Source: a virus (Duplodnaviria > Caudoviricetes). Taken from it: DNA of 64,000 nucleotides. Below the pieces are notes generated by a model, which saw only the letters and a list, made by a program, of their open reading frames with translations, was not told where the DNA came from and searched no databases. The DNA is taken from IMG/VR virus record IMGVR_UViG_3300031994_000044, positions 42,308 to 106,307 of that record; one strand, given 5' to 3'. This document shows, one piece after another, positions 1 to 64,000 of this stretch. The stretch's first letter is position 1; the number at the start of each line of letters is the position of its first letter. A program made the translations under genes and the position numbers.

Positions 1-364
1 TTTCCTGTCTAATGTTTTCTTTAAGTATTCTTTTTACCGTTTCCATGACAATTTGTCTTAATTGACTTTCGTTAATGGTAATTTTATTGGATTTTTTCCT
101 TTCAATTAAAAAATTTAATTTTTTTGAATTTTCTTTGAAGAAATAGTCAAAGCAACTATCTATTAATTTTTCATTAGTCGCTGGATATTTTTTCATTAGT
201 ATATTTATATATGGTTTGGTTAGGTTAATAATTTCTTCTTTTGTATAAGGTTTCCCTTCGTCTTCTTTACTTCTAACACATGAGCCAATCATTCTAGTTA
301 TTTGTTTAGCTATTTTTGATATCATGTATTTCCCTTTATTGTATTTAAACTCTTCATTTATCAT
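1..364 (-). CDS. Hypothetical protein, partial (runs off left edge); possible head-internal protein
   Basis: Manual translation from ATG at 364 is open to base 1 (MINEEFKYNKGKY...KITINESQLRQIVMETVKRILKENIRQE). CTATTTAT motif at 382-389 lies upstream. Confidence 0.65.
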   Translation of the reverse strand, partial: MINEEFKYNKGKYMISKIAKQITRMIGSCVRSKEDEGKPYTKEEIINLTKPYINILMKKYPATNEKLIDSCFDYFFKENSKKLNFLIERKKSNKITINESQLRQIVMETVKRILKENIRQE

Positions 365-400
365 AAGACATTATTTTTATAATAAATAGTATGGATAACA

Positions 401-428
401 AAAAAGCACACCTTTTCAGATGTGCTTT
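401..428 (-). terminator. Intrinsic terminator after the R-M genes
   Basis: AAAAAGCACACCTTTTCAGATGTGCTTT: a hairpin followed by a U-run on the - strand. Near-identical to the hairpin at 29581-29606. Confidence 0.7.
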
Positions 429-435
429 AAATACT

Positions 436-1185
436 TTAGGCATTGTAAAATCTAACATTCCCTTCTTCATCTTCGTATATTACCAAAAAGGTAAATATGG
501 CTTCAATATTATCTATTGTCGTTTTATGAAGATGCAATTCGTCTAAATCCATAAAATATTTTATTGCCAATTCTTTTATATTAAACATCAACCTAAGACG
601 GTCTTCTCCTGAAACGTTTTTTGTGTCATTATTTGAAACATGTATTAAAAACAAACGATTATTAATTGAATATCTTCCTTTTTTATTTTTAAAGCCACTT
701 TGTCTTTTATACATATTTTCTCCAAGTGTTTGAAAATCTTCATATGTTACTTCATTTTTAATAATTTTTTGTTTTAAGATAAAATCATCTTTAAATACTC
801 TTGAAGATTTCAAGTCGAATTTAATGTTATGGGAAATAAAATCCCATCCTTTGGCTTTGCTAATCGGATTTGGTGACGCTCCATATTTTTGGAATAGTAA
901 TTCATCAATTTGGCTAAATTTTACGACTAAACAACGTCTTGTTAAATATTTTGCGATTTCTTTTGCTTTTTCGGTGCCTTTTAAATTATTATCATTAATG
1001 ACTTTGATTAATCCTTTTTTAAGGCCATCATAAGTATTTATCTGAAAAACATCCAATAATGAATCATATGCTTCATTTTGTACTTCGCACCATGGAAGTT
1101 GACCGTTATCTTTAGAAATAATACCATCAAATATTTTCTCAATGATTTCTTTACATCTGTTGATTTGACTTTCTAAGTCTAACAT
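436..1185 (-). CDS. Putative PD-(D/E)xK restriction endonuclease
   Basis: Contains a 'WDFISHNIKFDLKSS' D..DxK motif and overlaps the 3' end of the MTase. Start MLDLESQ at 1185 preferred over the track start at 1245. Confidence 0.5.
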   Translation of the reverse strand: MLDLESQINRCKEIIEKIFDGIISKDNGQLPWCEVQNEAYDSLLDVFQINTYDGLKKGLIKVINDNNLKGTEKAKEIAKYLTRRCLVVKFSQIDELLFQKYGASPNPISKAKGWDFISHNIKFDLKSSRVFKDDFILKQKIIKNEVTYEDFQTLGENMYKRQSGFKNKKGRYSINNRLFLIHVSNNDTKNVSGEDRLRLMFNIKELAIKYFMDLDELHLHKTTIDNIEAIFTFLVIYEDEEGNVRFYNA

Positions 1186-2116
1186 ACAATCTTCTGTACT
1201 TTTGGGTCCCATTGACAATATTGTCTTGATTACCCAATGGCCCATAATGGTCCAATTGAATCAATTCAAATTGAGATGGGTTATATTTTCCGAAGAATGA
1301 AATGGGAACTCCCATGTATCCATAATAATCGCACGGAATATCTTTCACCTTATCAACATTTATACAGTCTTCGTTAAGACCTGATATAGTTCTAAAATTA
1401 TCATAAAAAGGATATGCTTCATTATTTGGCGTTCCGTCCTCGTTATAATAACTTTTCTTGAGTTTTATAAACGGTTTTTCTATATCTAAATGTAATGTTG
1501 TATACCAAACAACACCTGATACACGGATTTTTCCTTCTATATGTTCACCTGCTGTTGCAATATCTTGATAATCAGTAGGTACATCGAACCATCCTGCAAT
1601 CCCTTTAAAACCATAATCAACAATAACACCATCGTCTTTAAGATGTGCAAAAACATCTTTACAAGAAATTGAATTTTGCTGACCAATGATTAAGAAATCT
1701 TTTTTCATTTCAATAAGTCCATTCAAAAAATCATTAAACAAACTAAAAGGCGGATTTGTGACTATAATATCGCTTAAAGAGGCTATCAGTCTATAGCCGG
1801 ATTTCATTATATCAACTTTTTCTATGACATTGCCATAACTATTAAGACTTACGGGTAATGTGTCTTTACCATTATAATAAGCAGCTTCTGTGTCAATAGA
1901 ACTGTAAAATAATCCCTTTAATTTAAATTTTTCAAAATTATCAATAAAATATTGTACGAATTTCGAATTTCTATTGTCACAAGGGCAATAAACCGTTTTT
2001 CCCTCAAATGCATGGAAAAATTTGTCACATTCGCTTTTTACATCTTCATATTGTGTGTAAAATTCGTCGTTTTTTTCTTTTCTTGCTTTAGTTAAATAAT
2101 TGTTCTTTAATGCCAT
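1151..2116 (-). CDS. Adenine-specific DNA methyltransferase, EcoRI-methylase family
   Basis: N-terminal 'AR..KNDEFYT', 'VYCPCD', catalytic 'DIIVTNPPFS', and C-terminal 'DIP.DYYGYMGVPISF..KYNP.QFE'. Confidence 0.85.
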   Translation of the reverse strand: MALKNNYLTKARKEKNDEFYTQYEDVKSECDKFFHAFEGKTVYCPCDNRNSKFVQYFIDNFEKFKLKGLFYSSIDTEAAYYNGKDTLPVSLNSYGNVIEKVDIMKSGYRLIASLSDIIVTNPPFSLFNDFLNGLIEMKKDFLIIGQQNSISCKDVFAHLKDDGVIVDYGFKGIAGWFDVPTDYQDIATAGEHIEGKIRVSGVVWYTTLHLDIEKPFIKLKKSYYNEDGTPNNEAYPFYDNFRTISGLNEDCINVDKVKDIPCDYYGYMGVPISFFGKYNPSQFELIQLDHYGPLGNQDNIVNGTQKYRRLYVRLRKSNQQM

Positions 2117-2117
2117 G

Positions 2118-2822
2118 TTATTTTAATATTTCTGAAGTTATTGAATTTTTGAGAGCTTCTGTACGTAATTTCTTTAAAGCGCCTTCTTTTATTTGTCTTA
2201 CTCTCTCTTTCGTTAATCCTAAATCCTTGCCGATTTCTTCTAAAGTTTTTTCTTTTTTCGAGTTAAAGCCAAAATAATTTGAAATAATTTTTTTCTCCCT
2301 TTCAGTTAACACATCCATTAATCGGCTTATAATTGACGCATCGTCATACATGTTTTCAAAATTATTTTCTTCAATGTATTCTTCAGGTGTTATTTCGTTT
2401 TTATCAGAATCATAATCGTTTGCGCCAAAACTTTCAGAAGACAACTCTTCACCATTTATCAGATTTCGTTTCTTTAATGCCTCTAATATTGTTTGCCTAA
2501 TCCACCATACGGAATAACTTATTGTTTTATAACCCATTTTATGGTCGAACTTATCTATTGCCTTTATCAATCCAATATTACCTTCAGCAATTAAATCAGA
2601 ATAAGAAAGTCCCATACCAATATAAGGTTTCGCTACTGAAGCAACAAATTTTAAATTTGATTTAATAATTTTATCTCGTGCGGTCAAATCATTTTCTTTT
2701 TTATATTTTTCCCATAAAGAAAACTCTTCTTCCCTCGATAATGGTGATAACTTATTCAATTCTTTAAAATAGTCGAATGCACTTCGGTCAAAATTTTCGA
2801 CTGTTTTTTTTCTTTTACGCAT
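2118..2822 (-). CDS. Phage-encoded sigma70-family RNA polymerase sigma factor
   Basis: Region 1.2 'LSREEE', region 2 'NLKFVASVAK.Y...DLIAEGNIGLIKAIDKFD...SYSVWWIRQ', and region 4 HTH 'TLEEIGKDLGLTKERVRQI'. Confidence 0.92.
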   Translation of the reverse strand: MRKRKKTVENFDRSAFDYFKELNKLSPLSREEEFSLWEKYKKENDLTARDKIIKSNLKFVASVAKPYIGMGLSYSDLIAEGNIGLIKAIDKFDHKMGYKTISYSVWWIRQTILEALKKRNLINGEELSSESFGANDYDSDKNEITPEEYIEENNFENMYDDASIISRLMDVLTEREKKIISNYFGFNSKKEKTLEEIGKDLGLTKERVRQIKEGALKKLRTEALKNSITSEILK

Positions 2823-2846
2823 TTTTCCATGTTAATTATTTTTAAG

Positions 2847-5204
2847 TTATTTTAATCTTGAAATATTACATTCCTTTATAATTGTTATTGTATCAGTATA
2901 CCAATCTAAATCAATATGGCATATATTTAATACAAAATCATAATATTCAGCAATCTTATCATAAAGTTTTTTCATACTATCATAATTTTCTTTTGCTACG
3001 GCCCCTAAAACTTCATCCAATAATATAAATGGCGGTCTTGATAATTTAGATAGTTTACCAAGAACGACACGCAATGCCAATGATGCTTGCGTTTTTTCAA
3101 GCCCAGAAGCGGCGGAAAGCCTTGTCTTAACATCGTCTCTTATTAGCAAGAAATCAATGTCGTTTTTCTCGTTCATGGTTATTTCAATGTTGAAATCAGC
3201 AACCTCATCAAGAAGTCTATTCAATTCACCGTTAATAATAGGTAATGTATGACGCAAAACCATCTTGCTAATTCCGTCTTTACCTATCATTTGTAAATAG
3301 AGTTTCCAATATTTTTCTGTTTTTCTTTCTTCGTCTATTTTAACTATAAAACTATTTTTTTGTGCAATGGTTTCTGTCGCTCTTGTTATCTCTTTTTCAT
3401 TTCTAGTTATTGTGTCGTTTGAGTCTTTTTTGATTTTCTCTTCAGTTTTAATATTGGTGTTAAGAACATTCACCTGAGCGTCTATTTCGCCATTTTTAGT
3501 TATAGCCTCTTTGCTTTTATTTACTTCAGCAAGCAATTGTGTCTGCTCTTTATACTCCAATCTCATGGAAGTAATATCGGACTTTATTGTTGCAATTTTT
3601 AATTCAAGTTTTGCTTTCTCTTGTGATTGCTTTCTCTTTTCCTCAATATCAGCAAGCAACTTTTCAACCTCGTCAAATCTGTTTTTGGCTGCAATACCTT
3701 CTTTTGTGAAGATTTCTATATTATTTTTGTTTTCAGCAATAAGACCTGAATTATCAACATTATCCAATTTTCTCTTGCAAGTTGGACAATATTCGGCTTT
3801 CTCTAAATTTGAATTTGTGTCATTTAAATGCTTTATATTGGCCTTTAACTCTGAAATTTTACTTATAAGTTGTGCCTTTTCAGTATTGAGACTCTTGTAT
3901 TCTTCTTCCGAATAATCAATATCCTTGTATTTGCTTAATTCATTGGTGAAATATTCAGATTCTTTATTTTTCTTTTTTCCTTCTTCAACAATATTTTTTA
4001 TTTTGGCTTCAAGCGTGGTTACATTGATTTTCAGCAAAGATGGGTCCACCTGTTGTTTTGAAGAAAGCAATATGTCCCTTGTGTTATTGTATTCAGTTAT
4101 TTTCTTTTCACACTCGGAAATTATTGCTTTGTTTTTCTCATTTTCATTAAAAAAGTCTGTTTTTGTTTCTTCAAGGGCCTTTATTTCTTCTTCAAGTTGT
4201 ACCTTATTATACATGTCAGAATAACGTCCGACAGAAATTTCTTTGTTCCATTTTTCTCTCGCCTTTACATCTTTGTCTTCAATAACAGACAAACCAATCC
4301 ATCGGGCAAGAAGCCTTCCCTTTTCGGTTTCAGTCAATGAAATTAAACTATCAAGGTCCTTTGCATTAGCACTTATAATTAAGTCAAAATCACTTTCAGT
4401 TCCAAGGGCCTCTTTAATGATTGCACTCGTTTCCTTTGCCGATGCTCCTTGTTGATTTTCGTCAGACAGTAATTCCTCAGTGCCGTCACTAAGTACCTTG
4501 TAATATTCGACCTTATTTGATATGGTTTTTGTCTTTTTACCGTTGGCAGGTCTTGTTAATGTTCTTTTAATAATGTAATCCTCGCCATCAATGTTTATAC
4601 ATCCTTCAACATTAAGTGTTCTTTCATCAGGCAAATAGTTGTTAAACAATTCGCTAAGAGTTTTAGCCTTATCTGTATTTGTTTTTCCGAACAGCAAAAA
4701 ATGTAAAATGTCATAGGCAAATGTAGATTTACCACTTTTATTAGCTGGTTCGCCATTTAAAAGAACTAATCCATGTAATTTTGTAAAATCAAAAAAGTTA
4801 TCAGGGCCATAACTTAAAAAGTTGTCCCATTTAACCCACTTAATCACATATGTTTTGGCCTTATTATATAAGGTATAGTCAATAAGAGCGTTTATTTGAC
4901 TGTCAATCTTTATAATCTCATTAAAATCAACATCTTCAATCTTGTTTTCAACAATATATTGTTTCATTAATTCTTGCTGAAATTTTGGCTCATTGATATT
5001 TTGTATTGAATCAGAAACAAGAGCGTCATTACCACTTGAAGTTATATATTTAGGTTTGACGGTAATATTCTTTGACGGTATACCATACTTGGAAGCCATC
5101 ATGGAAATTATACTCTTTTCCAACTCCTTTGAATAGTTTGTCGGTGCAACATTCCACTCAATGCAAACCTTTGCATCTTGACCTATTTCTATTTTCTTTC
5201 CCAT
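2847..5204 (-). CDS. SbcC/Rad50-like (T4 gp46-like) recombination ATPase
   Basis: 'NFLSYG', Walker A 'NKSGKST', long coiled coil with Zn hook CPTC, signature 'ASGLE', Walker B 'ILLDE', and 'ICH'. Confidence 0.9.
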   Translation of the reverse strand: MGKKIEIGQDAKVCIEWNVAPTNYSKELEKSIISMMASKYGIPSKNITVKPKYITSSGNDALVSDSIQNINEPKFQQELMKQYIVENKIEDVDFNEIIKIDSQINALIDYTLYNKAKTYVIKWVKWDNFLSYGPDNFFDFTKLHGLVLLNGEPANKSGKSTFAYDILHFLLFGKTNTDKAKTLSELFNNYLPDERTLNVEGCINIDGEDYIIKRTLTRPANGKKTKTISNKVEYYKVLSDGTEELLSDENQQGASAKETSAIIKEALGTESDFDLIISANAKDLDSLISLTETEKGRLLARWIGLSVIEDKDVKAREKWNKEISVGRYSDMYNKVQLEEEIKALEETKTDFFNENEKNKAIISECEKKITEYNNTRDILLSSKQQVDPSLLKINVTTLEAKIKNIVEEGKKKNKESEYFTNELSKYKDIDYSEEEYKSLNTEKAQLISKISELKANIKHLNDTNSNLEKAEYCPTCKRKLDNVDNSGLIAENKNNIEIFTKEGIAAKNRFDEVEKLLADIEEKRKQSQEKAKLELKIATIKSDITSMRLEYKEQTQLLAEVNKSKEAITKNGEIDAQVNVLNTNIKTEEKIKKDSNDTITRNEKEITRATETIAQKNSFIVKIDEERKTEKYWKLYLQMIGKDGISKMVLRHTLPIINGELNRLLDEVADFNIEITMNEKNDIDFLLIRDDVKTRLSAASGLEKTQASLALRVVLGKLSKLSRPPFILLDEVLGAVAKENYDSMKKLYDKIAEYYDFVLNICHIDLDWYTDTITIIKECNISRLK

Positions 5205-5205
5205 A

Positions 5206-5619
5206 TTATATTAAAATTCTAACTTTCTTGGATTTTGTTATTTTCTTTTCTTCTTCTGATTTTTTTTCTTCCGAAGTAACAGTTTCTTTTGATTGTTCTA
5301 TTTTAGCCAACACTTCGAATCCTTTTGGCTCTGACATTGGTTGTACTGGTATGATTTCATTTGCTGTTGGCATTGCTGGTATTTTGTGAATGTCAATAAC
5401 TAAATTTTTACTTGGTAATTCTTCATTAATCTGTTCGTTTTTCTGCACATTTATATGCTCGTTCTCTATAACGCCAAACGGTATGTCACCATATTTCAGT
5501 TCATTTAATGCCTTTTTAATTAAGTCATTACATAATGCAGATGGCTTGCGACCATTTAGGTCACAATATTGTTTAATTTCATTATATAAATCATCATTTA
5601 TTGATATGTTGTGTGCCAT
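5206..5619 (-). CDS. Hypothetical protein, possible N-terminal ribbon-helix-helix DNA-binding domain
   Basis: ORF abuts the gp46-like gene. 'NISINDDLYNEIKQYC..NG' resembles an RHH domain. Promoter motif at 5639-5648. Confidence 0.55.
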   Translation of the reverse strand: MAHNISINDDLYNEIKQYCDLNGRKPSALCNDLIKKALNELKYGDIPFGVIENEHINVQKNEQINEELPSKNLVIDIHKIPAMPTANEIIPVQPMSEPKGFEVLAKIEQSKETVTSEEKKSEEEKKITKSKKVRILI

Positions 5620-5638
5620 TTATTCTATAATTTTATTT

Positions 5639-5648
5639 AATATACAAA
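5639..5648 (-). promoter_or_regulatory. Putative early/middle promoter element TTTGTATATT (recurrent motif)
   Basis: The same motif occurs on the coding strand at 8543-8552(+), 41890-41899(-), 43156-43165(-), 47078-47087(-) and 49054-49063(-), with a variant at 6579-6588(-). Confidence 0.6.
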
Positions 5649-5717
5649 ATTTTATTCTTTTTTGCAAATTTTATTTACAATAATCATCTTATTTTTAATT
5701 TTTAGCAAAAAGAACCT

Positions 5718-6515
5718 ATGGAAAAAAATGAATATATATACCCAAGAACAATACTTGGACTTGATGTAAGTACAACTTGCATCGGCGTGTGCGTTGTTAA
5801 AGACAATGGTGATGCAGATAAGCCTGAATTACTGTATATCGGCCATATAACACCAAAAATATCAAGAAAAGTAAAAGGCATTGAATCTTTGTTTCTGAAA
5901 AAACAAATTTTTGAAACAGAATTTCTACCTAATATCTTAGAAAAATATAAAATAACCGATGTTATTATAGAAGAACCCTTATTATCTTCAAATAATGTAA
6001 ATACCGTTGCAACATTGCTTAGGTTTAACGGTATGATTTCAGAATCAATATACAAATTACTTTCTATTGTTCCAAATTTTATTTCCTCATATGATGCAAG
6101 ACTCTATTCTTTCCCCGAATTGGTGTCTGTTAGGAAATACAACAAAAAAGGTGAAGAATATCCTTTAAAACACATTAAAAAGGCAATTGAAGATAATAAA
6201 GCGGTCTTATTTGGCGCATATCCTTTTGATGTTGATAAGAAAACAGTTATGATGAACATGGTAAATGAAATGTACCATGACGGAGAAATTGAATGGCTCT
6301 ATAACAAAAACGGAGAATTGAAAAAAGAGAATTTCGATGCTTGTGATTCACTCATTTGCGCTTTGGCCTACATAAACATAAACCATCATGGACTTGAAGC
6401 AGTTAAAATTGACAATGTATCTTATTCAGAAACTTCGGAAAATAAAACAAAAATTGATTATGTTACCAAAATTTGGGATAAAATATATAATAAAACTATA
6501 ATACTTGAAAACTGA
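5718..6515 (+). CDS. RuvC-like Holliday junction resolvase
   Basis: 'ILGLDVSTTCIG' (first acidic residue), 'VIIEEP' (Glu) and 'FDACDSL' (Asp pair) match the RNase H/RuvC catalytic layout. Confidence 0.8.
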   Translation: MEKNEYIYPRTILGLDVSTTCIGVCVVKDNGDADKPELLYIGHITPKISRKVKGIESLFLKKQIFETEFLPNILEKYKITDVIIEEPLLSSNNVNTVATLLRFNGMISESIYKLLSIVPNFISSYDARLYSFPELVSVRKYNKKGEEYPLKHIKKAIEDNKAVLFGAYPFDVDKKTVMMNMVNEMYHDGEIEWLYNKNGELKKENFDACDSLICALAYININHHGLEAVKIDNVSYSETSENKTKIDYVTKIWDKIYNKTIILEN

Positions 6516-6548
6516 CATACTCCCACGATTGAAATCGTGGGGTTCTTA
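6512..6548 (-). mobile_element. IS200/IS605-like right-end hairpin relic (no transposase)
   Basis: The - strand reads AAGAACCCCACGATTTCAATCGTGGGAGTATGTCAG, with a perfect 8-bp stem CCCACGAT/ATCGTGGG followed by GTCA, as in IS605/TnpB right ends. Confidence 0.5.
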
Positions 6549-6615
6549 ACTTTTGGCAATTATATACCAGTTAACACAAATATACAATTTTTTCTTGAAA
6601 ATTCCAAACCTGCCA

Positions 6616-6623
6616 CTATTTAT
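6616..6623 (+). promoter_or_regulatory. Putative late promoter CTATTTAT (recurrent motif)
   Basis: The same coding-strand octamer lies upstream of genes at 382-389, 10449-10456, 29532-29539, 31985-31992, 36701-36708, 44084-44091, 48389-48396 and 61322-61329 (all -), and at 63980-63987 (+). Confidence 0.7.
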
Positions 6624-6658
6624 TAGAGAGCAATAAAAAGAATATAATAAATAAAAAC

Positions 6659-7453
6659 ATGGCAAGAAATAACCAAAAACTTATCAACTTCCACACAAGC
6701 GGCAATACAGAAGTGCCGTTGGAATCATTGTTCTACGGCGAAATCGCCGTAAGACACTGTTCAGGCGATTCAGCCGCTGAACTTATTATCAAAAACTCGG
6801 AAAACACAAGCGCTGTTTTCGTTGAAACGGCAAAAATGTGCATCGACTGCGGAACTTGGGACGGCGGAGATTCACACGAATATGTCGACCTTGGATTGCC
6901 TTCGGGTAAAAAATGGGCAACCTGCAATATAGGTGCTGAAAACCCCGAAGATGCAGGTTTGTATTTTCAATGGGGCGACACTCAAGGATATACCGCTGCA
7001 CAGGTAGGTACGGGAAAGATATTTGACTGGGAGCACTACAAATACAGCAACGATGATGGCTCTCAAATGACCAGATACAATTCAACAGATGGACTCACTG
7101 AATTGTTGCCTGAGGATGATGCTGCGACAGCAAATTGGGGCAGTGAATGGAAGATGCCTACATTGGCTGATATAGAGGAATTGACAACCGAGACCACTTA
7201 TAGTGTTGATACCGTCAATAATGTGTCAGGTATGAGATTCACTGGTAATGGCAATAGTATTTTTGTTCCTTTTGCTGGTGACGCTAACGGCAGTAATGTC
7301 AGTGACGTTGGCAGGGAAGGCTACTGTTGGTCAAGTTCTCTTAGTAGTGGGAGCATTAATAACGCTCATAGTCTTATCAATAATCAGGGGGATGCCTTCG
7401 CCGACCTCAGCGACCGTTACTTCGGCTTCTGTGTGCGTCCTGTGCGTGTTTAG
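6659..7453 (+). CDS. Tail-fibre/adhesin protein with C-type-lectin-like C-terminal domain; probable DGR target
   Basis: The N-terminus is paralogous to ORF 9148-10410. It continues 'HEYVDLGLPSG.KWATCNIGA..PE..G.YFQWG' and ends 'G.YCWSSS...R..GFCVRPVR'. GC is higher than in neighbours and the 3' end has a run of NNC codons. Confidence 0.75.
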   Translation: MARNNQKLINFHTSGNTEVPLESLFYGEIAVRHCSGDSAAELIIKNSENTSAVFVETAKMCIDCGTWDGGDSHEYVDLGLPSGKKWATCNIGAENPEDAGLYFQWGDTQGYTAAQVGTGKIFDWEHYKYSNDDGSQMTRYNSTDGLTELLPEDDAATANWGSEWKMPTLADIEELTTETTYSVDTVNNVSGMRFTGNGNSIFVPFAGDANGSNVSDVGREGYCWSSSLSSGSINNAHSLINNQGDAFADLSDRYFGFCVRPVRV

Positions 7454-7490
7454 AACCAATAAAAACAAACAAAAGAACAACTTATAAAAA

Positions 7491-7522
7491 TGGGGTGACA
7501 ATAATTTGCCACCCTTTCTTTT
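7491..7522. terminator. Terminator hairpin between convergent genes
   Basis: GGGTGACAA-TAAT-TTGCCACCC flanked by A and T runs. Confidence 0.7.
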
Positions 7523-8521
7523 TCATGATAAGAAAAAGCTGTTGTTTTTCATTCTTATCTTATATTTAGTTAATCCAGTATACTCAACTAATTCATCTTC
7601 AAGCCGTTTTCTTCTGTCACTCATTTTACTGAAATCACCTATAAAAATTGCTCTCTTTAATTTGTTTTTCTTTGAATATTTTTCAAGAAGATTGTAAAAT
7701 CTAATTGCGTCTTCGGGTGTTTTACAAAATATTAGGTCAATATGCCCATAATCTGATTTCATTACCACCTTATTCTTATATGTACAAATCATCTTGTTTT
7801 CATACTCGTCTCTAAAACCATCAAGTAATAGGTTTTGAAACACCCATAAAAATGTTTTCCTATCACTCTTCTTGTCATATCCCCATACCCAAAACTTTTC
7901 TTCCTTGAAATATCTGAATTTATCCAAAATAATCCATCCTTCGGCATTTGTCTTATGCTCTACCAAAACACCATATTCATTTGATAACATGGAAGATTCT
8001 TTATTCTCGTTTTTTTCAATAAGAATGTATTCGTCTATTGAATTTTTCAAACGATTATTCCCATATGAATTTATTGGAAATATGATATTTTTATTGTTTT
8101 CCTTTAATTCGTTGAATTTTTCATATGCATCTTTCACATTACGGTATTTGCCCATTAATTTGTTTTGCTTTCCGTTTTTGCAGGATATTATTTTGTATGC
8201 AAATGGCGGGAATGGAGCATATCCTCGCTTTTTGGGCGGTAATTTCTTTTTCTTTTTATATTTCTTTTTCGGCCCTGGTTTTTTTGGACGGCCAACGGGC
8301 CTTTTGTGCTTCTTTTTCTCGGCTTCACGCTCTTTGCGCTTCTTTTCCTTCTCTTTTTCTTTTTGCTTTAATTTTTCCTTTAGTTTTTTTGCCTTTTTAC
8401 ACCTTTTATAATATTCCTTTAGGCCCTTCTCCCTTTTTTCTTTGATAACACGCTTCCTGTACTCAGAAATCTTTCTGCGTCTCTCTCTTTCCTTTTCTGA
8501 TATTTCTAAATTTTCTTCCAT
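7523..8521 (-). CDS. Hypothetical protein with highly basic N-terminal region (AT-hook-like GRP)
   Basis: Long ORF with a K/R/E-rich helix and 'KRPVGRPKKPGPKKK'. Start MEENLE at 8521 preferred. Confidence 0.7.
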   Translation of the reverse strand: MEENLEISEKERERRRKISEYRKRVIKEKREKGLKEYYKRCKKAKKLKEKLKQKEKEKEKKRKEREAEKKKHKRPVGRPKKPGPKKKYKKKKKLPPKKRGYAPFPPFAYKIISCKNGKQNKLMGKYRNVKDAYEKFNELKENNKNIIFPINSYGNNRLKNSIDEYILIEKNENKESSMLSNEYGVLVEHKTNAEGWIILDKFRYFKEEKFWVWGYDKKSDRKTFLWVFQNLLLDGFRDEYENKMICTYKNKVVMKSDYGHIDLIFCKTPEDAIRFYNLLEKYSKKNKLKRAIFIGDFSKMSDRRKRLEDELVEYTGLTKYKIRMKNNSFFLS

Positions 8522-8600
8522 ATTTGCAATATTTAAAAAATATTTGTATATTTCTTTCAAAAATATAATAAAATAAATAATTTAATAAATAAAATTTTTT

Positions 8601-9089
8601 ATGAAATACACTAAAGCAACTGATGAAACCATGGAAATGGTTAAAGACATTTCAAGCAAATTGGGGCTTGATGTTTATGGAGTGGTATTTGAACCAATTT
8701 ATGTTAAAAAAGCCAAAGAAGTATGTAAGGTTGTTAAAGCAAATGATTTTACACAATATAAAACCAATGAGGATTTATTGGTGTTTGTTGTTTGTTATGA
8801 AGATTTTTTTGAAGGTATTGACCCTATGGGCCATGCATATGCAAGTGAAACTGATAAATATAAAGCACTTAGATTGGCAATGGAACAAGTTTCTTTTAAT
8901 CCTGAAAAAGATAAACTAATAATTGGATGTGATTCTGTTGTTTTACCCATAGGGTATTGTTTAGCAAACGAAGACGCTGTTAAATCTGCTTTTTACAATG
9001 CGACTATTTTGTCTAAGATACAGCAAGATAAGAAAGATGAAGAAGAACGAAGAAAAGCGCTTAAAACAAACACAAAGAAAAAGAATTAA
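8601..9089 (+). CDS. Hypothetical protein
   Basis: 162-aa ORF with an A-rich leader, the TTTGTATATT motif upstream and a terminator downstream. Confidence 0.75.
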   Translation: MKYTKATDETMEMVKDISSKLGLDVYGVVFEPIYVKKAKEVCKVVKANDFTQYKTNEDLLVFVVCYEDFFEGIDPMGHAYASETDKYKALRLAMEQVSFNPEKDKLIIGCDSVVLPIGYCLANEDAVKSAFYNATILSKIQQDKKDEEERRKALKTNTKKKN

Positions 9090-9091
9090 TT

Positions 9092-9122
9092 AAAAAAGGG
9101 TGGCGAAAATCGTCACCCTTTG
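9092..9122. terminator. Terminator hairpin between convergent genes
   Basis: AAAAAAGGGTGGCGA-AAA-TCGTCACCCTTTT. Confidence 0.75.
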
Positions 9123-9147
9123 ATTTTTATTAACTTTGGTGTATTGA

Positions 9148-10410
9148 TTACCATTCACCACAGTCAATTACTATTGCACTTAAATCAAGTGTTGCAGTAC
9201 CGCCAGTGGTGTAATTAGCAATAACACCGCATTGTGTGGATTGAGTACCAGTTGATGAGGCACCTGTACCTGTTAACTCAAAGCCTTGTAATGCTTCATT
9301 CCACTTTGTTTTATCAGCAGTTGTTACATGGACATTGGTATCACCTATATGTTGTGTTATTGCAGTAGCAGCATCGTTCCAAGTTGTTTTGTCTGTTGTT
9401 GTTACGTGAATTGTAGTATCAGCAGTATGTGCTGTTACTGTTGTATATGCTGCATAACCTGAAGCGGCGTTAGTTCTAATCTCAGCAAGGTCTGTAATGG
9501 CATCTTGTTTACCACTCCATGTTGTTTTGTCTTCAGCTGTTACGTGGATTATGGTATTAGCAGTATGTGCTGTTAATGTATCGTTAATACCTTGTACAGT
9601 ACCTGTTGTTGCATAAGTTGCACTTAATGCATCAATCTCACCATTAACATACTCTTTTGTTGCATATGTACTTAAATCAATTGTACCACCAAGTGCATCC
9701 CATCCACTACCGGTCCATGCATAATTGGTTCCCGCTGGTGTATCACCATGTGCTGCAACAACATTCCAAACGTCACCAGTTTTATTATCAGTAGATGGTA
9801 ATTCTCCATAAGTGGCTTTTGAACCTTTATATGTATAAACTGTTGAAAGTGTATCATAGACATAATTTGCAATATAACCACTAACAGTATCTGTATAAGC
9901 TGTTGCATCAGTATATGCTTTAGAAGATGCTGTATTCGCATAAGTTACAGCGTTATTATATGCATTGCCAGAACCTGCATTTGCATATTCTATTGTTGCA
10001 TAATTGTATTCTTCAATCTGAGTTTTAACGTCATCTGTTGTTAAGTGTATTGTACTATCACCAGTATGTGCATACAATGCAGTTGCAATATAACCACTAA
10101 CGGTATCTGTATAACCATTTGCGTCTGTTACCGCTTCGGTATAAGCATTAGCAGAAGCACCATTTACATATTCTATGGTAGCATAAGTGCCTGTTAAGGC
10201 TTGTGTAATCATATTAGCAACAGCAGCACTTTCAATAAAAATAGCCTGTGATGCGGATTCATCATTACTACCAGTTTTAATTATCAACTGTGCGTTACCA
10301 TCGGCTGAGTGTTTTACAGCAATTTCACCGATTTTCAATTCAGATAATTGGCTTGAGCCAAACTCGGTCGTACCATGATAATTAATTAATTTTTGCGATT
10401 TTCTTGCCAT
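9148..10410 (-). CDS. Tail fibre-like structural protein
   Basis: T/A/G-rich. N-terminal 'GEIAV' motif, four H-x-x-(D/N)-x-x-(I/V)H repeats, duplicated 'YTDTVSGYIA', C-terminal IDCGEW. Late motif upstream. Confidence 0.7.
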   Translation of the reverse strand: MARKSQKLINYHGTTEFGSSQLSELKIGEIAVKHSADGNAQLIIKTGSNDESASQAIFIESAAVANMITQALTGTYATIEYVNGASANAYTEAVTDANGYTDTVSGYIATALYAHTGDSTIHLTTDDVKTQIEEYNYATIEYANAGSGNAYNNAVTYANTASSKAYTDATAYTDTVSGYIANYVYDTLSTVYTYKGSKATYGELPSTDNKTGDVWNVVAAHGDTPAGTNYAWTGSGWDALGGTIDLSTYATKEYVNGEIDALSATYATTGTVQGINDTLTAHTANTIIHVTAEDKTTWSGKQDAITDLAEIRTNAASGYAAYTTVTAHTADTTIHVTTTDKTTWNDAATAITQHIGDTNVHVTTADKTKWNEALQGFELTGTGASSTGTQSTQCGVIANYTTGGTATLDLSAIVIDCGEW

Positions 10411-10505
10411 TTTTTATTCTTTTTGTTTAGTTTATTATCATTATAATTATAAATAGTGTAAATTTTAGAAAAAAAAAATTAAGACTTTTTTTTAACTTTT
10501 TAACA

Positions 10506-11717
10506 TCATTGTTTTACACCATTGATATAAAGTCCGTCTTTTTTAATTTCCAATTTTCCGCTTCCATCAGAATTTGATAATTTGATTGTTCCATTTATTA
10601 ATGAAATAAAGGACCCACTTTTATCCAAATATTTAAAACCATTATTAGCCAATGTTAAACCTTGGTTTGATTCTGTAGTTTTTAACTTGTTTTCTGAAGA
10701 CAATATCCTAATATTATATGTATCCTCACCAATCCTTGAAATAATATCATAAGTTCCATCTTCATTATCAATTGTTTCTGTTTCAAGAACTGTTTCATTT
10801 TCTGCCATGGCTGATTTTCTATTTATTACGGTTTCTTGTGAATCTTCTCGTGCATTGTCGTTAAAAAGTTCAATTCCTGGAATATAACGCTCGACTTCTT
10901 CGGCAAGTTCCATGACATTATCTGATAAGCCAATAATTCTTTGGTTTATATCAACGATTTCATTGTTTAATGAATTATTTATATCTTCAATTCTACCATT
11001 TTGGGCTGATATATCTGCTCTTAAATTGGTGATATCATCTGTATTGCGTTCAACTCTATCATTTATTGTTCTTTCAAATTCACGAATTTCAGTACCTTCA
11101 ATAAGTTCTTGCAAAGCACTTATTGGTATTTCGTTATTGATTGTGGTCATAATGTCTTCGGTAGCTTGATTGGTAATATCAGTCAATCTACGGTTAATAA
11201 TATTATTGGTGTTATCGGCCAATTCCTTTTGCGCTTGTCTTACTCTGGCGTTAACATCACGGTTAAATATTTCCAATGTTTGGTTTACTGAAGCCTTAAA
11301 ATTGTTTACATCACTTTTTACATCTTGGGTTGTGTCAGAAACTTCAACAACAATATAATTTTTTAATTTATCTAAAACTTCTTTGTCAATAGCATTATTA
11401 TCTTGTGGCAAAGTTGCCCCGTCCTTACCAGTTAACATTATATATGATTTATTGCTATTGTCAGGGTGATAATAATTTGAATAATCGCCTTCAATATGTA
11501 TTGAAAAATTTTCATAAATCAAATTACTTAATTGGTTAAAATAATCTTCATAAGTTGAAGCGTCCCATGTTGAAATTTCTCCGACAATTTGTTCCAAATC
11601 GCTATTGGCGGTTATTCTATTGGCTATACATGGGCCATTTGTTTTTGGAGTCCATAAATAGCCATAATCAGTATCGGTTATCTTCCAACTAAAAACTATT
11701 GTATTGTTATTTGCCAT
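10506..11717 (-). CDS. Virion structural protein with coiled coil (baseplate/fibre-associated)
   Basis: Central heptad-rich segment and a beta-rich C-terminus; last gene of the structural operon. Confidence 0.55.
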   Translation of the reverse strand: MANNNTIVFSWKITDTDYGYLWTPKTNGPCIANRITANSDLEQIVGEISTWDASTYEDYFNQLSNLIYENFSIHIEGDYSNYYHPDNSNKSYIMLTGKDGATLPQDNNAIDKEVLDKLKNYIVVEVSDTTQDVKSDVNNFKASVNQTLEIFNRDVNARVRQAQKELADNTNNIINRRLTDITNQATEDIMTTINNEIPISALQELIEGTEIREFERTINDRVERNTDDITNLRADISAQNGRIEDINNSLNNEIVDINQRIIGLSDNVMELAEEVERYIPGIELFNDNAREDSQETVINRKSAMAENETVLETETIDNEDGTYDIISRIGEDTYNIRILSSENKLKTTESNQGLTLANNGFKYLDKSGSFISLINGTIKLSNSDGSGKLEIKKDGLYINGVKQ

Positions 11718-11723
11718 TGTAAA

Positions 11724-14645
11724 TCAATTTTCTATATTATTTTCAACAAAATATGTGGTTGAATCGCTTGTTATAACACCGTCAGCAACAACGCCGTCAG
11801 TAATTGAACCATTATTAGTCTGTATTCTATCCATTGCTGAGGCTTTTTGTGCTGGTATAACTTGTTTGCTATACAAAAACTTATAATTTAAAATTGCTGT
11901 TGAAGGTATCATTTCATTCAAATATTTAAAAACAGTGTTTCTAAGATAATCTTCAAAAGGTTTATTATTGTCGGTTCTTATTGCTATTACTAAATTTTTA
12001 ACATTAACAACTGAAAATGCAGCAATATCAAACTCACCTTGTTCAGCATGGGGCCCGTGTTCTTCAGGATTTACAAAATTGTTATAGTTTTCAATGTAAT
12101 CAAGACTATCCATTACTTCTTCTGCTGATTTAGTGGATTTGAAAACGATTTCTGAACTATGACCATCGGTTTCTGAAGGGTAGAAATAATATGTTTTCCT
12201 GTTGTCTTCGATTAAATCACCGATTGAAAAACCTGAAGTGCAAATTGCTTCATAATCTTCGGGATATTCGGTTTTCATATAATCAAATACGCCCTCGTCA
12301 ACTTGTGTACCGAAAAGATGGTTTAATTTCTCAATATAACTGTCGCCATTATCATATTTTCCATAGCCACAATGTGGATTATTTCCTTTTGTATCTAAAC
12401 TTAATGATTCAAGATATAAAACCTTTAAACCATCAAGAGTTTGTGGTTCATCCCCATTAAATTCATAATTCATAATACATTTCCATCCATAGCAAGAGTA
12501 TAAATCATTGTTTACATATCCGATATGGGTTGATAATGCTGTGTTGTATAATATAAAATAATGTGAATAGTCTTTAACTTCTGCTTGGTCTATACTGATT
12601 ACATTAATATGATAATCGGTTTCTGCCGAATATGTGGTATATACCTTTGATATATCTGTTACATAACAAATCATACCCTCATAAATGACATCATTTGATA
12701 ATGAAACCAATTCATCAACGTCATTTACATACATTATATAAGGTAATGTCTCGCCCCATAAATCAAGACAGAAATCATTATATTTATCCTTAATTACTTT
12801 TGCTTCTGTTATGCTTAAATTTATATCTTTTTCATGGATTTTTCCCCATCCACCTTTTTCTTGGAAGTATATGTTGTCAAGATAATTTTCATTACTATTA
12901 ACCCATGGAATTAGATAGTAATCGTCTTCTGTCATTTCTTCTTTATACGGATAAGGAGAAACAACAGCAACAGGAAAGCCTTCCATATTATTCCTATTTC
13001 CAAGAGTATCTGGGTTTCCGTTTTCACCTTCATTATAATATCTAAGACGTGTCATTTCGTTATAATTTGGGAAATTGTTAGCCACACGAATGTATTCCCT
13101 TATGGTATAATCCCCTGTACAATCTAATGTTTCGTTTAATGGGTCTCTATATCTATAACCGAACATACCCATTATTGATTGTATGCCTCGTCTTGTGCCT
13201 TTTTCCGACAAGATATAGTCCTTACTCAAGGCAAATCTTCTCATAAATTCCCCGTTTATCTCATTTACTGAAACAGGCGAAATACCACTAAAGCAATCTT
13301 CTGATGTAATATCAACAACAACACCGTCAATTTCTTCAGTTTTTTGTAATTGATTTATTGATTTTGCTTCAAAACCGCCAAGTTCAACAACATCTGAAAG
13401 GAAATAGTCAGGAAGATTATTTGCACCGTCATAAGTTATATTGTTAACACACTTAATACCGTCGGCATATCTTTTAATATCGTCAAAAACCCTTCCATGT
13501 ATCCTCAACATTGCTTTCATTCTTGAAAAATCAAGGTCTGATGCATCAATATCCTCATCAGTACTGGTTCTTTTGAATGAATAATCCAAATTCTTTATTG
13601 ATTCATGGGTTAGCATTCTCCATATGTTATCAGAGTCATATTCATCATAGTATTCGGCTATATCCAAAAGCGAATTTAAATAGCCCCAAAAGATACTGCT
13701 TGATACATCAGGAACTTCATTGATTATACAAGGCCATGTAAACGGTTTATATTCATAATAATGCTTGCCATCTTTAATATATGGGTTTTCAAGAATTGCT
13801 TTATATATGGGTTTACTTTTCTTATTCAATAAAACCCTTTCAAAATCATCAATTGTTTTCCAAAAATCGTCAAAAAATTCTTTTTTAGGCTCAATTATAA
13901 TACGACCTTCTTCACTTGCCGAATCGGTTAATAAAAATTTTTCACCTTCTGCATTAAGATAAATTGGAAAACTTTCGATGCCAACTAATTCAAACGTACC
14001 AATTATTGTTTCAGGGCAGTCACCTTCAATATAAATTTTAATTTCAATTGAATTACCACTTGCATCAACATAATTTTCATAACTTGCTCCAAGCACCCTC
14101 AAAGGATTTTCGCCATCTTCCACAGTGCAGCCAACAGGTGACCAAAAGTCAATATTAAATTCATTTGATACGACATAGTATGTATTTCCGTTTATTTGAA
14201 CTGTCGGCGTTATTTCTTCACGGCAAACATATAAGCCGCCTGGATATCTCATGATGATATCATTTACTGTTGCTTTTAACAATTCAACAGCCGAACCGTA
14301 ATAAGCAAAATCTTTTATTGATTTATAATTGTTTTTCAATATAATTTCACCATCAGTTGCCATTTGAACAACAGGAAGATTATTCAAAGTCCATACATCG
14401 CCACTTCCATCGTCAAGTTGTGTAAAACCACCGCGTGAATGTTTTTTCTTGCCGTTGTTATACGTGTTTATCTTGAATTTAAAATTAGAATCAGAAAACA
14501 AGGCGACCTCATCATTAAAGATACCATCGTCTTTTATCAAGGTAACATGGTCATTCTCATATATGGTTCCATTAGGGACCGTCATATGTTTCGCCCTTAA
14601 TGTATATATGGACCTACTTTTAACTAAATCATCTTTTCTTGACAT
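11724..14645 (-). CDS. Large virion structural (baseplate-region) protein
   Basis: 973-aa ORF in a tightly packed operon. 'KGTRRGIQSIMGMFG' resembles the KGT motif of baseplate wedge/P2 gpI-like proteins. Confidence 0.6.
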   Translation of the reverse strand: MSRKDDLVKSRSIYTLRAKHMTVPNGTIYENDHVTLIKDDGIFNDEVALFSDSNFKFKINTYNNGKKKHSRGGFTQLDDGSGDVWTLNNLPVVQMATDGEIILKNNYKSIKDFAYYGSAVELLKATVNDIIMRYPGGLYVCREEITPTVQINGNTYYVVSNEFNIDFWSPVGCTVEDGENPLRVLGASYENYVDASGNSIEIKIYIEGDCPETIIGTFELVGIESFPIYLNAEGEKFLLTDSASEEGRIIIEPKKEFFDDFWKTIDDFERVLLNKKSKPIYKAILENPYIKDGKHYYEYKPFTWPCIINEVPDVSSSIFWGYLNSLLDIAEYYDEYDSDNIWRMLTHESIKNLDYSFKRTSTDEDIDASDLDFSRMKAMLRIHGRVFDDIKRYADGIKCVNNITYDGANNLPDYFLSDVVELGGFEAKSINQLQKTEEIDGVVVDITSEDCFSGISPVSVNEINGEFMRRFALSKDYILSEKGTRRGIQSIMGMFGYRYRDPLNETLDCTGDYTIREYIRVANNFPNYNEMTRLRYYNEGENGNPDTLGNRNNMEGFPVAVVSPYPYKEEMTEDDYYLIPWVNSNENYLDNIYFQEKGGWGKIHEKDINLSITEAKVIKDKYNDFCLDLWGETLPYIMYVNDVDELVSLSNDVIYEGMICYVTDISKVYTTYSAETDYHINVISIDQAEVKDYSHYFILYNTALSTHIGYVNNDLYSCYGWKCIMNYEFNGDEPQTLDGLKVLYLESLSLDTKGNNPHCGYGKYDNGDSYIEKLNHLFGTQVDEGVFDYMKTEYPEDYEAICTSGFSIGDLIEDNRKTYYFYPSETDGHSSEIVFKSTKSAEEVMDSLDYIENYNNFVNPEEHGPHAEQGEFDIAAFSVVNVKNLVIAIRTDNNKPFEDYLRNTVFKYLNEMIPSTAILNYKFLYSKQVIPAQKASAMDRIQTNNGSITDGVVADGVITSDSTTYFVENNIEN

Positions 14646-14661
14646 ATTCTAATTTTTAATT

Positions 14662-15516
14662 TTAAATTATATTATCATAATCTTGACCATGGTCAATGTT
14701 GTTTCTCTTTTTCTTGATGTTATATAATGGATTACCCAATCTATCCTTAAGTACATAGTATTCGGCCTGATGATAAATCTCATGGTTTTCATTGTAAGTT
14801 GTTATGATACCATTATCTCTGTCATTTGCTTGGTCACCTTCCAACATATATGAAATCGTATCCTCATCGTGGTCAACTAACTCAATTTCAATCAATTTGG
14901 GACTAAATTTTGTATTAACAACTTTTACTTCAAGTCCAGGTTCACCAATATAAGGTATTGCATTTGGTTTAAATGTAGGGGCTGAAGACGGACTAATTGT
15001 ACAAAAAACAAGATTACTGCTTGTATCAGTAAAATTATATCTTGTCGTTTTTGGATAACCGTCTCCTGTATTAACTACAACAGGTTCACACCTATTGCAA
15101 GATTTTATCAGCCTTGAGATACCATTGCCATAATCAATACGATAGCCAGTCAAATCAGTTAAACCGTTTAATTCGCCTTCACTAATATTTAAAACAACAC
15201 CCTTAACTGATGGATATGCTGCTAAAACGCTGACATCTATGATTTTGGCTGCACATTCCTTTGGTTTAATATAAACGCTATATATACCCTTTTTGTTAAA
15301 ATATTTTAAAGGTAATTTTAAATTATAAAGTCCAATTACAGTTTCTTCATCTTCATTAACACAATGAGATAAGCATTCGCTTGGTATAAGGTCTTTATAG
15401 CCAAGGAAATCATCATCGCTTTCTCCCCTTGTCGGTTTATATTGATAACACATTGTGACATCAATATCCGGATTTATATCAGCAGGTCTTATTGACCCAA
15501 AAACTCCTGTACTCAT
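14662..15516 (-). CDS. Virion structural protein (hypothetical)
   Basis: 284-aa ORF in the structural operon. Confidence 0.6.
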   Translation of the reverse strand: MSTGVFGSIRPADINPDIDVTMCYQYKPTRGESDDDFLGYKDLIPSECLSHCVNEDEETVIGLYNLKLPLKYFNKKGIYSVYIKPKECAAKIIDVSVLAAYPSVKGVVLNISEGELNGLTDLTGYRIDYGNGISRLIKSCNRCEPVVVNTGDGYPKTTRYNFTDTSSNLVFCTISPSSAPTFKPNAIPYIGEPGLEVKVVNTKFSPKLIEIELVDHDEDTISYMLEGDQANDRDNGIITTYNENHEIYHQAEYYVLKDRLGNPLYNIKKKRNNIDHGQDYDNII

Positions 15517-18168
15517 TTATTCTAAATTAAAATAATTATTTCCGTAGTTTTGTAAATCAGCGAATGAATTGCATTCACTTAGTTTAAAATGTTTTTCCCA
15601 TGCGGCGGCATTACCTCTATCAAATGTAATGTCAACATCAACATTGGGGTACTCAATTAAGTTATCAAAACTATCATCTGTATATAAATAGGCCCTTAAT
15701 GAACTTTCTGGTGTCCATTGTGTGCCAACTTCCATTCCTATTATTTTAGATGGAATATATTCCCTATCTGCATTATAGTCATCACTGTGTGCCGTTTCTT
15801 TTGTTAATGAGTATTGTTTACAAAGTATATCAGCATTATAATATCCATCTATAACAGCATTTACAAAGAAGTTAGACTCATAATAATAGGTGTCAACATA
15901 ATGGATACCACTTGTTTCAATATCTTCGCCCTCTGTGGCACCTATAATATATTCTATCATTGCTGTCCCTTTATTGTCTCCATCTTCATCGGAAATTGTA
16001 CAGGCACTAACCATATCATATTTTACAACTTCGGTATCGCCGTCAGTATAAGTTTCTATATTAACTTTCTTTCCAACTTCAAATGGTAAGTTATCCAAAG
16101 TTTTGGGGTGAATTTGCTTATCTATTGGTACGCCTGAACCTATATTGGTAAAACCATTGTTATATTTTACCATGTAATAATACTCTTTGCCTGGTGCTGC
16201 GTCTTCAACGGCATTAGGAACACATGGCAATATTAATATGTTTCTATATTTTGGATTACTCATATCAGAAAAGTCACATTCTTCCCCATCACCACAAATA
16301 ATATTTGAAGTATCACCTGTAACTTCTACACATTCACACCACTCATATGTTCTTGTTATCGTTTGTGTATAATATGTTATTGAAGAAATTGTTCTTATTT
16401 TTCCATCATCAGAATGACCATTAATTTGTTGCGTATCACCTGTGTCTATTGTACTTGCGGAACTAACTTCTTTTATACCAACAACTTGATAACATCCACT
16501 ATGTGTTTTTGGTTTTTCTTCTGGCGTGTCATAAAGTATATTTGGACCAACATTATAAGTTCTGTCAAGATACCATTCTTCTTCACTATTTTGTACATAA
16601 AAATCAATCTTTGTGCGGGTATATCCTATTATTTCAGACTCACTACATTGGCCGCTATAAAATTTGCATTTAAATAATCTTTTACCAAGTGATTCTTGCG
16701 GCGTATTGCCATTGAAATATGGCATTGCTCCATATAAATTACTATCAAAATAATATATATCTCTTCTTTTAATTAAGGTATCTAATTTTGATTCCACTTT
16801 AATTGGATTTGCGGTGAATGAATAAAATGCAGGGGTCAAGGCTGATTCTATTTCACCATCATCACCCTTTTCATATTCCATGGTTGCATCAATAAGTTCA
16901 CCGTCAACACCTACCGAATACTCATAAACAGCATAACTATATTCATTAACGAACTCGTTCTCAATTGCTAAATCAATTTCGATATTTGGTATGGCGAAAT
17001 CAAAATAATAATCTTCAGTCACTTCCTCATAACCACTTACAATTAAATTTCCATCAAAAAGAACAGGTGTTATATCCATCAAGAAATATTTAAACATTTT
17101 ACCACCACGTTTATCCCATTCTTTTTTTATGTCTTCATTTGAATCTAAATATTCTTCATTTTCTTCAAACCATAAAAGATAGTCTTTATAATTAAGATAA
17201 AAAACTGAATTCGGAACTTTACTGCCAGTAATACGTTCACCATTGTATATTTCAGGCACTCTTATTTTACCTAAGATGTATTTTTCAAAATCATATATAA
17301 AGCGCAATGAAACTGGTTTTTCATAGTTACTGTCAAAAACCATTTTTTCCCAATTCTCAACATACAAATAACCATAAAATGTATTCCACCCATTTGTCCA
17401 CCATTCATTCCATTTGTTTTCTTTTTCAAGATAATCATCATAGTTATCTATTATGAAAATTCTGTCATTTTCGGTCATGGTAAACAAATCACCGTTATAT
17501 GTGGAAACATCATCGACATCACCATCAGGGCCAATCACAAATTTTTCCATTTTGGCGATAAATATCTTTTCATCTTCAGGTAATTCGTCTAAATCAATAA
17601 GACTGTTTTCAGTTATATTTTTATATCTAACTGTATTTTCCTCATTATATATGTATTTTCCATTGCTATATTCTTTTAACAGTGATGAATCAACAAGAAC
17701 ACAGTTGAACATTGATTTTTCTTCACTGTCATCAGTGACAAACAAAGATGTCTTGATTAAATCATAATCAGTTACAGCAGAAGCAGAAACGCCACAATTT
17801 TCCAACGGCTCTTCAGGTGAAACACAATCAGTATGTGTTATATCCTCATAATTATAACTTATTCTTTTTAATATTTTACCTTGTTCTATTACTCCAATTG
17901 TGCTGTTATACCATCTAAGTGCATCAAGATACTTTAGCCTTGATAATTCAGTATATTTAACAGTATCAATTTGTGTTTGAGTGTCTTGATTTTTATTGCG
18001 TTGAATTAACACAAAATCACATGGAAACATTCCATAATTACTTTTGCTTGATGTGGAAATAACATAATTTATGGCATTATTCTCATCGTCTTTGGGTATG
18101 TATGATGAGATGCCATTTCTATGACTTATTAAATTATCAAGACATATTTTTTTTCTTATAGTTTCCAT
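15517..18168 (-). CDS. Virion structural protein (hypothetical)
   Basis: 883-aa acidic ORF abutting its neighbours. Confidence 0.6.
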   Translation of the reverse strand: METIRKKICLDNLISHRNGISSYIPKDDENNAINYVISTSSKSNYGMFPCDFVLIQRNKNQDTQTQIDTVKYTELSRLKYLDALRWYNSTIGVIEQGKILKRISYNYEDITHTDCVSPEEPLENCGVSASAVTDYDLIKTSLFVTDDSEEKSMFNCVLVDSSLLKEYSNGKYIYNEENTVRYKNITENSLIDLDELPEDEKIFIAKMEKFVIGPDGDVDDVSTYNGDLFTMTENDRIFIIDNYDDYLEKENKWNEWWTNGWNTFYGYLYVENWEKMVFDSNYEKPVSLRFIYDFEKYILGKIRVPEIYNGERITGSKVPNSVFYLNYKDYLLWFEENEEYLDSNEDIKKEWDKRGGKMFKYFLMDITPVLFDGNLIVSGYEEVTEDYYFDFAIPNIEIDLAIENEFVNEYSYAVYEYSVGVDGELIDATMEYEKGDDGEIESALTPAFYSFTANPIKVESKLDTLIKRRDIYYFDSNLYGAMPYFNGNTPQESLGKRLFKCKFYSGQCSESEIIGYTRTKIDFYVQNSEEEWYLDRTYNVGPNILYDTPEEKPKTHSGCYQVVGIKEVSSASTIDTGDTQQINGHSDDGKIRTISSITYYTQTITRTYEWCECVEVTGDTSNIICGDGEECDFSDMSNPKYRNILILPCVPNAVEDAAPGKEYYYMVKYNNGFTNIGSGVPIDKQIHPKTLDNLPFEVGKKVNIETYTDGDTEVVKYDMVSACTISDEDGDNKGTAMIEYIIGATEGEDIETSGIHYVDTYYYESNFFVNAVIDGYYNADILCKQYSLTKETAHSDDYNADREYIPSKIIGMEVGTQWTPESSLRAYLYTDDSFDNLIEYPNVDVDITFDRGNAAAWEKHFKLSECNSFADLQNYGNNYFNLE

Positions 18169-18172
18169 GTTT

Positions 18173-20119
18173 TTAATTTTGTTGTATTGTTAATTTAGGC
18201 TCAAATAAGCACAGTTTCAAATCACCATTTTCACATTGGCATTTGGTACCGTCTATTATATAGATGTATTTATCGTCAAGTTTTTTAATTGTTATCGGTA
18301 TGAAAAGATTTTCAATAAAGTTTTCAATTGTAAGTTCTTCTTTCGGCATTACAATCATTGGCATAGTTTTACCATTTCCAGCGTGATTGAATTCGACTTT
18401 CATATAAATAGTTTTCTCTGTATTTCCTTCGGGTATATCGTCGGAAAACAGATAAATATTAAAGCCTTCTGAACATTTTTCCCTATCATACTCATTGGTT
18501 ATTCTTATTGTAGTGTCAACCCTACAATTAGCATCCTCATTTTCACAGAAAACAACCTTAACATTATCAACATTGGGACTTCCATCAACAAATGGATTAA
18601 TCTTGATAACTTCTTCAGGGCTGTCTTCAATAAATGATTTTTGTTTTAAAAATTTAGAGAATAATTCACCACTGTCAAGAAATACAGTTGAATAATATAA
18701 TAATTTTTGCTCAATCGGAACATTTGAATCATAAAATGAAAATCTGAAAAATGATTTACTTACTTTACTCTTTCTATAAAATATATCATTATCAGTAAAA
18801 TTAAGAAAACCAATTAAATCCGATGTCATTCCACTTTGTTCGACAAATTGCTGAATATCTTCCGGATTACCGCTTCCCTCGTAATTATTCCAATATATAT
18901 TGTAATTTTCATCAGGGTCTATATACCATCCGTCTTCATATACATTGCCTGATGTCATTAAAGTATTGTTGTTATTGTTGGGGTCAACTTTTACTCTTTC
19001 CCTGAAATGATTGTAAATTGTAATTGAAGTTAATGGTAAATATGTATAAGAAGTTATAGGCGGATATGTAGGTGTCACAGACGAAACAACTTCATATGGC
19101 GAATATTTAACACGCTCCATGTCTATAAAATCAGGTATTAAAGACTCTTCAATTTTTTCAGCAAAGGTTTCACTGAAAAGGTCTTCTGTGCCTAAATTTG
19201 TCTCATTTGCGTCATTTGACAGGCCTAAACTGACGCTATAATATGATTTATCAATACAAAAACTATTATTATTAAAACCATCATTGGCATATTTAACTGT
19301 TGTTGTGTCAATTAATGAATCAAACCAACTGTCACCGTAAAAACAGCAGTGTTTTACAGAATTTCCGTATGAATCCTTGTCATTAGGATATGTTCTGTAA
19401 AAATAATATGGATTGTATTTAAATTCAATATATGTTGCGCCTGAACTTTCCAATTCGTTGAAATCAGTCAATATGAATTCAGTAGTACTTTCTGATTCAG
19501 GGAAAAAGTTATAATGCCTTGTTTCTATATAATCATAATTTTTACCACATGTTTCATTGTACTCAACACTTGTAAGACAGTCTTCTATTGTCATTTGTGC
19601 GGTCGAACCAGTTGGATTTATTGACGGTTTTCCCTCATCTCTTCTGTATTTTTGTAAAGAATATATACCATGATATGTTCCAAGCAAATTACCGTTATAA
19701 TCTTTAAAATAAACTTCTTGCCCTATTCCATGTAAATTAAATGTTACTGCATTCAAATCTTGCGGAAACATATAGTGGCTTGAATTACAAGTTATTATAT
19801 AATAAGTCCCGTTTTCACTGCTTTTTAATTCAAAGAAATTTTCAGGCAATGCTATTTTTATTGTGCTTGGTAATGTTGCGTGTAATATATGGTCCGAATC
19901 CTCATATTTAATTGTGGAATAGTCATTAAACGAAACCATTCCATTCTCTTCATATCTAACAGTTCTATTGAAATATATCTTATCCCCTTCATCCAAAAAA
20001 TAACAAGTATTATCATTAAGTTTGATAACAAGTTCATTGTCTCGTTCACAAACATAATCATAATTTAATTGTTCAAGCCCGTTAACAGGGGTATTTCTAT
20101 TTATTTTAACAACATCCAT
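18173..20119 (-). CDS. Virion structural protein (hypothetical)
   Basis: 648-aa ORF in the operon. Confidence 0.6.
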   Translation of the reverse strand: MDVVKINRNTPVNGLEQLNYDYVCERDNELVIKLNDNTCYFLDEGDKIYFNRTVRYEENGMVSFNDYSTIKYEDSDHILHATLPSTIKIALPENFFELKSSENGTYYIITCNSSHYMFPQDLNAVTFNLHGIGQEVYFKDYNGNLLGTYHGIYSLQKYRRDEGKPSINPTGSTAQMTIEDCLTSVEYNETCGKNYDYIETRHYNFFPESESTTEFILTDFNELESSGATYIEFKYNPYYFYRTYPNDKDSYGNSVKHCCFYGDSWFDSLIDTTTVKYANDGFNNNSFCIDKSYYSVSLGLSNDANETNLGTEDLFSETFAEKIEESLIPDFIDMERVKYSPYEVVSSVTPTYPPITSYTYLPLTSITIYNHFRERVKVDPNNNNNTLMTSGNVYEDGWYIDPDENYNIYWNNYEGSGNPEDIQQFVEQSGMTSDLIGFLNFTDNDIFYRKSKVSKSFFRFSFYDSNVPIEQKLLYYSTVFLDSGELFSKFLKQKSFIEDSPEEVIKINPFVDGSPNVDNVKVVFCENEDANCRVDTTIRITNEYDREKCSEGFNIYLFSDDIPEGNTEKTIYMKVEFNHAGNGKTMPMIVMPKEELTIENFIENLFIPITIKKLDDKYIYIIDGTKCQCENGDLKLCLFEPKLTIQQN

Positions 20120-20120
20120 T

Positions 20121-22988
20121 TTAATAACAGGTATTTAAAAGATTATCAACTTGATATGCCATGTCATATACATCAGGCCTATATTGCCCATATACAGTAT
20201 ATTGTACGGCTGGATTTGGAATTAGTCTTTGGGTGTGTCTAAACAACGGATAACTAAGACCATAATCGCCATAAGGGTCTTGTCTTCTTAAAAAGAAATT
20301 AATGTTCTTCTGTACATATATGCGACCATTTGAAAATGGTAATTTGGTTAATTCATTGTTTTTATCCAATTGTGACACTTTTAATAATGGTCTCCATGAA
20401 AATTCTTTTGAATTTAAAGAGAACTTAGCATATGTAGGGACACTATCACCGCTCCAAAACATAAAGATTCTTCTTTCACCATTTCCGGGTGCAAAATATT
20501 CGGTATGATTCAATATATCCATGTCGTCAAAGCAGCTTTCGTCAAAATAAACAGTTAAAATCATATCTTTGAATGATTTTATCATTCCCCAATATATGTT
20601 ATGTGTGACTTTATCATAAACAGCAACATAATCACCGTTAATAAATCCAAAATCAATGGGAACCCTCACCTTAAGTATACATCCTTCAACTCCATATTCG
20701 TGGTGTATTTCTGAAGTTTCATAACCTGTAGGTGGTGTTGCTGTTTTTGCATTACTTGGCTCATAATAGTCATATACATATTCTTTTCTGATAATAACTC
20801 CATCACGAATTGTATAAACAACATTCTGGCCAGTTAATTCATAATTATCATAATTTATATACTCGGCTGAAGAATGTTTTAAATCACCCTCTTGTCTTAA
20901 TTTAATTTTTGAATGTGGATTGTAAAAATATCCTTCAGGATGTATGTTGAAAAAAACTAAATTTTTACAGTCATCATCATCGTCTTCTTCATGCAAACTA
21001 TTTGCTATGTCATTACGATAGTATCTTTTTACTTCAAATTTAGAATTATTACCTTTGGAATCTTTTATGTTATTTGCTATATCATAATCATCATGGGTAA
21101 TAACATCTTCAAATAGACTGGTGAATTCGCTTTTAAATATTTCTCGTTGCATTGTATTGAATCTGTGGAAGATATTGGCAATTGGTAAGGTTTCATATTG
21201 ATAATCATTAAATTCAACAATATCACCATAGAATAAGTCATTATCAATTGTAATATCTTCTTCAATAACTTTAGGCCTTCCGTTTAATACAGTCTCTCCC
21301 CACGCTGAAAATGTATTTTTTATTTGTTGTATTGTCGTTGCGGAAGTTTCTCCTGTTATTGTATCACAAATACCACTATCCATATTGTGTAAATAATGGA
21401 TATTGTAATCAAATGGTTCTTCTGTAATATCAACGCCACTAAAATCAATTCCACTTGTTAATGGTCCGAAACAATGTGAATATTCAACATCTGATGTGGT
21501 TAAATTTCTATCATAATACCATTCGTCATGCCCCGCATTTCTTTTTACCACTGTTAAAAAAACTTCTGAGACTTCTCGACCATTTTCATCTAAAAGTCCA
21601 CATAAATTCACATCATCTGTGAAAATTATTTGGGCAATGTCATCACCATATATATTTTTTGAGAACGCTGCCTTATTGACATCACTTATCAAATTTTCAT
21701 CATTTATATTTTTTAATTTTTTAAAAATTCTGACATAATAATTTGATTCACATCCGCTTATAACTCTTTTGTAAAAACATCCGAATAAGTCTAAATTTTC
21801 ATATATTGTTTTTATATCATCATATCTTACAGAAAATATTCTGTCTTTATTTCTACCGTTTAAATCACCAGTTGAATAAACCTTGACTTCTTTTTGATAT
21901 CTTTGGAAATCCAATTTGGTTGCAGGGTCTGTCGTTTTATCGACTCTATAATAGTAGAAATTAACAGTGGACCTACTTGTTAAATTGTGTTTAAAATATG
22001 AACTGCATTGAAGTAATTTAATCCCATTTGAATTGGTTACGGTTTTTATATTGGCTCTTATTTCGCCATTTTCCCCACCACAAATTTCATTGATTAATTT
22101 ATAATCTTTAGCATACGGATATGTTATACAATAGTCCCAATTATTTTCAACTCTTCTTCTGTAGTTATTGTATTTTGGTATGAAAGAGAATAAACTTCTA
22201 TCGGGATATAAATCAATAAACTCACATGGTTTATTACCCGCAAGCATTTCATTAATTGTAATGTCATCATTGTCCCTATTAGGTATGTTTATTGTTCCAG
22301 GATTAGTAAAACCCCACCATCCTTCATCTTCACGGCATCTTAAATTAAAAGCATCTTTTAATGTATATAACGAATCGGTTCCATATAAATGTCTTGGCTT
22401 TTCTCCCGTCTCATCACATATTACATGTAAATTTTCTCTGATAATATTTCCTTTGTCATCTCTTAAATAATCTCGAATTGTATTGTAATAGGCATAAATA
22501 TCGTTTACTGTCGTGTCGGCTGAATTAACTTTGTTTACATGAATAAAAGTTTTCTTTCTAAGCATATGGTTATTAAAAATATCAACACCACAATGATATT
22601 TGAAATTACCGCAAGATGGATGTGAATATTCTGTGTTTCGTATCGCGGTAGAATGATTTACTGGGTCTGTTTCATTTATCGCAGATACAGGTTTAGGTAA
22701 AGAATTAAACTCATCCAAACATTTTGTGTTATCTGAACCCTCATCCGTTACGATTTCAGTGATTGCATTAAAAAGTACATTAGAGCATAATGGATTTACA
22801 TCCAATATGACCCTATATGAACAACATTCATCACGTTCCTTGATATATTGGTCATAAATAGAAAATTCATCAACGAGGCTTTCATCCGGTAAAAGTCTGT
22901 TTTTTACTTCCAAATCAGTATTTATTTGATTTTCAACATTGTTTGAAAGTACACTTCTATTTTTTTCTAATAAACTTTTAATCATCAC
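20121..22988 (-). CDS. Virion structural protein (hypothetical)
   Basis: 955-aa ORF in the operon. Confidence 0.6.
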   Translation of the reverse strand: MMIKSLLEKNRSVLSNNVENQINTDLEVKNRLLPDESLVDEFSIYDQYIKERDECCSYRVILDVNPLCSNVLFNAITEIVTDEGSDNTKCLDEFNSLPKPVSAINETDPVNHSTAIRNTEYSHPSCGNFKYHCGVDIFNNHMLRKKTFIHVNKVNSADTTVNDIYAYYNTIRDYLRDDKGNIIRENLHVICDETGEKPRHLYGTDSLYTLKDAFNLRCREDEGWWGFTNPGTINIPNRDNDDITINEMLAGNKPCEFIDLYPDRSLFSFIPKYNNYRRRVENNWDYCITYPYAKDYKLINEICGGENGEIRANIKTVTNSNGIKLLQCSSYFKHNLTSRSTVNFYYYRVDKTTDPATKLDFQRYQKEVKVYSTGDLNGRNKDRIFSVRYDDIKTIYENLDLFGCFYKRVISGCESNYYVRIFKKLKNINDENLISDVNKAAFSKNIYGDDIAQIIFTDDVNLCGLLDENGREVSEVFLTVVKRNAGHDEWYYDRNLTTSDVEYSHCFGPLTSGIDFSGVDITEEPFDYNIHYLHNMDSGICDTITGETSATTIQQIKNTFSAWGETVLNGRPKVIEEDITIDNDLFYGDIVEFNDYQYETLPIANIFHRFNTMQREIFKSEFTSLFEDVITHDDYDIANNIKDSKGNNSKFEVKRYYRNDIANSLHEEDDDDDCKNLVFFNIHPEGYFYNPHSKIKLRQEGDLKHSSAEYINYDNYELTGQNVVYTIRDGVIIRKEYVYDYYEPSNAKTATPPTGYETSEIHHEYGVEGCILKVRVPIDFGFINGDYVAVYDKVTHNIYWGMIKSFKDMILTVYFDESCFDDMDILNHTEYFAPGNGERRIFMFWSGDSVPTYAKFSLNSKEFSWRPLLKVSQLDKNNELTKLPFSNGRIYVQKNINFFLRRQDPYGDYGLSYPLFRHTQRLIPNPAVQYTVYGQYRPDVYDMAYQVDNLLNTCY

Positions 22989-23021
22989 TTTTAAGTATTA
23001 TTCTATCATAATTAGTTCTTT

Positions 23022-26000
23022 TTAAGAATATCTGAACGGGTTTGGATAAACTTTATAAATATATGAATGCTGTCCATATTCACTGTCATAAATTGTCTTA
23101 ACACCAATGCCAAAAATGTGCTTTGTGTTTATATCAACATTTTGCAAACTATTTGCTTGTTCTATCGGGTATAACATTCCTTCTTGTTTTAATTTTGTCA
23201 TAAAATCTTTAAAATCGGGCCCATAATATTCATCATTTTCAAATTTAATTATTTGAATGTTATTGTCCGGATTACCGTTTCTTACTGTGTAATTAATAAC
23301 AGGTTTAAATGGCAAGTTTTCTTGTATACCCCACATAGCATTATATGTTCCTAATGTTACATCATTTAAGAATAAATCTATTTTGTTGTCATTAAGATTT
23401 TGTTGAGCATTGAATTCGTAATTAGCATAAACACTGCTCTCATTATTATCTTTATACCAGAAAGTAATACGGCTATGGCCTGTTGTACTAAATATTACAT
23501 GCGCAATTACTGTTGTAAACCAAGTAGAAACAGAAATTGTTGAGTCTTCTTTAAAACGGAATAAAACCTCGTATTCTTTTTTATTTTGAAGTACGGCCAA
23601 AAGACGATATACGTATTTTGAAAATTCAGGATTGTGATAATGATAACTTGTTGGTACATTAAACAACTTAACTTGATTCTCATCAATACACCCAATGAAA
23701 TATCGTATATCTTCAGCACTTTCTCCATTTCCAATTATATCATAAATGTTATACGTAATTAAATTATATTTATAAAGTAAATTATCATAAAAATTATAAT
23801 TTTCTACTACATTAATAGTATTAGAAGGATTAAATGAGACGTTTTCAATTACATTAAATGCTAGCTTATTATGATAAGGACTCTCTAAATCATAATATGA
23901 TGGGTTATCATTATATTTTTCTATATTATATATTCTATCAACACTACTTGTCAATGTTAACCCATAAGTATCTGCACTCATAATAGGTGAATTAATAAAT
24001 TCATCATATACTTTAGGCGTATTAGCAGCAAAGAAGCGTTCATTGTTATTATTTTTCATTGTAATACCATTATGTATTGAAATCAATTGGTTGCTATTAA
24101 TATTTGTATTTACTGGTTCATTTGATGCCATAGACAAATTAAAACTACCATAAATTCTTGCATTATAATTAGCAAAGAAAGGTCTTTTCATAACGGGATA
24201 TATAAATGTTGGATAAATAATACCATATTTAACTGTCTCATCAGTTTGTTCTAATTGACTTATTAAATCTGCTTGATTTTTATAAGTTAAAAACTTCAAA
24301 TCACCATAAGGTAATGGTTTAAATACACACCCATAACCTTCATGGAAATAATCATCTTCAAAATCAAGGCTAACTGTATTATCATCATTTTTTTTCATTG
24401 TTCCATGATAAGAACCACCAACAGCATTATTACTGTTATACACTTGTGCGCAGTATTGATAAATACAATTACTGTCATTGGGTGCTTTGCTTAAATTATC
24501 ATCTTCTTGAGTAATATTATTATTGCATTTATTAATACCATATGTAGGTGTTGTGCTTCTTGTATCATCCAAGAAAGACCCCGGTGGTAATGTTGTATAG
24601 TTTTTGCTACAATAAATATTAGGGTAAAGGCCATCGTTTATTGAACTTCCACCTTGTGTCGGCCATTGCGGGCTTCCCCATAATACTTTATTACCACCTA
24701 CAGCATATACATGACTATCAAATAGTCCTAAATTATTCTCTTTGAAGAACATGCTTCTAAAGAAATTTCTATTATAATTATCATCGTGTGTTTCAGCACC
24801 AATATCAGCCCAATTGTTCCACCAAAAATCTTGTGACATGTTAGAAAGAAGGTCATCTCGTTTAATACATTCTTGCCTAAATGTACTACCACTCAGATAT
24901 AAACTAAGGTCACTATTGTCTTTAAATGTAATATTTGTTTGTAATATAGCACTAACTTCTTGTCCTTCAGGACATTGCCATACAATGCATAAATCATAAT
25001 TATCTCCTGGCTTTATTCCAAATGCTGCATACGCGTTTAATTCAGGAAAATAATCACAATATCTATCGTCCAATAGATTATTATTAAGGCTTAGGTTAAA
25101 ACGATATGAAACATTTTCAGTGCCTTCACCATTATAAAGTGATTCGAAATTTTCAACAAAGACGAAACCACCTTCATATATCTCTCTACCACTATTATTT
25201 GTTAAGCCATCACCTGATATCGGTTTTGTAAAATCAATAATAGAAGAATCATATCTAAATAAATCAATACCTATATTAATCTCAGCACTTACTTCAATGT
25301 CATCAGCATCAACAATAGTAACTATATACTTGCCAAAATTAAGCATTAAATTTTCACCATTTTCATTTATGATATAAAAATTATCTTTATTTAATAAATC
25401 TATTAAATTTTGATTTTGTGTGGATGGATTAACTTGTAAAATATCGCCTGCATTATTATCAAATACGTATATTCTTTGATATGGTGTTGTAAGACCTTCA
25501 GTTATTACATGGAGTGTTCCTTTACCCTCACAAAAACTAATTTCAGTACCCAATATTATCTTAGGCTCTGTTTTTATCTTTATTTCATCACATTCAGCGT
25601 AAAATTGTTTATTAAACTCATCAAGAGCTGTAGCACCTTGTTTTAGCCCAAAATAGAAATAATAACTATTTTCATATTGTGGTAAATAATATGTACTGCC
25701 ACTTTTAATTAAAAATTTCTGTTTACAATCATTGAGAGACACATTCCCATCATCACCTCGCTCTAAACCGAATCTATACACATAATAATCAATACTTGTT
25801 GTTTCTAAAGTTCTTGTTTGTGTGTATGCACTTTCTTCCGGGTCTGAATTACTAGTAATACCATATGCACTTAAATTTTCATCCATCACTTTTATATGAG
25901 CATTATATGGATTATCAGTACTACCGTCATGAACAAGTTTATTAAATGCTCCATCGAAATTAATTGGATGGATAAATTCAAAATCATAGAATCTGTAACC

Positions 26001-29000
26001 TGTTTTAGGATTTCTTTTTGTTGCAATTAATCTTTTTTTGTTTAAAGTTGCAAACATTGACCTAAAATCTGTATCTGTTATCTCACCTGATGATATAAAA
26101 CCACTTGGAACTGTGTATACATATTTAAGTTTACCATCAGATGTCAACTCTCTAACATCTTCATGACGTTGTGACATACTTGTACCAATTTCACAAATTC
26201 TTTCCAAATTAATACAACTCTTGATGTTAGTTTGTGAATTTATACAAGATAATCCTAAGAAATGGCCGCCAGGATAATACATCTTAGATTTATCTATTTT
26301 TCCCTGACCAGGACCCGTCCAATTCCATGATATACCAGCGGCTTCTGTCATGGCTATGGTATCATTATAGACATTTTCATTAGGAAAATACGTACTATCA
26401 CTTATATTATACTGTTTAGTACCTTTAAAATAATCTAATTCTTTTTCTAATGGTCCTTTATGTGTTTCGGTGATTCCTGTTGGTGTGGGTATCGTTATTA
26501 CAACATCTTTTCCTAACATTTCAGTTATTCCGTTTTTAACAATACCTGAAGTTGGTTCATCACTAATACACACAGTCCCTCCATCTTTTGCATATAATGG
26601 GCCATTTGTATCCATGTTTGTTAATGCCAAATTAGTTGGCATTATATATGATGTGCTTGTTAAATGTGTAAATGTTTTAGGAAGACCATTTAAGTCACAA
26701 TCATTAAATGTACCAAGCAAAATTATGTCTGTTGCATAAAGGTTTGTTTTTTTATCATCAGTCCTAAATTCACATGGTTTTAAATAATAAACCTTTTGGC
26801 CTTTTAAAGTTGTACCTTCATGGCATATACCGCCATTTTGAGGCCCGAAAACAAGTGCCCTTTTTATTCCGCGTTGTTTATGAAAATTGTTTTCTTGCTT
26901 GATTTGAGAATCCAGGTTAAGATTAGGTTTAGGAACATTTGATATTGTTCTATGGCCTGAAATCGTATAATCAGGCTGATAACCAATTGAACATTGTTGC
27001 ACATATTTCCTAACTCTACGGAAAATTTTTGTGTCATCCATACAACCTTTAATCTTATCTTTAACCCATGTAATACCCAAAAACTTGACTTTTTTGTTTA
27101 TGTATCTCATCCATCTAGGGTTATATATCGTGCCATTAATCCAATCATTATAAAAATCAAAATTAATCACATTATATTCCTGCGCCAAATTCATTTCAAT
27201 ACAAGCAATTAAATAATCAATTTTTGTTGTAAGACAGACACTTTCAAATTCTGTTTCACCACTACTAGTCTGTATAGCTTTTTCGGGTTGATTATTTTGT
27301 GAATCAATTGATTCGGGGTCATTTTGTTCTAATTCACCTTCTGCTACGCTGCATAAAGTTCTTTTAAGTAGGTCAATTTGCCAATACATTTTTTCATCAA
27401 TGTCAGTGCTTAATGTGTAATTATGATAAATGTTTGAATTTAAATTGGGATGATTGGAAAGAAAAGAATCACAATTGCCATCTTCATCACTATACTTTAA
27501 AAGTATTCCACAATTATTAGTTAAGCCGGTGTAGTTGACATCATCGTTATTATAATTAATGTGTTCATCATTAGTACCTTCATCATCCTCTTTATTTAAA
27601 AATGAGGCCTTAATTTCTTTCTGGTCAGTACATCCTTTATATATATAAGCATTTTCATCAAATTGTTTATAACAAGGTGCGAAATACCAATTATCCAAAT
27701 CAGGACAAAGGCCGTCTGTTAATACAATTAATCTTAATTTATTAAGCGTTTTTGCAACAAGTCCTCTTGCTTTTTTAAAACCTCTAATACGATTAACAAA
27801 CCATCCAAGGAATCTAAATACCCACACAGTTACAGTATTAACAATTGAGCAAATAAAAATATAAGCCTTTATCAATATGCACATAATAATGAACATTAAT
27901 GGCAATTTAATTCTTATATTATTATATGGTATTGGATTATTTGACCCAAATTTATTGCAATGTTTAATTCCTGAGAATTTTTCTTTTTTCCAATTGTTAT
28001 GTTTCTGTATTCTTGGGATATATGATTTTACAGAATAAACATTATTCCAGAATAAATCTCTGAATGAATCGTCTTTGGTGTATGTACCGAACTCATAATC
28101 ATAATCTTCTGTTTTGTTTTGTGGATTATGTGGGACCAAAACTTTGGCTCTATAGTAGAAATCAGGATTGTCTTCTGTGTCGTTCATTGAAATTCTAAAT
28201 CTCACGGAAGCCCTTGTTGCTATACCTTTCTCAGGGTCATCTGTTGGGACCATATTACCGAATTCGTCAGTGACCATATAATCAAGATTCATGGGTATTT
28301 GATAACACCAAACACCATCAGCATTAATTAACTTATTTCCTTTGATTTGGAACTCTTCTACACTTCCGCCGGGAGTTTTCCTAATCATTTCGATAGTACC
28401 CTCACCTGTGGTAAGTTCATCCATATATCCCATTGCGTCAGTGGGGATACATTTGGCTGAATAACCGTTAGAAACATTATCGCTGAATATCGAACCCATG
28501 AATACACAGGTAGGCTCGAATTTAAAGTTAACATCAATATCACAACGGCTGAGGCCTATTGTTTCTCCAAGACTGCTATTCCCCCAAAATGGGTTTACAG
28601 TTACTACTTGGTCTTGTGTGAATATTTGGCTGAGATTACCATAATCTGTTCCGCTTTTGAATTTTGTAGGGCTTTCAAATTGTTCTATTGTATAGCCTTT
28701 ATAAACAAAATCTCTTGGTTTTTGGGATAATATACCACAGTCGGACAAATCTAAATCCATGTGCAATGTATGTGTACCCACAGGAACACCGCAAATCATA
28801 TAGTCACCTGCATTATTGGTTTTGGTTGTATATGTATAATAATTGTCAAAAACTTCTAATATAACGTCATTATCAAGAGCATATCTTTTTGTTGGAAAAG
28901 TACCTACGACTTGATGACATCCATCAACACGGTCATTAGGTAAAAGATTATATCTAACACCGTTTTTATCTCTTCCAACAGTGCTTTTAAATGGATAAAT

Positions 29001-29276
29001 ATCACCTATTTCAGGCCCGTTTGCTGTATCAGCAGCAATAAAAATACTGACTTTAGCATTTGGTATACCAAATCCATTATTAGCGATAACACGGCCCACA
29101 ACAACACCATAATTAGAATTGTGCAGTTGATATGCGTCTTTACTTTTAATATTAACGGATAATATTTCGAAGGTATCATAATCCTGTATTAAATCAGCGT
29201 TTACAGTGATGTATTTTTCTTTATTCTCACTACCTACCTTTGTTCTTATCCTGTATGATTTATTAGTTTCTGACAT
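23022..29276 (-). CDS. Giant (2084 aa) baseplate/tail-associated protein
   Basis: N-terminal transthyretin/carboxypeptidase-regulatory-like segment (GVVVGRVIANNGFGIPNAKVSIF), an internal hydrophobic segment and an N-rich C-terminal half. Confidence 0.65.
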   Translation of the reverse strand: MSETNKSYRIRTKVGSENKEKYITVNADLIQDYDTFEILSVNIKSKDAYQLHNSNYGVVVGRVIANNGFGIPNAKVSIFIAADTANGPEIGDIYPFKSTVGRDKNGVRYNLLPNDRVDGCHQVVGTFPTKRYALDNDVILEVFDNYYTYTTKTNNAGDYMICGVPVGTHTLHMDLDLSDCGILSQKPRDFVYKGYTIEQFESPTKFKSGTDYGNLSQIFTQDQVVTVNPFWGNSSLGETIGLSRCDIDVNFKFEPTCVFMGSIFSDNVSNGYSAKCIPTDAMGYMDELTTGEGTIEMIRKTPGGSVEEFQIKGNKLINADGVWCYQIPMNLDYMVTDEFGNMVPTDDPEKGIATRASVRFRISMNDTEDNPDFYYRAKVLVPHNPQNKTEDYDYEFGTYTKDDSFRDLFWNNVYSVKSYIPRIQKHNNWKKEKFSGIKHCNKFGSNNPIPYNNIRIKLPLMFIIMCILIKAYIFICSIVNTVTVWVFRFLGWFVNRIRGFKKARGLVAKTLNKLRLIVLTDGLCPDLDNWYFAPCYKQFDENAYIYKGCTDQKEIKASFLNKEDDEGTNDEHINYNNDDVNYTGLTNNCGILLKYSDEDGNCDSFLSNHPNLNSNIYHNYTLSTDIDEKMYWQIDLLKRTLCSVAEGELEQNDPESIDSQNNQPEKAIQTSSGETEFESVCLTTKIDYLIACIEMNLAQEYNVINFDFYNDWINGTIYNPRWMRYINKKVKFLGITWVKDKIKGCMDDTKIFRRVRKYVQQCSIGYQPDYTISGHRTISNVPKPNLNLDSQIKQENNFHKQRGIKRALVFGPQNGGICHEGTTLKGQKVYYLKPCEFRTDDKKTNLYATDIILLGTFNDCDLNGLPKTFTHLTSTSYIMPTNLALTNMDTNGPLYAKDGGTVCISDEPTSGIVKNGITEMLGKDVVITIPTPTGITETHKGPLEKELDYFKGTKQYNISDSTYFPNENVYNDTIAMTEAAGISWNWTGPGQGKIDKSKMYYPGGHFLGLSCINSQTNIKSCINLERICEIGTSMSQRHEDVRELTSDGKLKYVYTVPSGFISSGEITDTDFRSMFATLNKKRLIATKRNPKTGYRFYDFEFIHPINFDGAFNKLVHDGSTDNPYNAHIKVMDENLSAYGITSNSDPEESAYTQTRTLETTSIDYYVYRFGLERGDDGNVSLNDCKQKFLIKSGSTYYLPQYENSYYFYFGLKQGATALDEFNKQFYAECDEIKIKTEPKIILGTEISFCEGKGTLHVITEGLTTPYQRIYVFDNNAGDILQVNPSTQNQNLIDLLNKDNFYIINENGENLMLNFGKYIVTIVDADDIEVSAEINIGIDLFRYDSSIIDFTKPISGDGLTNNSGREIYEGGFVFVENFESLYNGEGTENVSYRFNLSLNNNLLDDRYCDYFPELNAYAAFGIKPGDNYDLCIVWQCPEGQEVSAILQTNITFKDNSDLSLYLSGSTFRQECIKRDDLLSNMSQDFWWNNWADIGAETHDDNYNRNFFRSMFFKENNLGLFDSHVYAVGGNKVLWGSPQWPTQGGSSINDGLYPNIYCSKNYTTLPPGSFLDDTRSTTPTYGINKCNNNITQEDDNLSKAPNDSNCIYQYCAQVYNSNNAVGGSYHGTMKKNDDNTVSLDFEDDYFHEGYGCVFKPLPYGDLKFLTYKNQADLISQLEQTDETVKYGIIYPTFIYPVMKRPFFANYNARIYGSFNLSMASNEPVNTNINSNQLISIHNGITMKNNNNERFFAANTPKVYDEFINSPIMSADTYGLTLTSSVDRIYNIEKYNDNPSYYDLESPYHNKLAFNVIENVSFNPSNTINVVENYNFYDNLLYKYNLITYNIYDIIGNGESAEDIRYFIGCIDENQVKLFNVPTSYHYHNPEFSKYVYRLLAVLQNKKEYEVLFRFKEDSTISVSTWFTTVIAHVIFSTTGHSRITFWYKDNNESSVYANYEFNAQQNLNDNKIDLFLNDVTLGTYNAMWGIQENLPFKPVINYTVRNGNPDNNIQIIKFENDEYYGPDFKDFMTKLKQEGMLYPIEQANSLQNVDINTKHIFGIGVKTIYDSEYGQHSYIYKVYPNPFRYS

Positions 29277-29511
29277 GGTTTAATCTGAATGTTTTTTTTA
29301 TGTTAATCGGTTTCTTTGAAAAACAATGCCTTGTTAATAAGGCAAGTCCTATAATAGGCATTACTGGTATCATCACCAAAAAAAGTAAAAAACTTTTAAC
29401 ATAATATTCGACACTTTCCCTTATGTGTGTTGTTTTACTTTTAGGCTGATTATCACCATATTTCCTTTGCAAATAAGTTATTTGCTGATTTGTTTTACAA
29501 CCGCAACTCAT
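29263..29511 (-). CDS. Small membrane protein with N-terminal CGC motif
   Basis: MSCGCK start and one hydrophobic helix (FLLFLVMIPVMPIIGLALL). First gene after the late motif at 29532-29539. Confidence 0.65.
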   Translation of the reverse strand: MSCGCKTNQQITYLQRKYGDNQPKSKTTHIRESVEYYVKSFLLFLVMIPVMPIIGLALLTRHCFSKKPINIKKTFRLNHVRN

Positions 29512-29577
29512 TTATTAAATTTTGTTCATTCATAAATAGTTATTATGAAAAATATAAGATAAAATCTTTAAATATAA

Positions 29578-29607
29578 ACAAAAAAGCACACCTTTTTAAG
29601 ATGTGCC
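29578..29607 (-). terminator. Intrinsic terminator after the baseplate wedge gene
   Basis: AAAAAAGCACACCTTTTTAAGATGTGCC; same family as 401-428. Confidence 0.65.
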
Positions 29608-29632
29608 TAAAAATAATGGATTTTTTACGATG

Positions 29633-31576
29633 TTATTTTTCTTTAATTCTAATCCTAATATCTTTTTCAGGATATTTAACTTCAAACATGCTATCTCCGT
29701 CACTATATAAAATACCGTCAGTAGCCTCTAAATCAATTAAATCACTGTCACCATCGCCAAGATAAGGCGTGTCTTCGTCAACTGCACTACTTGATATGGT
29801 TTCTTGATTGATTAATGATGAAGAATAACCATTGCCATGTTCATTATAAACCCTAAAATCAATTAGATTGATAACACCGTCAACTTTTGAAAGTTCTTTT
29901 TCAATATCACCTGTGTAGATTTCATCGCCCATAATTTTGCTATTGACATCCATGTAGTTTCTAATAACATTGATTAAATCCGATATAACGACCGTTTTTT
30001 CATAATTTTTATCAATAATAACATCAACATCAAACGACAGATTTATAATTCTTCCACTTTTAATTTCGACAAAATCATTAATCATCTTATAACCTGAAAG
30101 ATAATTAGTAATATTGTTTATCAATGTAACAGGTAATAAGTCATTTAATTTACCATCGCCATCAATACCGAGTAAATAAATCATTATCTTATTATTTTCC
30201 TCAATAACGCCAATTCTAAAAGGTGTTCCATATTTAGGGGGTAATCTTAATATTCTGTCAATATAATCTTTAACAGTTACGCATCTATTTTGTGCACCTT
30301 TATTATATTTTATCAAATATCTTAATTCTCGTTCACTTGGAATATCTTTACCTGATACTGAAGGTGTTGTATTTTCAACTTTCAATGTTTGATAGATGGC
30401 ATTTGCTATCTCACTGTCACCTCTAAATTCAGCGTTTAAAGAAGAAATCTTATTAATAGCGCCTTTTGCTACATTACTTGATTTTCCACCACCATTTCTA
30501 TATAAGATATAAAGTGTACTTTCAGCATTAGGTAATATACCTAAATTATTGTTGTTCAATATTCTGGTAATTTGCCATTTTGAAAACTCTGCCATGGAAC
30601 TATTTTCATGTAAACAGTCCACATTTCCATTACCTGACCCGAATATAATTTTTAGATAACCATTATCCATGTATTCAGTAATGAATTTTCGTTCTATTGG
30701 TCGCCATTCACCTTTTGTTATGTAAAATATCGGTTTTTTGTCTTTACTGACACTTGCATACCAAGGATTTCCGTCAGAATCATAGACATACATTACAGGT
30801 TTTCCGTCATGTTCCTGGTCAAGCCAAGCCCAATTTTGAGCAAGATTATCCACTTCATAATATCTATCCATCCCCTTGCAACCACTTGAATAAAAATCAC
30901 CATATGTTGGAGGTGTAACTCTATTGTCAATTCCGTCAACCACTAATATTGATTCAATATTCATAACGCCCTCAAATGGTAAAATAACTTCCATGAACGG
31001 ATAAATGTCGCTTGCGTGAAGAACTTGTCTATAAACACGTGTTTCACCTGCGGTCACAACGGCCAATTTTGAAACAGTATAACCAGTTATAACACCATTT
31101 GTGTTTACCTTTGGTATTATTGTTCTGTTCGTATTGCCATTTGAATCAAATTGTAATTTAAAATCAACATCTTCAAGCAATTCGAAAGACTGTGACGCTG
31201 AAGCAAATTTTGTACCTCTCTTAACAATTGGAGCAACATCCCAATTAGGCTCGTTAAGGCCCGATGGTAAAATACAACTTATTCTAACTTCAGCCATTGA
31301 CCCTTTGGGGCCTGGTATTTTAACACCATTATTTCTTGCAAGGGCATATAATGAAGCCCTTTCCTGTGCACTGTCAATGTTGGTTTCCTGATAAGCTCTA
31401 TCAATATAATATGATAAGTTATCAGCTACATCAGCGGCCAAATCAATTTGCCATGATGCAACAGAAGCATCATCATAAGTTACATTGAAATCGGGATAAT
31501 ATTTTTTTGAAAATTCAATTAACGCATCTTTGTAATCTTCAAAATTCCTGTTTAAATACGAAATACCTTTTTCCAT
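29633..31576 (-). CDS. Baseplate wedge subunit (T4 gp6-like / baseplate J family)
   Basis: 'YLNRNFEDYKDALIEF..KYYPDF', 'LSYYIDRAYQE..IDSAQER.S...LAR', 'FGSG' and 'AQNRCVTVKDY'. Confidence 0.85.
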   Translation of the reverse strand: MEKGISYLNRNFEDYKDALIEFSKKYYPDFNVTYDDASVASWQIDLAADVADNLSYYIDRAYQETNIDSAQERASLYALARNNGVKIPGPKGSMAEVRISCILPSGLNEPNWDVAPIVKRGTKFASASQSFELLEDVDFKLQFDSNGNTNRTIIPKVNTNGVITGYTVSKLAVVTAGETRVYRQVLHASDIYPFMEVILPFEGVMNIESILVVDGIDNRVTPPTYGDFYSSGCKGMDRYYEVDNLAQNWAWLDQEHDGKPVMYVYDSDGNPWYASVSKDKKPIFYITKGEWRPIERKFITEYMDNGYLKIIFGSGNGNVDCLHENSSMAEFSKWQITRILNNNNLGILPNAESTLYILYRNGGGKSSNVAKGAINKISSLNAEFRGDSEIANAIYQTLKVENTTPSVSGKDIPSERELRYLIKYNKGAQNRCVTVKDYIDRILRLPPKYGTPFRIGVIEENNKIMIYLLGIDGDGKLNDLLPVTLINNITNYLSGYKMINDFVEIKSGRIINLSFDVDVIIDKNYEKTVVISDLINVIRNYMDVNSKIMGDEIYTGDIEKELSKVDGVINLIDFRVYNEHGNGYSSSLINQETISSSAVDEDTPYLGDGDSDLIDLEATDGILYSDGDSMFEVKYPEKDIRIRIKEK

Positions 31577-31965
31577 CAGATTTTAACTCCTACCGTTGTT
31601 ACTTCAGTTTTATTACCAATTTTAATACTATACTCTATGGTGACTATTATGGCATTTTCATCCTCGTTATTTTTATATACATTAAAGTTCCTAAATTCCA
31701 CTTCGGGAACATATTTTCGTATTGATTCCGATATTTCCTCTTTTATACTAGAAATCGTGTATTCATCCTTTTGGCTGAATATGTATTTTATCAAGTCGGT
31801 TCCAAATTCAGGGTCTCTTAACTTTTGACCTTTGGGTGTAAAAATTACATGCAAAACCTTAGATTTAACACAATCACTTTCAGTGTTATTAAGGTCAAGA
31901 TAAATACATTCATCATTGTTGGATGTGAATGGATATTTTATGCCATATTTTTGATGTTTAGCCAT
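31576..31965 (-). CDS. Baseplate protein gp25-like (GPW/gp25 family)
   Basis: 'GIKYPF...T.KGQKLRDPEFGTDL..YIF...I.KYVPEV'; directly upstream of the gp6-like gene. Confidence 0.85.
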   Translation of the reverse strand: MAKHQKYGIKYPFTSNNDECIYLDLNNTESDCVKSKVLHVIFTPKGQKLRDPEFGTDLIKYIFSQKDEYTISSIKEEISESIRKYVPEVEFRNFNVYKNNEDENAIIVTIEYSIKIGNKTEVTTVGVKI

Positions 31966-31997
31966 TTAAGTTTTATTTTTATTTATAAATAGCAGTT

Positions 31998-32822
31998 TTA
32001 ATCTTTTATGAATTCCATTTTAAATAATCCATTGTTAAATTGTACAAGTGTTGGCTTTTTGATTAATTTACCTAAATCTATTTCAGATTTATTCCAATTC
32101 ATTGAAAACCAAGCCAATTTCATTGCACTAATCATTACATCATTATCATTACGGTCTATACCTTCTATTTTTGTGTTCACATAAAAAGTCGAAGAATTAA
32201 CATCTTTAAATGAATAATCTTCAAAACAGTCTATTGCGTTTACTTCTATGAATTGATTAATAATATTTGGCCCTTTGAATTCTCTGTATTTTAACAAGCA
32301 CCATACCACAACTTCATCATTTGCCATACGCCGCCCTATATATTCAGCACTATTATTTACAACTTCTTTAACTAACTTTTTACTAATTAGTGTAAAATCA
32401 CCACGTAAAAACGGAACATGTAACACAGGAAATACTAATCTACCACCATATATTTTATCATCATTTATCAATGCACTGTTTACAAATTTATCGACTAAAT
32501 CAATATTAATAACAGTTGCCGTATTTGTTAATAAAATATAGTCAAATTCTATATCAGGGTTATTGTAGAGTGTTATAAGGCTTTTCAAAGTCTTTTCCCC
32601 CGTACCATAATAATCATCACTGCTTATGGCATATATAACATGGTTTTCAAGGTCAATACTATTTTCGTTTGACGAATGCATAAATAAAAGATTAAAATTA
32701 TCTTTTTCACCACTAACAATACTTTTAGCCCATGTTTCTTTTATAATATTTTCTTCTTGTAAATATGGCTGTAAATCACAAGACAATGATAAAATTAAAA
32801 CTTTCTTTTTCTGTTTTTCCAT
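31998..32822 (-). CDS. Putative GT-A glycosyltransferase (GT31/galactosyltransferase-like)
   Basis: 'I..SC...IKETW', 'DDY....EKT', 'FDYILLTN', 'YGG', 'G.F.LIS' and 'NDEV' follow the GT31-like motif order. The canonical DxD is not evident. Confidence 0.55.
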   Translation of the reverse strand: MEKQKKKVLILSLSCDLQPYLQEENIIKETWAKSIVSGEKDNFNLLFMHSSNENSIDLENHVIYAISSDDYYGTGEKTLKSLITLYNNPDIEFDYILLTNTATVINIDLVDKFVNSALINDDKIYGGRLVFPVLHVPFLRGDFTLISKKLVKEVVNNSAEYIGRRMANDEVVVWCLLKYREFKGPNIINQFIEVNAIDCFEDYSFKDVNSSTFYVNTKIEGIDRNDNDVMISAMKLAWFSMNWNKSEIDLGKLIKKPTLVQFNNGLFKMEFIKD

Positions 32823-35608
32823 TAGGTATACATATTTTCTTCCATCTTTATATAAGGTAATTTATAGATTCTATCGTTACTGAAATTATGTTGCAGCCAT
32901 AAGGTCCATATTCTTTCAGATAAGAAGCCGCCTATCTCACTTTGCCATTTAACTGCTGCTTCAGTTATTGGTTCTTTCTCATATCTAATATATTTACCTG
33001 TTTCCATATTGTATTTTACATGGTCTATTAAATCAGCTTGTGTATGAAGATTTGCCAAATCAAGATAATATTGGAGACAACTAAATAAAAATTCAGAATA
33101 TCTATCAAAATCTTCAGATTTCATAATAAAGCCATTTGAGTAATATAGATTTTCGCCATGTTTAATATATTTATCATAATCCTCTGCATATTCAGGATAA
33201 AAATGCTTAATAGCGACTTCCAAGATATATAAATCATCTATACAATTTGAAAAAGCGTACCCTTCTTCGACGGTTTTTGCTGGTATACACATTGGCTGTT
33301 CCTTTGTTGGTTTACTGTTTTCAGGATGATTAAATGGTTCGCAGGTTATTACATCATAGTTTTTAAATATTTTTTCAAAATCCATTGTTTCATTAACTCC
33401 TGAAAGTGGTCTTCTGTATTGCATTTGGCCCTTATATTTTGCATTTTCTATGTTTTTCCAAATCCAATAAGTACCTGTTGATTCGATGAAGAAATAATTT
33501 TTATCTGATATATTGTCACCTGTGTTATCTTTTAGATTACAAACATTCATATTATTTGCCGCACCGACTTGTAATGGTGTAACAACTGAATCATCCAAGA
33601 ATTTAAAATCTTTTCTTTCATAGCATAATGAGAATATACGGACATCTTCCCTTTTCTCGCCATCATACGGTAACAAATAACCCATATCAATACCAAGTTC
33701 CTTGTTAAATAAATCAACTTTTTCTTTTGTTACCTCATTACGTTTAAAGAATAATTCAAGCAAATGTTTTTGTGTTATCTGATTTCCATCACAAAAACCT
33801 CGTTTGATTTTTTTTGCAAATTCTTCGGCTGTTTTTGTTGTAAAATGCATAATTCCACCATTTCTGAAATCATATGGAACAAAAGGCGATTTGGAATCAC
33901 ATGGAAGTCCAAATGAAGTACAACATTTTATTTCTTCCATTGGAGTGTGTGGGGTGGTTTTAAATGTAATTTTATCAAGTCCGCCTCTTATTATTGATTT
34001 GATATGGAATGTATCGGGTATTTTATATTCAGGTGCTAAATTAACATTCAAAGGTGTTTTAATCCTTTGCAACAAAGGAAGCCCGTTGTTATAAACCATA
34101 CCTTCATCACCATACATAAGCCAATTTAAGTGAACCATATCAAAATTATCAAATATATTGTCACTTAAAAAACCTTTAATCGTTCTGTGTTTGTGCAAGA
34201 ATATAAATTCATCAATATCCAAAAACGCAATCCAGTCATATTTATTACCATATTCTGCATAGCACTCATTATAAGCCTTATTCTGACATGGTTCGGTTAT
34301 ATTCCTATAATCTTTAAGAATGACATATCCATTGTCTATATAATCACCGATTACATCATGGAAATCATCTTCACCGTCTCTGTTGTTATCATATAAGCAA
34401 ATATTGGTAAAACCTAAGTTCTTGTTATATTCAACAAATTCTCTTATATAATCATTTTCAAAACGTCCGATACAGCATAATAGCACCTTTATATCATCTT
34501 TATTGATTTTTAAAAATTCAGTTTCAAATGTCTTCGCAACATTTTCCCATGTATAATCTTTAACACAATCATATGAAGATTTTACTTTTGAAAGTCTGTA
34601 ATTTTCATCTTTAAGGCATTTAATGGCATCTTCAGCCATTTTTTTGTAAAATTCCTCTAGACGGTCATATTCCATTGGTTCCCAAATACTATCAAATAAA
34701 TCGGCACATATAAACCCGTCATAATCATTAAGCGTTGTATAGAAACAACCCCACGGCCCTAAAATACACGCATTTTTAGCAAAAGCGTTTTCAACCGTTG
34801 TGATTGAAAATGTTTCTTCATTTCTGTTGTATTCCGAATCATATCCATGGTTTATATATACCCAAATTTTTGATTCACATTGTCTTTTAATCAATTCTTC
34901 TCTTGGGATGTTATTTAATATGTTAACACCGTCTTGTTTGTATAAAGAACTTACATCGGACTTTTCAAGCCACCAACTGCATATGTCAACTTCAAAATCA
35001 GGTATTTCTTTTTTAATCAAGGGAAAAACATTTTCCATGAACATTCTTAATCCCCTGTTAGGACCTTGCGAAAAAAGCATTTTGTTTTTCTTTTCAAGAT
35101 TTGAATACTTTTCATAAAGAGTATGGTCTATTGCTTGAAAAGTTTTGGTAAATTTATTTTCTGGTATATTGTATTTCTCTTTTAATACCTTCAATTGAAA
35201 TGCTGATTGGTAAAATATTTTTTTAATACGGTCAATATTAAAATCAGGTGTATAATTTACAATCTCCGTATCATGTGCCATTATATATACATTGTCACAA
35301 TTTACAATTTCATTGTCAATTATTGGCTTAACTGTACGGCTTAAAATAATCTCATCAAATTTTATCTCTGAACATATTTTTTTGAAAGAGGATATATTCT
35401 TGTATTTTATTGCATTGTCCCCAACAATATAATTATGCTCGGTTTCAGGGTTACCGAACACATAAACATCATGTCCGCGTTTAGCAAATTCTTTTGATAA
35501 TTCTATGGCCCAAATTTCACTGCCACCGACTTTTCCTTGTTCATAATTTCTTTCGTCCCATTTAAAGTTTTCATCAGGGACATAACAATATATTCCTATT
35601 ATTTTCAT
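32822..35608 (-). CDS. Tri-domain glycosyltransferase fusion (GT-B/GT4-like + GT2/GT92-like + DUF4422)
   Basis: N-terminal 'GGSE.WA..LSKEFAKRGHDVYVF...ETFSIT.VE'; middle 'EN.YIREFVEY...GF..I.LYDN...WIAFLDIDEF'; C-terminal 'PLQVGAA...DNTGDNISDKN...E.TG.YWIWKN...QYRR...GFLSER'. Start MKIIGIY at 35608. Confidence 0.8.
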   Translation of the reverse strand: MKIIGIYCYVPDENFKWDERNYEQGKVGGSEIWAIELSKEFAKRGHDVYVFGNPETEHNYIVGDNAIKYKNISSFKKICSEIKFDEIILSRTVKPIIDNEIVNCDNVYIMAHDTEIVNYTPDFNIDRIKKIFYQSAFQLKVLKEKYNIPENKFTKTFQAIDHTLYEKYSNLEKKNKMLFSQGPNRGLRMFMENVFPLIKKEIPDFEVDICSWWLEKSDVSSLYKQDGVNILNNIPREELIKRQCESKIWVYINHGYDSEYNRNEETFSITTVENAFAKNACILGPWGCFYTTLNDYDGFICADLFDSIWEPMEYDRLEEFYKKMAEDAIKCLKDENYRLSKVKSSYDCVKDYTWENVAKTFETEFLKINKDDIKVLLCCIGRFENDYIREFVEYNKNLGFTNICLYDNNRDGEDDFHDVIGDYIDNGYVILKDYRNITEPCQNKAYNECYAEYGNKYDWIAFLDIDEFIFLHKHRTIKGFLSDNIFDNFDMVHLNWLMYGDEGMVYNNGLPLLQRIKTPLNVNLAPEYKIPDTFHIKSIIRGGLDKITFKTTPHTPMEEIKCCTSFGLPCDSKSPFVPYDFRNGGIMHFTTKTAEEFAKKIKRGFCDGNQITQKHLLELFFKRNEVTKEKVDLFNKELGIDMGYLLPYDGEKREDVRIFSLCYERKDFKFLDDSVVTPLQVGAANNMNVCNLKDNTGDNISDKNYFFIESTGTYWIWKNIENAKYKGQMQYRRPLSGVNETMDFEKIFKNYDVITCEPFNHPENSKPTKEQPMCIPAKTVEEGYAFSNCIDDLYILEVAIKHFYPEYAEDYDKYIKHGENLYYSNGFIMKSEDFDRYSEFLFSCLQYYLDLANLHTQADLIDHVKYNMETGKYIRYEKEPITEAAVKWQSEIGGFLSERIWTLWLQHNFSNDRIYKLPYIKMEENMYT

Positions 35609-35663
35609 TACATAAAAATTTATAAAAAGTAAAGAAAAATGTTTTTTAGTAAATATAAAAAAC

Positions 35664-35693
35664 AAAAAAACGCACCTAAAAAGATGCGTTTTT
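35664..35693 (-). terminator. Intrinsic terminator after the collagen fibre gene
   Basis: AAAAAAACGCACCTAAAAAGATGCGTTTTT. Confidence 0.65.
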
Positions 35694-35711
35694 ATTCATT
35701 TTTTTGTGCTT

Positions 35712-36644
35712 TTAATTAATTCCTAAACGCGCTTTGAGTTTTAGTATCTCATCATACAATTTATCAATTGCAGCCAATGCAACTATTGATAATTTGTCAT
35801 ATGCAACAGCATATTCACCATTTTCATCGACATTGACAAGTTCGGGATAAATTTCTTTCAGTTTTTGTGCTGAAGTACCGATATTTACACCTTGAGGTTC
35901 ACCGCTTTTCCATTCAAAATACTGTTTAGGTATTATTTTCAATTCTTCAAGATTGCATCTAATATTACCCTTGAATGTTTTAAGTGTTTCATCTGACAAT
36001 GAATATAAAAGACCATTTGTCATGTAAACATTTGCATTTGTATTAACATTAGAAGTATTAAAGACTGAATTAGTTGCACTTGAACCTATTAAATAACGTT
36101 TTGAGTCTGAAGCTGATAATGTAATTGCATTATAATTAGTACCATTAGCACCTGTTGGACCTTGTGGACCTTCTTCTCCTGTAGGACCTTGTGCACCTGT
36201 TGGACCTGTAGGACCTGTATTACCTGTTGCACCTGTAGGGCCTTTAGCACCCGTAGGGCCTTGTGGACCTGTTGGGCCTATAGCACCCGTAGGTCCATTT
36301 ACTGTCGGTATTGTTAATATTTTTCCTCTTGTGCCTTGTGTTATTGTTGGCGTTACGACCGTATCACTCATTGTTGCAGCGGTAATAATATTCATATCAG
36401 TATAATCCATTGCATTCACCAATGCATTTGCCGCATATTCAGATGCTTCTGTTTTAGAGGCAAAATTTGTGCTATAATATTCATTTTCCATGAATAATGC
36501 AACACTATCATCATACTTTTTTGTTGCTAAAAATGATTTACCTGTACCAGAGGCATAATTAACATAGACCTCACCGTAATCCATTGTGACCGCTGACGGG
36601 ATTTTATCAACTTGATTACTTTTCTTTAAAATAACTTTTGGCAT
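35712..36644 (-). CDS. Collagen-like tail fibre with C-terminal intramolecular chaperone (peptidase S74-like)
   Basis: N-terminal 'P....DYGEVYVNY', about 18 Gly-X-Y triplets, and 'SDETLK...IG.SAQ.L.EIYPELV...VAYDKLS...AI..L'. Confidence 0.85.
36137..36300 (-). repeat. Gly-X-Y collagen repeat (GPT-rich)
   Basis: [53 protein letters not shown]. Confidence 0.9.
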
Positions 36645-36730
36645 ATATAGATATGTGTTTTTTAAATCTTATAGAAGACAATTATTATTATATTATAATA
36701 ATAAATAGCCAATCATTAAGAAAAAGCAAC

Positions 36731-36758
36731 AAAAAAAGCCATGATTTTTCATGGCTTT
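36731..36758 (-). terminator. Intrinsic terminator after nrdG
   Basis: AAAAAAAGCCATGA-TTTT-TCATGGCTTT, a perfect stem. Confidence 0.75.
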
Positions 36759-36782
36759 AATAAAAAACAAGTATTTACAATT

Positions 36783-37244
36783 CTATTGCTTCCAAAATTT
36801 ATATGTTATATCAAGCGGTTCACCATTATAAATATAATAAAGTCTTTGATTTGTCGTTTTTTTGTTTAATGGGCCATATTCTTCAATATATGGACCGACT
36901 TTAACATAATTAAAATTATCAATCATATATTGTTTCAATTCGGATTGTCCTGAATATAGCCCTGTTGCTAAGTTATAGTTATCACTAATATATTTTGACA
37001 ATTTACAGAGACTTTCAATATCATTACCTTCACCCATGAAACATATACAAGTTATACCATCGTTTTTTTCGACAAGTTTATCAATTGCTTCAAAAGTTAG
37101 TTCATCGCCTATATTTTCTCGTAAATAAGGCGAATGACAACCAATGCAATTGTTTTGACAATTACTTATATTTATTGCCAATGTTACCTCGTCAGGTATT
37201 TCAGCGAATACCACCATAGTTTCGTTTTTTATGTATTTAATCAT
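36783..37244 (-). CDS. nrdG: Anaerobic ribonucleotide reductase activase (radical SAM)
   Basis: 'EIPDEVTLAINISNCQNNCIGCHS' contains CxxxCxxC; also 'TNQR'. Adjacent to nrdD. Confidence 0.92.
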   Translation of the reverse strand: MIKYIKNETMVVFAEIPDEVTLAINISNCQNNCIGCHSPYLRENIGDELTFEAIDKLVEKNDGITCICFMGEGNDIESLCKLSKYISDNYNLATGLYSGQSELKQYMIDNFNYVKVGPYIEEYGPLNKKTTNQRLYYIYNGEPLDITYKFWKQ

Positions 37245-37252
37245 AATCGAAA

Positions 37253-39445
37253 TTAAAATTTATTATACGCTCTTTTTGAAGCTTCAATTTGTCTTGGTTC
37301 GGCAAATGAAGAAATACGTTTTAAATATCCTATAACACGGGTTAAATAGTCGAGATTTGTACTTCCGCAATGAGGACATTTATCTAATGTATGTTTACTT
37401 ATAAACCCACAATCATTACAAACAGTATTCTTAACATTAAATGTAAAATAATTACATCCATTTTTAGCCGCAACTTTCATTAAATACCGATATTGTTCCT
37501 TAGTTAAAGACTCTTGTAGGTTTAAATGAGCTGCTGAGCCACCATCCAAATAAGCAACAAAGTTTTCGCCATGTAATTTAAGTTTATCCAAAATACTAAT
37601 TTCAGTATCTTCAGGATTATAAAAATAAGAACTATAAAGATTCCTATTAGGACTTACCCAATATCCGTCTTTTTTATCCCATTTATAATTTTTGCCTGCT
37701 AAATTTTCAGCAGGAACAAATTCGGTATTGAACATACAATCTCTTGTTCTGTCTTTACGGTTAGAAATGTTGATTGTTTCCAATATATTGTTCACAAATT
37801 CTTGATATTCATCGTTTACATTAACTTTTATACCGAGGAATTCAGCTGCATCTGTAATACCATTTACTCCGACAGTTAGATATTGTTTTCTCATATCAAT
37901 AAAACCTGCCCTATAAACATCAAGCATATTTGCTTCAAGAAAGTCTTTAATTGTATCATTAAAAGCAGTTTGATATTTATGAACACGTTCAGTAAGTTCT
38001 CTTACCTCATTTCTAATATATTCATACAGTGTATCTTTATCATATTCAAGACCCATTTCTACAACATTTTTACCTTCATCCAATGTCATACCGTATTCGT
38101 CTTCAAAATATCTTCTTGTTGCATCTTGAACTAATCTTGGTAAATTCATGGTCATAACTGATTTTGAACCTGTTGCAACTGAGGCTGTTCCCATAGAATA
38201 TTGATGTGTAGTATGATTATGGTCAGCATCATTGTTATCTAAGTCTTTTAATGAGTTACGTAAACGGCAACAGCTACTAAGACTATCAGGGCTATTTGAA
38301 AGATAGCAGAAGAAACTATGGCCTTCGGACCACATTTCAGCCGTAAAATCAGCATATTCCTTATCCAAGAAATCATCATTACCATCAGTAAGTAATGCCA
38401 TGGTCTCAACAGGGAAAGTAAATGTATATTTCAATCTTTCTTTATTAAACCATTTCATAAATCTCTTTTGCAACCATGATAATGTTTCCCAAATGGGTTT
38501 TGTACCATCAGGAAAGACAAAATCACCAAATACACCTTTAAAGTATGGCTCATCAAAGTAACCAACGTTCCAGAAGACGCTCTGGTAGCCGCGATTGCCC
38601 GCTGGCATATTCATACTATGTACCACTTGCTGAAATGCATTATCAATAACATCGCCAATTGTTCTCTTTTTTCTACTCATATCAACAACTTCGTCAATTC
38701 TATTAATATAGTCATCACCGTAATCCAATCTTAAAAAATAATCCATATACATTAAAAATTCAGGCGTGGCGACTGCCCCCATAAATTGAGAAGCAATTGA
38801 ATATACAAGATTAATGAATTGTCCACAGAAAGATTTTAAATCAGTAGGAGCCGTTGATTCTCCACCAAGTCCTTTTAATCCATTAACAAGGAAAGGATAC
38901 ATTGTTATTGCAACACAATATGGATAACCTGGCGTACCGCTTTCATCATGTTTATATAGCCTATGTGACCCTAAATCAAGTAAATACTGTTCTGCAAGTT
39001 TTTTTGAATATTTGTTTCTAATTTTATCACATAGAATATATCTATTTTGATTGATATTATTTTCTTTATACAACTCTTGACCAAGTGTCACTATGTTTTT
39101 ATTACTTACATTTGCATTTGAGTCAAATTTTGAACCTGTTGCAGCATTTTTTGCATGGATATACTCCTGAATAAAATCGTTTTTCTTTCTCAACGGAACA
39201 GTGTCATTGTAACACCTAACATATTCCTTAGCAACTTTTTTATTAACACTCATTAATGCATCTTCCACTTGTCTCCTAATTTCACCTGTACTGATGTTGT
39301 CATAAAGAAAAAGACTGTTGACAATACTTTCAAGCATTAAATCATCACATTCTTCATTAATTTTTTCATAAGCTTTGCAAATACTCTCCTTAACTTTCTC
39401 TCTATCAAAATCTTCTAGAAATCCTTTGCTTTTTCTTACATTCAT
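37253..39445 (-). CDS. nrdD: Anaerobic ribonucleoside-triphosphate reductase (class III) with ATP cone
   Basis: N-terminal ATP cone, 'SSCCRL', C-terminal CxxC...CxxC, and glycyl radical motif 'TRVIGYL'. Confidence 0.95.
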   Translation of the reverse strand: MNVRKSKGFLEDFDREKVKESICKAYEKINEECDDLMLESIVNSLFLYDNISTGEIRRQVEDALMSVNKKVAKEYVRCYNDTVPLRKKNDFIQEYIHAKNAATGSKFDSNANVSNKNIVTLGQELYKENNINQNRYILCDKIRNKYSKKLAEQYLLDLGSHRLYKHDESGTPGYPYCVAITMYPFLVNGLKGLGGESTAPTDLKSFCGQFINLVYSIASQFMGAVATPEFLMYMDYFLRLDYGDDYINRIDEVVDMSRKKRTIGDVIDNAFQQVVHSMNMPAGNRGYQSVFWNVGYFDEPYFKGVFGDFVFPDGTKPIWETLSWLQKRFMKWFNKERLKYTFTFPVETMALLTDGNDDFLDKEYADFTAEMWSEGHSFFCYLSNSPDSLSSCCRLRNSLKDLDNNDADHNHTTHQYSMGTASVATGSKSVMTMNLPRLVQDATRRYFEDEYGMTLDEGKNVVEMGLEYDKDTLYEYIRNEVRELTERVHKYQTAFNDTIKDFLEANMLDVYRAGFIDMRKQYLTVGVNGITDAAEFLGIKVNVNDEYQEFVNNILETINISNRKDRTRDCMFNTEFVPAENLAGKNYKWDKKDGYWVSPNRNLYSSYFYNPEDTEISILDKLKLHGENFVAYLDGGSAAHLNLQESLTKEQYRYLMKVAAKNGCNYFTFNVKNTVCNDCGFISKHTLDKCPHCGSTNLDYLTRVIGYLKRISSFAEPRQIEASKRAYNKF

Positions 39446-39538
39446 GATTTAATTTTATTATTTTTTTATTATTAAAAATGATTATTTTTAATAAATAAAA
39501 GGCTCTTTCAATTTTTCTGAAAAAGCCCTTCTTTTTTT

Positions 39539-41065
39539 TTAAAAATTTTTATTTGGCTTTATTACGCCGACAAAATTACCCTCTATATTTTTCTCATTAT
39601 CAGCCATTTGCTTAGGACTTTCTATTTTTGAATTTACTTCTCTGAATAATTTTGTTCGTTGTTTTTCTTGAAGGTCGGCAAGATGTTCCTCAAAGACAAG
39701 CGTATCATCATATTCCTGTACTTCATCACACGAAATTGTGCTTGTACCGTTATCGAATTTAACATTGTTAAATATTTTTCCTGACCGTCCTGAACGGTTT
39801 TTAAGAACAGTAATGACTGCTTTGTTTTTATCTATATCACCAAGAGCTCTTGCTATTGATATTATCAATTGAGCGACATGGACTTTTTTGGCTGAACCAC
39901 TTGCTTGGTCCATTCTAACAACATCGGGACTATTCATACTATCCTTAGTTCCTTGAGTTGGAATCCATATGGCACAATTAAGTTCATGCGCCATATTTTC
40001 CAATTTTCTCATGGTTACGCCTTCACGAGTCCATTCAGTATCACTTGCATACCCGCCTTTTTCAGGTGCAAGACACTCGAAATAGTCTATTGAAATAAGG
40101 TCAGGTTTAAAGCCGCTATTAATCAGCCTTCTAACATAAATTTCTATATCACTTGCGGTTTTTGTGCCAGTTTTAAAATGCTTAAGCCTAAGATTGTTTG
40201 TCATGGCCTCTTTGTCCTTGAAGTTATTCAACCAACCTTCTATTTCATCCCTGTCTTGAGTTGAAAGACGTTTCATGTCTCTTGCTTCTCGCTTTGTAAT
40301 TCTTGAGTAATGCTTTCTTGTTACATCAACATCATCATCCTCAAAATATATCTGCAATACTTTATAACCTTGATTGTTATTCATATCACATTTAAAAGCA
40401 GAAGCATAAGCGCAAATAGCGGTAGTAAATGTTGTCTTACCAAAACCAGCGGGTGCAATGATAAGTCCTAATTTACCTTTATCCAGTCCACCACCAAGAA
40501 CATCGTCAAGAACACTAACACCTGTCGGTATTGATACTGTATAATCATTAGCCAAGGCTTTGTCCATCATTTCATAAATGTTATATCCAAAATCATCTTC
40601 TTGGCCGACCATCATGGCATCGTCTAACATTTTTTGGCATTCTTCATACCTATCAATATCACCCTTACCTGCGATTTCAAGAATTTTATTTGCAACTTTA
40701 ATTAAATTTTGCTGTTTAAAAAATCTTAAAGCAATGTCTTTTACAATTGTACATCCCTCATAACTTGTTTCAAATTTTAATTTTTTTATGAGAGCATTCC
40801 ACTCATCTATGTCATTTTGGGTTTTTGCCTTTTGATTTAGCAAAAACCCAATGACTTCATAAGACGGCATTACATTTTCATTCTTATAATAATCTTTTAT
40901 TGTTCCAACAAAAGTTCTAAGTAAAGAATCTGTAAATGCATTCTGGTCAACAATTGAGGACATTTCTTCAAAGAATTTAGGCTCTTCTACAAAAATTTTT
41001 ACAAGTTTGTATTGAAAATCTAAATCTAAGTAACCTAAGTTACTTTTATCCAATTGTTTACCCAT
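39539..41065 (-). CDS. dnaB: Replicative DnaB-like (gp41-like) helicase
   Basis: 'IPTG...LD..LGGGL.KG.LG.IIAPAGFGKTT', 'IDY', 'W.PTQ' and 'KNRSG'. Confidence 0.88.
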   Translation of the reverse strand: MGKQLDKSNLGYLDLDFQYKLVKIFVEEPKFFEEMSSIVDQNAFTDSLLRTFVGTIKDYYKNENVMPSYEVIGFLLNQKAKTQNDIDEWNALIKKLKFETSYEGCTIVKDIALRFFKQQNLIKVANKILEIAGKGDIDRYEECQKMLDDAMMVGQEDDFGYNIYEMMDKALANDYTVSIPTGVSVLDDVLGGGLDKGKLGLIIAPAGFGKTTFTTAICAYASAFKCDMNNNQGYKVLQIYFEDDDVDVTRKHYSRITKREARDMKRLSTQDRDEIEGWLNNFKDKEAMTNNLRLKHFKTGTKTASDIEIYVRRLINSGFKPDLISIDYFECLAPEKGGYASDTEWTREGVTMRKLENMAHELNCAIWIPTQGTKDSMNSPDVVRMDQASGSAKKVHVAQLIISIARALGDIDKNKAVITVLKNRSGRSGKIFNNVKFDNGTSTISCDEVQEYDDTLVFEEHLADLQEKQRTKLFREVNSKIESPKQMADNEKNIEGNFVGVIKPNKNF

Positions 41066-41077
41066 TAATTTGTTTTT

Positions 41078-41833
41078 TTAAATTATTCTATAAGATAACC
41101 TTTGTGAATCGTTATTCCATTCGGTAATAATGTCATCAGTATTGGTTATGTAGTCTTTGCTATCGGAATAACTGCAAGCATAACAAATTTGCTTGATTAA
41201 ACCATAAACAAGGTCGCTTTTGCCCTTTACCATCATGTAAAGAAGGTATTGCTCAAAGGACAAATGTTCAGTATCACCTGAAAACTTACCTCTCTTGTTC
41301 GATAAATCAATCTTGTCTCTCACAAATTTAGGATAGCAACCATCCCATGTTATTACGCAAACCTCACGGCCATCAACCTTGAACGCAAATTTATAATTAG
41401 ATTGATTAACTTCAGGTTTGAATTGAGAAAATTCACCTTCGTCAAACTTGTCTTCGAGTGCTCTAACTGTTTTGTCAGGACAAAGGACAAAATCAGTATT
41501 AGGATTATTTCTAACGATAAGACCCTCACCAATGGTCATATCTTTGAAATTTTCGTCCTTGGATACATATTCCTCCATTTCTTGTTGAGTTTCGAAAATT
41601 CTTGGGGCATATATTGACAGATAAACTTGACTCTTATCTTTCAAGTCCTGGTCAATAATTGCAGCACATTTTCTAATTGCACTTGTCAAATCATAGGAGC
41701 GCAATGAAACGGGATTAAAATTGTTAATTTTAAAATAGCGTTGGCAAATAATATTGCCGTCAGTTGTAAAAACGAACTCAAATCTTTCTTTATAATCTCT
41801 TTGAGTCTCAAATGGTTTTTTATTTTCCACCAT
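41078..41833 (-). CDS. Conserved hypothetical protein (helicase operon)
   Basis: 251-aa ORF with a promoter motif at 41890-41899. Confidence 0.7.
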   Translation of the reverse strand: MVENKKPFETQRDYKERFEFVFTTDGNIICQRYFKINNFNPVSLRSYDLTSAIRKCAAIIDQDLKDKSQVYLSIYAPRIFETQQEMEEYVSKDENFKDMTIGEGLIVRNNPNTDFVLCPDKTVRALEDKFDEGEFSQFKPEVNQSNYKFAFKVDGREVCVITWDGCYPKFVRDKIDLSNKRGKFSGDTEHLSFEQYLLYMMVKGKSDLVYGLIKQICYACSYSDSKDYITNTDDIITEWNNDSQRLSYRII

Positions 41834-41901
41834 AATTAAAAAATTTAAAAATTAAACATTGTTTTTAAAAAGTATTTACTGTTTTTCTTAATATACAAAA
41901 A

Positions 41902-43134
41902 TTATTTAGAATCTTCTAAAAATTTCTTTTTTTCTTTGTCTGCAAGTCTTTTAAAAGGTATAAAAAAGTTTGAGAATGAATTCATGGGCATTAAATCTTC
42001 AATCCCATCACGCTTAATCATTTCATATAAATTTTCAAAAGAACGTCCTTCTGGGTCCATTGGGGCATACATCATGGATTCAATATCCTCTTCAGCCCTT
42101 TTCGTGAGTAATGGATGTTTTAAATCTATTATTTTTTCGTTTATTTCATAAAAATCACCATCATATTCCTTATTGGATACACCATTTACTATATTTTCGT
42201 GCCATTGTAATGGTTTTTTCTTCTGTTCAATGCGTTCATTAATCAATTTTTGTGCTTTTTCTTTAACTTCGGCAATTGTAATTGGTCTTTCCGTCATTTC
42301 AGGCATTAATTCCATTAGCCTTGTTTCAGAAAGCCCCTTTATATTGCCTATATTATCAGATGTATCACCACATAATATTTTCTTTATAAGAACATTTTCT
42401 ACAGGATAACCTTTTATTTGTTTAAAATTCTTAATCGACAGGTATTTTTTTATTCTTCGGTCATAAACAGAGACTGTGGGTGATATTAATTGTGTTAAAT
42501 CTTGGTCGCTGCTTAAAATCACAATCCTTTCCTCAGGTTTTTTATGTAATATATAATAAGCAATAAAATCATCACCCTCTGTTTTGTCATTAAAAAGTAC
42601 TCTTATGAATAATTCTTCACAATATTGCATTATGATATTTCTAACACGCTCAAAATTCTCATCTTCAGCCTCTTTTTGCTTTTTTCTTTCTTCTTTTTTT
42701 GTTTTTTCCTCTTCTGAAAGTGATTCTTCCTTTTTTTTCTTTTTATTTTTATTATAAATTGCTTTTTCCATGCATTTTATTGTCTGATTTAACCTTTTCC
42801 AATAATCACTTTCCTCATTTTCTTCAATTATATGTTTTGCATAGTTCTTATCTCTATTTGCCTTGTATTCATTATAAAGATTATATCTTAAAATACCTGA
42901 ATCACTTGAATCAAAGGTGACGTATATGTAATCATAATCATAATCTTTCATCATGAGTTTGATTTGAAGAAAAAATTGAAAAATAGGACCATATAATTCT
43001 CCATCAGAATTGATTTTGTCATCAGCAAAGCATTGTTTCAATAAACTATTTCCGTCTATTAATAATGTATAGAACGGTTTTGCCGATAAATCAGGGTGTA
43101 TTTCTTTTATGTTTTGTCTTACAGGCTGTGCCAT
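41902..43134 (-). CDS. 5'-3' exonuclease / flap endonuclease (Pol I N-terminal / T4 RNase H-like)
   Basis: 'LLIDGNSL', 'YKANR', 'EGDDFIAY', 'SSDQDLTQL', 'GDTSDNI..IKGL'. Start MAQP at 43134. Confidence 0.9.
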   Translation of the reverse strand: MAQPVRQNIKEIHPDLSAKPFYTLLIDGNSLLKQCFADDKINSDGELYGPIFQFFLQIKLMMKDYDYDYIYVTFDSSDSGILRYNLYNEYKANRDKNYAKHIIEENEESDYWKRLNQTIKCMEKAIYNKNKKKKKEESLSEEEKTKKEERKKQKEAEDENFERVRNIIMQYCEELFIRVLFNDKTEGDDFIAYYILHKKPEERIVILSSDQDLTQLISPTVSVYDRRIKKYLSIKNFKQIKGYPVENVLIKKILCGDTSDNIGNIKGLSETRLMELMPEMTERPITIAEVKEKAQKLINERIEQKKKPLQWHENIVNGVSNKEYDGDFYEINEKIIDLKHPLLTKRAEEDIESMMYAPMDPEGRSFENLYEMIKRDGIEDLMPMNSFSNFFIPFKRLADKEKKKFLEDSK

Positions 43135-43180
43135 TATTTTTATTTCTTTGACTAAAATATACAAAATCTACCCCAAAAAA

Positions 43181-43972
43181 TCAAGGGCAAATATTGTTCC
43201 ATTTCTTCAAAATTTCTGTAATAATCGGGTTTCTAACAATATCTTCTTCGGTAAATTCAAGAAAGCCAATGTCTTCGATGTCTTTTAATTTTTCAAAAGC
43301 ATAGTCAAGGCCACATTTTTCTCCTGATTTCTTTATATCTTTTCTGTCAATTTGCATGTTATCGCCTAAAAATATCATTTTACTGTTTCTACCAATTCTT
43401 GTTAGTATCAAAAGTATTTCCTGTTTGTTGAAATTTTCAGATTCATCTATTATTATGATACTGTCATCAAATGTTTTTCCTCTTAAAAACGAAGCAGCCT
43501 CTTCCACTATAATATCATTTTTCAATAAATCAGTTAGAATATCTTTACTGTTAAAATTTCCACTGTCTTCAAAGATTTTTTCTATGGTAAATTCAATGGC
43601 ATCAAAGAATGGATGGATTTTTTCTTGCAAATCTCCTGGTAAGAAACCAATTTGCATTGAAGAAGACTCAACATTAGGACAACAAATTATAATCCTCTTA
43701 TATGGGCCATTTTTTAAAAGGTCAAGAGATGTATTTGCTGCTATGTACGATTTTCCTGTTCCTGCTGAACCTTGGCAAAACACAATTTGTTTATCTTTTA
43801 TTAAATTGTGTAATTCTTTTTGTTTCTGATTTTTACATTTTAATTTTAATTTAAAATCCAATAACTTTGAATTATTTAATAAACTTTCTTCTTTTTTTGG
43901 GTTCATTTTACTGTTAACAAATGCAAGCTCATCTTCATCCAATGATTCAACAAGTCTTTTCTTTTTAGCCAT
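43181..43972 (-). CDS. phoH: PhoH-family ATPase
   Basis: 'GSAGTGKS', 'GFLPGDL.EK', 'FLRGKTF', 'IIDE..N', 'LTRIG', 'GD..QID' and 'DIVRN'. Confidence 0.93.
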   Translation of the reverse strand: MAKKKRLVESLDEDELAFVNSKMNPKKEESLLNNSKLLDFKLKLKCKNQKQKELHNLIKDKQIVFCQGSAGTGKSYIAANTSLDLLKNGPYKRIIICCPNVESSSMQIGFLPGDLQEKIHPFFDAIEFTIEKIFEDSGNFNSKDILTDLLKNDIIVEEAASFLRGKTFDDSIIIIDESENFNKQEILLILTRIGRNSKMIFLGDNMQIDRKDIKKSGEKCGLDYAFEKLKDIEDIGFLEFTEEDIVRNPIITEILKKWNNICP

Positions 43973-43996
43973 AAAAATGTTTTTTTTTTATTATTA

Positions 43997-44026
43997 AAAA
44001 AGCACTACTATTCCTAGCAGTGCTTT
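43997..44026 (-). terminator. Hairpin upstream of phoH (terminator-like)
   Basis: AAAAAGCACTACTA-TTCC-TAGCAGTGCTTT. Confidence 0.55.
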
Positions 44027-44121
44027 GTATTATTCATTATATGAAAAATAAGAAAATCATTTTAAACTTTCGTCTTTATTAACATAAATAGTTGGTTGTT
44101 CTAAAAATTTCCGGATTTTTG

Positions 44122-45342
44122 TTAATATTCAACATCTTCTTCTGTTTCTTTGTAATCAATGTCTTCTTGTGTTAAATTATCATTTTGACCATTTTCTTTT
44201 GCCATCTTATTTAATTTTTCCAAAATAAAAGGTATCCTTTTTTTCTTATATTCATCAATATCTTCTTTTTCGGTTCCTATAATTCCAATATCTGTACAAA
44301 TAAATTCACCTTGATATGTCAAATTATATGGTGATGGCAATTGATTTTTTAATACTTTGATTTTGGTTTGTATTCCGTAATTATAATCAAGACCTTTTGA
44401 AGTTGCTGTTAACCTTTTTATACCAGCTTTTAATTGGCCGCCTAAAAGTATCACAAGTCTTGAACGGTATGTTATTGATTTACCACCTTTTAACTCTAAA
44501 CTAGGTGGGCCAACAGGATTTGTTGTTGAATCAAGCCACACTTTATTAATCACAATCATGGTATTGGTATACTTTGAGGATATTTTTCTTGATGATGGTA
44601 TTGAATTATCCATAATATCTTGAAAAGCAGCAGAAATTGTGCCAGCGTCAAACATATTATTACCTACTTTACTGTTATAAGATTTTAAACCACCAATACT
44701 ACCAACCGAATCCCATAAAAAAACAAGACCTTGTTGTATTTCGTCATTTGCTTGGTATTCAAGAAATTCGTTTATTGAATAAACCATATCCTCTATAACT
44801 GCTTTTGTCCTTTTTTTAGAACCGCGTTTTCCTGTTGAATAGTCTATGTCTCCATATCTATTAACTAAAATTGAATTATTAAAATAAAAGAATGGGCCTG
44901 TATACTCAATGATTCTATTTTCTTTTACGATTGAAACATCACCCGTTTCAGGGTCTATAACTTCAACATTAACATCGCCATAAACAGGTGTTGCATCCAT
45001 TCCCATATCTATAGCATATTTAAAATCAAAATTGTTTTCAGTATCATATATAACAGGTATCAAACCCTGTCTTTGTGCTGCTATGATTGCATGATTAATC
45101 AAAGTACTTTTGCCAGTCGAGGGCCACCCTACACAGCAGGACACATATCCTTGGGGCCATCCTGGAAGCTTTAAAGCATCTTGAAATGCCTTTGGCATAA
45201 TTAACCATTCCAATGGTTTATCTGCATTACTACTTCCTTGAACTTCGCCTTTTTCAAGCGAAACACTTAATCCCATTTTTTCTTTTAAATCAGAAATGGC
45301 GTTTTTCTTTTTTATAGGAGATTTTTTTTGTGGCTGTGCCAT
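44122..45342 (-). CDS. recA: RecA/UvsX-like recombinase
   Basis: Walker A 'GWPSTGKST', 'YDTEN', Walker B 'FLWDSVG', 'GG.SI.Y' and 'K.KV.KN'. Confidence 0.85.
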   Translation of the reverse strand: MAQPQKKSPIKKKNAISDLKEKMGLSVSLEKGEVQGSSNADKPLEWLIMPKAFQDALKLPGWPQGYVSCCVGWPSTGKSTLINHAIIAAQRQGLIPVIYDTENNFDFKYAIDMGMDATPVYGDVNVEVIDPETGDVSIVKENRIIEYTGPFFYFNNSILVNRYGDIDYSTGKRGSKKRTKAVIEDMVYSINEFLEYQANDEIQQGLVFLWDSVGSIGGLKSYNSKVGNNMFDAGTISAAFQDIMDNSIPSSRKISSKYTNTMIVINKVWLDSTTNPVGPPSLELKGGKSITYRSRLVILLGGQLKAGIKRLTATSKGLDYNYGIQTKIKVLKNQLPSPYNLTYQGEFICTDIGIIGTEKEDIDEYKKKRIPFILEKLNKMAKENGQNDNLTQEDIDYKETEEDVEY

Positions 45343-45375
45343 AATATCAAATTTTAATTTAAATTATTTTATTTA

Positions 45376-46002
45376 TCACTTATTACTTTCATACAAAGGA
45401 TTGTTTGTCTTTTCAAAATAGCATTTTCTGCATAAAGACACATATCTGTCATCGCCGCCAATTTCAATCTGTTCTCCATCGGTGACGATTTCGCCATCCT
45501 TATTTATTCTTGCGTTGAAAATTGTTTTACTGTTACAATAGCAACTTGATTTAATTTCTTCAAAACTATCAGCAATTTCAAACAATCTTTTTGAACCAGG
45601 AAACAATTGAGTTTTAAAATCAGTTCTTAAACCATAACATATAATATTAATACCGAAATTATCAGCAATTGCTCCTAATTCATCAACTTGTTTCTCAGTC
45701 AAAAATTGACATTCATCAATTAATATCCATTTAAGACCTTTTGCGCCATAAAACAAATCAGCATTAAGATATTTAGAAATCATTTCAAAGATATTATCTT
45801 CTGTAGAAATGCCAATACATTCAATGTCACCTATTGCACGTGAATGTATTATCTCTTCGCCATCTCTATTGTCTATTTTGCTTTTAAGAACAATAAAAGG
45901 TATTGAATGTGTTTTGAAATTATGTGCTGTAGCAATAAGGTGTAAACTTTTGCCTGAGGCCATTGTTCCAAATTTGAACAAAATCTTTCCGTGACAACAC
46001 AT
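45376..46002 (-). CDS. tdk: Thymidine kinase
   Basis: 'GTMASGKS', 'ILIDECQFL', 'YGLRTDF...LFPGS..L..IAD' and 'IGGDDRYVSLCRKCY'. Confidence 0.93.
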   Translation of the reverse strand: MCCHGKILFKFGTMASGKSLHLIATAHNFKTHSIPFIVLKSKIDNRDGEEIIHSRAIGDIECIGISTEDNIFEMISKYLNADLFYGAKGLKWILIDECQFLTEKQVDELGAIADNFGINIICYGLRTDFKTQLFPGSKRLFEIADSFEEIKSSCYCNSKTIFNARINKDGEIVTDGEQIEIGGDDRYVSLCRKCYFEKTNNPLYESNK

Positions 46003-46005
46003 ATA

Positions 46006-46995
46006 TTAATAAGGTAAATCGTCGTCGTTAATTTCCAAAGAACTAACAATTGACTTATTATTAGATTTTTCCAGTTCCTTAACTTGGTTTTCGGCATTTT
46101 TGATTTCATCATTAATGTCTTTGGTATTTGTACCATGTTCAGCCTCATATTCTTCCTTGTCAACCCAAACACCCTTTGATTTATCAAACCATGGAATTCT
46201 CATTTGTGCAACGAGATTAAGATATTCGTATGGTTTGCAGGTAAATACGTCTTGCCATTTTTTTTCGTCAAATATCCATTTCTTCATTTGTTCCTCATCT
46301 TCTGACAATGGGCTTCTATCACCGTCATCAATAATACTTGGTGCTGATTTTTCTGCTGAAGTAATTGTTACATTTAAATCACGGCCAGTGTAAATATCAA
46401 GAATGTTATTTTCTTTATTTTTCTTTTTGGCTTCTTCGTCTCTTAATTTAGCCAAATTCATAATTTGATTGTATGGGTCAGTTTTGTCTTTGGCTCTAAT
46501 ATTAAATTTCCAAAACTTAACGCCATCAGCTTCTTTTCCACGCTCAATGCATCTGACAATAACACCCTCTTGGCTCTTAAATGCAAGGGAAGCATCTTGT
46601 AATGCCTTCTTTTTAATCGGGTCAGTTTCTTTTGTTGATTCCAAATAAGCAGTGTAGTTCATTTCGCAAAATGGACATCTTGTACCATATTTTTCATGGT
46701 CAATTCCTTCTGTTTTATTTAGACAAATGTAGGATTTGTATGGCTTTTCGCCTGGTTTTACCATTTCTTGAGGCACTTTCACATTATGAATATGGATTTT
46801 GGCAAAGGGATTGCCTGTCTTTAAATCCATTGGTAATAACCTTATGGTAAGTGTTTTTTGGTCTTCTCCGTCAGAGAGCCTTACATTTAAATAGTTTTTA
46901 ACATCAAAACCTTCTTTTTTGGCTTTTTGTTCTTCTGTTTTTTCGTTTACGATTGAATCTAAACTAATGTTTGGTAATTCGATTAAGTTACCCAT
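46006..46995 (-). CDS. Single-stranded DNA-binding protein (T4 gp32-like)
   Basis: 'IRLLP', H...C...CPFC Zn site, 'GVKFWKF', 'GRDL', and acidic tail 'DDDLPY'. Confidence 0.8.
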   Translation of the reverse strand: MGNLIELPNISLDSIVNEKTEEQKAKKEGFDVKNYLNVRLSDGEDQKTLTIRLLPMDLKTGNPFAKIHIHNVKVPQEMVKPGEKPYKSYICLNKTEGIDHEKYGTRCPFCEMNYTAYLESTKETDPIKKKALQDASLAFKSQEGVIVRCIERGKEADGVKFWKFNIRAKDKTDPYNQIMNLAKLRDEEAKKKNKENNILDIYTGRDLNVTITSAEKSAPSIIDDGDRSPLSEDEEQMKKWIFDEKKWQDVFTCKPYEYLNLVAQMRIPWFDKSKGVWVDKEEYEAEHGTNTKDINDEIKNAENQVKELEKSNNKSIVSSLEINDDDLPY

Positions 46996-47104
46996 AAATT
47001 AAAAATTTTTTCATAAAATTATTATTAAAATTATTATTTGCCCATAAAAGCAAAAAATATATAAAATTCTTTCTATAAATATACAAAAAATATAACAAAA
47101 GTCA

Positions 47105-47140
47105 AAAAAATTGGGCCATTAAATAGCCTTAATAGCCCAA
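47105..47140 (-). terminator. Intrinsic terminator
   Basis: TTGGGCCATTAA-ATAGCC-TTAATAGCCCAA, preceded by an A-run on the + strand. Confidence 0.6.
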
Positions 47141-47977
47141 TTAATATCCAAATATATCTTTTAAATCCATTTTATTATTTGCAATTTCTTTTGCAATTGT
47201 GTTATAATCCACAAAATCATCAATATCACCTTTTGTTATTTTATATTGTGGGTCATCTGCTCCATTGTTATCTGACTCGTCACTATAATTTTCAGGCGCA
47301 TAATTGTTCATATACTCATTTGGTGTCATGGTATATGGCGATGATTTTGTTGAGCGCATTGTCAGCCTTTGTAATGGGGTCGGGTTTCTTTTCTCGATTT
47401 CACTCTTAAGACTTCCAAGGTATTGATTTGTATGCGCGTCAATATCATTGATACGTTTTTCAATATTGTCAATTGAAGAAATCACTTTTTCAAATTTAGA
47501 AGTTAATGCATCAACTTTTTTCTCTGTATCTTCTTGTGCGTCAGTTAAATCATCAATTTCGACAACATCATCTTCTGGACCAGGTACTTCAGGACCATTT
47601 GCTGCATTGGGGTCTTCGCCCATTGGCATATCAGCATCAGGACCGCCACCCATAGCATTGGGGTCGCCACCCATACCATCCATGGAAGCATTAGGGTCTG
47701 TGTTTTGTGGATTGAAACCTTGTGGTGCTTGCCCACCATCCATTGGCGCACCCGCATCAGGACCACCACCCATAGCATTGGGGTCGCCACCCATTGGCGC
47801 ACCCGCATCAGGACCACCACCCATAGCGTTAGGGTCGCCACCCATTGGCGCACCCGCATCAGGACTACCACCCATAGCGTTAGGGTCGTTTTCGTCCTCA
47901 GCAAGGTCAGTCGTTGTTACAACATATTCAACTAAATGTTTGAAATTACTTTTAATTTCATTAATGTTCTTAGTCAT
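47141..47977 (-). CDS. Hypothetical acidic protein with G/P/M-rich repeats (possible head scaffold/core protein)
   Basis: GGDPNAMGGGPDAGAPM repeats followed by a coiled coil; late motif upstream of the operon. Confidence 0.65.
   Translation of the reverse strand: MTKNINEIKSNFKHLVEYVVTTTDLAEDENDPNAMGGSPDAGAPMGGDPNAMGGGPDAGAPMGGDPNAMGGGPDAGAPMDGGQAPQGFNPQNTDPNASMDGMGGDPNAMGGGPDADMPMGEDPNAANGPEVPGPEDDVVEIDDLTDAQEDTEKKVDALTSKFEKVISSIDNIEKRINDIDAHTNQYLGSLKSEIEKRNPTPLQRLTMRSTKSSPYTMTPNEYMNNYAPENYSDESDNNGADDPQYKITKGDIDDFVDYNTIAKEIANNKMDLKDIFGY
47603..47888 (-). repeat. 51-bp coding tandem repeat (about 3 near-perfect copies plus degenerate copies)
   Basis: Unit ccattggcgcacccgcatcaggaccaccacccatagc(a/g)tt(g/a)gggtcgccac at 47740, 47791 and 47842. 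Confidence 0.9.
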
Positions 47978-48374
47978 TGAGCAATTGTCTGTTATCTTCG
48001 GTAAGAATTATTTTTGAGGATTCAGTTCTTTCGATTAAACCCTTGTCTTTTTTAATGACTTTTTTATTGTTTAATACATTAGCTACATTTTCAGCTGATG
48101 TGATTTGTTCTTCTGTTATCATGGCATTTTTATTTTTTCTGCTTTTATTCTTGTTTTTTTTTACTCCGTCTTCAATATTTTCTACCTTATCTTCAATAAC
48201 TTCTACTATTTCATTTTTAACGGTTTCTATTTTATTTTCATTTATTTCTTCTTTTTGCTTTGTTACGGGTTTTACTTCTGTTTTCTTATCCGTAACTTTT
48301 TTCACCCTATGAGGGGGCGTAATTTTATATGTTGGTCTTCCACACTTTTTAATTATTCTTCTAATTGATAACAT
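47970..48374 (-). CDS. Hypothetical K/E-rich protein
   Basis: 134-aa ORF with CTATTTAT at 48389-48396. Confidence 0.65.
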   Translation of the reverse strand: MLSIRRIIKKCGRPTYKITPPHRVKKVTDKKTEVKPVTKQKEEINENKIETVKNEIVEVIEDKVENIEDGVKKNKNKSRKNKNAMITEEQITSAENVANVLNNKKVIKKDKGLIERTESSKIILTEDNRQLLND

Positions 48375-48419
48375 ATTCTATTTTTTACATAAATAGTTTC
48401 TAATTTAAAAAACTACAAC

Positions 48420-49034
48420 TTATTGATTTTCTTTATTGTTTGAATATAAACAAGGTATTAAATAATTTTTTCCGATAAAAAGAGTCCTAATATTTAATGG
48501 TATCGAATCTTTATTTGTAATAACAGTGGTATTACTATATATGTTACTTAAAAAAAGTTTAACATTTTCACCGATGTATTGGATTTCCCTTAATGATATT
48601 CCATAAACAGTTTTATAACTATCATAAATATAAACCAAGCCATTGTTGATAAAAGATATTATCTCTTTTTGTTTATTGTGTATTAGATTGTTGATATATA
48701 GTATTTTATCTGAGCATAATCCTTCAGTTATTATATTAACATATTCATATTTTACTGTTTTTACAAGTTTTTCAACCACTTTTCCGACAAATTCTTTCAG
48801 CCTATCCTCGTAAACATTTCTTTTTTCGCGTGGTCCATATGTCCAATAAATATCCTTGTCAGCATCAACATCCATGCTTAATCTATTGAACTCAGGATAA
48901 TTTTTTTTAGTTAATTCAATACCGACACATAGGACAGGCAAATCCTTTATAAGTAGGCTCTTGTCATCAACCACATTGTAAAAAATATTATCAGTAAATA
49001 AATTTTTCGTTAAAATATTAGCAATTTTTCTCAT
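48420..49034 (-). CDS. Hypothetical protein
   Basis: 204-aa ORF with TTTGTATATT at 49054-49063. Confidence 0.7.
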   Translation of the reverse strand: MRKIANILTKNLFTDNIFYNVVDDKSLLIKDLPVLCVGIELTKKNYPEFNRLSMDVDADKDIYWTYGPREKRNVYEDRLKEFVGKVVEKLVKTVKYEYVNIITEGLCSDKILYINNLIHNKQKEIISFINNGLVYIYDSYKTVYGISLREIQYIGENVKLFLSNIYSNTTVITNKDSIPLNIRTLFIGKNYLIPCLYSNNKENQ

Positions 49035-49070
49035 TCTAAAGTTTTTATTAAATAATATACAAAAAATTCT

Positions 49071-52000
49071 TTAACCTTTATAATAATATAATTCATCTAT
49101 GTAAGCCCATCCGCCATCCCAATATTTGGCTAATTTTTGGGTATTTTCAAATGACTTTTCAAGAACGCCGCGTTTATGTCCTTCAGCTTCAATAGTCTTA
49201 TTATCTCCAATATACACGCCCACATGCACAATCGGGCCTTTTCCACCTTTCCCCTCTGTTTTAAACACAGCAATTCCAGGTACATTAGGCATTGTTAATG
49301 TATCAGTGCTTTTTACTGTAAAACGTTTAAAAGCCGCAGAAGAACTTTGAAATGGGAATACACTATTTTTTATTACTGCACTTGCTTCTGAATTATCACT
49401 ATAAAAATATCCTTTTATTAAACCGTAACAATCATGTACTTTTTCTCCATATTGTTGACTTGTATCTGAATAATATGATGATTCATATGTGCTTTTGTAT
49501 GTTTTCGCAAATTTATTCCTTAATTCTTCCGTAGCAATTTGCCCACATGCGGACCACCAATACGGTCTGCCAAGTTGTGCTTTGCAATAATTAACTAAAC
49601 CAATATTTGTTTTTTCTGTTCCAGTCAAAGAAATATCAGTAAATGTTTTTAATGGCGGTTCCCCATGATACTCGGCATTTGAAAATGTTGAAAGGTCTAA
49701 TAGGCTATTGTTACTTCCATTAACACCATCGTTAACGCTATCTTTATCGCTTACAAAAGTAACAATATCACTATCGCTAAACGGAATCATATGTTTATTT
49801 TGTTTAACACCCACAATTGTTGTTTTTGCGTCGCCAGGTGTTATTACATGCGTTACTTTCTTTATAATATATGCACCTTTCCATAATGGTATGTTGTTCA
49901 ATTGGAAATACATTGGTGGGAATATTTGCATGTCACCCATCATCTCAACCGTACATTCATATGAGTTATTTGCATACACTTTGTAAATATCTTGTCCATA
50001 AAGTGTTGTCTGTCTTACTGTTTCATCACCTTTTGCTGCAATTTGGAATGTAGCATTTAAACCGGCTTCGGTTACACCATATTGTCCCGTTGATAGTTTT
50101 ATATCTTTAAAGTATGATTGGTTTCCCTTTCCGAAAGTTACCCCAAAAGCTGGAACACCATAACCATTATCTTGATTATCGAATAATGCCCCAACAATTT
50201 CATCATCATTAAAATTAAATCCATCGCCTTCAGGTGACCATCCATTCATATCTAAGTTTGAAGTCGTATTATCACCAAGATGTTCCGCTGGTTTATAATT
50301 ATATAAAAACATATATGTATATGTATTATCATCCCAATGCTGACAAGACGGAAATGGGGTGAAAACGTCTTTTATATCTTCAACTTTGTTATACATAAAC
50401 CTTTGTGGTATAGCCAATATCACCCCACCACAATCCTGTGCAACTTCAGTTAAAAACTGATATAAGGATTTTGAGTTGTAGTTCATAGTAGTTTCATTAT
50501 CACCTACTGTTGCTGATGGCAATTGAGATAATATCCATTCTGACAGTTTTGTCAAGTTAACCTTTAAGTTATAGCCAATATCACGGTAATAACTGTCCAT
50601 GTAAATAAAGTTGTCTAATTCATAAAGACCTGAATCACCTTCATATATGTTTTTACTTGAAGTTCTGTCTTCATATTTAAAATTATCAACCGAGGTATTA
50701 TGATGGCTGACCTTCCATGTATTTTCACCTTTTGTTGCCCCACAAATCCACTTATTATATAACGATTTAAGCGTCATATATAAACTAAGCCGCATATCAT
50801 CGTTTTTAAACGGGTCTTCTTCAACCTTTCTTAATGAAGAATCAAGAAGTTTTTCTAAATCATTTTTATCCATATCAGCCAATTTACCATAAATTTTGTT
50901 TAACTGTTCCATAAAACGTTTGAAACCTTCTCTAAAATCATTGGTTTCAACATCCATACCCTTTCCATAGAATCCCCCATAATAATCAAAAATAGTACAA
51001 ACACCTAAAAGAGTTCTTTTAAGAAAACCTTGTAGTTTTACCATTGCAACACTATTATCATGCTCACTTGATGCCACACTTGTGTTGATTAATGCGGTGT
51101 TAAGACTATTGCCAAATACAATACATTCTTGAGTTTTTCCACTACATATATTGGTTTCTTTTGACCTTAGTTTTAAATTTTCTAATGCATCAATATTTTG
51201 TTCAAATTCTTCTTTAACCCATTTTTTAAAATATTTCATTAAATAATATTTTCTTGATTTAGATATGTTTTCTGAACCATTTATAAAATTATTTGGAATT
51301 TCTTTATATTTATTTAATCCTGTGTCATTATCACTTTTTATTGGATAATAATCAATAATAGCAAACGTCTGAAACTTTTCTGGCATTTTAAATGCCGCAT
51401 GATGTGCATTTTTTTTAATTTCATTTCCTTCTTTATCAATACCACAAACATATTCGTTAATTGTTCCAGCTGAAATAATCTTATTAATACCTTCTTCACT
51501 CCACCAGTAATATGCACCTTCCTTTAATAAAGATACTTTTTGAACAACAGTATTGATTTTGTCAGTTAAACCATTTTCTTTAGTTATTAATGGTAATTTT
51601 AATAAAAATAAATATGCTTTTACTTCAGTATCTGTTTGTAAACGATATAAATCATCATCAAAAATACTATTTTTACAATAATCTGAATTTATAAATTTAG
51701 ATTCAAAGTTAATAATTAATGTATCATTAGAAGCCCAATCACCATTTTTAATTAAATCAATAATTTCTGATTCGTTTAATGTTTCTCCTTTGTTTTCAAC
51801 CAATTTACTATAATGAACTCTTGAACGATTAAGTACTAAATTACAATCACCATCTACATCATCACTTATATTCTTAAAAACTTTTGATGCTCTTTTAACA
51901 TCAAAGTCATCTAAGTCAAGTATGTTGCCAGTGTCTTCTTGTTTTTCACGTTTTATTTCCTGTTCAAGATTTTGATATAGATTATTAATATAACTTCGTG

Positions 52001-54638
52001 TTTCCCATAATAAAAAGGTGCCGCCAGGAAGTGTTTTACCTATTTCAATATCACCATCTTTTCCGTAATATTTATCGTGTGACCTTGATGATATATATCT
52101 ACCTGTTTCTCTGAAGTTTAATTCTGTGAAATCATGTTTTAATTCATTTGTACTTTTAATATAAAGTGGGTAGTATTTAAAATCATTTTCATCTATTTGA
52201 GAATAAGCATAATCAAGATAAGCGTCAGTGTTACCTAGTGTAACGAAAAGATTCATATAGTTAAAACCCGAAAATTGCCATGATTTTCTTAATTCACTTT
52301 TAGTAATAGAAGTTATTTCATTAACAAAATCTTCTGATTTAACATTTGCATTATCAGCAAATTTATAAATAAAATCTTTAAAACTTTCTGAATTTGTAAC
52401 ACCAAGTGCTTTATAAAAATTAATAGCATCGACACGTCCAAAATCTATTGCTTCATCTTTATCACTATCTGATTGTACGGAATTTAAATAGTAGAACAAT
52501 CTTAATGCAAATATTGCATACATATCGCCTGCTACTTCTTCTATAGGAACATTGTTCTTAATCTTCTCTGCGACACTTTTATATGGGTTAATAATACGGT
52601 CGTTATTCGCTATATCATAAATTGTCACAGGTATGAAATTTGTTAAATCAGTTGAAGGACTATTACCTTCGATTGTACTTCCACTAGTTCTATATTCTTC
52701 TATTTTACGGTTAACCTCTTTAGACTCATCGAAATATAATTTAGAGCCTGACAATAAATCATAAACAAATTTAATTTCTTCAAGATTATTTTGAGGGTCA
52801 CCCTTTGTTAAATACCCTTCTTCTCCAGGCCATACTTCGGTTTTTTTTGTTGTATTGCCACTTTCATCTTCTTTTAAATCTTTATAAAAAGTAGCAAAAG
52901 GAGGTAAATAATTTCCTCTTAAAAATTGATTACTTTCCCCTTCTTTAGCATTTTCTGTGTCAGTATAACCATTTTCAATGCCATATGTCTTTTTTTCTCT
53001 TTTAACTCTGTCTTTATCTAATTGATTATGTATTGTTTTAAGATGTGTGTAATATACATGGATAAATGTATCAAGATGGGCAAAAGCCAAATTAAATATA
53101 TTTCGTATTGATGGCCTAAAACCAAGTGCTTGTTCTATTAATGATTCTTTTTCTTCTTTATATTTTTCATTTACTGTTTCTTTTTTGTTTTTTAATGTGT
53201 CAATTCTATCTTGAATGATTTTAATCGCGTCACTATATTTTTTTCCACCTTGTCTATCACAAACATAAAGTTTAAAATCTGTTAAACCATGATTTTCAGT
53301 ATTTTTATTTTCAATACAATAAGTTATCTTTTTAACAAGTTCATCATTAATATTTAATGAATATGCATCAGAAAAAAAGCCACCATATTTTTGTACTTGT
53401 TTTTGATAGTATTTTCCACCATTAAAGATAAATTCTTTAAGACCTCCTTTCTCTTCCCTATCTTTACTAAATTCGAAATAGTTATTTGTGTCTTTTAGCC
53501 ATTCGTCTACTCCGGCAAAATAGGTTTTTAATGTTTCACCACCACCTGAAAAATTTTCATCATAAGCATTTAGTGCATCACAGAACATTTGTATGTTTTT
53601 AGATAAGTCTTCGTCTTTGTCCCCAAGTTTATCATTTCCTGCTATATATATGTATGAATATTTTTCGTCTTCAAAAAACAACGAATAACTCATACCGCTA
53701 TTTCCAAATGAAAGATTATAAGCAGTAAGAATGTGTGTTAGTGCTTCAACATCTTCGTCAATCTTTTGCATTGTTTGATGTGACTCTGCTTCTGCATTAG
53801 CAAGACTTTGGTCGCATTCTACTTCAATAATTTTTCTCGCTAATTGTGGAAATTTAAGCATATCATCTTGTTTAACCTCATGTCCATCACTATCATATCT
53901 ATAAAAGCAAAAATCTCCTGAGGCAACTTTTTCCTGCCAATATCTATCACCTTCTTCGGTATATGGCGCAATTGCAAGACATGACATTGGTACATCGGCA
54001 AAAAGTCCATATATATGGCCGATAAAATTAACAGTTAAATTAAAATTACCTGTATTTGAATCAAAATCAATATCAGTTTTACTCACAGCCAATCTATAAG
54101 TCACACCTTTCCCATAAAAGCCTTTAACTTTTAAAATAAATAAAGGATATGGAAATGTGAATAAAGACTTATAAAGACGATAAGTATCACCTTGATGTCC
54201 TTCATTATAATAGGTTTGGTCTGACGGCTGCATAACAGTTGCACCCCTGACATCGACAAATTTTATAACAACAGTTGGATGAAGCCATGAATCATAAGAA
54301 ATGTTTATTGATTCAATACCAAGACATTCTTGTGTATTCTGTTCTGGATTCACGTTTTGTATATCAGTAAAATTAGTTGTTAGATAACCATTAGTACCAC
54401 CTAAAAATGACAATGTACCTTGTGTTGTTGAAAACTCATAACTTTTGCCTTCATTGGTTTCGTTGGCTAAACCGCAAGAATACCTGTCGTTTATAAAAAC
54501 CTGTAAATCAACAGCAATGTTATAATCTTCATATGGGAAAACAATAGCAGTTGAACTGGCTTCATTATTATTAGTTATTGTAGCTGGTTCAAAATAGCGA
54601 AGTCTTCCTTTGTTGTTATCTTTATTTTCTTCAGCCAT
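49071..54638 (-). CDS. Baseplate hub / tail-associated lysin with C-terminal NlpC/P60 domain
   Basis: Hub-like 'Y.C.VEMMG..QI.P.MYFQL.NIPLW.GAY.I.KVTH.I.PG...T' and C-terminal 'LGRPY...DCYGLI...HVGVYIG...IEA'. Confidence 0.8.
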   Translation of the reverse strand: MAEENKDNNKGRLRYFEPATITNNNEASSTAIVFPYEDYNIAVDLQVFINDRYSCGLANETNEGKSYEFSTTQGTLSFLGGTNGYLTTNFTDIQNVNPEQNTQECLGIESINISYDSWLHPTVVIKFVDVRGATVMQPSDQTYYNEGHQGDTYRLYKSLFTFPYPLFILKVKGFYGKGVTYRLAVSKTDIDFDSNTGNFNLTVNFIGHIYGLFADVPMSCLAIAPYTEEGDRYWQEKVASGDFCFYRYDSDGHEVKQDDMLKFPQLARKIIEVECDQSLANAEAESHQTMQKIDEDVEALTHILTAYNLSFGNSGMSYSLFFEDEKYSYIYIAGNDKLGDKDEDLSKNIQMFCDALNAYDENFSGGGETLKTYFAGVDEWLKDTNNYFEFSKDREEKGGLKEFIFNGGKYYQKQVQKYGGFFSDAYSLNINDELVKKITYCIENKNTENHGLTDFKLYVCDRQGGKKYSDAIKIIQDRIDTLKNKKETVNEKYKEEKESLIEQALGFRPSIRNIFNLAFAHLDTFIHVYYTHLKTIHNQLDKDRVKREKKTYGIENGYTDTENAKEGESNQFLRGNYLPPFATFYKDLKEDESGNTTKKTEVWPGEEGYLTKGDPQNNLEEIKFVYDLLSGSKLYFDESKEVNRKIEEYRTSGSTIEGNSPSTDLTNFIPVTIYDIANNDRIINPYKSVAEKIKNNVPIEEVAGDMYAIFALRLFYYLNSVQSDSDKDEAIDFGRVDAINFYKALGVTNSESFKDFIYKFADNANVKSEDFVNEITSITKSELRKSWQFSGFNYMNLFVTLGNTDAYLDYAYSQIDENDFKYYPLYIKSTNELKHDFTELNFRETGRYISSRSHDKYYGKDGDIEIGKTLPGGTFLLWETRSYINNLYQNLEQEIKREKQEDTGNILDLDDFDVKRASKVFKNISDDVDGDCNLVLNRSRVHYSKLVENKGETLNESEIIDLIKNGDWASNDTLIINFESKFINSDYCKNSIFDDDLYRLQTDTEVKAYLFLLKLPLITKENGLTDKINTVVQKVSLLKEGAYYWWSEEGINKIISAGTINEYVCGIDKEGNEIKKNAHHAAFKMPEKFQTFAIIDYYPIKSDNDTGLNKYKEIPNNFINGSENISKSRKYYLMKYFKKWVKEEFEQNIDALENLKLRSKETNICSGKTQECIVFGNSLNTALINTSVASSEHDNSVAMVKLQGFLKRTLLGVCTIFDYYGGFYGKGMDVETNDFREGFKRFMEQLNKIYGKLADMDKNDLEKLLDSSLRKVEEDPFKNDDMRLSLYMTLKSLYNKWICGATKGENTWKVSHHNTSVDNFKYEDRTSSKNIYEGDSGLYELDNFIYMDSYYRDIGYNLKVNLTKLSEWILSQLPSATVGDNETTMNYNSKSLYQFLTEVAQDCGGVILAIPQRFMYNKVEDIKDVFTPFPSCQHWDDNTYTYMFLYNYKPAEHLGDNTTSNLDMNGWSPEGDGFNFNDDEIVGALFDNQDNGYGVPAFGVTFGKGNQSYFKDIKLSTGQYGVTEAGLNATFQIAAKGDETVRQTTLYGQDIYKVYANNSYECTVEMMGDMQIFPPMYFQLNNIPLWKGAYIIKKVTHVITPGDAKTTIVGVKQNKHMIPFSDSDIVTFVSDKDSVNDGVNGSNNSLLDLSTFSNAEYHGEPPLKTFTDISLTGTEKTNIGLVNYCKAQLGRPYWWSACGQIATEELRNKFAKTYKSTYESSYYSDTSQQYGEKVHDCYGLIKGYFYSDNSEASAVIKNSVFPFQSSSAAFKRFTVKSTDTLTMPNVPGIAVFKTEGKGGKGPIVHVGVYIGDNKTIEAEGHKRGVLEKSFENTQKLAKYWDGGWAYIDELYYYKG

Positions 54639-54641
54639 GGT

Positions 54642-54965
54642 TTAACCGTAATATTTTTTTTGCTTATTGATTGATTTTTGGTAATCTGACAACGAAACAT
54701 TTAAAGGATAGGGTATTCTAAGTTCAACACCATCAGGTATTCTGAATTCCAATGCGCCATATTGAGGATTTGCCTGCATAATAAGCCATGCATAACTTGA
54801 ACTCCCGTAATATTCATATGACACGATGTCCAATCTTGTCTTACCCTTTTCATATATAATAAATTTATCCGAATCCTTTTCAGGAATTTCTCCATAAGAA
54901 ACAATATCTATTTGATTCCCGTTTCTGAATTGTGAATATCTGTCAAATGTTTCTGTTGTTTTCAT
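54642..54965 (-). CDS. Baseplate wedge gp53 / tail protein X-like (LysM-like)
   Basis: 'RLDIVSYEYYG....WLIMQANP...I.DG..LRIP'. Confidence 0.8.
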   Translation of the reverse strand: MKTTETFDRYSQFRNGNQIDIVSYGEIPEKDSDKFIIYEKGKTRLDIVSYEYYGSSSYAWLIMQANPQYGALEFRIPDGVELRIPYPLNVSLSDYQKSINKQKKYYG

Positions 54966-54989
54966 TTTTTAAAATTTATAAAATTTAAT

Positions 54990-57900
54990 TTATTTTTCTG
55001 CATTATCAACATTTTTATTGGTTTGTCCTTTGATTTTATAACTATTACCTCTTTCTGCCCTTTTATCGTATATCGAAGCATTTGCATAATAATTATAAGA
55101 CACAGCATTTTGCAATTTTTCAACAGGTCCTTGAATATCTTGGCCACCGATAAATTTGAAATTAATATTAACATTTGCAAACATAGGTTGTACACCAACA
55201 CCTTCAGGATTTAAATCCCACTGTACTCCACTTCCTGCATCATAGTCAATACTAATTGAATCAATGCATATTTTTGTGTTGAAAAAGTCGCCTATTCTTA
55301 AAATACAATATGGTGCCCTACCAAAAGATAAGTTACCGGCGTATTTTGTATAATTTGAACTATTTTCAGTAACTTGACCTGAAGATAAATCCTCTGTTGG
55401 GCCTTGTCTTGTACACTGTTGCAAGAATGTAAGCCTTGCATTAAAGCCCTCAGGTGTTATTGAATGATATGCAGGATTAAAATATCTTACCCTTTCAATA
55501 ATACGCTCATATGCCTCATCTTTCATATTGTTTCGTTCCGCAAAATATAAATATTCGTTATCATATGAATATTCATTTTCATCGACATATGTTGAAACAA
55601 CATCAAATACAGGCAATGTTATACCTGAAATTGTAACATTATCATAATTTTGATTGTTAATTGTTGTTGTACCACTTTCAGAAGGTGCATCATTTGTTGT
55701 TGCGTCTTCATCCCATGTGATGCGGAAAATAACATAGGCAGAACGCCCTATTTTTGCTTCAAGACTATTGATATCTCTTGACGGTGTACCCATTTTTTTA
55801 TCTGACAATGTTATAATTCTGTTTTTATCATCCTTAAAATCGGTGATTTGTATTGCATCACATTTTTTATCAACAGCATCTTTTATTAATGCTCTACGTC
55901 TTATACCTAAATTATTGTTGTTTTTTTGATTTGTTGCAGCAGTACCCCAGTTTGCGTGTTGGGAAGCGTTACCACCTGCTTCAATAAAATCTATTTTTAT
56001 ATTTTTATGTTTTTCACCAAAAATCATTCCATTTTCGGAATTAATATCTGTAATCACTTCATTGAGGTGGTCATAACCATTTGTACTGTCAAAGAAACTA
56101 TAAATTTCAAGGTCTTCATCATCTTTGCTAAATAAAGTCTGCTTGATTTGTTTTTTTACTTTTTCACTAGGTGCATAATTTAAATTATATAAAGACTTAT
56201 TAACATTATCATAGACTTGATTTTCAATGTCATCATCTTGCTCGTCCGGTGTCCAAATTGCTTCATTAGTCCCATTTTCATAACTTCTAAGTTTTTCAAT
56301 TACTGCTTCAGTGTCTTTTAAATCATCACCTGAGAAATTATTCGGGAAAAACAAAACAAGGGCTACTTTTTTTGAAGGGCCTTCATATTCGGGATTAATA
56401 TTACCGTCATCGGGTATTATTTCTTGTGGCTCGATAGTTTCTTCATTGCCACAAACACCTTCTAATGGCGCACAACCTGCAAAAAATCTAAGTATATCGT
56501 CTTCCAATTCATCTTTGTCTTGTAAAGTTGAAGTGTTGGCTGTTCCTCTCCATTTGTTTACTATTGATGGATGGTCTATTAAAAGTGTAAAGCTAAGTGT
56601 TCCACTTCTATCTGTATTTGTATATGTATAAATTTGCTCTCCACGTCCAATGAATCTATTTGCATTCCAATCAACATTGATATTTTCAGAGAATTTCAAA
56701 TTATAAGGTGGAAACCACATAATTCTGCCATTTTCAGGACCTTTTTGTTCTGCTGATAATTTCCATTTATATCCTCTCCATGCTAAATTTTCAATTGAAA
56801 ACATACATCTTTTTATATTGTCTTCAATACTATCTTTACTGTCATGGGTTGGAGTTATTCTAACAAAACCATTATCTTTAAGAACTGTTTGTTGTGATAA
56901 TACTTCACCGCCGTTATTTGGTCTTAAACTTGTGTTCTTATACATACTTTGAACACTTTTGTTAGTGTTGTTTCCCTCTTTAAATGGACGTATTAAAGTG
57001 TTAAGTTTTCCATATTGATGGTGTGCAGTCCATACACGGCAATAAGGGTTTCCATAACCTGAACTGAATTCTTCTTGTCTTCCCTTGACTAAAAGATTTC
57101 TACCTCTTGATAAGCCATACTCTGATTTTGAAGTAATCAACTCGTTATCAGCATCATATTGGTCAGTTGTATGAAAACGGTTGATTAATGAGTGTATTTC
57201 CAAATTATTGAATAATTGGTTTGTTCTTTGTACCATCTTTGAGAAATTGCTTGGGGTCTCGGAAAGAGGTATAAATTGCATTTTTTCACTTGGGACATCT
57301 TTATTCGGTCCATCATGCTCACGATAAGAAATATCTTGCCCATCTTCACCAGTTTTATATGTATGCATTATTGACTTATCCCTACCTTTTGTGATTTCAG
57401 TGAATTTAGATAAAAATTCACTTTCATCTACACTGAAGAAAGACATTTCTAGACTAACGGTTTCTTCATTTTCAGGGCCAATTGCATATTGTTTTCTGAA
57501 TGTATAACCAAAATCAGAAACAGTATTTTCAGAACGATATTCATCCGAATTTTCTTTTAAACCAAATTTACCATAATTTGATGCAAGACTTAATGGTGTT
57601 GTTAAATCAGTAAGGTCACCATAATTTGCTGTCATCAATGTTTCTTCTACTGAAACATTTTTTGCAAATTCTTTAAAATAATCAAAATTATACCTTAATT
57701 CATTTACATCATATCTATATCTTTCAAGATTACCAATTTCAAGTATGTCTTTTAACGTTTGGGTATAGTTTCTGTCTCTATGGTCTGTTATAACATCGGC
57801 TTCGCTTTGTGTATCCATTTGATTTGAAGAAATCAAGCCTTTGTATTCATATTCCATGTCTGAACTTAAGCCGTCATTCCCTGTTAATTCATTAACTTTT

Positions 57901-58445
57901 CTTGTATAAAATTCTAATTCATTAGCATAGCCAGCATTACTTTCCCTAATAAAACCATGATAACTGTGCAATACATGGCCATTTAATGAATATTCATCAC
58001 CGACCATCATTGTTTGAGGGACTTTGAATGAATTGTAATCACCGAAAATGTATGAACTATAATCCATGGGGACTATATTGTAATAGAAGTCATTAATATT
58101 GTCCCTTATATTAGTCGCTCTTATGGCAGATTCAAAATTTGTAAAACCTTCTTCGGTAATGAATTTTAAATTTGAATTTTCAACAGTGTCGTTTATATGA
58201 TACAATCTTCCAATAAAATCAGAATATATCACTGGTTTTTCCAATGTACCATCTTCGGAATAGACATATGCATTTGTTGTTTTAATTCTATTCTGATTGG
58301 TCCTTAATGTATCACCATTTTCGAAATTGTTGGCCAAATTAGAACTTCTTAAATCAAAACCGTCTATATCAAAGTGTGTTACTGTATATCTACTGACACC
58401 CTTTTTAATATCCAATCCTTGCGCTGCTTGTATTAAACTACCCAT
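54990..58445 (-). CDS. Tail/baseplate protein (tube-initiator-like domain with insert)
   Basis: 'FPPYNL.FSE.....W....FIGR.E.IYTY....RSG.LSF.L' and 'P.C.LRIGDFF.TK..I.SISI.Y...W', placed between the tape measure and the gp53-like gene. Confidence 0.65.
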   Translation of the reverse strand: MGSLIQAAQGLDIKKGVSRYTVTHFDIDGFDLRSSNLANNFENGDTLRTNQNRIKTTNAYVYSEDGTLEKPVIYSDFIGRLYHINDTVENSNLKFITEEGFTNFESAIRATNIRDNINDFYYNIVPMDYSSYIFGDYNSFKVPQTMMVGDEYSLNGHVLHSYHGFIRESNAGYANELEFYTRKVNELTGNDGLSSDMEYEYKGLISSNQMDTQSEADVITDHRDRNYTQTLKDILEIGNLERYRYDVNELRYNFDYFKEFAKNVSVEETLMTANYGDLTDLTTPLSLASNYGKFGLKENSDEYRSENTVSDFGYTFRKQYAIGPENEETVSLEMSFFSVDESEFLSKFTEITKGRDKSIMHTYKTGEDGQDISYREHDGPNKDVPSEKMQFIPLSETPSNFSKMVQRTNQLFNNLEIHSLINRFHTTDQYDADNELITSKSEYGLSRGRNLLVKGRQEEFSSGYGNPYCRVWTAHHQYGKLNTLIRPFKEGNNTNKSVQSMYKNTSLRPNNGGEVLSQQTVLKDNGFVRITPTHDSKDSIEDNIKRCMFSIENLAWRGYKWKLSAEQKGPENGRIMWFPPYNLKFSENINVDWNANRFIGRGEQIYTYTNTDRSGTLSFTLLIDHPSIVNKWRGTANTSTLQDKDELEDDILRFFAGCAPLEGVCGNEETIEPQEIIPDDGNINPEYEGPSKKVALVLFFPNNFSGDDLKDTEAVIEKLRSYENGTNEAIWTPDEQDDDIENQVYDNVNKSLYNLNYAPSEKVKKQIKQTLFSKDDEDLEIYSFFDSTNGYDHLNEVITDINSENGMIFGEKHKNIKIDFIEAGGNASQHANWGTAATNQKNNNNLGIRRRALIKDAVDKKCDAIQITDFKDDKNRIITLSDKKMGTPSRDINSLEAKIGRSAYVIFRITWDEDATTNDAPSESGTTTINNQNYDNVTISGITLPVFDVVSTYVDENEYSYDNEYLYFAERNNMKDEAYERIIERVRYFNPAYHSITPEGFNARLTFLQQCTRQGPTEDLSSGQVTENSSNYTKYAGNLSFGRAPYCILRIGDFFNTKICIDSISIDYDAGSGVQWDLNPEGVGVQPMFANVNINFKFIGGQDIQGPVEKLQNAVSYNYYANASIYDKRAERGNSYKIKGQTNKNVDNAEK

Positions 58446-58476
58446 TTTATTTTATGTATTCTAATTTTATTCTTTT

Positions 58477-61299
58477 TTACATTCTGCCCATGGCATTAAC
58501 ATCTTGTCTTCTTACACCAAAATTGTTGTTTCCTGTTTGTTCAATAATTTTATCAGTTAAGTTTCTGATAAACATTGGGTTTGAAAGCAAATTATTTGTA
58601 ATATCAACACTTTCACCATTACTACCGGCTAATGTTATTGTTCCACTTATATTGATATCATAAGTCCCTTTACTGTTTGTGTTTCTGTTTTCAGTATTTT
58701 CTTTTTTCCCTATGAAATCAACTGCTTTTCCTATTTCGGGCTTACCTGTAATATTACTAATTAAATCAGCACCGGCTTTTATACCTTTACCAATCATACT
58801 GATAGGATTCAAAAAGTCAAGGCCACCAAGAGGACTTGTACCAAAATTACCATTGAAATAAGCGTTTTTAACGGTAAATGTGCCTTTTGCAATATTGGTT
58901 TTTCCGTCTTCTTTTTGTTGTCTTTCATCCCTTTTCTTTTTTAGTGTGTTATATAATTCAATATCACCCTTTTCCCTTATTTCACCAAGTAATTTATCAG
59001 AAATTTCGCCAGTGTCTAAACCTTTTCTTATTCGTTTAAGTTTTTTAACACTGTAATCACCTTGTACATTTTCTAAATCTAATCTATTTTTAAATCTTTC
59101 TCTTCTTTTTTGATTAGCAAAACCACCACCTACCCATTTTCCTGCACTAGAGCCTGCTAAACCGCCAATAGCACCGCCAATTAAGCCGCCAATTACTGTA
59201 CCAACTACCGGTACAACAGAACCAATTGCAGCACCAGCAGCAGCACCTCCCCATGCGCCAAGTCCACCACCAATAGCAGAACCTGCTGTTCTGCCAACTT
59301 TTTTAGCAGTGCCATAATTCTTTTTAGTACCAAACTCATCAATACCAGTTTCAACACCGCTTATAACACCACTTATAATACCCGTTCCTTTTGCCATTTT
59401 AGCAATTTTTGCTGCTTGAGCCGCTTTTGCCATTTGTGCTGTTTTTGCTGCTTGAGTTGCCTTTACTGTATTTTGGATTTCGTTAGAAACCTTTGCCGCT
59501 TGTGTCATGGTCGATGTCTTGGCTGCATTAGTAAAGTTTAACGCTTTACTCATAGCACCAGTCCCTTTTGCGCCACCTGCAAGACCGTTACCAATAACCT
59601 TTGTTGTTGTTGTTTCAACCCCTTTGCTTGTATAATTTGTTATTTTAGTTATTTGGCCCATCATATTTGCGCTTTCAACCCCTGTGGCTGCACCTTTACC
59701 AAATATTCCCTTAAATATTCCTCCGACATCTTTTAATGGTGTTGTAAACATATTTACGCCGGATTTTACCATTTGCCCGATACTGCTTATACCTTGTACA
59801 AGGCTTCCAATCATACTAGTGCCTGCAATTATTTTAAGAAGCCCGTTCATTTCTCCTATGGTTGAATATATACCTTTTACAGTATCACCAATACCCATAC
59901 TTTCTGCTATTTGTGCTTTGTTGGCATCATATTGTTTTTCTATTCCCTGATTGATGTCATCAAAACTTCTTAAGGTTCTTGCAATATCTTTAATATCAGC
60001 AGCTTGGTCTTGTGTTTCTTTTACTAAATCTTGATAATCAGCATTTGATAATTCGTCAATTGATTTAAATTGTCCGTTTATTGAAACACCTGCTTTACCC
60101 TCTTCATTGAATGTTGCAGAATTTTTCAATAATTCCTGCATTTTTTCATCCAAACCACGGGCATTTGCAGAACCTTTTATTTGTTTATCTATTTCTTCAC
60201 GTTTAGCCTTGGTAGTAACGCTATCCATTAATTGTGAATAGTCCATACCCATAGCTTCGGCTGCTGCTTTAATGCGTTGTTTATCAAATGCAGAAACTTC
60301 AATTTCACCTGTTTTTTTATTAAAACTGCCAAGTCCGCCAATCATGGTTGTAATTCTATCAGTTAAGCCCTCCATATCCATAAGGCCCTCTGACAGCATT
60401 CCTAATGGGTCGGCTATAGAAGCAAATGAGCCACCTAATACTTGTAATTTTGAAGCAACATCAATTGACCCTTCTATTGTACTAACTTTATTAGCAAATG
60501 AAGCCACTTGTGCCATATCAAGTTTTAGCGCTGTGGCTTTTTTAGCCATGCTTTCAAGACCTTTTAAACCATTTTTAAATGTATAATTCTGAGCAATTTT
60601 AATATTTTTTACAACATTTTCAGAATATTTTGTGAATGATAAACCTTCGGCTGATGCTTCTGCAAACATCTTACTCGCATGTTCTCCCGCACCGTTTAAA
60701 TTGACACCAAAATGTTCAAATGCGGTTGCCAATTCCACTGCGCCATCTTTCATAACCGCCGTCATTGCGGCTAAGGTTTCTTGTTGTGTATTGTCAATTC
60801 TCAGATTTCTACCTACAGTCTTAGCATAACTTTCCTGTGCTTTAATTAGGTCTTCTGTTGAAATATTATAATTTATACCAATTTTTTGGTTAACAACATT
60901 GTCAATGGTTTGTTTTCTGAGTTTGGCCATTCCCTCACCGGTCATGGCAATAGTTTTAGCATACTCAGATGCAGCCTTGTCAGCTTTAGTCCAAGGCTCA
61001 ATCATTTCTTTTACATTCTCGGAAACTTCCCTTACACTTCGTTTAGCTTGATAAATAGATTTACCCATGTTTTGGAATAGGGTGTCAATACCTGAAAGTA
61101 TGTTTCCTATTTTATTGAAACCATGGGCATTAGATATATTATCCGCTATTTCATCATTCCAAAAAGATTCATCATCTTTTTTTTTGCTTTTACGCCCTCC
61201 TTTACTACCGCCACTACCACCATTAGAAGGCTCGTAACCACCACCGTCTTCTAATAAATCTATAATTTTTTCTAACTTTTTTTCAAGGTCTTTATCCAT
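58477..61299 (-). CDS. Tail tape measure protein
   Basis: Helical A/K/G-rich protein with Gly-rich hydrophobic stretches (GAAAGAAIGSVVPVVGTVIGGLIGG), downstream of the chaperones. Confidence 0.8.
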   Translation of the reverse strand: MDKDLEKKLEKIIDLLEDGGGYEPSNGGSGGSKGGRKSKKKDDESFWNDEIADNISNAHGFNKIGNILSGIDTLFQNMGKSIYQAKRSVREVSENVKEMIEPWTKADKAASEYAKTIAMTGEGMAKLRKQTIDNVVNQKIGINYNISTEDLIKAQESYAKTVGRNLRIDNTQQETLAAMTAVMKDGAVELATAFEHFGVNLNGAGEHASKMFAEASAEGLSFTKYSENVVKNIKIAQNYTFKNGLKGLESMAKKATALKLDMAQVASFANKVSTIEGSIDVASKLQVLGGSFASIADPLGMLSEGLMDMEGLTDRITTMIGGLGSFNKKTGEIEVSAFDKQRIKAAAEAMGMDYSQLMDSVTTKAKREEIDKQIKGSANARGLDEKMQELLKNSATFNEEGKAGVSINGQFKSIDELSNADYQDLVKETQDQAADIKDIARTLRSFDDINQGIEKQYDANKAQIAESMGIGDTVKGIYSTIGEMNGLLKIIAGTSMIGSLVQGISSIGQMVKSGVNMFTTPLKDVGGIFKGIFGKGAATGVESANMMGQITKITNYTSKGVETTTTKVIGNGLAGGAKGTGAMSKALNFTNAAKTSTMTQAAKVSNEIQNTVKATQAAKTAQMAKAAQAAKIAKMAKGTGIISGVISGVETGIDEFGTKKNYGTAKKVGRTAGSAIGGGLGAWGGAAAGAAIGSVVPVVGTVIGGLIGGAIGGLAGSSAGKWVGGGFANQKRRERFKNRLDLENVQGDYSVKKLKRIRKGLDTGEISDKLLGEIREKGDIELYNTLKKKRDERQQKEDGKTNIAKGTFTVKNAYFNGNFGTSPLGGLDFLNPISMIGKGIKAGADLISNITGKPEIGKAVDFIGKKENTENRNTNSKGTYDINISGTITLAGSNGESVDITNNLLSNPMFIRNLTDKIIEQTGNNNFGVRRQDVNAMGRM

Positions 61300-61351
61300 T
61301 GTAATTATAATATTTCAATATATAAATAGGTATAATTAAAATTCTTAAAAT

Positions 61352-61378
61352 AAAAAAAGCGGTATAATCACCGCTTTT
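61352..61378 (-). terminator. Intrinsic terminator after the chaperone ORFs
   Basis: AAAAAAAGCGGT-ATAATC-ACCGCTTTT. Confidence 0.65.
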
Positions 61379-61682
61379 GAGCATTTTTATTCATTTGTTC
61401 AAGTTTTGCAAATGCATTGATTGTTTCACCGCCATAAGTTCTTGTATTACTATTAGTTGTTTCTTCCATTTCTTTATTTATTTCGTCTTGTTCTCTATTG
61501 TGTTTGCTAATCAAAGAACGCCTGTCTTGTATTGGCAAACGCATAATCATATCCCAAGACATTCCAATATGTTTGAAACAGCCCCATTCTTCATCAAGAA
61601 GATTTTTAGCATACTCATTCGGGGATATTGAGAAATAGAAATTGGTCAAGTTGCAGAAAGGTAGTGAAAGAGCCACCTCCAA
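61368..61682 (-). CDS. Tail assembly chaperone C-terminal extension (probably expressed by frameshift)
   Basis: 'LLDEEW...HIGMSWDMIMRLPIQDRR' resembles small tail chaperones. It overlaps the previous gene in the +1 frame and has no in-frame ATG before the conserved part. Confidence 0.6.
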   Translation of the reverse strand: MEVALSLPFCNLTNFYFSISPNEYAKNLLDEEWGCFKHIGMSWDMIMRLPIQDRRSLISKHNREQDEINKEMEETTNSNTRTYGGETINAFAKLEQMNKNAQKR

Positions 61683-62910
61683 GACTCTCAGGCCTTTCTA
61701 CTGTAATAGTATAATCGACACCAGGTTCATTATCTTTCATATATTTTCTCAATGCCGAAGAATCTCTTACATTCATCTTCATTATAAAATCTGAAATATA
61801 ATTTTTATCGGTAATACCATCAATTGCCATAATAAGAAGTTTCATTCTGTTTGTCAAAAGATGGTTGAATTTCAGTGCTTCCTCTTCGTCCATGTTTTCA
61901 GCCCAATTTTCTATTGTTCTGATTGCCTTACGGACATTTACTTTTTGTTCCTTATCAACATCGTTATCACTTTCAATAAAGGTATCAAGAGTGCTTACAT
62001 AATCCTTTATTGTATTCATTTTAAGTCTTGCATCTTCCGCTTTATTCATCTTTTCAAGCAATACATTGTCACGATGTGTGGGGAATCTGAATTTAACAAT
62101 TTTCTTGCTGACAGGAAGTTCGAACTCAAACCATCCATTTGTATCACCTTTTAAGTTAAACTCTTTGTATTTAAGTTTGGATAAATCAACAACGGATTCA
62201 AATTCTTTTCCTGTTGCATCGTCAGTTGCAGTTATCGGGTATTCGTTGCCGTAACCGCTTGCTCTAAGGAATAATATAATAGCGTCTCTATCGCCCTCAA
62301 GTAAATCCATGGGGTCTATTTCTTGGCTTAAAAGTTTTTCCTGAAGAATATAATCAAGAATTAAATTGTCACGATAAAGGTTTGGTGACACAATCATATT
62401 TTCATCATAAGCAGTAAGATATGCGACTGAAGCCTTGGAGATTTTGTCTTTATAACCCTCACCCTTTGAAGGCAATGGTATAACATCAAATGCTGCTTCT
62501 GGATTATAATTACCTTTTGAAGGTATATATTCCTGTTCAAGTCTTGCCGATGTTGTGTCTATTGCTTTTGCTAATTTTTCCTTTTTATCATTTTCTGTTT
62601 TATTTATCATATCAACAATATTTGAAGTGTTTGACACTTCATTTTTTTGTTTTGTACTTCTTTTCTTAATTTTAAGGTCCTCTTCTTTTCCACCGTTTTC
62701 AATATATTGTTTGATAACATCCTGCTCGGCTTCGTTTATTAACCTTAATTCTTCTTCAATATCTTCTTTTGTATACCTTTTTGTTCCGTCATTGTTTAAA
62801 GCCTCTTTCATTCTTTTTTCTGTTGATTTTTTTGTATTTTCATACATTTCAAAAGAAACTTTCAACTGTTTAAGAATTTTTTCTTGTGAATATCCGTTTG
62901 TATCTGCCAT
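61615..62910 (-). CDS. Baseplate hub / tail assembly chaperone (T4 gp26-like)
   Basis: 'VIPLPSKG..Y', 'YLTA.DENMI.S', 'LL.GDRDAI..FLR..GYG..Y', 'F.LP.SK..VKF', 'DS..LRKY.....PG.D'. Confidence 0.75.
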   Translation of the reverse strand: MADTNGYSQEKILKQLKVSFEMYENTKKSTEKRMKEALNNDGTKRYTKEDIEEELRLINEAEQDVIKQYIENGGKEEDLKIKKRSTKQKNEVSNTSNIVDMINKTENDKKEKLAKAIDTTSARLEQEYIPSKGNYNPEAAFDVIPLPSKGEGYKDKISKASVAYLTAYDENMIVSPNLYRDNLILDYILQEKLLSQEIDPMDLLEGDRDAIILFLRASGYGNEYPITATDDATGKEFESVVDLSKLKYKEFNLKGDTNGWFEFELPVSKKIVKFRFPTHRDNVLLEKMNKAEDARLKMNTIKDYVSTLDTFIESDNDVDKEQKVNVRKAIRTIENWAENMDEEEALKFNHLLTNRMKLLIMAIDGITDKNYISDFIMKMNVRDSSALRKYMKDNEPGVDYTITVERPESLGGGSFTTFLQLDQFLFLNIPE

Positions 62911-62913
62911 ATT

Positions 62914-63415
62914 TTAATGTCTTTTTTTCTTATTTTCTTCAATTATCATTTTTTCAGTATAAATATTTATCCATTCTTTTAATTCTTTTAAGACTTTTTG
63001 GGGGTTTTTATTTATGTCATGTTCCCAAAATCTAATTAAAGGTATGTGCTTGTTTTCGGCCCATTTATTTTTTACCTCATCAACACGATGGTTTTTTTTC
63101 TGCATGGGTGTCATTTCTTCATATGTTTTGTCATAACCATGCCATTCACCAATAATCCCCATCTATTTCAACTAATATTTTACCACCATTAGGTATTTTT
63201 ATTACAAAATCATAAAATCTTCCTATTTCTTCTGATTTATATTGATATACATAATCTATTCCTAATTTATCTAAAAATTCTTTTGCAAATTTTTCTTCTA
63301 ATTTTGAAGTTCCGTATTCAAAATGTTTTTTCTTATATGTACAGTTTTTTTTAGAATTTTGTTTTGCTGTTTTTTTGGTTTTAACTAATTTTTTATTTTT
63401 TATCGGTTGTGCCAT
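62914..63415 (-). CDS. DUF559/Vsr-like endonuclease split into two frames (recoded gene or pseudogene)
   Basis: The first half 'SKLE..F...LD.LGI.Y..QY...FYDF...VEIDGDYW*' and the second half 'HG...D..KNKWA....IPLIRFWEHDI' join into one canonical domain. Confidence 0.75.
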
Positions 63416-63578
63416 TTATATAATCAATAATTTCGTTTATATTATAGTTTCTTTTAGTTATATAAAATAATTTTATACCATTTTCTTCACAAAGTTCTCT
63501 TTTTTTATCGTCACGTTCTTTTTGTGTTAAATAATAAAGCCTTAAATCATCCCATGTTGGTACATTATTTTTTTCCAT
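63393..63578 (-). pseudogene. Short ORF resembling only the C-terminal part of a DUF559/Vsr-like endonuclease
   Basis: 'QKERDDKKRELCEENGIKLFYI' matches the C-terminal D..K...C...GI.L..I pattern; the catalytic N-terminal half is absent. Confidence 0.45.
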
Positions 63579-63584
63579 GTTCTT

Positions 63585-63920
63585 TTAATTTTTATTTTTA
63601 TATTTCTTTTTAAAATAATAATTATGCTCTTTCAATATTTTTAAATTATCGTCTATTTTTTTGCATTCTTCTTTAAATTTAGTCACTTCTTCAAATGGAA
63701 GCATAAACCATTCCCCTTTCACTTTGTCAGAATAATATTTTTGATGAAGTTGTTTTTCCATAACAAATGGAAATTCGGTTTCATATTGGTCAATTAGATA
63801 TATTTCGCCTGAATTGCCTGTTTGGAGTTTTTTTATTCTGTTTTCAACTTTACCTGTTGTAACCCCAATCTTGTAAATATTTTCCTTTCCATTTTCACCT
63901 AATAAATAGACAACACCCAT
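63585..63920 (-). CDS. GIY-YIG nuclease domain protein (T5orf172/MUG113-like)
   Basis: 'VYLL...YKIGVT...VENRIKKLQTGN...EKQLH..Y....VKGEWF'. Start MGVVYL at 63920. Confidence 0.85.
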   Translation of the reverse strand: MGVVYLLGENGKENIYKIGVTTGKVENRIKKLQTGNSGEIYLIDQYETEFPFVMEKQLHQKYYSDKVKGEWFMLPFEEVTKFKEECKKIDDNLKILKEHNYYFKKKYKNKN

Positions 63921-64000
63921 TTTTTTTATTAAAAATAGCACTTTTATATACTTTTGTCAATAAAAAACCAAAAAAAGAACTATTTATGTTAAAAATAGTC

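Follow-up and report, generated by a model that had tools for sequence, protein, structure and literature searches.

The open reading frame (ORF) at 6659-7453 on the plus strand of the window (the whole stretch of 64,000 nucleotides analysed here, which forms part of a 106-kb phage record, G000) is intact and encodes a protein of 264 amino acids. We put at about 50% the probability that this gene specifies a small plug-in receptor-binding protein of a rumen huge phage of ~360 kb, in which a docking module carries a lectin domain and the lectin domain ends in an orphan variable region (VR) of DGR type, written elsewhere or earlier.

To our knowledge, prokaryotes and phages have no natural system other than DGRs that directs hypermutation to particular proteins. 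DGR targets are usually recognised by an adjoining reverse transcriptase (RT) and template repeat (TR). Here, receptor-binding genes bear a footprint typical of DGRs, although the phage type they belong to apparently lacks the machinery. If such VRs are fossils or imports, recombination would be able to carry pre-diversified binding tips into phages that have no DGR, and DGR targets would be over-called wherever codon footprints are the sole criterion; if they are active, DGRs would act on phage genes remotely or in trans, an arrangement that is excluded by design in current surveys. The gene also pinpoints the module by which an uncultured huge phage of the rumen would recognise its host, namely a short docking module to which either a fibre shaft or a lectin tip can be joined.

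The features of the region are listed below. The genes g1a, g1b and g1c are the three lectin genes of G001 (IMGVR_UViG_3300031994_003784, 147 kb), a second record probably belonging to the same phage type.

6659..7453, plus strand: ORF of the proposed plug-in receptor-binding protein; its TAG stop is aligned with CAG in relatives
6659..6838, plus strand: docking (anchor) module, amino acids 1-60, common to fibres and a paralogue
6842..6859, plus strand: IDCGTW motif, equivalent to the C-terminal end of long fibres
6872..7450, plus strand: C-type-lectin-like domain of the DUF1566/Lcl_C/Fib_succ_major kind, amino acids 72-264, from homologues and predicted fold
7280..7432, plus strand: putative DGR-type VR, 51 codons, from codon bias and a substitution hot spot
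7394..7429, plus strand: run in which 11 of 12 codons end in C, with NNC at the same place in g1a, g1c and g1b
7433..7481, plus strand: A-free GC-rich 18-mer (VRPVRV codons) and 31 nt of 3' flank, from the comparison of G000 and G001
7493..7514, no strand assigned: hairpin with T runs on both strands, read as a bidirectional terminator of convergent genes
9148..10410, minus strand: repeat-rich fibre of 420 amino acids with the same docking module, ending in IVIDCGEW; the module's normal cargo

Gene Architecture and Docking Module

The ORF closes as the earlier note on this DNA had read it, with GYCWSSSL...DRYFGFCVRPVRV followed by a stop, and it is flanked by a RuvC-like gene (5718-6515) and a convergent ORF of 345 amino acids. 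The 420-aa repeat-rich fibre gene lies 1.7 kb away on the opposite strand. Residues 1-60 match this fibre (9148-10410), which is a PHROG tail protein, with 49% identity (E 8e-8), and they also match a 269-aa paralogue at G000:15873. In the nearest large relative, G004, the syntenic place is occupied by a fibre of 501 amino acids that has the same N-terminus (61% identity) and ends in LIIDCGDW, and at the DNA level the module is ~100% identical to that of g1a. The gene therefore shares its N-terminal attachment module with fibre genes of the same phage type, and the fibre anchor noticed earlier stands as a docking module common to fibres.

The docking module passes directly into CIDCGTW, which is followed by the lectin domain. 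Since IDCGTW corresponds to the C-terminal end of long fibres (IVIDCGEW, LIIDCGDW), the gene can be described as a shaftless fibre fused to a lectin. Judging from this architecture, the protein would be attached to the virion and its lectin domain would bind a ligand on the host surface, probably a glycan.

The TAG stop of the window gene (region 7451-7462) stands opposite CAG (Gln) in g1a and g1b, both of which continue for three codons (...VRVQNQ) to a TAA; the window also has a TAA, at 7460-7462. The TAG looks like a nonsense change that removed three amino acids, and it is read in this way because recoding of TAG is unsupported in the 106-kb record. Genetic code 15 (TAG = Gln), considered on account of the TAG/CAG stop alignment and of matches to Lak phages, was rejected: coding density was 83% with code 15 as compared to 80% with code 11, six TAG-ending ORFs had short read-through, and there were no suppressors among the 22 tRNAs. 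These 22 tRNA genes form a block, all on the minus strand, at G000:20380-27698, upstream of the window, and G001 has none.

A hairpin of 9 pairs (7493-7514) begins 40 nt past the stop. Given this position and the T runs on either side, it is best explained as a bidirectional terminator between convergent genes, and the alternative of a DGR cruciform was rejected. The hairpin that had been reported after the stop is thus present, but as a terminator it provides no evidence for a DGR.

Family and Fold of the Lectin Domain

Residues 72-264 have 7,572 homologues at E <= 1e-3, which are mostly from Bacteroidales and often contain two domains in tandem. Non-phage homologues begin at E 4e-83, and many carry precomputed hits to PF07603, PF09603 or PF26707. 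The direct Pfam match to Lcl_C is weak (residues 161-263, 16.5 bits against a cut-off of 34.9, E 0.011), and neither PHROGs nor NCBIfam contained a match to the window protein. Membership in the DUF1566/Lcl_C (PF07603)-Fib_succ_major family is established through the homologues and through the family motifs DLGLPSG..WA..N.GA, DDAA.NWG..W.MP, W.SS and R..G..VRPV, all of which are conserved in the window protein.

The ending W.SS...A...R..G..VRPVR is conserved across the lectin-domain homologues. Residues R253, G256, R260 and V262 are invariant in an alignment of 15 sequences (A1) and at least 90% conserved in one of 120 sequences (A2) drawn from the family, which has more than 7,500 members, most of them bacterial. 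The earlier note had taken 'G..VR.V' as the signature of a VR, which is wrong, given that this conserved end is found family-wide (>7,500 members); VRPVR belongs to the family scaffold and is no mark of a DGR.

A model obtained with AlphaFold (AF2) and the 120-sequence alignment reached a pLDDT of 97.4, and a single-sequence model (pLDDT 36) was discarded. Foldseek found no significant match for the model in the PDB, and a profile search of PDB sequences with the window protein found none. With VIA-align, the top matches among 48,161 chains were all CLec folds, including the C-domains of Bd2740 (Z 7.8) and Lcl (8q4e; Z 7.3, rmsd 3.1 A, 103 residues aligned, rank 2 of 48,161 chains), followed by TvpA (6.6), BACOVA_04982 (6.3), Mtd (6.2), an FGE paralogue (6.0) and TaqVP (5.9). 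Four of these matches, TvpA, BACOVA_04982, Mtd and TaqVP, are DGR variable proteins. In BFVD, the best named rows were phage Fib_succ_major and DUF1566 proteins (prob 0.97). Although each Z is middling, the match list is consistent and a sequence link to PF07603 exists, and for these reasons we regard the predicted CLec fold as secure; the structure prediction that had been suggested as a check thus returned the expected fold.

As in DGR targets, the VR lies at the C-terminal end of the CLec domain, with the hot spot at 7280-7432 directly before the constant end. DUF1566/DUF823/Fib_succ_major C-termini make up the DGR target category 'd'/CLec2 (Wu et al., 2018; PMC5758913), and Bacteroides phages also use DGR targets of the DUF1566/Fib_succ_major type (PMC8143477).

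Codon Pattern of the C-Terminal End

The earlier note pointed to a run of C-ending codons, and the run at 7394-7429 (GCC TTC GCC GAC CTC AGC GAC CGT TAC TTC GGC TTC; 11 of 12 ending in C) proves to be the maximum of the 106-kb record, having the highest 12-codon C3 count among the 76 ORFs of at least 100 amino acids. C3 is 12.6% in the genome and 28% in the gene, and the run also departs from the codons used for the same amino acids elsewhere in the gene (Fisher p = 2e-5). Over the entire VR, taken between the P.AG motif and the VRPV end, 86% of the codons end in a pyrimidine as compared to 57% in the upstream lectin (p = 2e-4), with C3 at 43% vs 19% upstream, G3 at 10% and A3 at 4%. Among five copies compared, the window VR has the strongest codon bias, and the paralogue at G000:15873 is without it. 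At ten variable codons the third-base C is retained among the paralogues while positions 1-2 are altered, and this in a genome of 32% G+C.

The gene as a whole has a G+C content of 45.8% (vs 31.7%), the highest of the 76 ORFs. The GC-rich tract that had been described before the stop was also found, as the A-free GTGCGTCCTGTGCGTGTT at 7433-7450.

Some of this pattern does not point to a DGR. The VR-equivalent regions of the bacterial family members are poor in K/E/Q/M/W (median 10% vs 20% upstream), so that the family as a whole accounts for the amino-acid make-up and, with it, for part of the NNY bias. Also counted against a DGR footprint are the many A-rich AAT/AGT codons that are kept in the 5' two thirds of the VR and the indels by which VR copies differ. 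A foreign donor with C-rich codon use could lie behind part of the C run.

Variation among Related Genes

The window gene is ~100% identical to g1a over the first 230 nt and ~75% identical in the lectin. Compared with g1b, the lectin is ~90% identical over 400 nt, drops to ~55% in 7280-7432 and is then identical again. Synonymous sites are saturated between the window VR and those of g1a and g1b (dS about 0.96), and these are therefore different VR types whose comparison is uninformative on DGR. The nearest relative of the window VR is P0003, in comparison with which 19 of 51 VR residues differ against 12 of 135 upstream (p = 1.4e-5), together with two VR indels. All 19 of these VR substitutions, against 7 of the 12 upstream, are third-base-compatible, P0003 being known as a protein only.

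A different situation is seen between g1a and g1c, which share a block of 192 nt with 4 differences, after which 33 of 161 VR columns differ. The VR changes amount to 31.8 non-synonymous vs 1.2 synonymous (dN 0.313, dS 0.038, dN/dS about 8), whereas dN/dS in the upstream lectin is 0.31. Within the 33 differing columns, 23 have A in one copy, 22 are transversions and none is a C/T difference, and setting the variable columns to A gives an Asn-rich, template-like reading. As far as aligned sequences can tell, this pattern is what DGR adenine mutagenesis leaves, and we know of no other process that would leave it. The claim of a variable 3' end thus holds for the last 51 codons before the constant end, which are a hot spot of change with an adenine-mutagenesis-like codon pattern.

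The last 18 coding nucleotides and 31 nt of the 3' flank (7433-7481) differ at one base between G000 and G001. This stretch forms the 3' limit of variability and fits the position of a putative IMH, the only inverted repeat being 40 nt downstream. An IMH is a constant, GC-rich sequence where mutagenesis ends on the 3' side, and a GC-rich inverted repeat often lies close behind it. The stretch remains near-identical although the adjoining VRs are saturated with changes, and it may bound the lectin cassette as a site of recombination or recognition.

Further observations concern the exchange and decay of these genes. Two proteins from JGI contigs of 1.4-1.7 kb, P0003 and P0006, have the same third kind of N-terminus, which is not the anchor; P0003 carries the VR type of the window and P0006 that of g1a, which indicates that lectin 3' halves are exchanged among genes. 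A protein search restricted to the VR returned only P0003 and P0012, and no protein outside the small phage group had the VR scaffold. In its conserved W-S-x motif, g1a (L007:10001-10822) is one codon shorter than g1c (L010:1225-2004); short direct repeats (TGGTC TGGT) enclose the deletion, which looks like the result of replication slippage.

Search for the Mutagenesis Machinery

The records G000 and G001, which are 29% and 41% complete, respectively, comprise 253 kb together. G001 lies in contig Ga0247610_10000068, which extends beyond it by 13.9 kb and 2.6 kb, and the scans covered the G001 part. Except for the fibre genes, the two records have no DNA or proteins in common. They have the same G+C content (31.7%) and a tetranucleotide correlation of 0.997, and on G004 (302 kb) G000 maps to ~156-262 kb and 33-52 kb and G001 to 0-106 kb and 272-301 kb. 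Based on this shared composition and the complementary parts of G004, the two are probably pieces of one phage type of ~360 kb, of which ~70-80% would be sampled. Eight relatives, found via an SbcC-like protein, were included as well; identity in this protein is 51-80% for seven of them and 39% for the most distant, G011, and their completeness is 25-100% according to CheckV (100%, 93% and 82% among them). Only one of the eight has a lectin gene, which is distant from that of the window, and the closest relatives have none.

No match to RVT_1 (PF00078) at E <= 1 was obtained in G000, G001, the eight relatives or the complete Lak-A1 and Lak-C1, and G000 and G001 contain neither a member of the Avd-like family PF05635 nor ORFs with RT motifs 4-5. 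A-aware scans, in which a mismatch was counted only where the candidate template is not A, were run over both strands of G000, G001 and G004 with full-length VRs and 60-nt pieces; they recovered VRs only and no template, and a single match in G004 at ~123.8 kb was dismissed as A-rich noise. The earlier note had proposed a BLAST search for a second copy, and with 7200-7460 against the 106-kb record only the self-match was returned. With patterns of the A-free scaffold, the VRs of G001 itself were the only matches in IMG/VR and JGI metagenomes, and GTDB species genomes gave none. The 17-mer GTGCGTCCTGTGCGTGT gave three matches in IMG/VR (L013, L014 and L015) that were rejected as chance, L014 and L015 lying in records without an RT and without a match to the protein, and L013 and L015 being G+C-rich (51% and 56%). 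A DGR cassette adjoins none of the five lectin or anchor genes.

Neither a cognate template nor an RT (usually accompanied by Avd) was thus found over ~70-80% of the genome, which extends to the whole 106-kb record the earlier observation that both are missing from the 64 kb. The proposal made along with it, diversification in trans, is left without evidence, as RT and template are absent from the phage, its sister fragment, the eight relatives and the public collections scanned.

Origin of the Variable Region

We contend that the 51 codons at 7280-7432, before the invariant VRPVR end, would be the ligand-facing variable region, and that their NNC/NNT codons, with change confined to codon positions 1-2, would represent the footprint of DGR adenine mutagenesis. 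Given that RT, Avd and template repeat are absent from the searched DNA of the phage type, the VR appears to be an orphan, and a DGR acting in a donor or an ancestor most likely wrote it. The gene is foreign in composition (46% vs 32% G+C) and has mosaic relatives; the VR probably came in with it by recombination and would now alter only through recombination and ordinary mutation. Such an orphan import fits because the whole gene is foreign, its relatives are mosaic and the closest relatives are without lectin genes. The slippage deletion in g1a and the CAG-to-TAG change in the window can be seen as small signs of ordinary decay. Since template and RT were sought and not found, the gene is not filed as a DGR target.

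An active DGR would require that the VR is being rewritten now by an RT/Avd/TR cassette located in the unsampled 20-30% of the genome, or acting in trans from the host or a co-resident element. We regard this as unlikely and keep it under consideration because of the near-zero synonymous divergence of g1a and g1c: a dS of 0.038 and a 192-nt block with 4 differences, next to 32 non-synonymous VR changes, suggest recent targeted mutagenesis, which is easier to reconcile with an active system than with an old fossil. The 3' boundary (A-free and GC-rich) and its flank, kept in an IMH-like manner beside change-saturated VRs, and the fragmentary state of G000 and G001 (29% and 41% complete) are also in favour of it. 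DGR components are able to act in trans and non-adjacent targets are known, although remote targets are unexpected for phage DGRs (PMC5758913). The cassette, however, is found beside none of the five lectin/anchor genes, adjacency being the usual arrangement in phages; RT, Avd and TR are absent from 253 kb that cover complementary parts of the genome, and RT is absent from eight relatives including genomes that are 100%, 93% and 82% complete. A DGR of the host should have a target of its own sharing the VR scaffold, but this scaffold occurs in no protein outside the phage group, and no further copy of the A-free scaffold turned up in JGI metagenomes (G001's sample included), IMG/VR or GTDB genomes. 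A new homing event would, in addition, erase a one-codon slippage deletion such as that of g1a. A far bolder version, in which an RT-less clade of huge Bacteroidales phages has several lectin-tip VRs rewritten during infection by outside machinery, either a host or co-resident DGR in trans or an RT-independent mutator, is in our opinion very improbable; if it were true that outside machinery rewrites these VRs, this would be the first case of phage receptor-binding genes that owe their diversification to borrowed hypermutation machinery.

It is also conceivable, if doubtful, that a DGR was never involved, in which case the binding loops of lectin tips would evolve fast through paralogue recombination and positive selection, and the C-ending codons would stem from a G+C-richer Bacteroidales or phage donor combined with the Tyr/Ser/Asn/Asp/Gly-rich make-up of the family. 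We retain this explanation because the family favours these residues in the stretch and no template was seen. Consistent with it, the foreign composition extends beyond the VR to the entire gene (45.8% G+C), the equivalent region of bacterial homologues has the same amino-acid bias, and the motif cited in the earlier note is family-wide; recombination mosaicism is clear, with indels between VR types, RT or TR was found nowhere in the DNA searched, and the window VR is saturated at synonymous sites too when compared with g1a and g1b (dS about 0.96). The codon usage of a donor, however, would lift G3 alongside C3, whereas the VR has 86% pyrimidine-ending codons with G3 at 10% and A3 at 4%, and C stays the third base at ten variable codons across paralogues in which positions 1-2 change. 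The ratio of 31.8:1.2 non-synonymous to synonymous changes, without any C/T difference, in 52 codons beside a 98%-identical block exceeds by far what ordinary positive selection would give, and the substitutions relative to P0003 are third-base compatible in 19 of 19 cases in the VR as compared to 7 of 12 upstream. We regard an orphan VR, with the DGR at work in a donor or an ancestor, as the simplest account.

Comparison with Known Systems

The window gene resembles the category 'd'/CLec2 DGR targets, such as LdtA of Legionella and the targets of the Bacteroides uniformis 'Bacuni' phages (PMC5758913, PMC8143477), in having a C-terminal DUF1566/Fib_succ_major CLec domain. As in these targets, the gene of a putative phage receptor-binding protein has a variable stretch of ~150 nt followed by a GC-rich 3' end that is constant, and its NNC/NNT codons appear to change at positions 1-2. 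In contrast, template, RT and Avd were found neither in the phage type of the window nor in the collections scanned, VR copies differ by indels, and the hairpin, 40 nt downstream, is read as a terminator and not as an inverted repeat beside an IMH. A tblastn search against the Bacuni phages gave no match at E <= 1e-5.

The best structural matches, the C-domain of Lcl from Legionella pneumophila (PDB 8q4e) and that of the Bdellovibrio fibre Bd2740 (PDB 8oks), align over ~100 residues with 13-19% identity to the window protein, and their Z below 8 lies in the range for a common fold only. The Lcl C-terminal domain is the founder of Pfam PF07603. Bd2740, like the window protein, bears its CLec domain at the C-terminal end. 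The window domain is larger than both (~195 amino acids), with an extra N-terminal half that contains DLGLPSG..WA..N.GA.

Surface proteins with tandem DUF1566/Fib_succ_major domains from rumen and gut Bacteroidales (P0004-P0120) are 40-50% identical over the lectin domain (E to 1e-83) and share all conserved motifs with the window protein, including W.SS and R..G..VRPVR. The bacterial proteins begin with a signal or lipoprotein N-terminus and usually carry a tandem pair of lectin domains, whereas the phage protein has a single one, placed behind a docking module. The G001 lectin genes belong to the same phage type and lectin family, their anchor and 3' flank match those of the window gene, and RT and TR are likewise absent; the window VR differs from theirs in being of another type, closest to P0003, with the strongest bias of the five copies.

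Lectin genes of Prevotella Lak megaphages, which are huge Bacteroidales phages without an RT, were the only matches in the phage-genome collection (28-35% identity). The Lak-A1 copy has a Lys-containing C-terminal region, and the frame of the Lak-C1 copy is cut short.

Repeats Elsewhere in the Window

Two further regions of the window are repetitive. Positions 36128-36307 show a 9-nt periodicity with 13 overlapping copies of a 72-nt unit, located inside a minus-strand ORF (35712-36644) that is probably collagen-like and whose match to an 870-aa ORF of G001 comes in repeated pieces. At 47604-47896, repeats of ~71 nt with spacings of 120, 51 and 51 nt are hosted by the ORF at 47141-47977, which is the second most G+C-rich ORF of the 106-kb record (41.6%).

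Follow-up and report, generated by a model that had tools for sequence, protein, structure and literature searches.

Genes at the locus

The window, i.e. the whole stretch of DNA analysed (64,000 nucleotides), is the last 64 kb of a 106-kb IMG/VR record (IMGVR_UViG_3300031994_000044), estimated at 29% of a huge phage genome from the rumen. The genome has 31.7% G+C and 22 tRNA genes, and a megablast search of phage GenBank gave no match. Near the end of the window, a predicted Vsr-like/EDxHD nuclease gene is found on the minus strand between a T5orf172/MUG113-domain gene and a T4-baseplate-like structural gene, and it is cut in two by seven bases which start with a stop codon. The sequence reads TGG TGA A TGG CAT, preceded by GAT GGG GAT TAT and followed by GGT. 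The upstream ORF ends at ...EIDGDYW* whereas the conserved downstream reading, WHGYDK...KKKRH, lies in the +1 frame, and joining of Trp89 to the His gives a protein of 164 aa. The description given by the sequence-only reading, a TGG TGA A TGG break separating the two parts of a nuclease, is exact. The features are collected in Table 1.

Table 1. Features of the interrupted nuclease gene and its neighbours (window positions unless stated otherwise)
Feature	Coordinates	Strand	Details
Sequence context of the break	63163-63136	-	GAT GGG GAT TAT to GGT
Break with flanking codons	63151-63139	-	TGG TGA A TGG CAT
Upstream ORF	63146..63415	-	89 aa
Downstream ORF in the +1 frame	62914..63162	-	conserved part starts at WHGYDK
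N-half	63149..63415	-	89 codons; K-rich N-terminus, then YGTSKLE, YDF and E83-I-D85-G-D-Y-W89 motifs; probably cassette-derived
Take-off codon	63149..63151	-	TGG (Trp89)
Stop codon	63146..63148	-	TGA, directly after the take-off codon
Spacer	63145..63145	-	one base (A)
Landing codon	63142..63144	-	TGG, matches the take-off codon
Resume codon	63139..63141	-	CAT, inferred catalytic His (His91 in the numbering of the read-through construct P0001)
C-half	62914..63141	-	75 codons plus stop; H-G-Y-D-K, P-M-Q-K, R-V-D-E and W-E-H-D-I motifs to K-K-K-R-H
Endonuclease stump	63393..63578	-	61 codons; C-terminus of a zinc-finger plus nuclease homing-endonuclease gene; overlaps the start of the N-half by 23 nt
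TAA AAG AAC between T5orf172 ORF and stump	63579-63587	-	
T5orf172/MUG113-domain gene	63585..63941	-	syntenic upstream neighbour; Pfam E 2.6e-15
T4-baseplate-like structural gene	61615..62910	-	syntenic downstream neighbour of nearly all family members; Pfam PF12322
Cassette arrangement in relative L011	2790-3110, 1789-2802, 1229-1808 (of L011)	-	decayed old N-half copy, intact 337-aa endonuclease, new N-half with a 10-nt gap, C-half
tRNA-Trp(CCA)	C1:27627-27698 (of the genome, outside the window)		ordinary 7-nt anticodon loop

A read-through construct of the gene (P0001) matches phrog_559 across the break (residues 22-163, E 1e-11), and it also matches 780 full-length relatives of about 150-180 aa. 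In these relatives the motif is E[IV]DG.[YF]-[YFW]H[GS], without length variation in 120 intact proteins, and hence exactly 7 bases are extra in the window. The construct falls below the Pfam gathering scores, with 18.3 bits for DUF559 against a cut-off of 20.6 and 18.0 for MTES_1575 against 38.2, although many homologs carry precomputed PF04480, PF18741 or PF03852 hits. An AlphaFold2 model of an intact homolog (P0004, pLDDT 82) was compared with the solved structures using Foldseek, and the top hits were the catalytic domain of the homing endonuclease I-Bth0305I (3r3p, TM 0.70 on the target), a DUF559-like protein (3hrl) and Vsr (1cw0). The residues E40, D69, E83, D85, H91 and D111 are invariant among the sequences compared and are present in the window, and their mapping onto Vsr and I-Bth0305I, in which the His is thought to be the general base, is inferred from PMC3239194. 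The break thus lies between E83-x-D85 and the inferred catalytic His, and neither half has a complete active site. In comparison to I-Bth0305I, the gene is also phage-borne and conserves E, D, E-x-D, H and D in the corresponding places. On the other hand, it is free-standing and not intron- or intein-encoded, it has a short K-rich N-terminus in place of NUMOD repeats, and it keeps a conserved position directly upstream of the baseplate-like gene in about 90 huge-phage contigs (200-412 kb), which is unusual stability for a gene of a homing-endonuclease family.

Conservation of the break among relatives

A search for short relatives returned 19 N-half proteins, 51-100% identical, ending at ...DG[DG]YW* and one more ending at ...DGDYY*, and a search of 50%-identity cluster representatives added six N-half-only clusters ending in [YF]W. 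The window's own two halves are on record from 5 and 4 contigs. The site lies about 860 nt from the contig end, but more than 20 independent assemblies carry diverged sequences with the same kind of break, so that an assembly or sequencing error is very unlikely.

Three narrow DNA patterns found nothing in IMG/VR, whereas a DNA scan which fixed nothing after the stop found 15 family loci (numbered L010, L011 and so on; in the list of gaps below, a slash joins loci sharing one gap). With later scans, including a pattern for Y-Y-stop, this gave 14 distinct gap lineages with the window included. Written as take-off codon, stop and spacer, and landing codon, the gaps of 7 nt are TGG, TGA A, TGG in the window; TGG, TAA A, TGG in L012 and in L016/L023, which count as separate lineages; TGG, TGA G, TGA in L018; TGG, TGA G, AGG in L021; and TAC, TGA G, TAC in L051. 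The gaps of 8 nt are TGG, TGA CA, AGG in L010/L031; TGG, TAA TT, TGG in L020/L049; TGG, TAA AA, TGG in L022/L042; and TGG, TAA AA, AGG in L026/L035. The longer gaps are TGG, TAA AAA, AGG in L015 and TGG, TAA AAA, TGG in L030/L032 (9 nt); TGG, TAA ACAA, TAC in L011/L039 (10 nt); and TGG, TGA CAAAA, TGT in L025/L040 (11 nt). A His codon (CAY) follows in every case, and every C-half is open and conserved through ...KKKRH. A stop directly follows the take-off codon in all 14 lineages; the scan pattern for the TGG cases required this, but the protein search, which had no such bias, shows 19 N-halves ending right after W. The leader peptides of annotated C-half ORFs imply further gaps, and those of most protein-only relatives (P0124-P0146, P0138, P0150-P0159) were inferred from peptides only. 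Among these, the leaders M[VA]TIGRH of the proteins P0150 and P0151 imply a 4-nt gap, TGG TAG R CAY, in which the landing codon (AGR) overlaps the stop, and this is the shortest variant and the only one using TAG.

The landing codon equals the take-off codon in 7 of 14 lineages, six with TGG/TGG and one with TAC/TAC (L051). In six more it is a one-base variant of TGG (AGG in four, TGA and TGT), and in L011 the pair TGG to TAC agrees at only one of three positions. None of AGG, TGA and TGT encodes a residue seen at this position in 120 intact proteins, which fits a codon that is re-paired but not decoded. However, half of the landing codons are imperfect, and the matched codons could simply be the same ancestral codon duplicated at a cassette junction. 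Spacers in relatives are 1-5 nt and 72% A.

The gaps put the C-half in frame +1 (7 lineages), +2 (5) or 0 (2), and no single frameshift or readthrough mechanism fits all of them. Conventional recoding differing by lineage would require a +1 frameshift at UGG-UGA-A in the window, giving ...DYW-E-WHG..., -1/+2 shifts in other lineages and stop-codon readthrough in the in-frame cases. The C frame of the window is open from ATG GGG ATT ATT through GGT GAA TGG, so a +1 shift anywhere in GGG-G...TGA would work, with a junction of DGDYWEWHGYDK or DGIIGEWHG in place of the DGDYWHGYDK of a hop, and a stop codon in the A site may be expected to stimulate such a shift, as in RF2 (prfB). Yet three different mechanisms would be needed at one conserved site, UGG to GGU re-pairing is poor, and the products would carry 1-3 extra residues inside the catalytic loop. 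Moreover, L018 has TGA directly before CAT in the C frame, so only resumption exactly at CAT works there. In case of RF2, an overlapping slippery codon and an SD-like stimulator are needed, and it cannot explain the +2 and in-frame gaps or L018. This reading is thus unlikely.

Separate translation of two halves which assemble non-covalently is also improbable. In the window and most +1-frame lineages an ATG, created by GAT-GGN, opens the C frame, and gene callers annotate such C-half ORFs. However, L015, L018, L022 and L030/L032 have no ATG, GTG or TTG in the C frame before the His, the ATG is a by-product of the Asp-Gly codons, the leader would add 5-15 unrelated residues, and the break lies inside the E-x-D...H active-site loop. 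Reinitiation at the ATG inside A-TGG-CA is rejected because that ATG is out of frame with the C-half. Removal of the gap by a very small intron, by editing or at the DNA level before expression would be frame-independent, like a hop, but it is very doubtful since no known splicing system removes 4-11 nt. Folds of about 100 nt around the gap in 15 loci gave z-scores near 0 and no shared hairpin, Rfam gave no relevant match, and gaps without homopolymer runs (for example TGAGTGA) argue against polymerase slippage. An alternative genetic code is rejected, as the genome uses TAA, then TGA, then TAG as normal stops and has no suppressor tRNA, and the frames differ between lineages. The phage encodes its own tRNA-Trp(CCA), the tRNA which would perform the hop, but with its ordinary anticodon loop a special tRNA-Trp is rejected.

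Selection on the halves and origin of the gap

The main rival explanation is a junction scar in a dead gene, in which a homing-endonuclease cassette inactivated the nuclease gene, the N-half is only cassette cargo or a homology arm, the stop ends a useless or separately useful fragment, and the C-half is an untranslated relic not yet decayed. The tendency of the interrupted sequences to have long terminal branches is in favour of it. On the other hand, near-identical pairs sharing the same gap show 6 synonymous to 3 nonsynonymous changes in the C-half (P=0.002) and 21 to 7 in the whole gene (P=3e-10). The all-interrupted clade L016/L023/L020/L049 (support 98) is saturated at synonymous sites while dN is about 0.2 in both halves. 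The C-half of the window is 79-80% identical to the syntenic intact genes L066 and L078, and its pN/pS of 0.18-0.21 is the same as for intact-intact pairs. As the alleles are mosaics, much of the constraint seen in C-halves (for example L010 against L031) may predate the gap, and the clean post-gap evidence rests on few substitutions. Nevertheless, all 14 DNA lineages and the further protein-only lineages keep a complete open C-half with every invariant residue, no gap exceeds 11 nt, and every gap begins with a stop and ends one codon before the His, none of which is needed for a scar. The scar is therefore disfavoured, though it remains the most serious alternative.

Almost all family members, intact or interrupted, sit directly upstream of the same baseplate-like gene in contigs of up to 412 kb, and a T5orf172 gene often lies upstream. 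The interrupted state is scattered on the trees. A single origin of the gap is rejected, since 10 changes are needed and at least 6 are forced by well-supported branches. The nearest intact relatives mostly carry TTT, TAT or TAC rather than TGG. Identity drops exactly at the gap in L010/L031 (96% to about 78%) and in L012/L022; in these pairs the N-halves are 96-100% identical at the DNA level and the C-halves about 70-80%, with the breakpoint falling within about 15 nt of the gap. Similarly, the N-half of the window is only 52-59% identical to the syntenic intact relatives, far less than its C-half.

The arrangement in L011 may explain this pattern. Reading 5' to 3', it holds a frameshifted old copy of the N-half which stops being homologous just after ...EVDGG-T, a 337-aa endonuclease with treble-clef zinc fingers and a DUF2726/Vsr-like domain (phrog_559), a new complete N-half ending in TAC TGG TAA ACAA, and the resident TAC CAC... 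C-half. In L011 the gap is thus at the 3' junction of a homing-endonuclease cassette carrying a replacement N-half, which is the architecture described for T4 mobA and gene 60. The stump in the window matches the C-terminus of the 304-337-aa endonucleases sitting directly upstream of the interrupted gene in L010, L011 and L022/L042, and the overlap with the start of the N-half is the same in L010 and L022. However, a strict link between gap and endonuclease is not supported, because the endonuclease is directly upstream in only 4 of about 13 interrupted lineages, is absent upstream of L016, L018, L021, L025 and L026, and also precedes two intact genes (L109, L117). It occurs in several copies per locus and in both orientations near this region (L026/L035, L003-L005, L052, L066, L088 and other loci), so the neighbourhood is a hotspot for selfish nuclease genes.

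Translational bypass as the probable reading

The most likely explanation (probability about 0.6) is that TGA-A-TGG forms a short, hairpin-free translational bypass gap inside the catalytic motif. A ribosome carrying peptidyl-tRNA(Trp) on UGG would meet UGA in its A site, the tRNA would unpair, the mRNA slip by 7 nt, the tRNA re-pair with the next UGG, and decoding resume at CAU to give one enzyme reading ...EIDGDYW-HGYDK.... The hop and its efficiency are inferred from comparative sequence evidence alone, without protein, RNA or reporter data. The efficiency may be very low, as there is no conserved hairpin and no gene-60-like nascent-peptide signal is evident from the sequence, in which the K-rich stretch lies 58-82 residues upstream and residues 25-30 before W89 are ordinary fold residues. 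The sequence-only reading, which proposed a hop between the two TGG codons restoring E.DG.YWHG, is supported as far as sequence alone can do so. Its alternative of a mobile insertion is not really a rival, since the gap appears to be the junction of a homing-endonuclease cassette, whereas its suggestion of low, recoding-controlled expression remains an inference. The gap probably arose when such a cassette inserted into the motif-coding DNA of a resident nuclease gene and brought its own replacement N-half. It would then also break the target site of that endonuclease and throttle the output of the nuclease, and in the window the invading endonuclease has decayed to the stump.

In nature, bypassing is known from T4 gene 60 and its homologs and from one yeast mitochondrial lineage. 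In case of T4 gene 60 with the MobA element (Huang 1988; Bonocora 2011; bioRxiv 10.1101/2022.08.31.505936), a stop likewise directly follows take-off, resumption is at the next codon in any frame, and the gap lies at the 3' end of an endonuclease cassette supplying a replacement 5' part, as in L011. Here, the gap is 4-11 nt rather than 50 (or 20), no take-off stem-loop is found, the take-off tRNA is Trp (once Tyr) rather than Gly or Asp, the interrupted gene is itself a nuclease of a homing-endonuclease family rather than a topoisomerase, the endonuclease is of the zinc-finger plus Vsr-like type rather than HNH, and there is no sequence homology. Synthetic stop-hops in E. coli (Weiss et al. 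1987; O'Connor 1989; reviewed in PMC5009743) are also short hops over a stop between matched codons without elaborate signals, and in the in-frame cases 9 nt encode one residue (compare L015 and L030). Those were engineered constructs, and the 2016 review states that natural cases were expected but that no natural in-frame stop-hop is known (PMC5009743), whereas the present site is natural, fixed at one codon of one gene family and kept in many lineages. The bypassed inserts (byps) of Magnusiomyces capitatus mitochondria (PMC5009743) are many, natural and tolerated with imperfect matching (two out of three), as with AGG, TGA and TGT here, but they are 27-55 nt, lie in a mitochondrial system with an unused A-site codon and occur at many sites in many genes. 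In the literature searched, neither a natural short stop-hop nor recoding in this nuclease family was found.

The family offers more than 20 natural variants of one putative hop site differing in gap length, frame, stop codon and landing codon, which form a ready-made mutational series for learning what a ribosome needs in order to hop without hairpins or peptide signals. Such genes are called as two fragments or as pseudogenes, and the finding would extend the link between homing endonucleases and recoding beyond T4. Further, it can tentatively be speculated that structure-free stop-hops of 4-11 nt are a working way of decoding genes in huge Bacteroidota phages and are spread by homing-endonuclease cassettes. 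A zinc-finger endonuclease would here target the catalytic-motif DNA of another nuclease gene, one selfish nuclease invading another, and the terminal TGG-stop-spacer patch of the replacement N-half would at once make the allele immune to re-cleavage, keep the invaded enzyme functional by ribosome hopping and hold down its dose. Short-range bypass would then be a recurrent evolutionary device rather than a curiosity of T4.

The endonuclease stump also lies in frame with the T5orf172 ORF, separated from it only by TAA AAG AAC, and AAT and AAC flank this stop like a second hop. As T5orf172 homologs end at the same place, this is most likely a coincidence.
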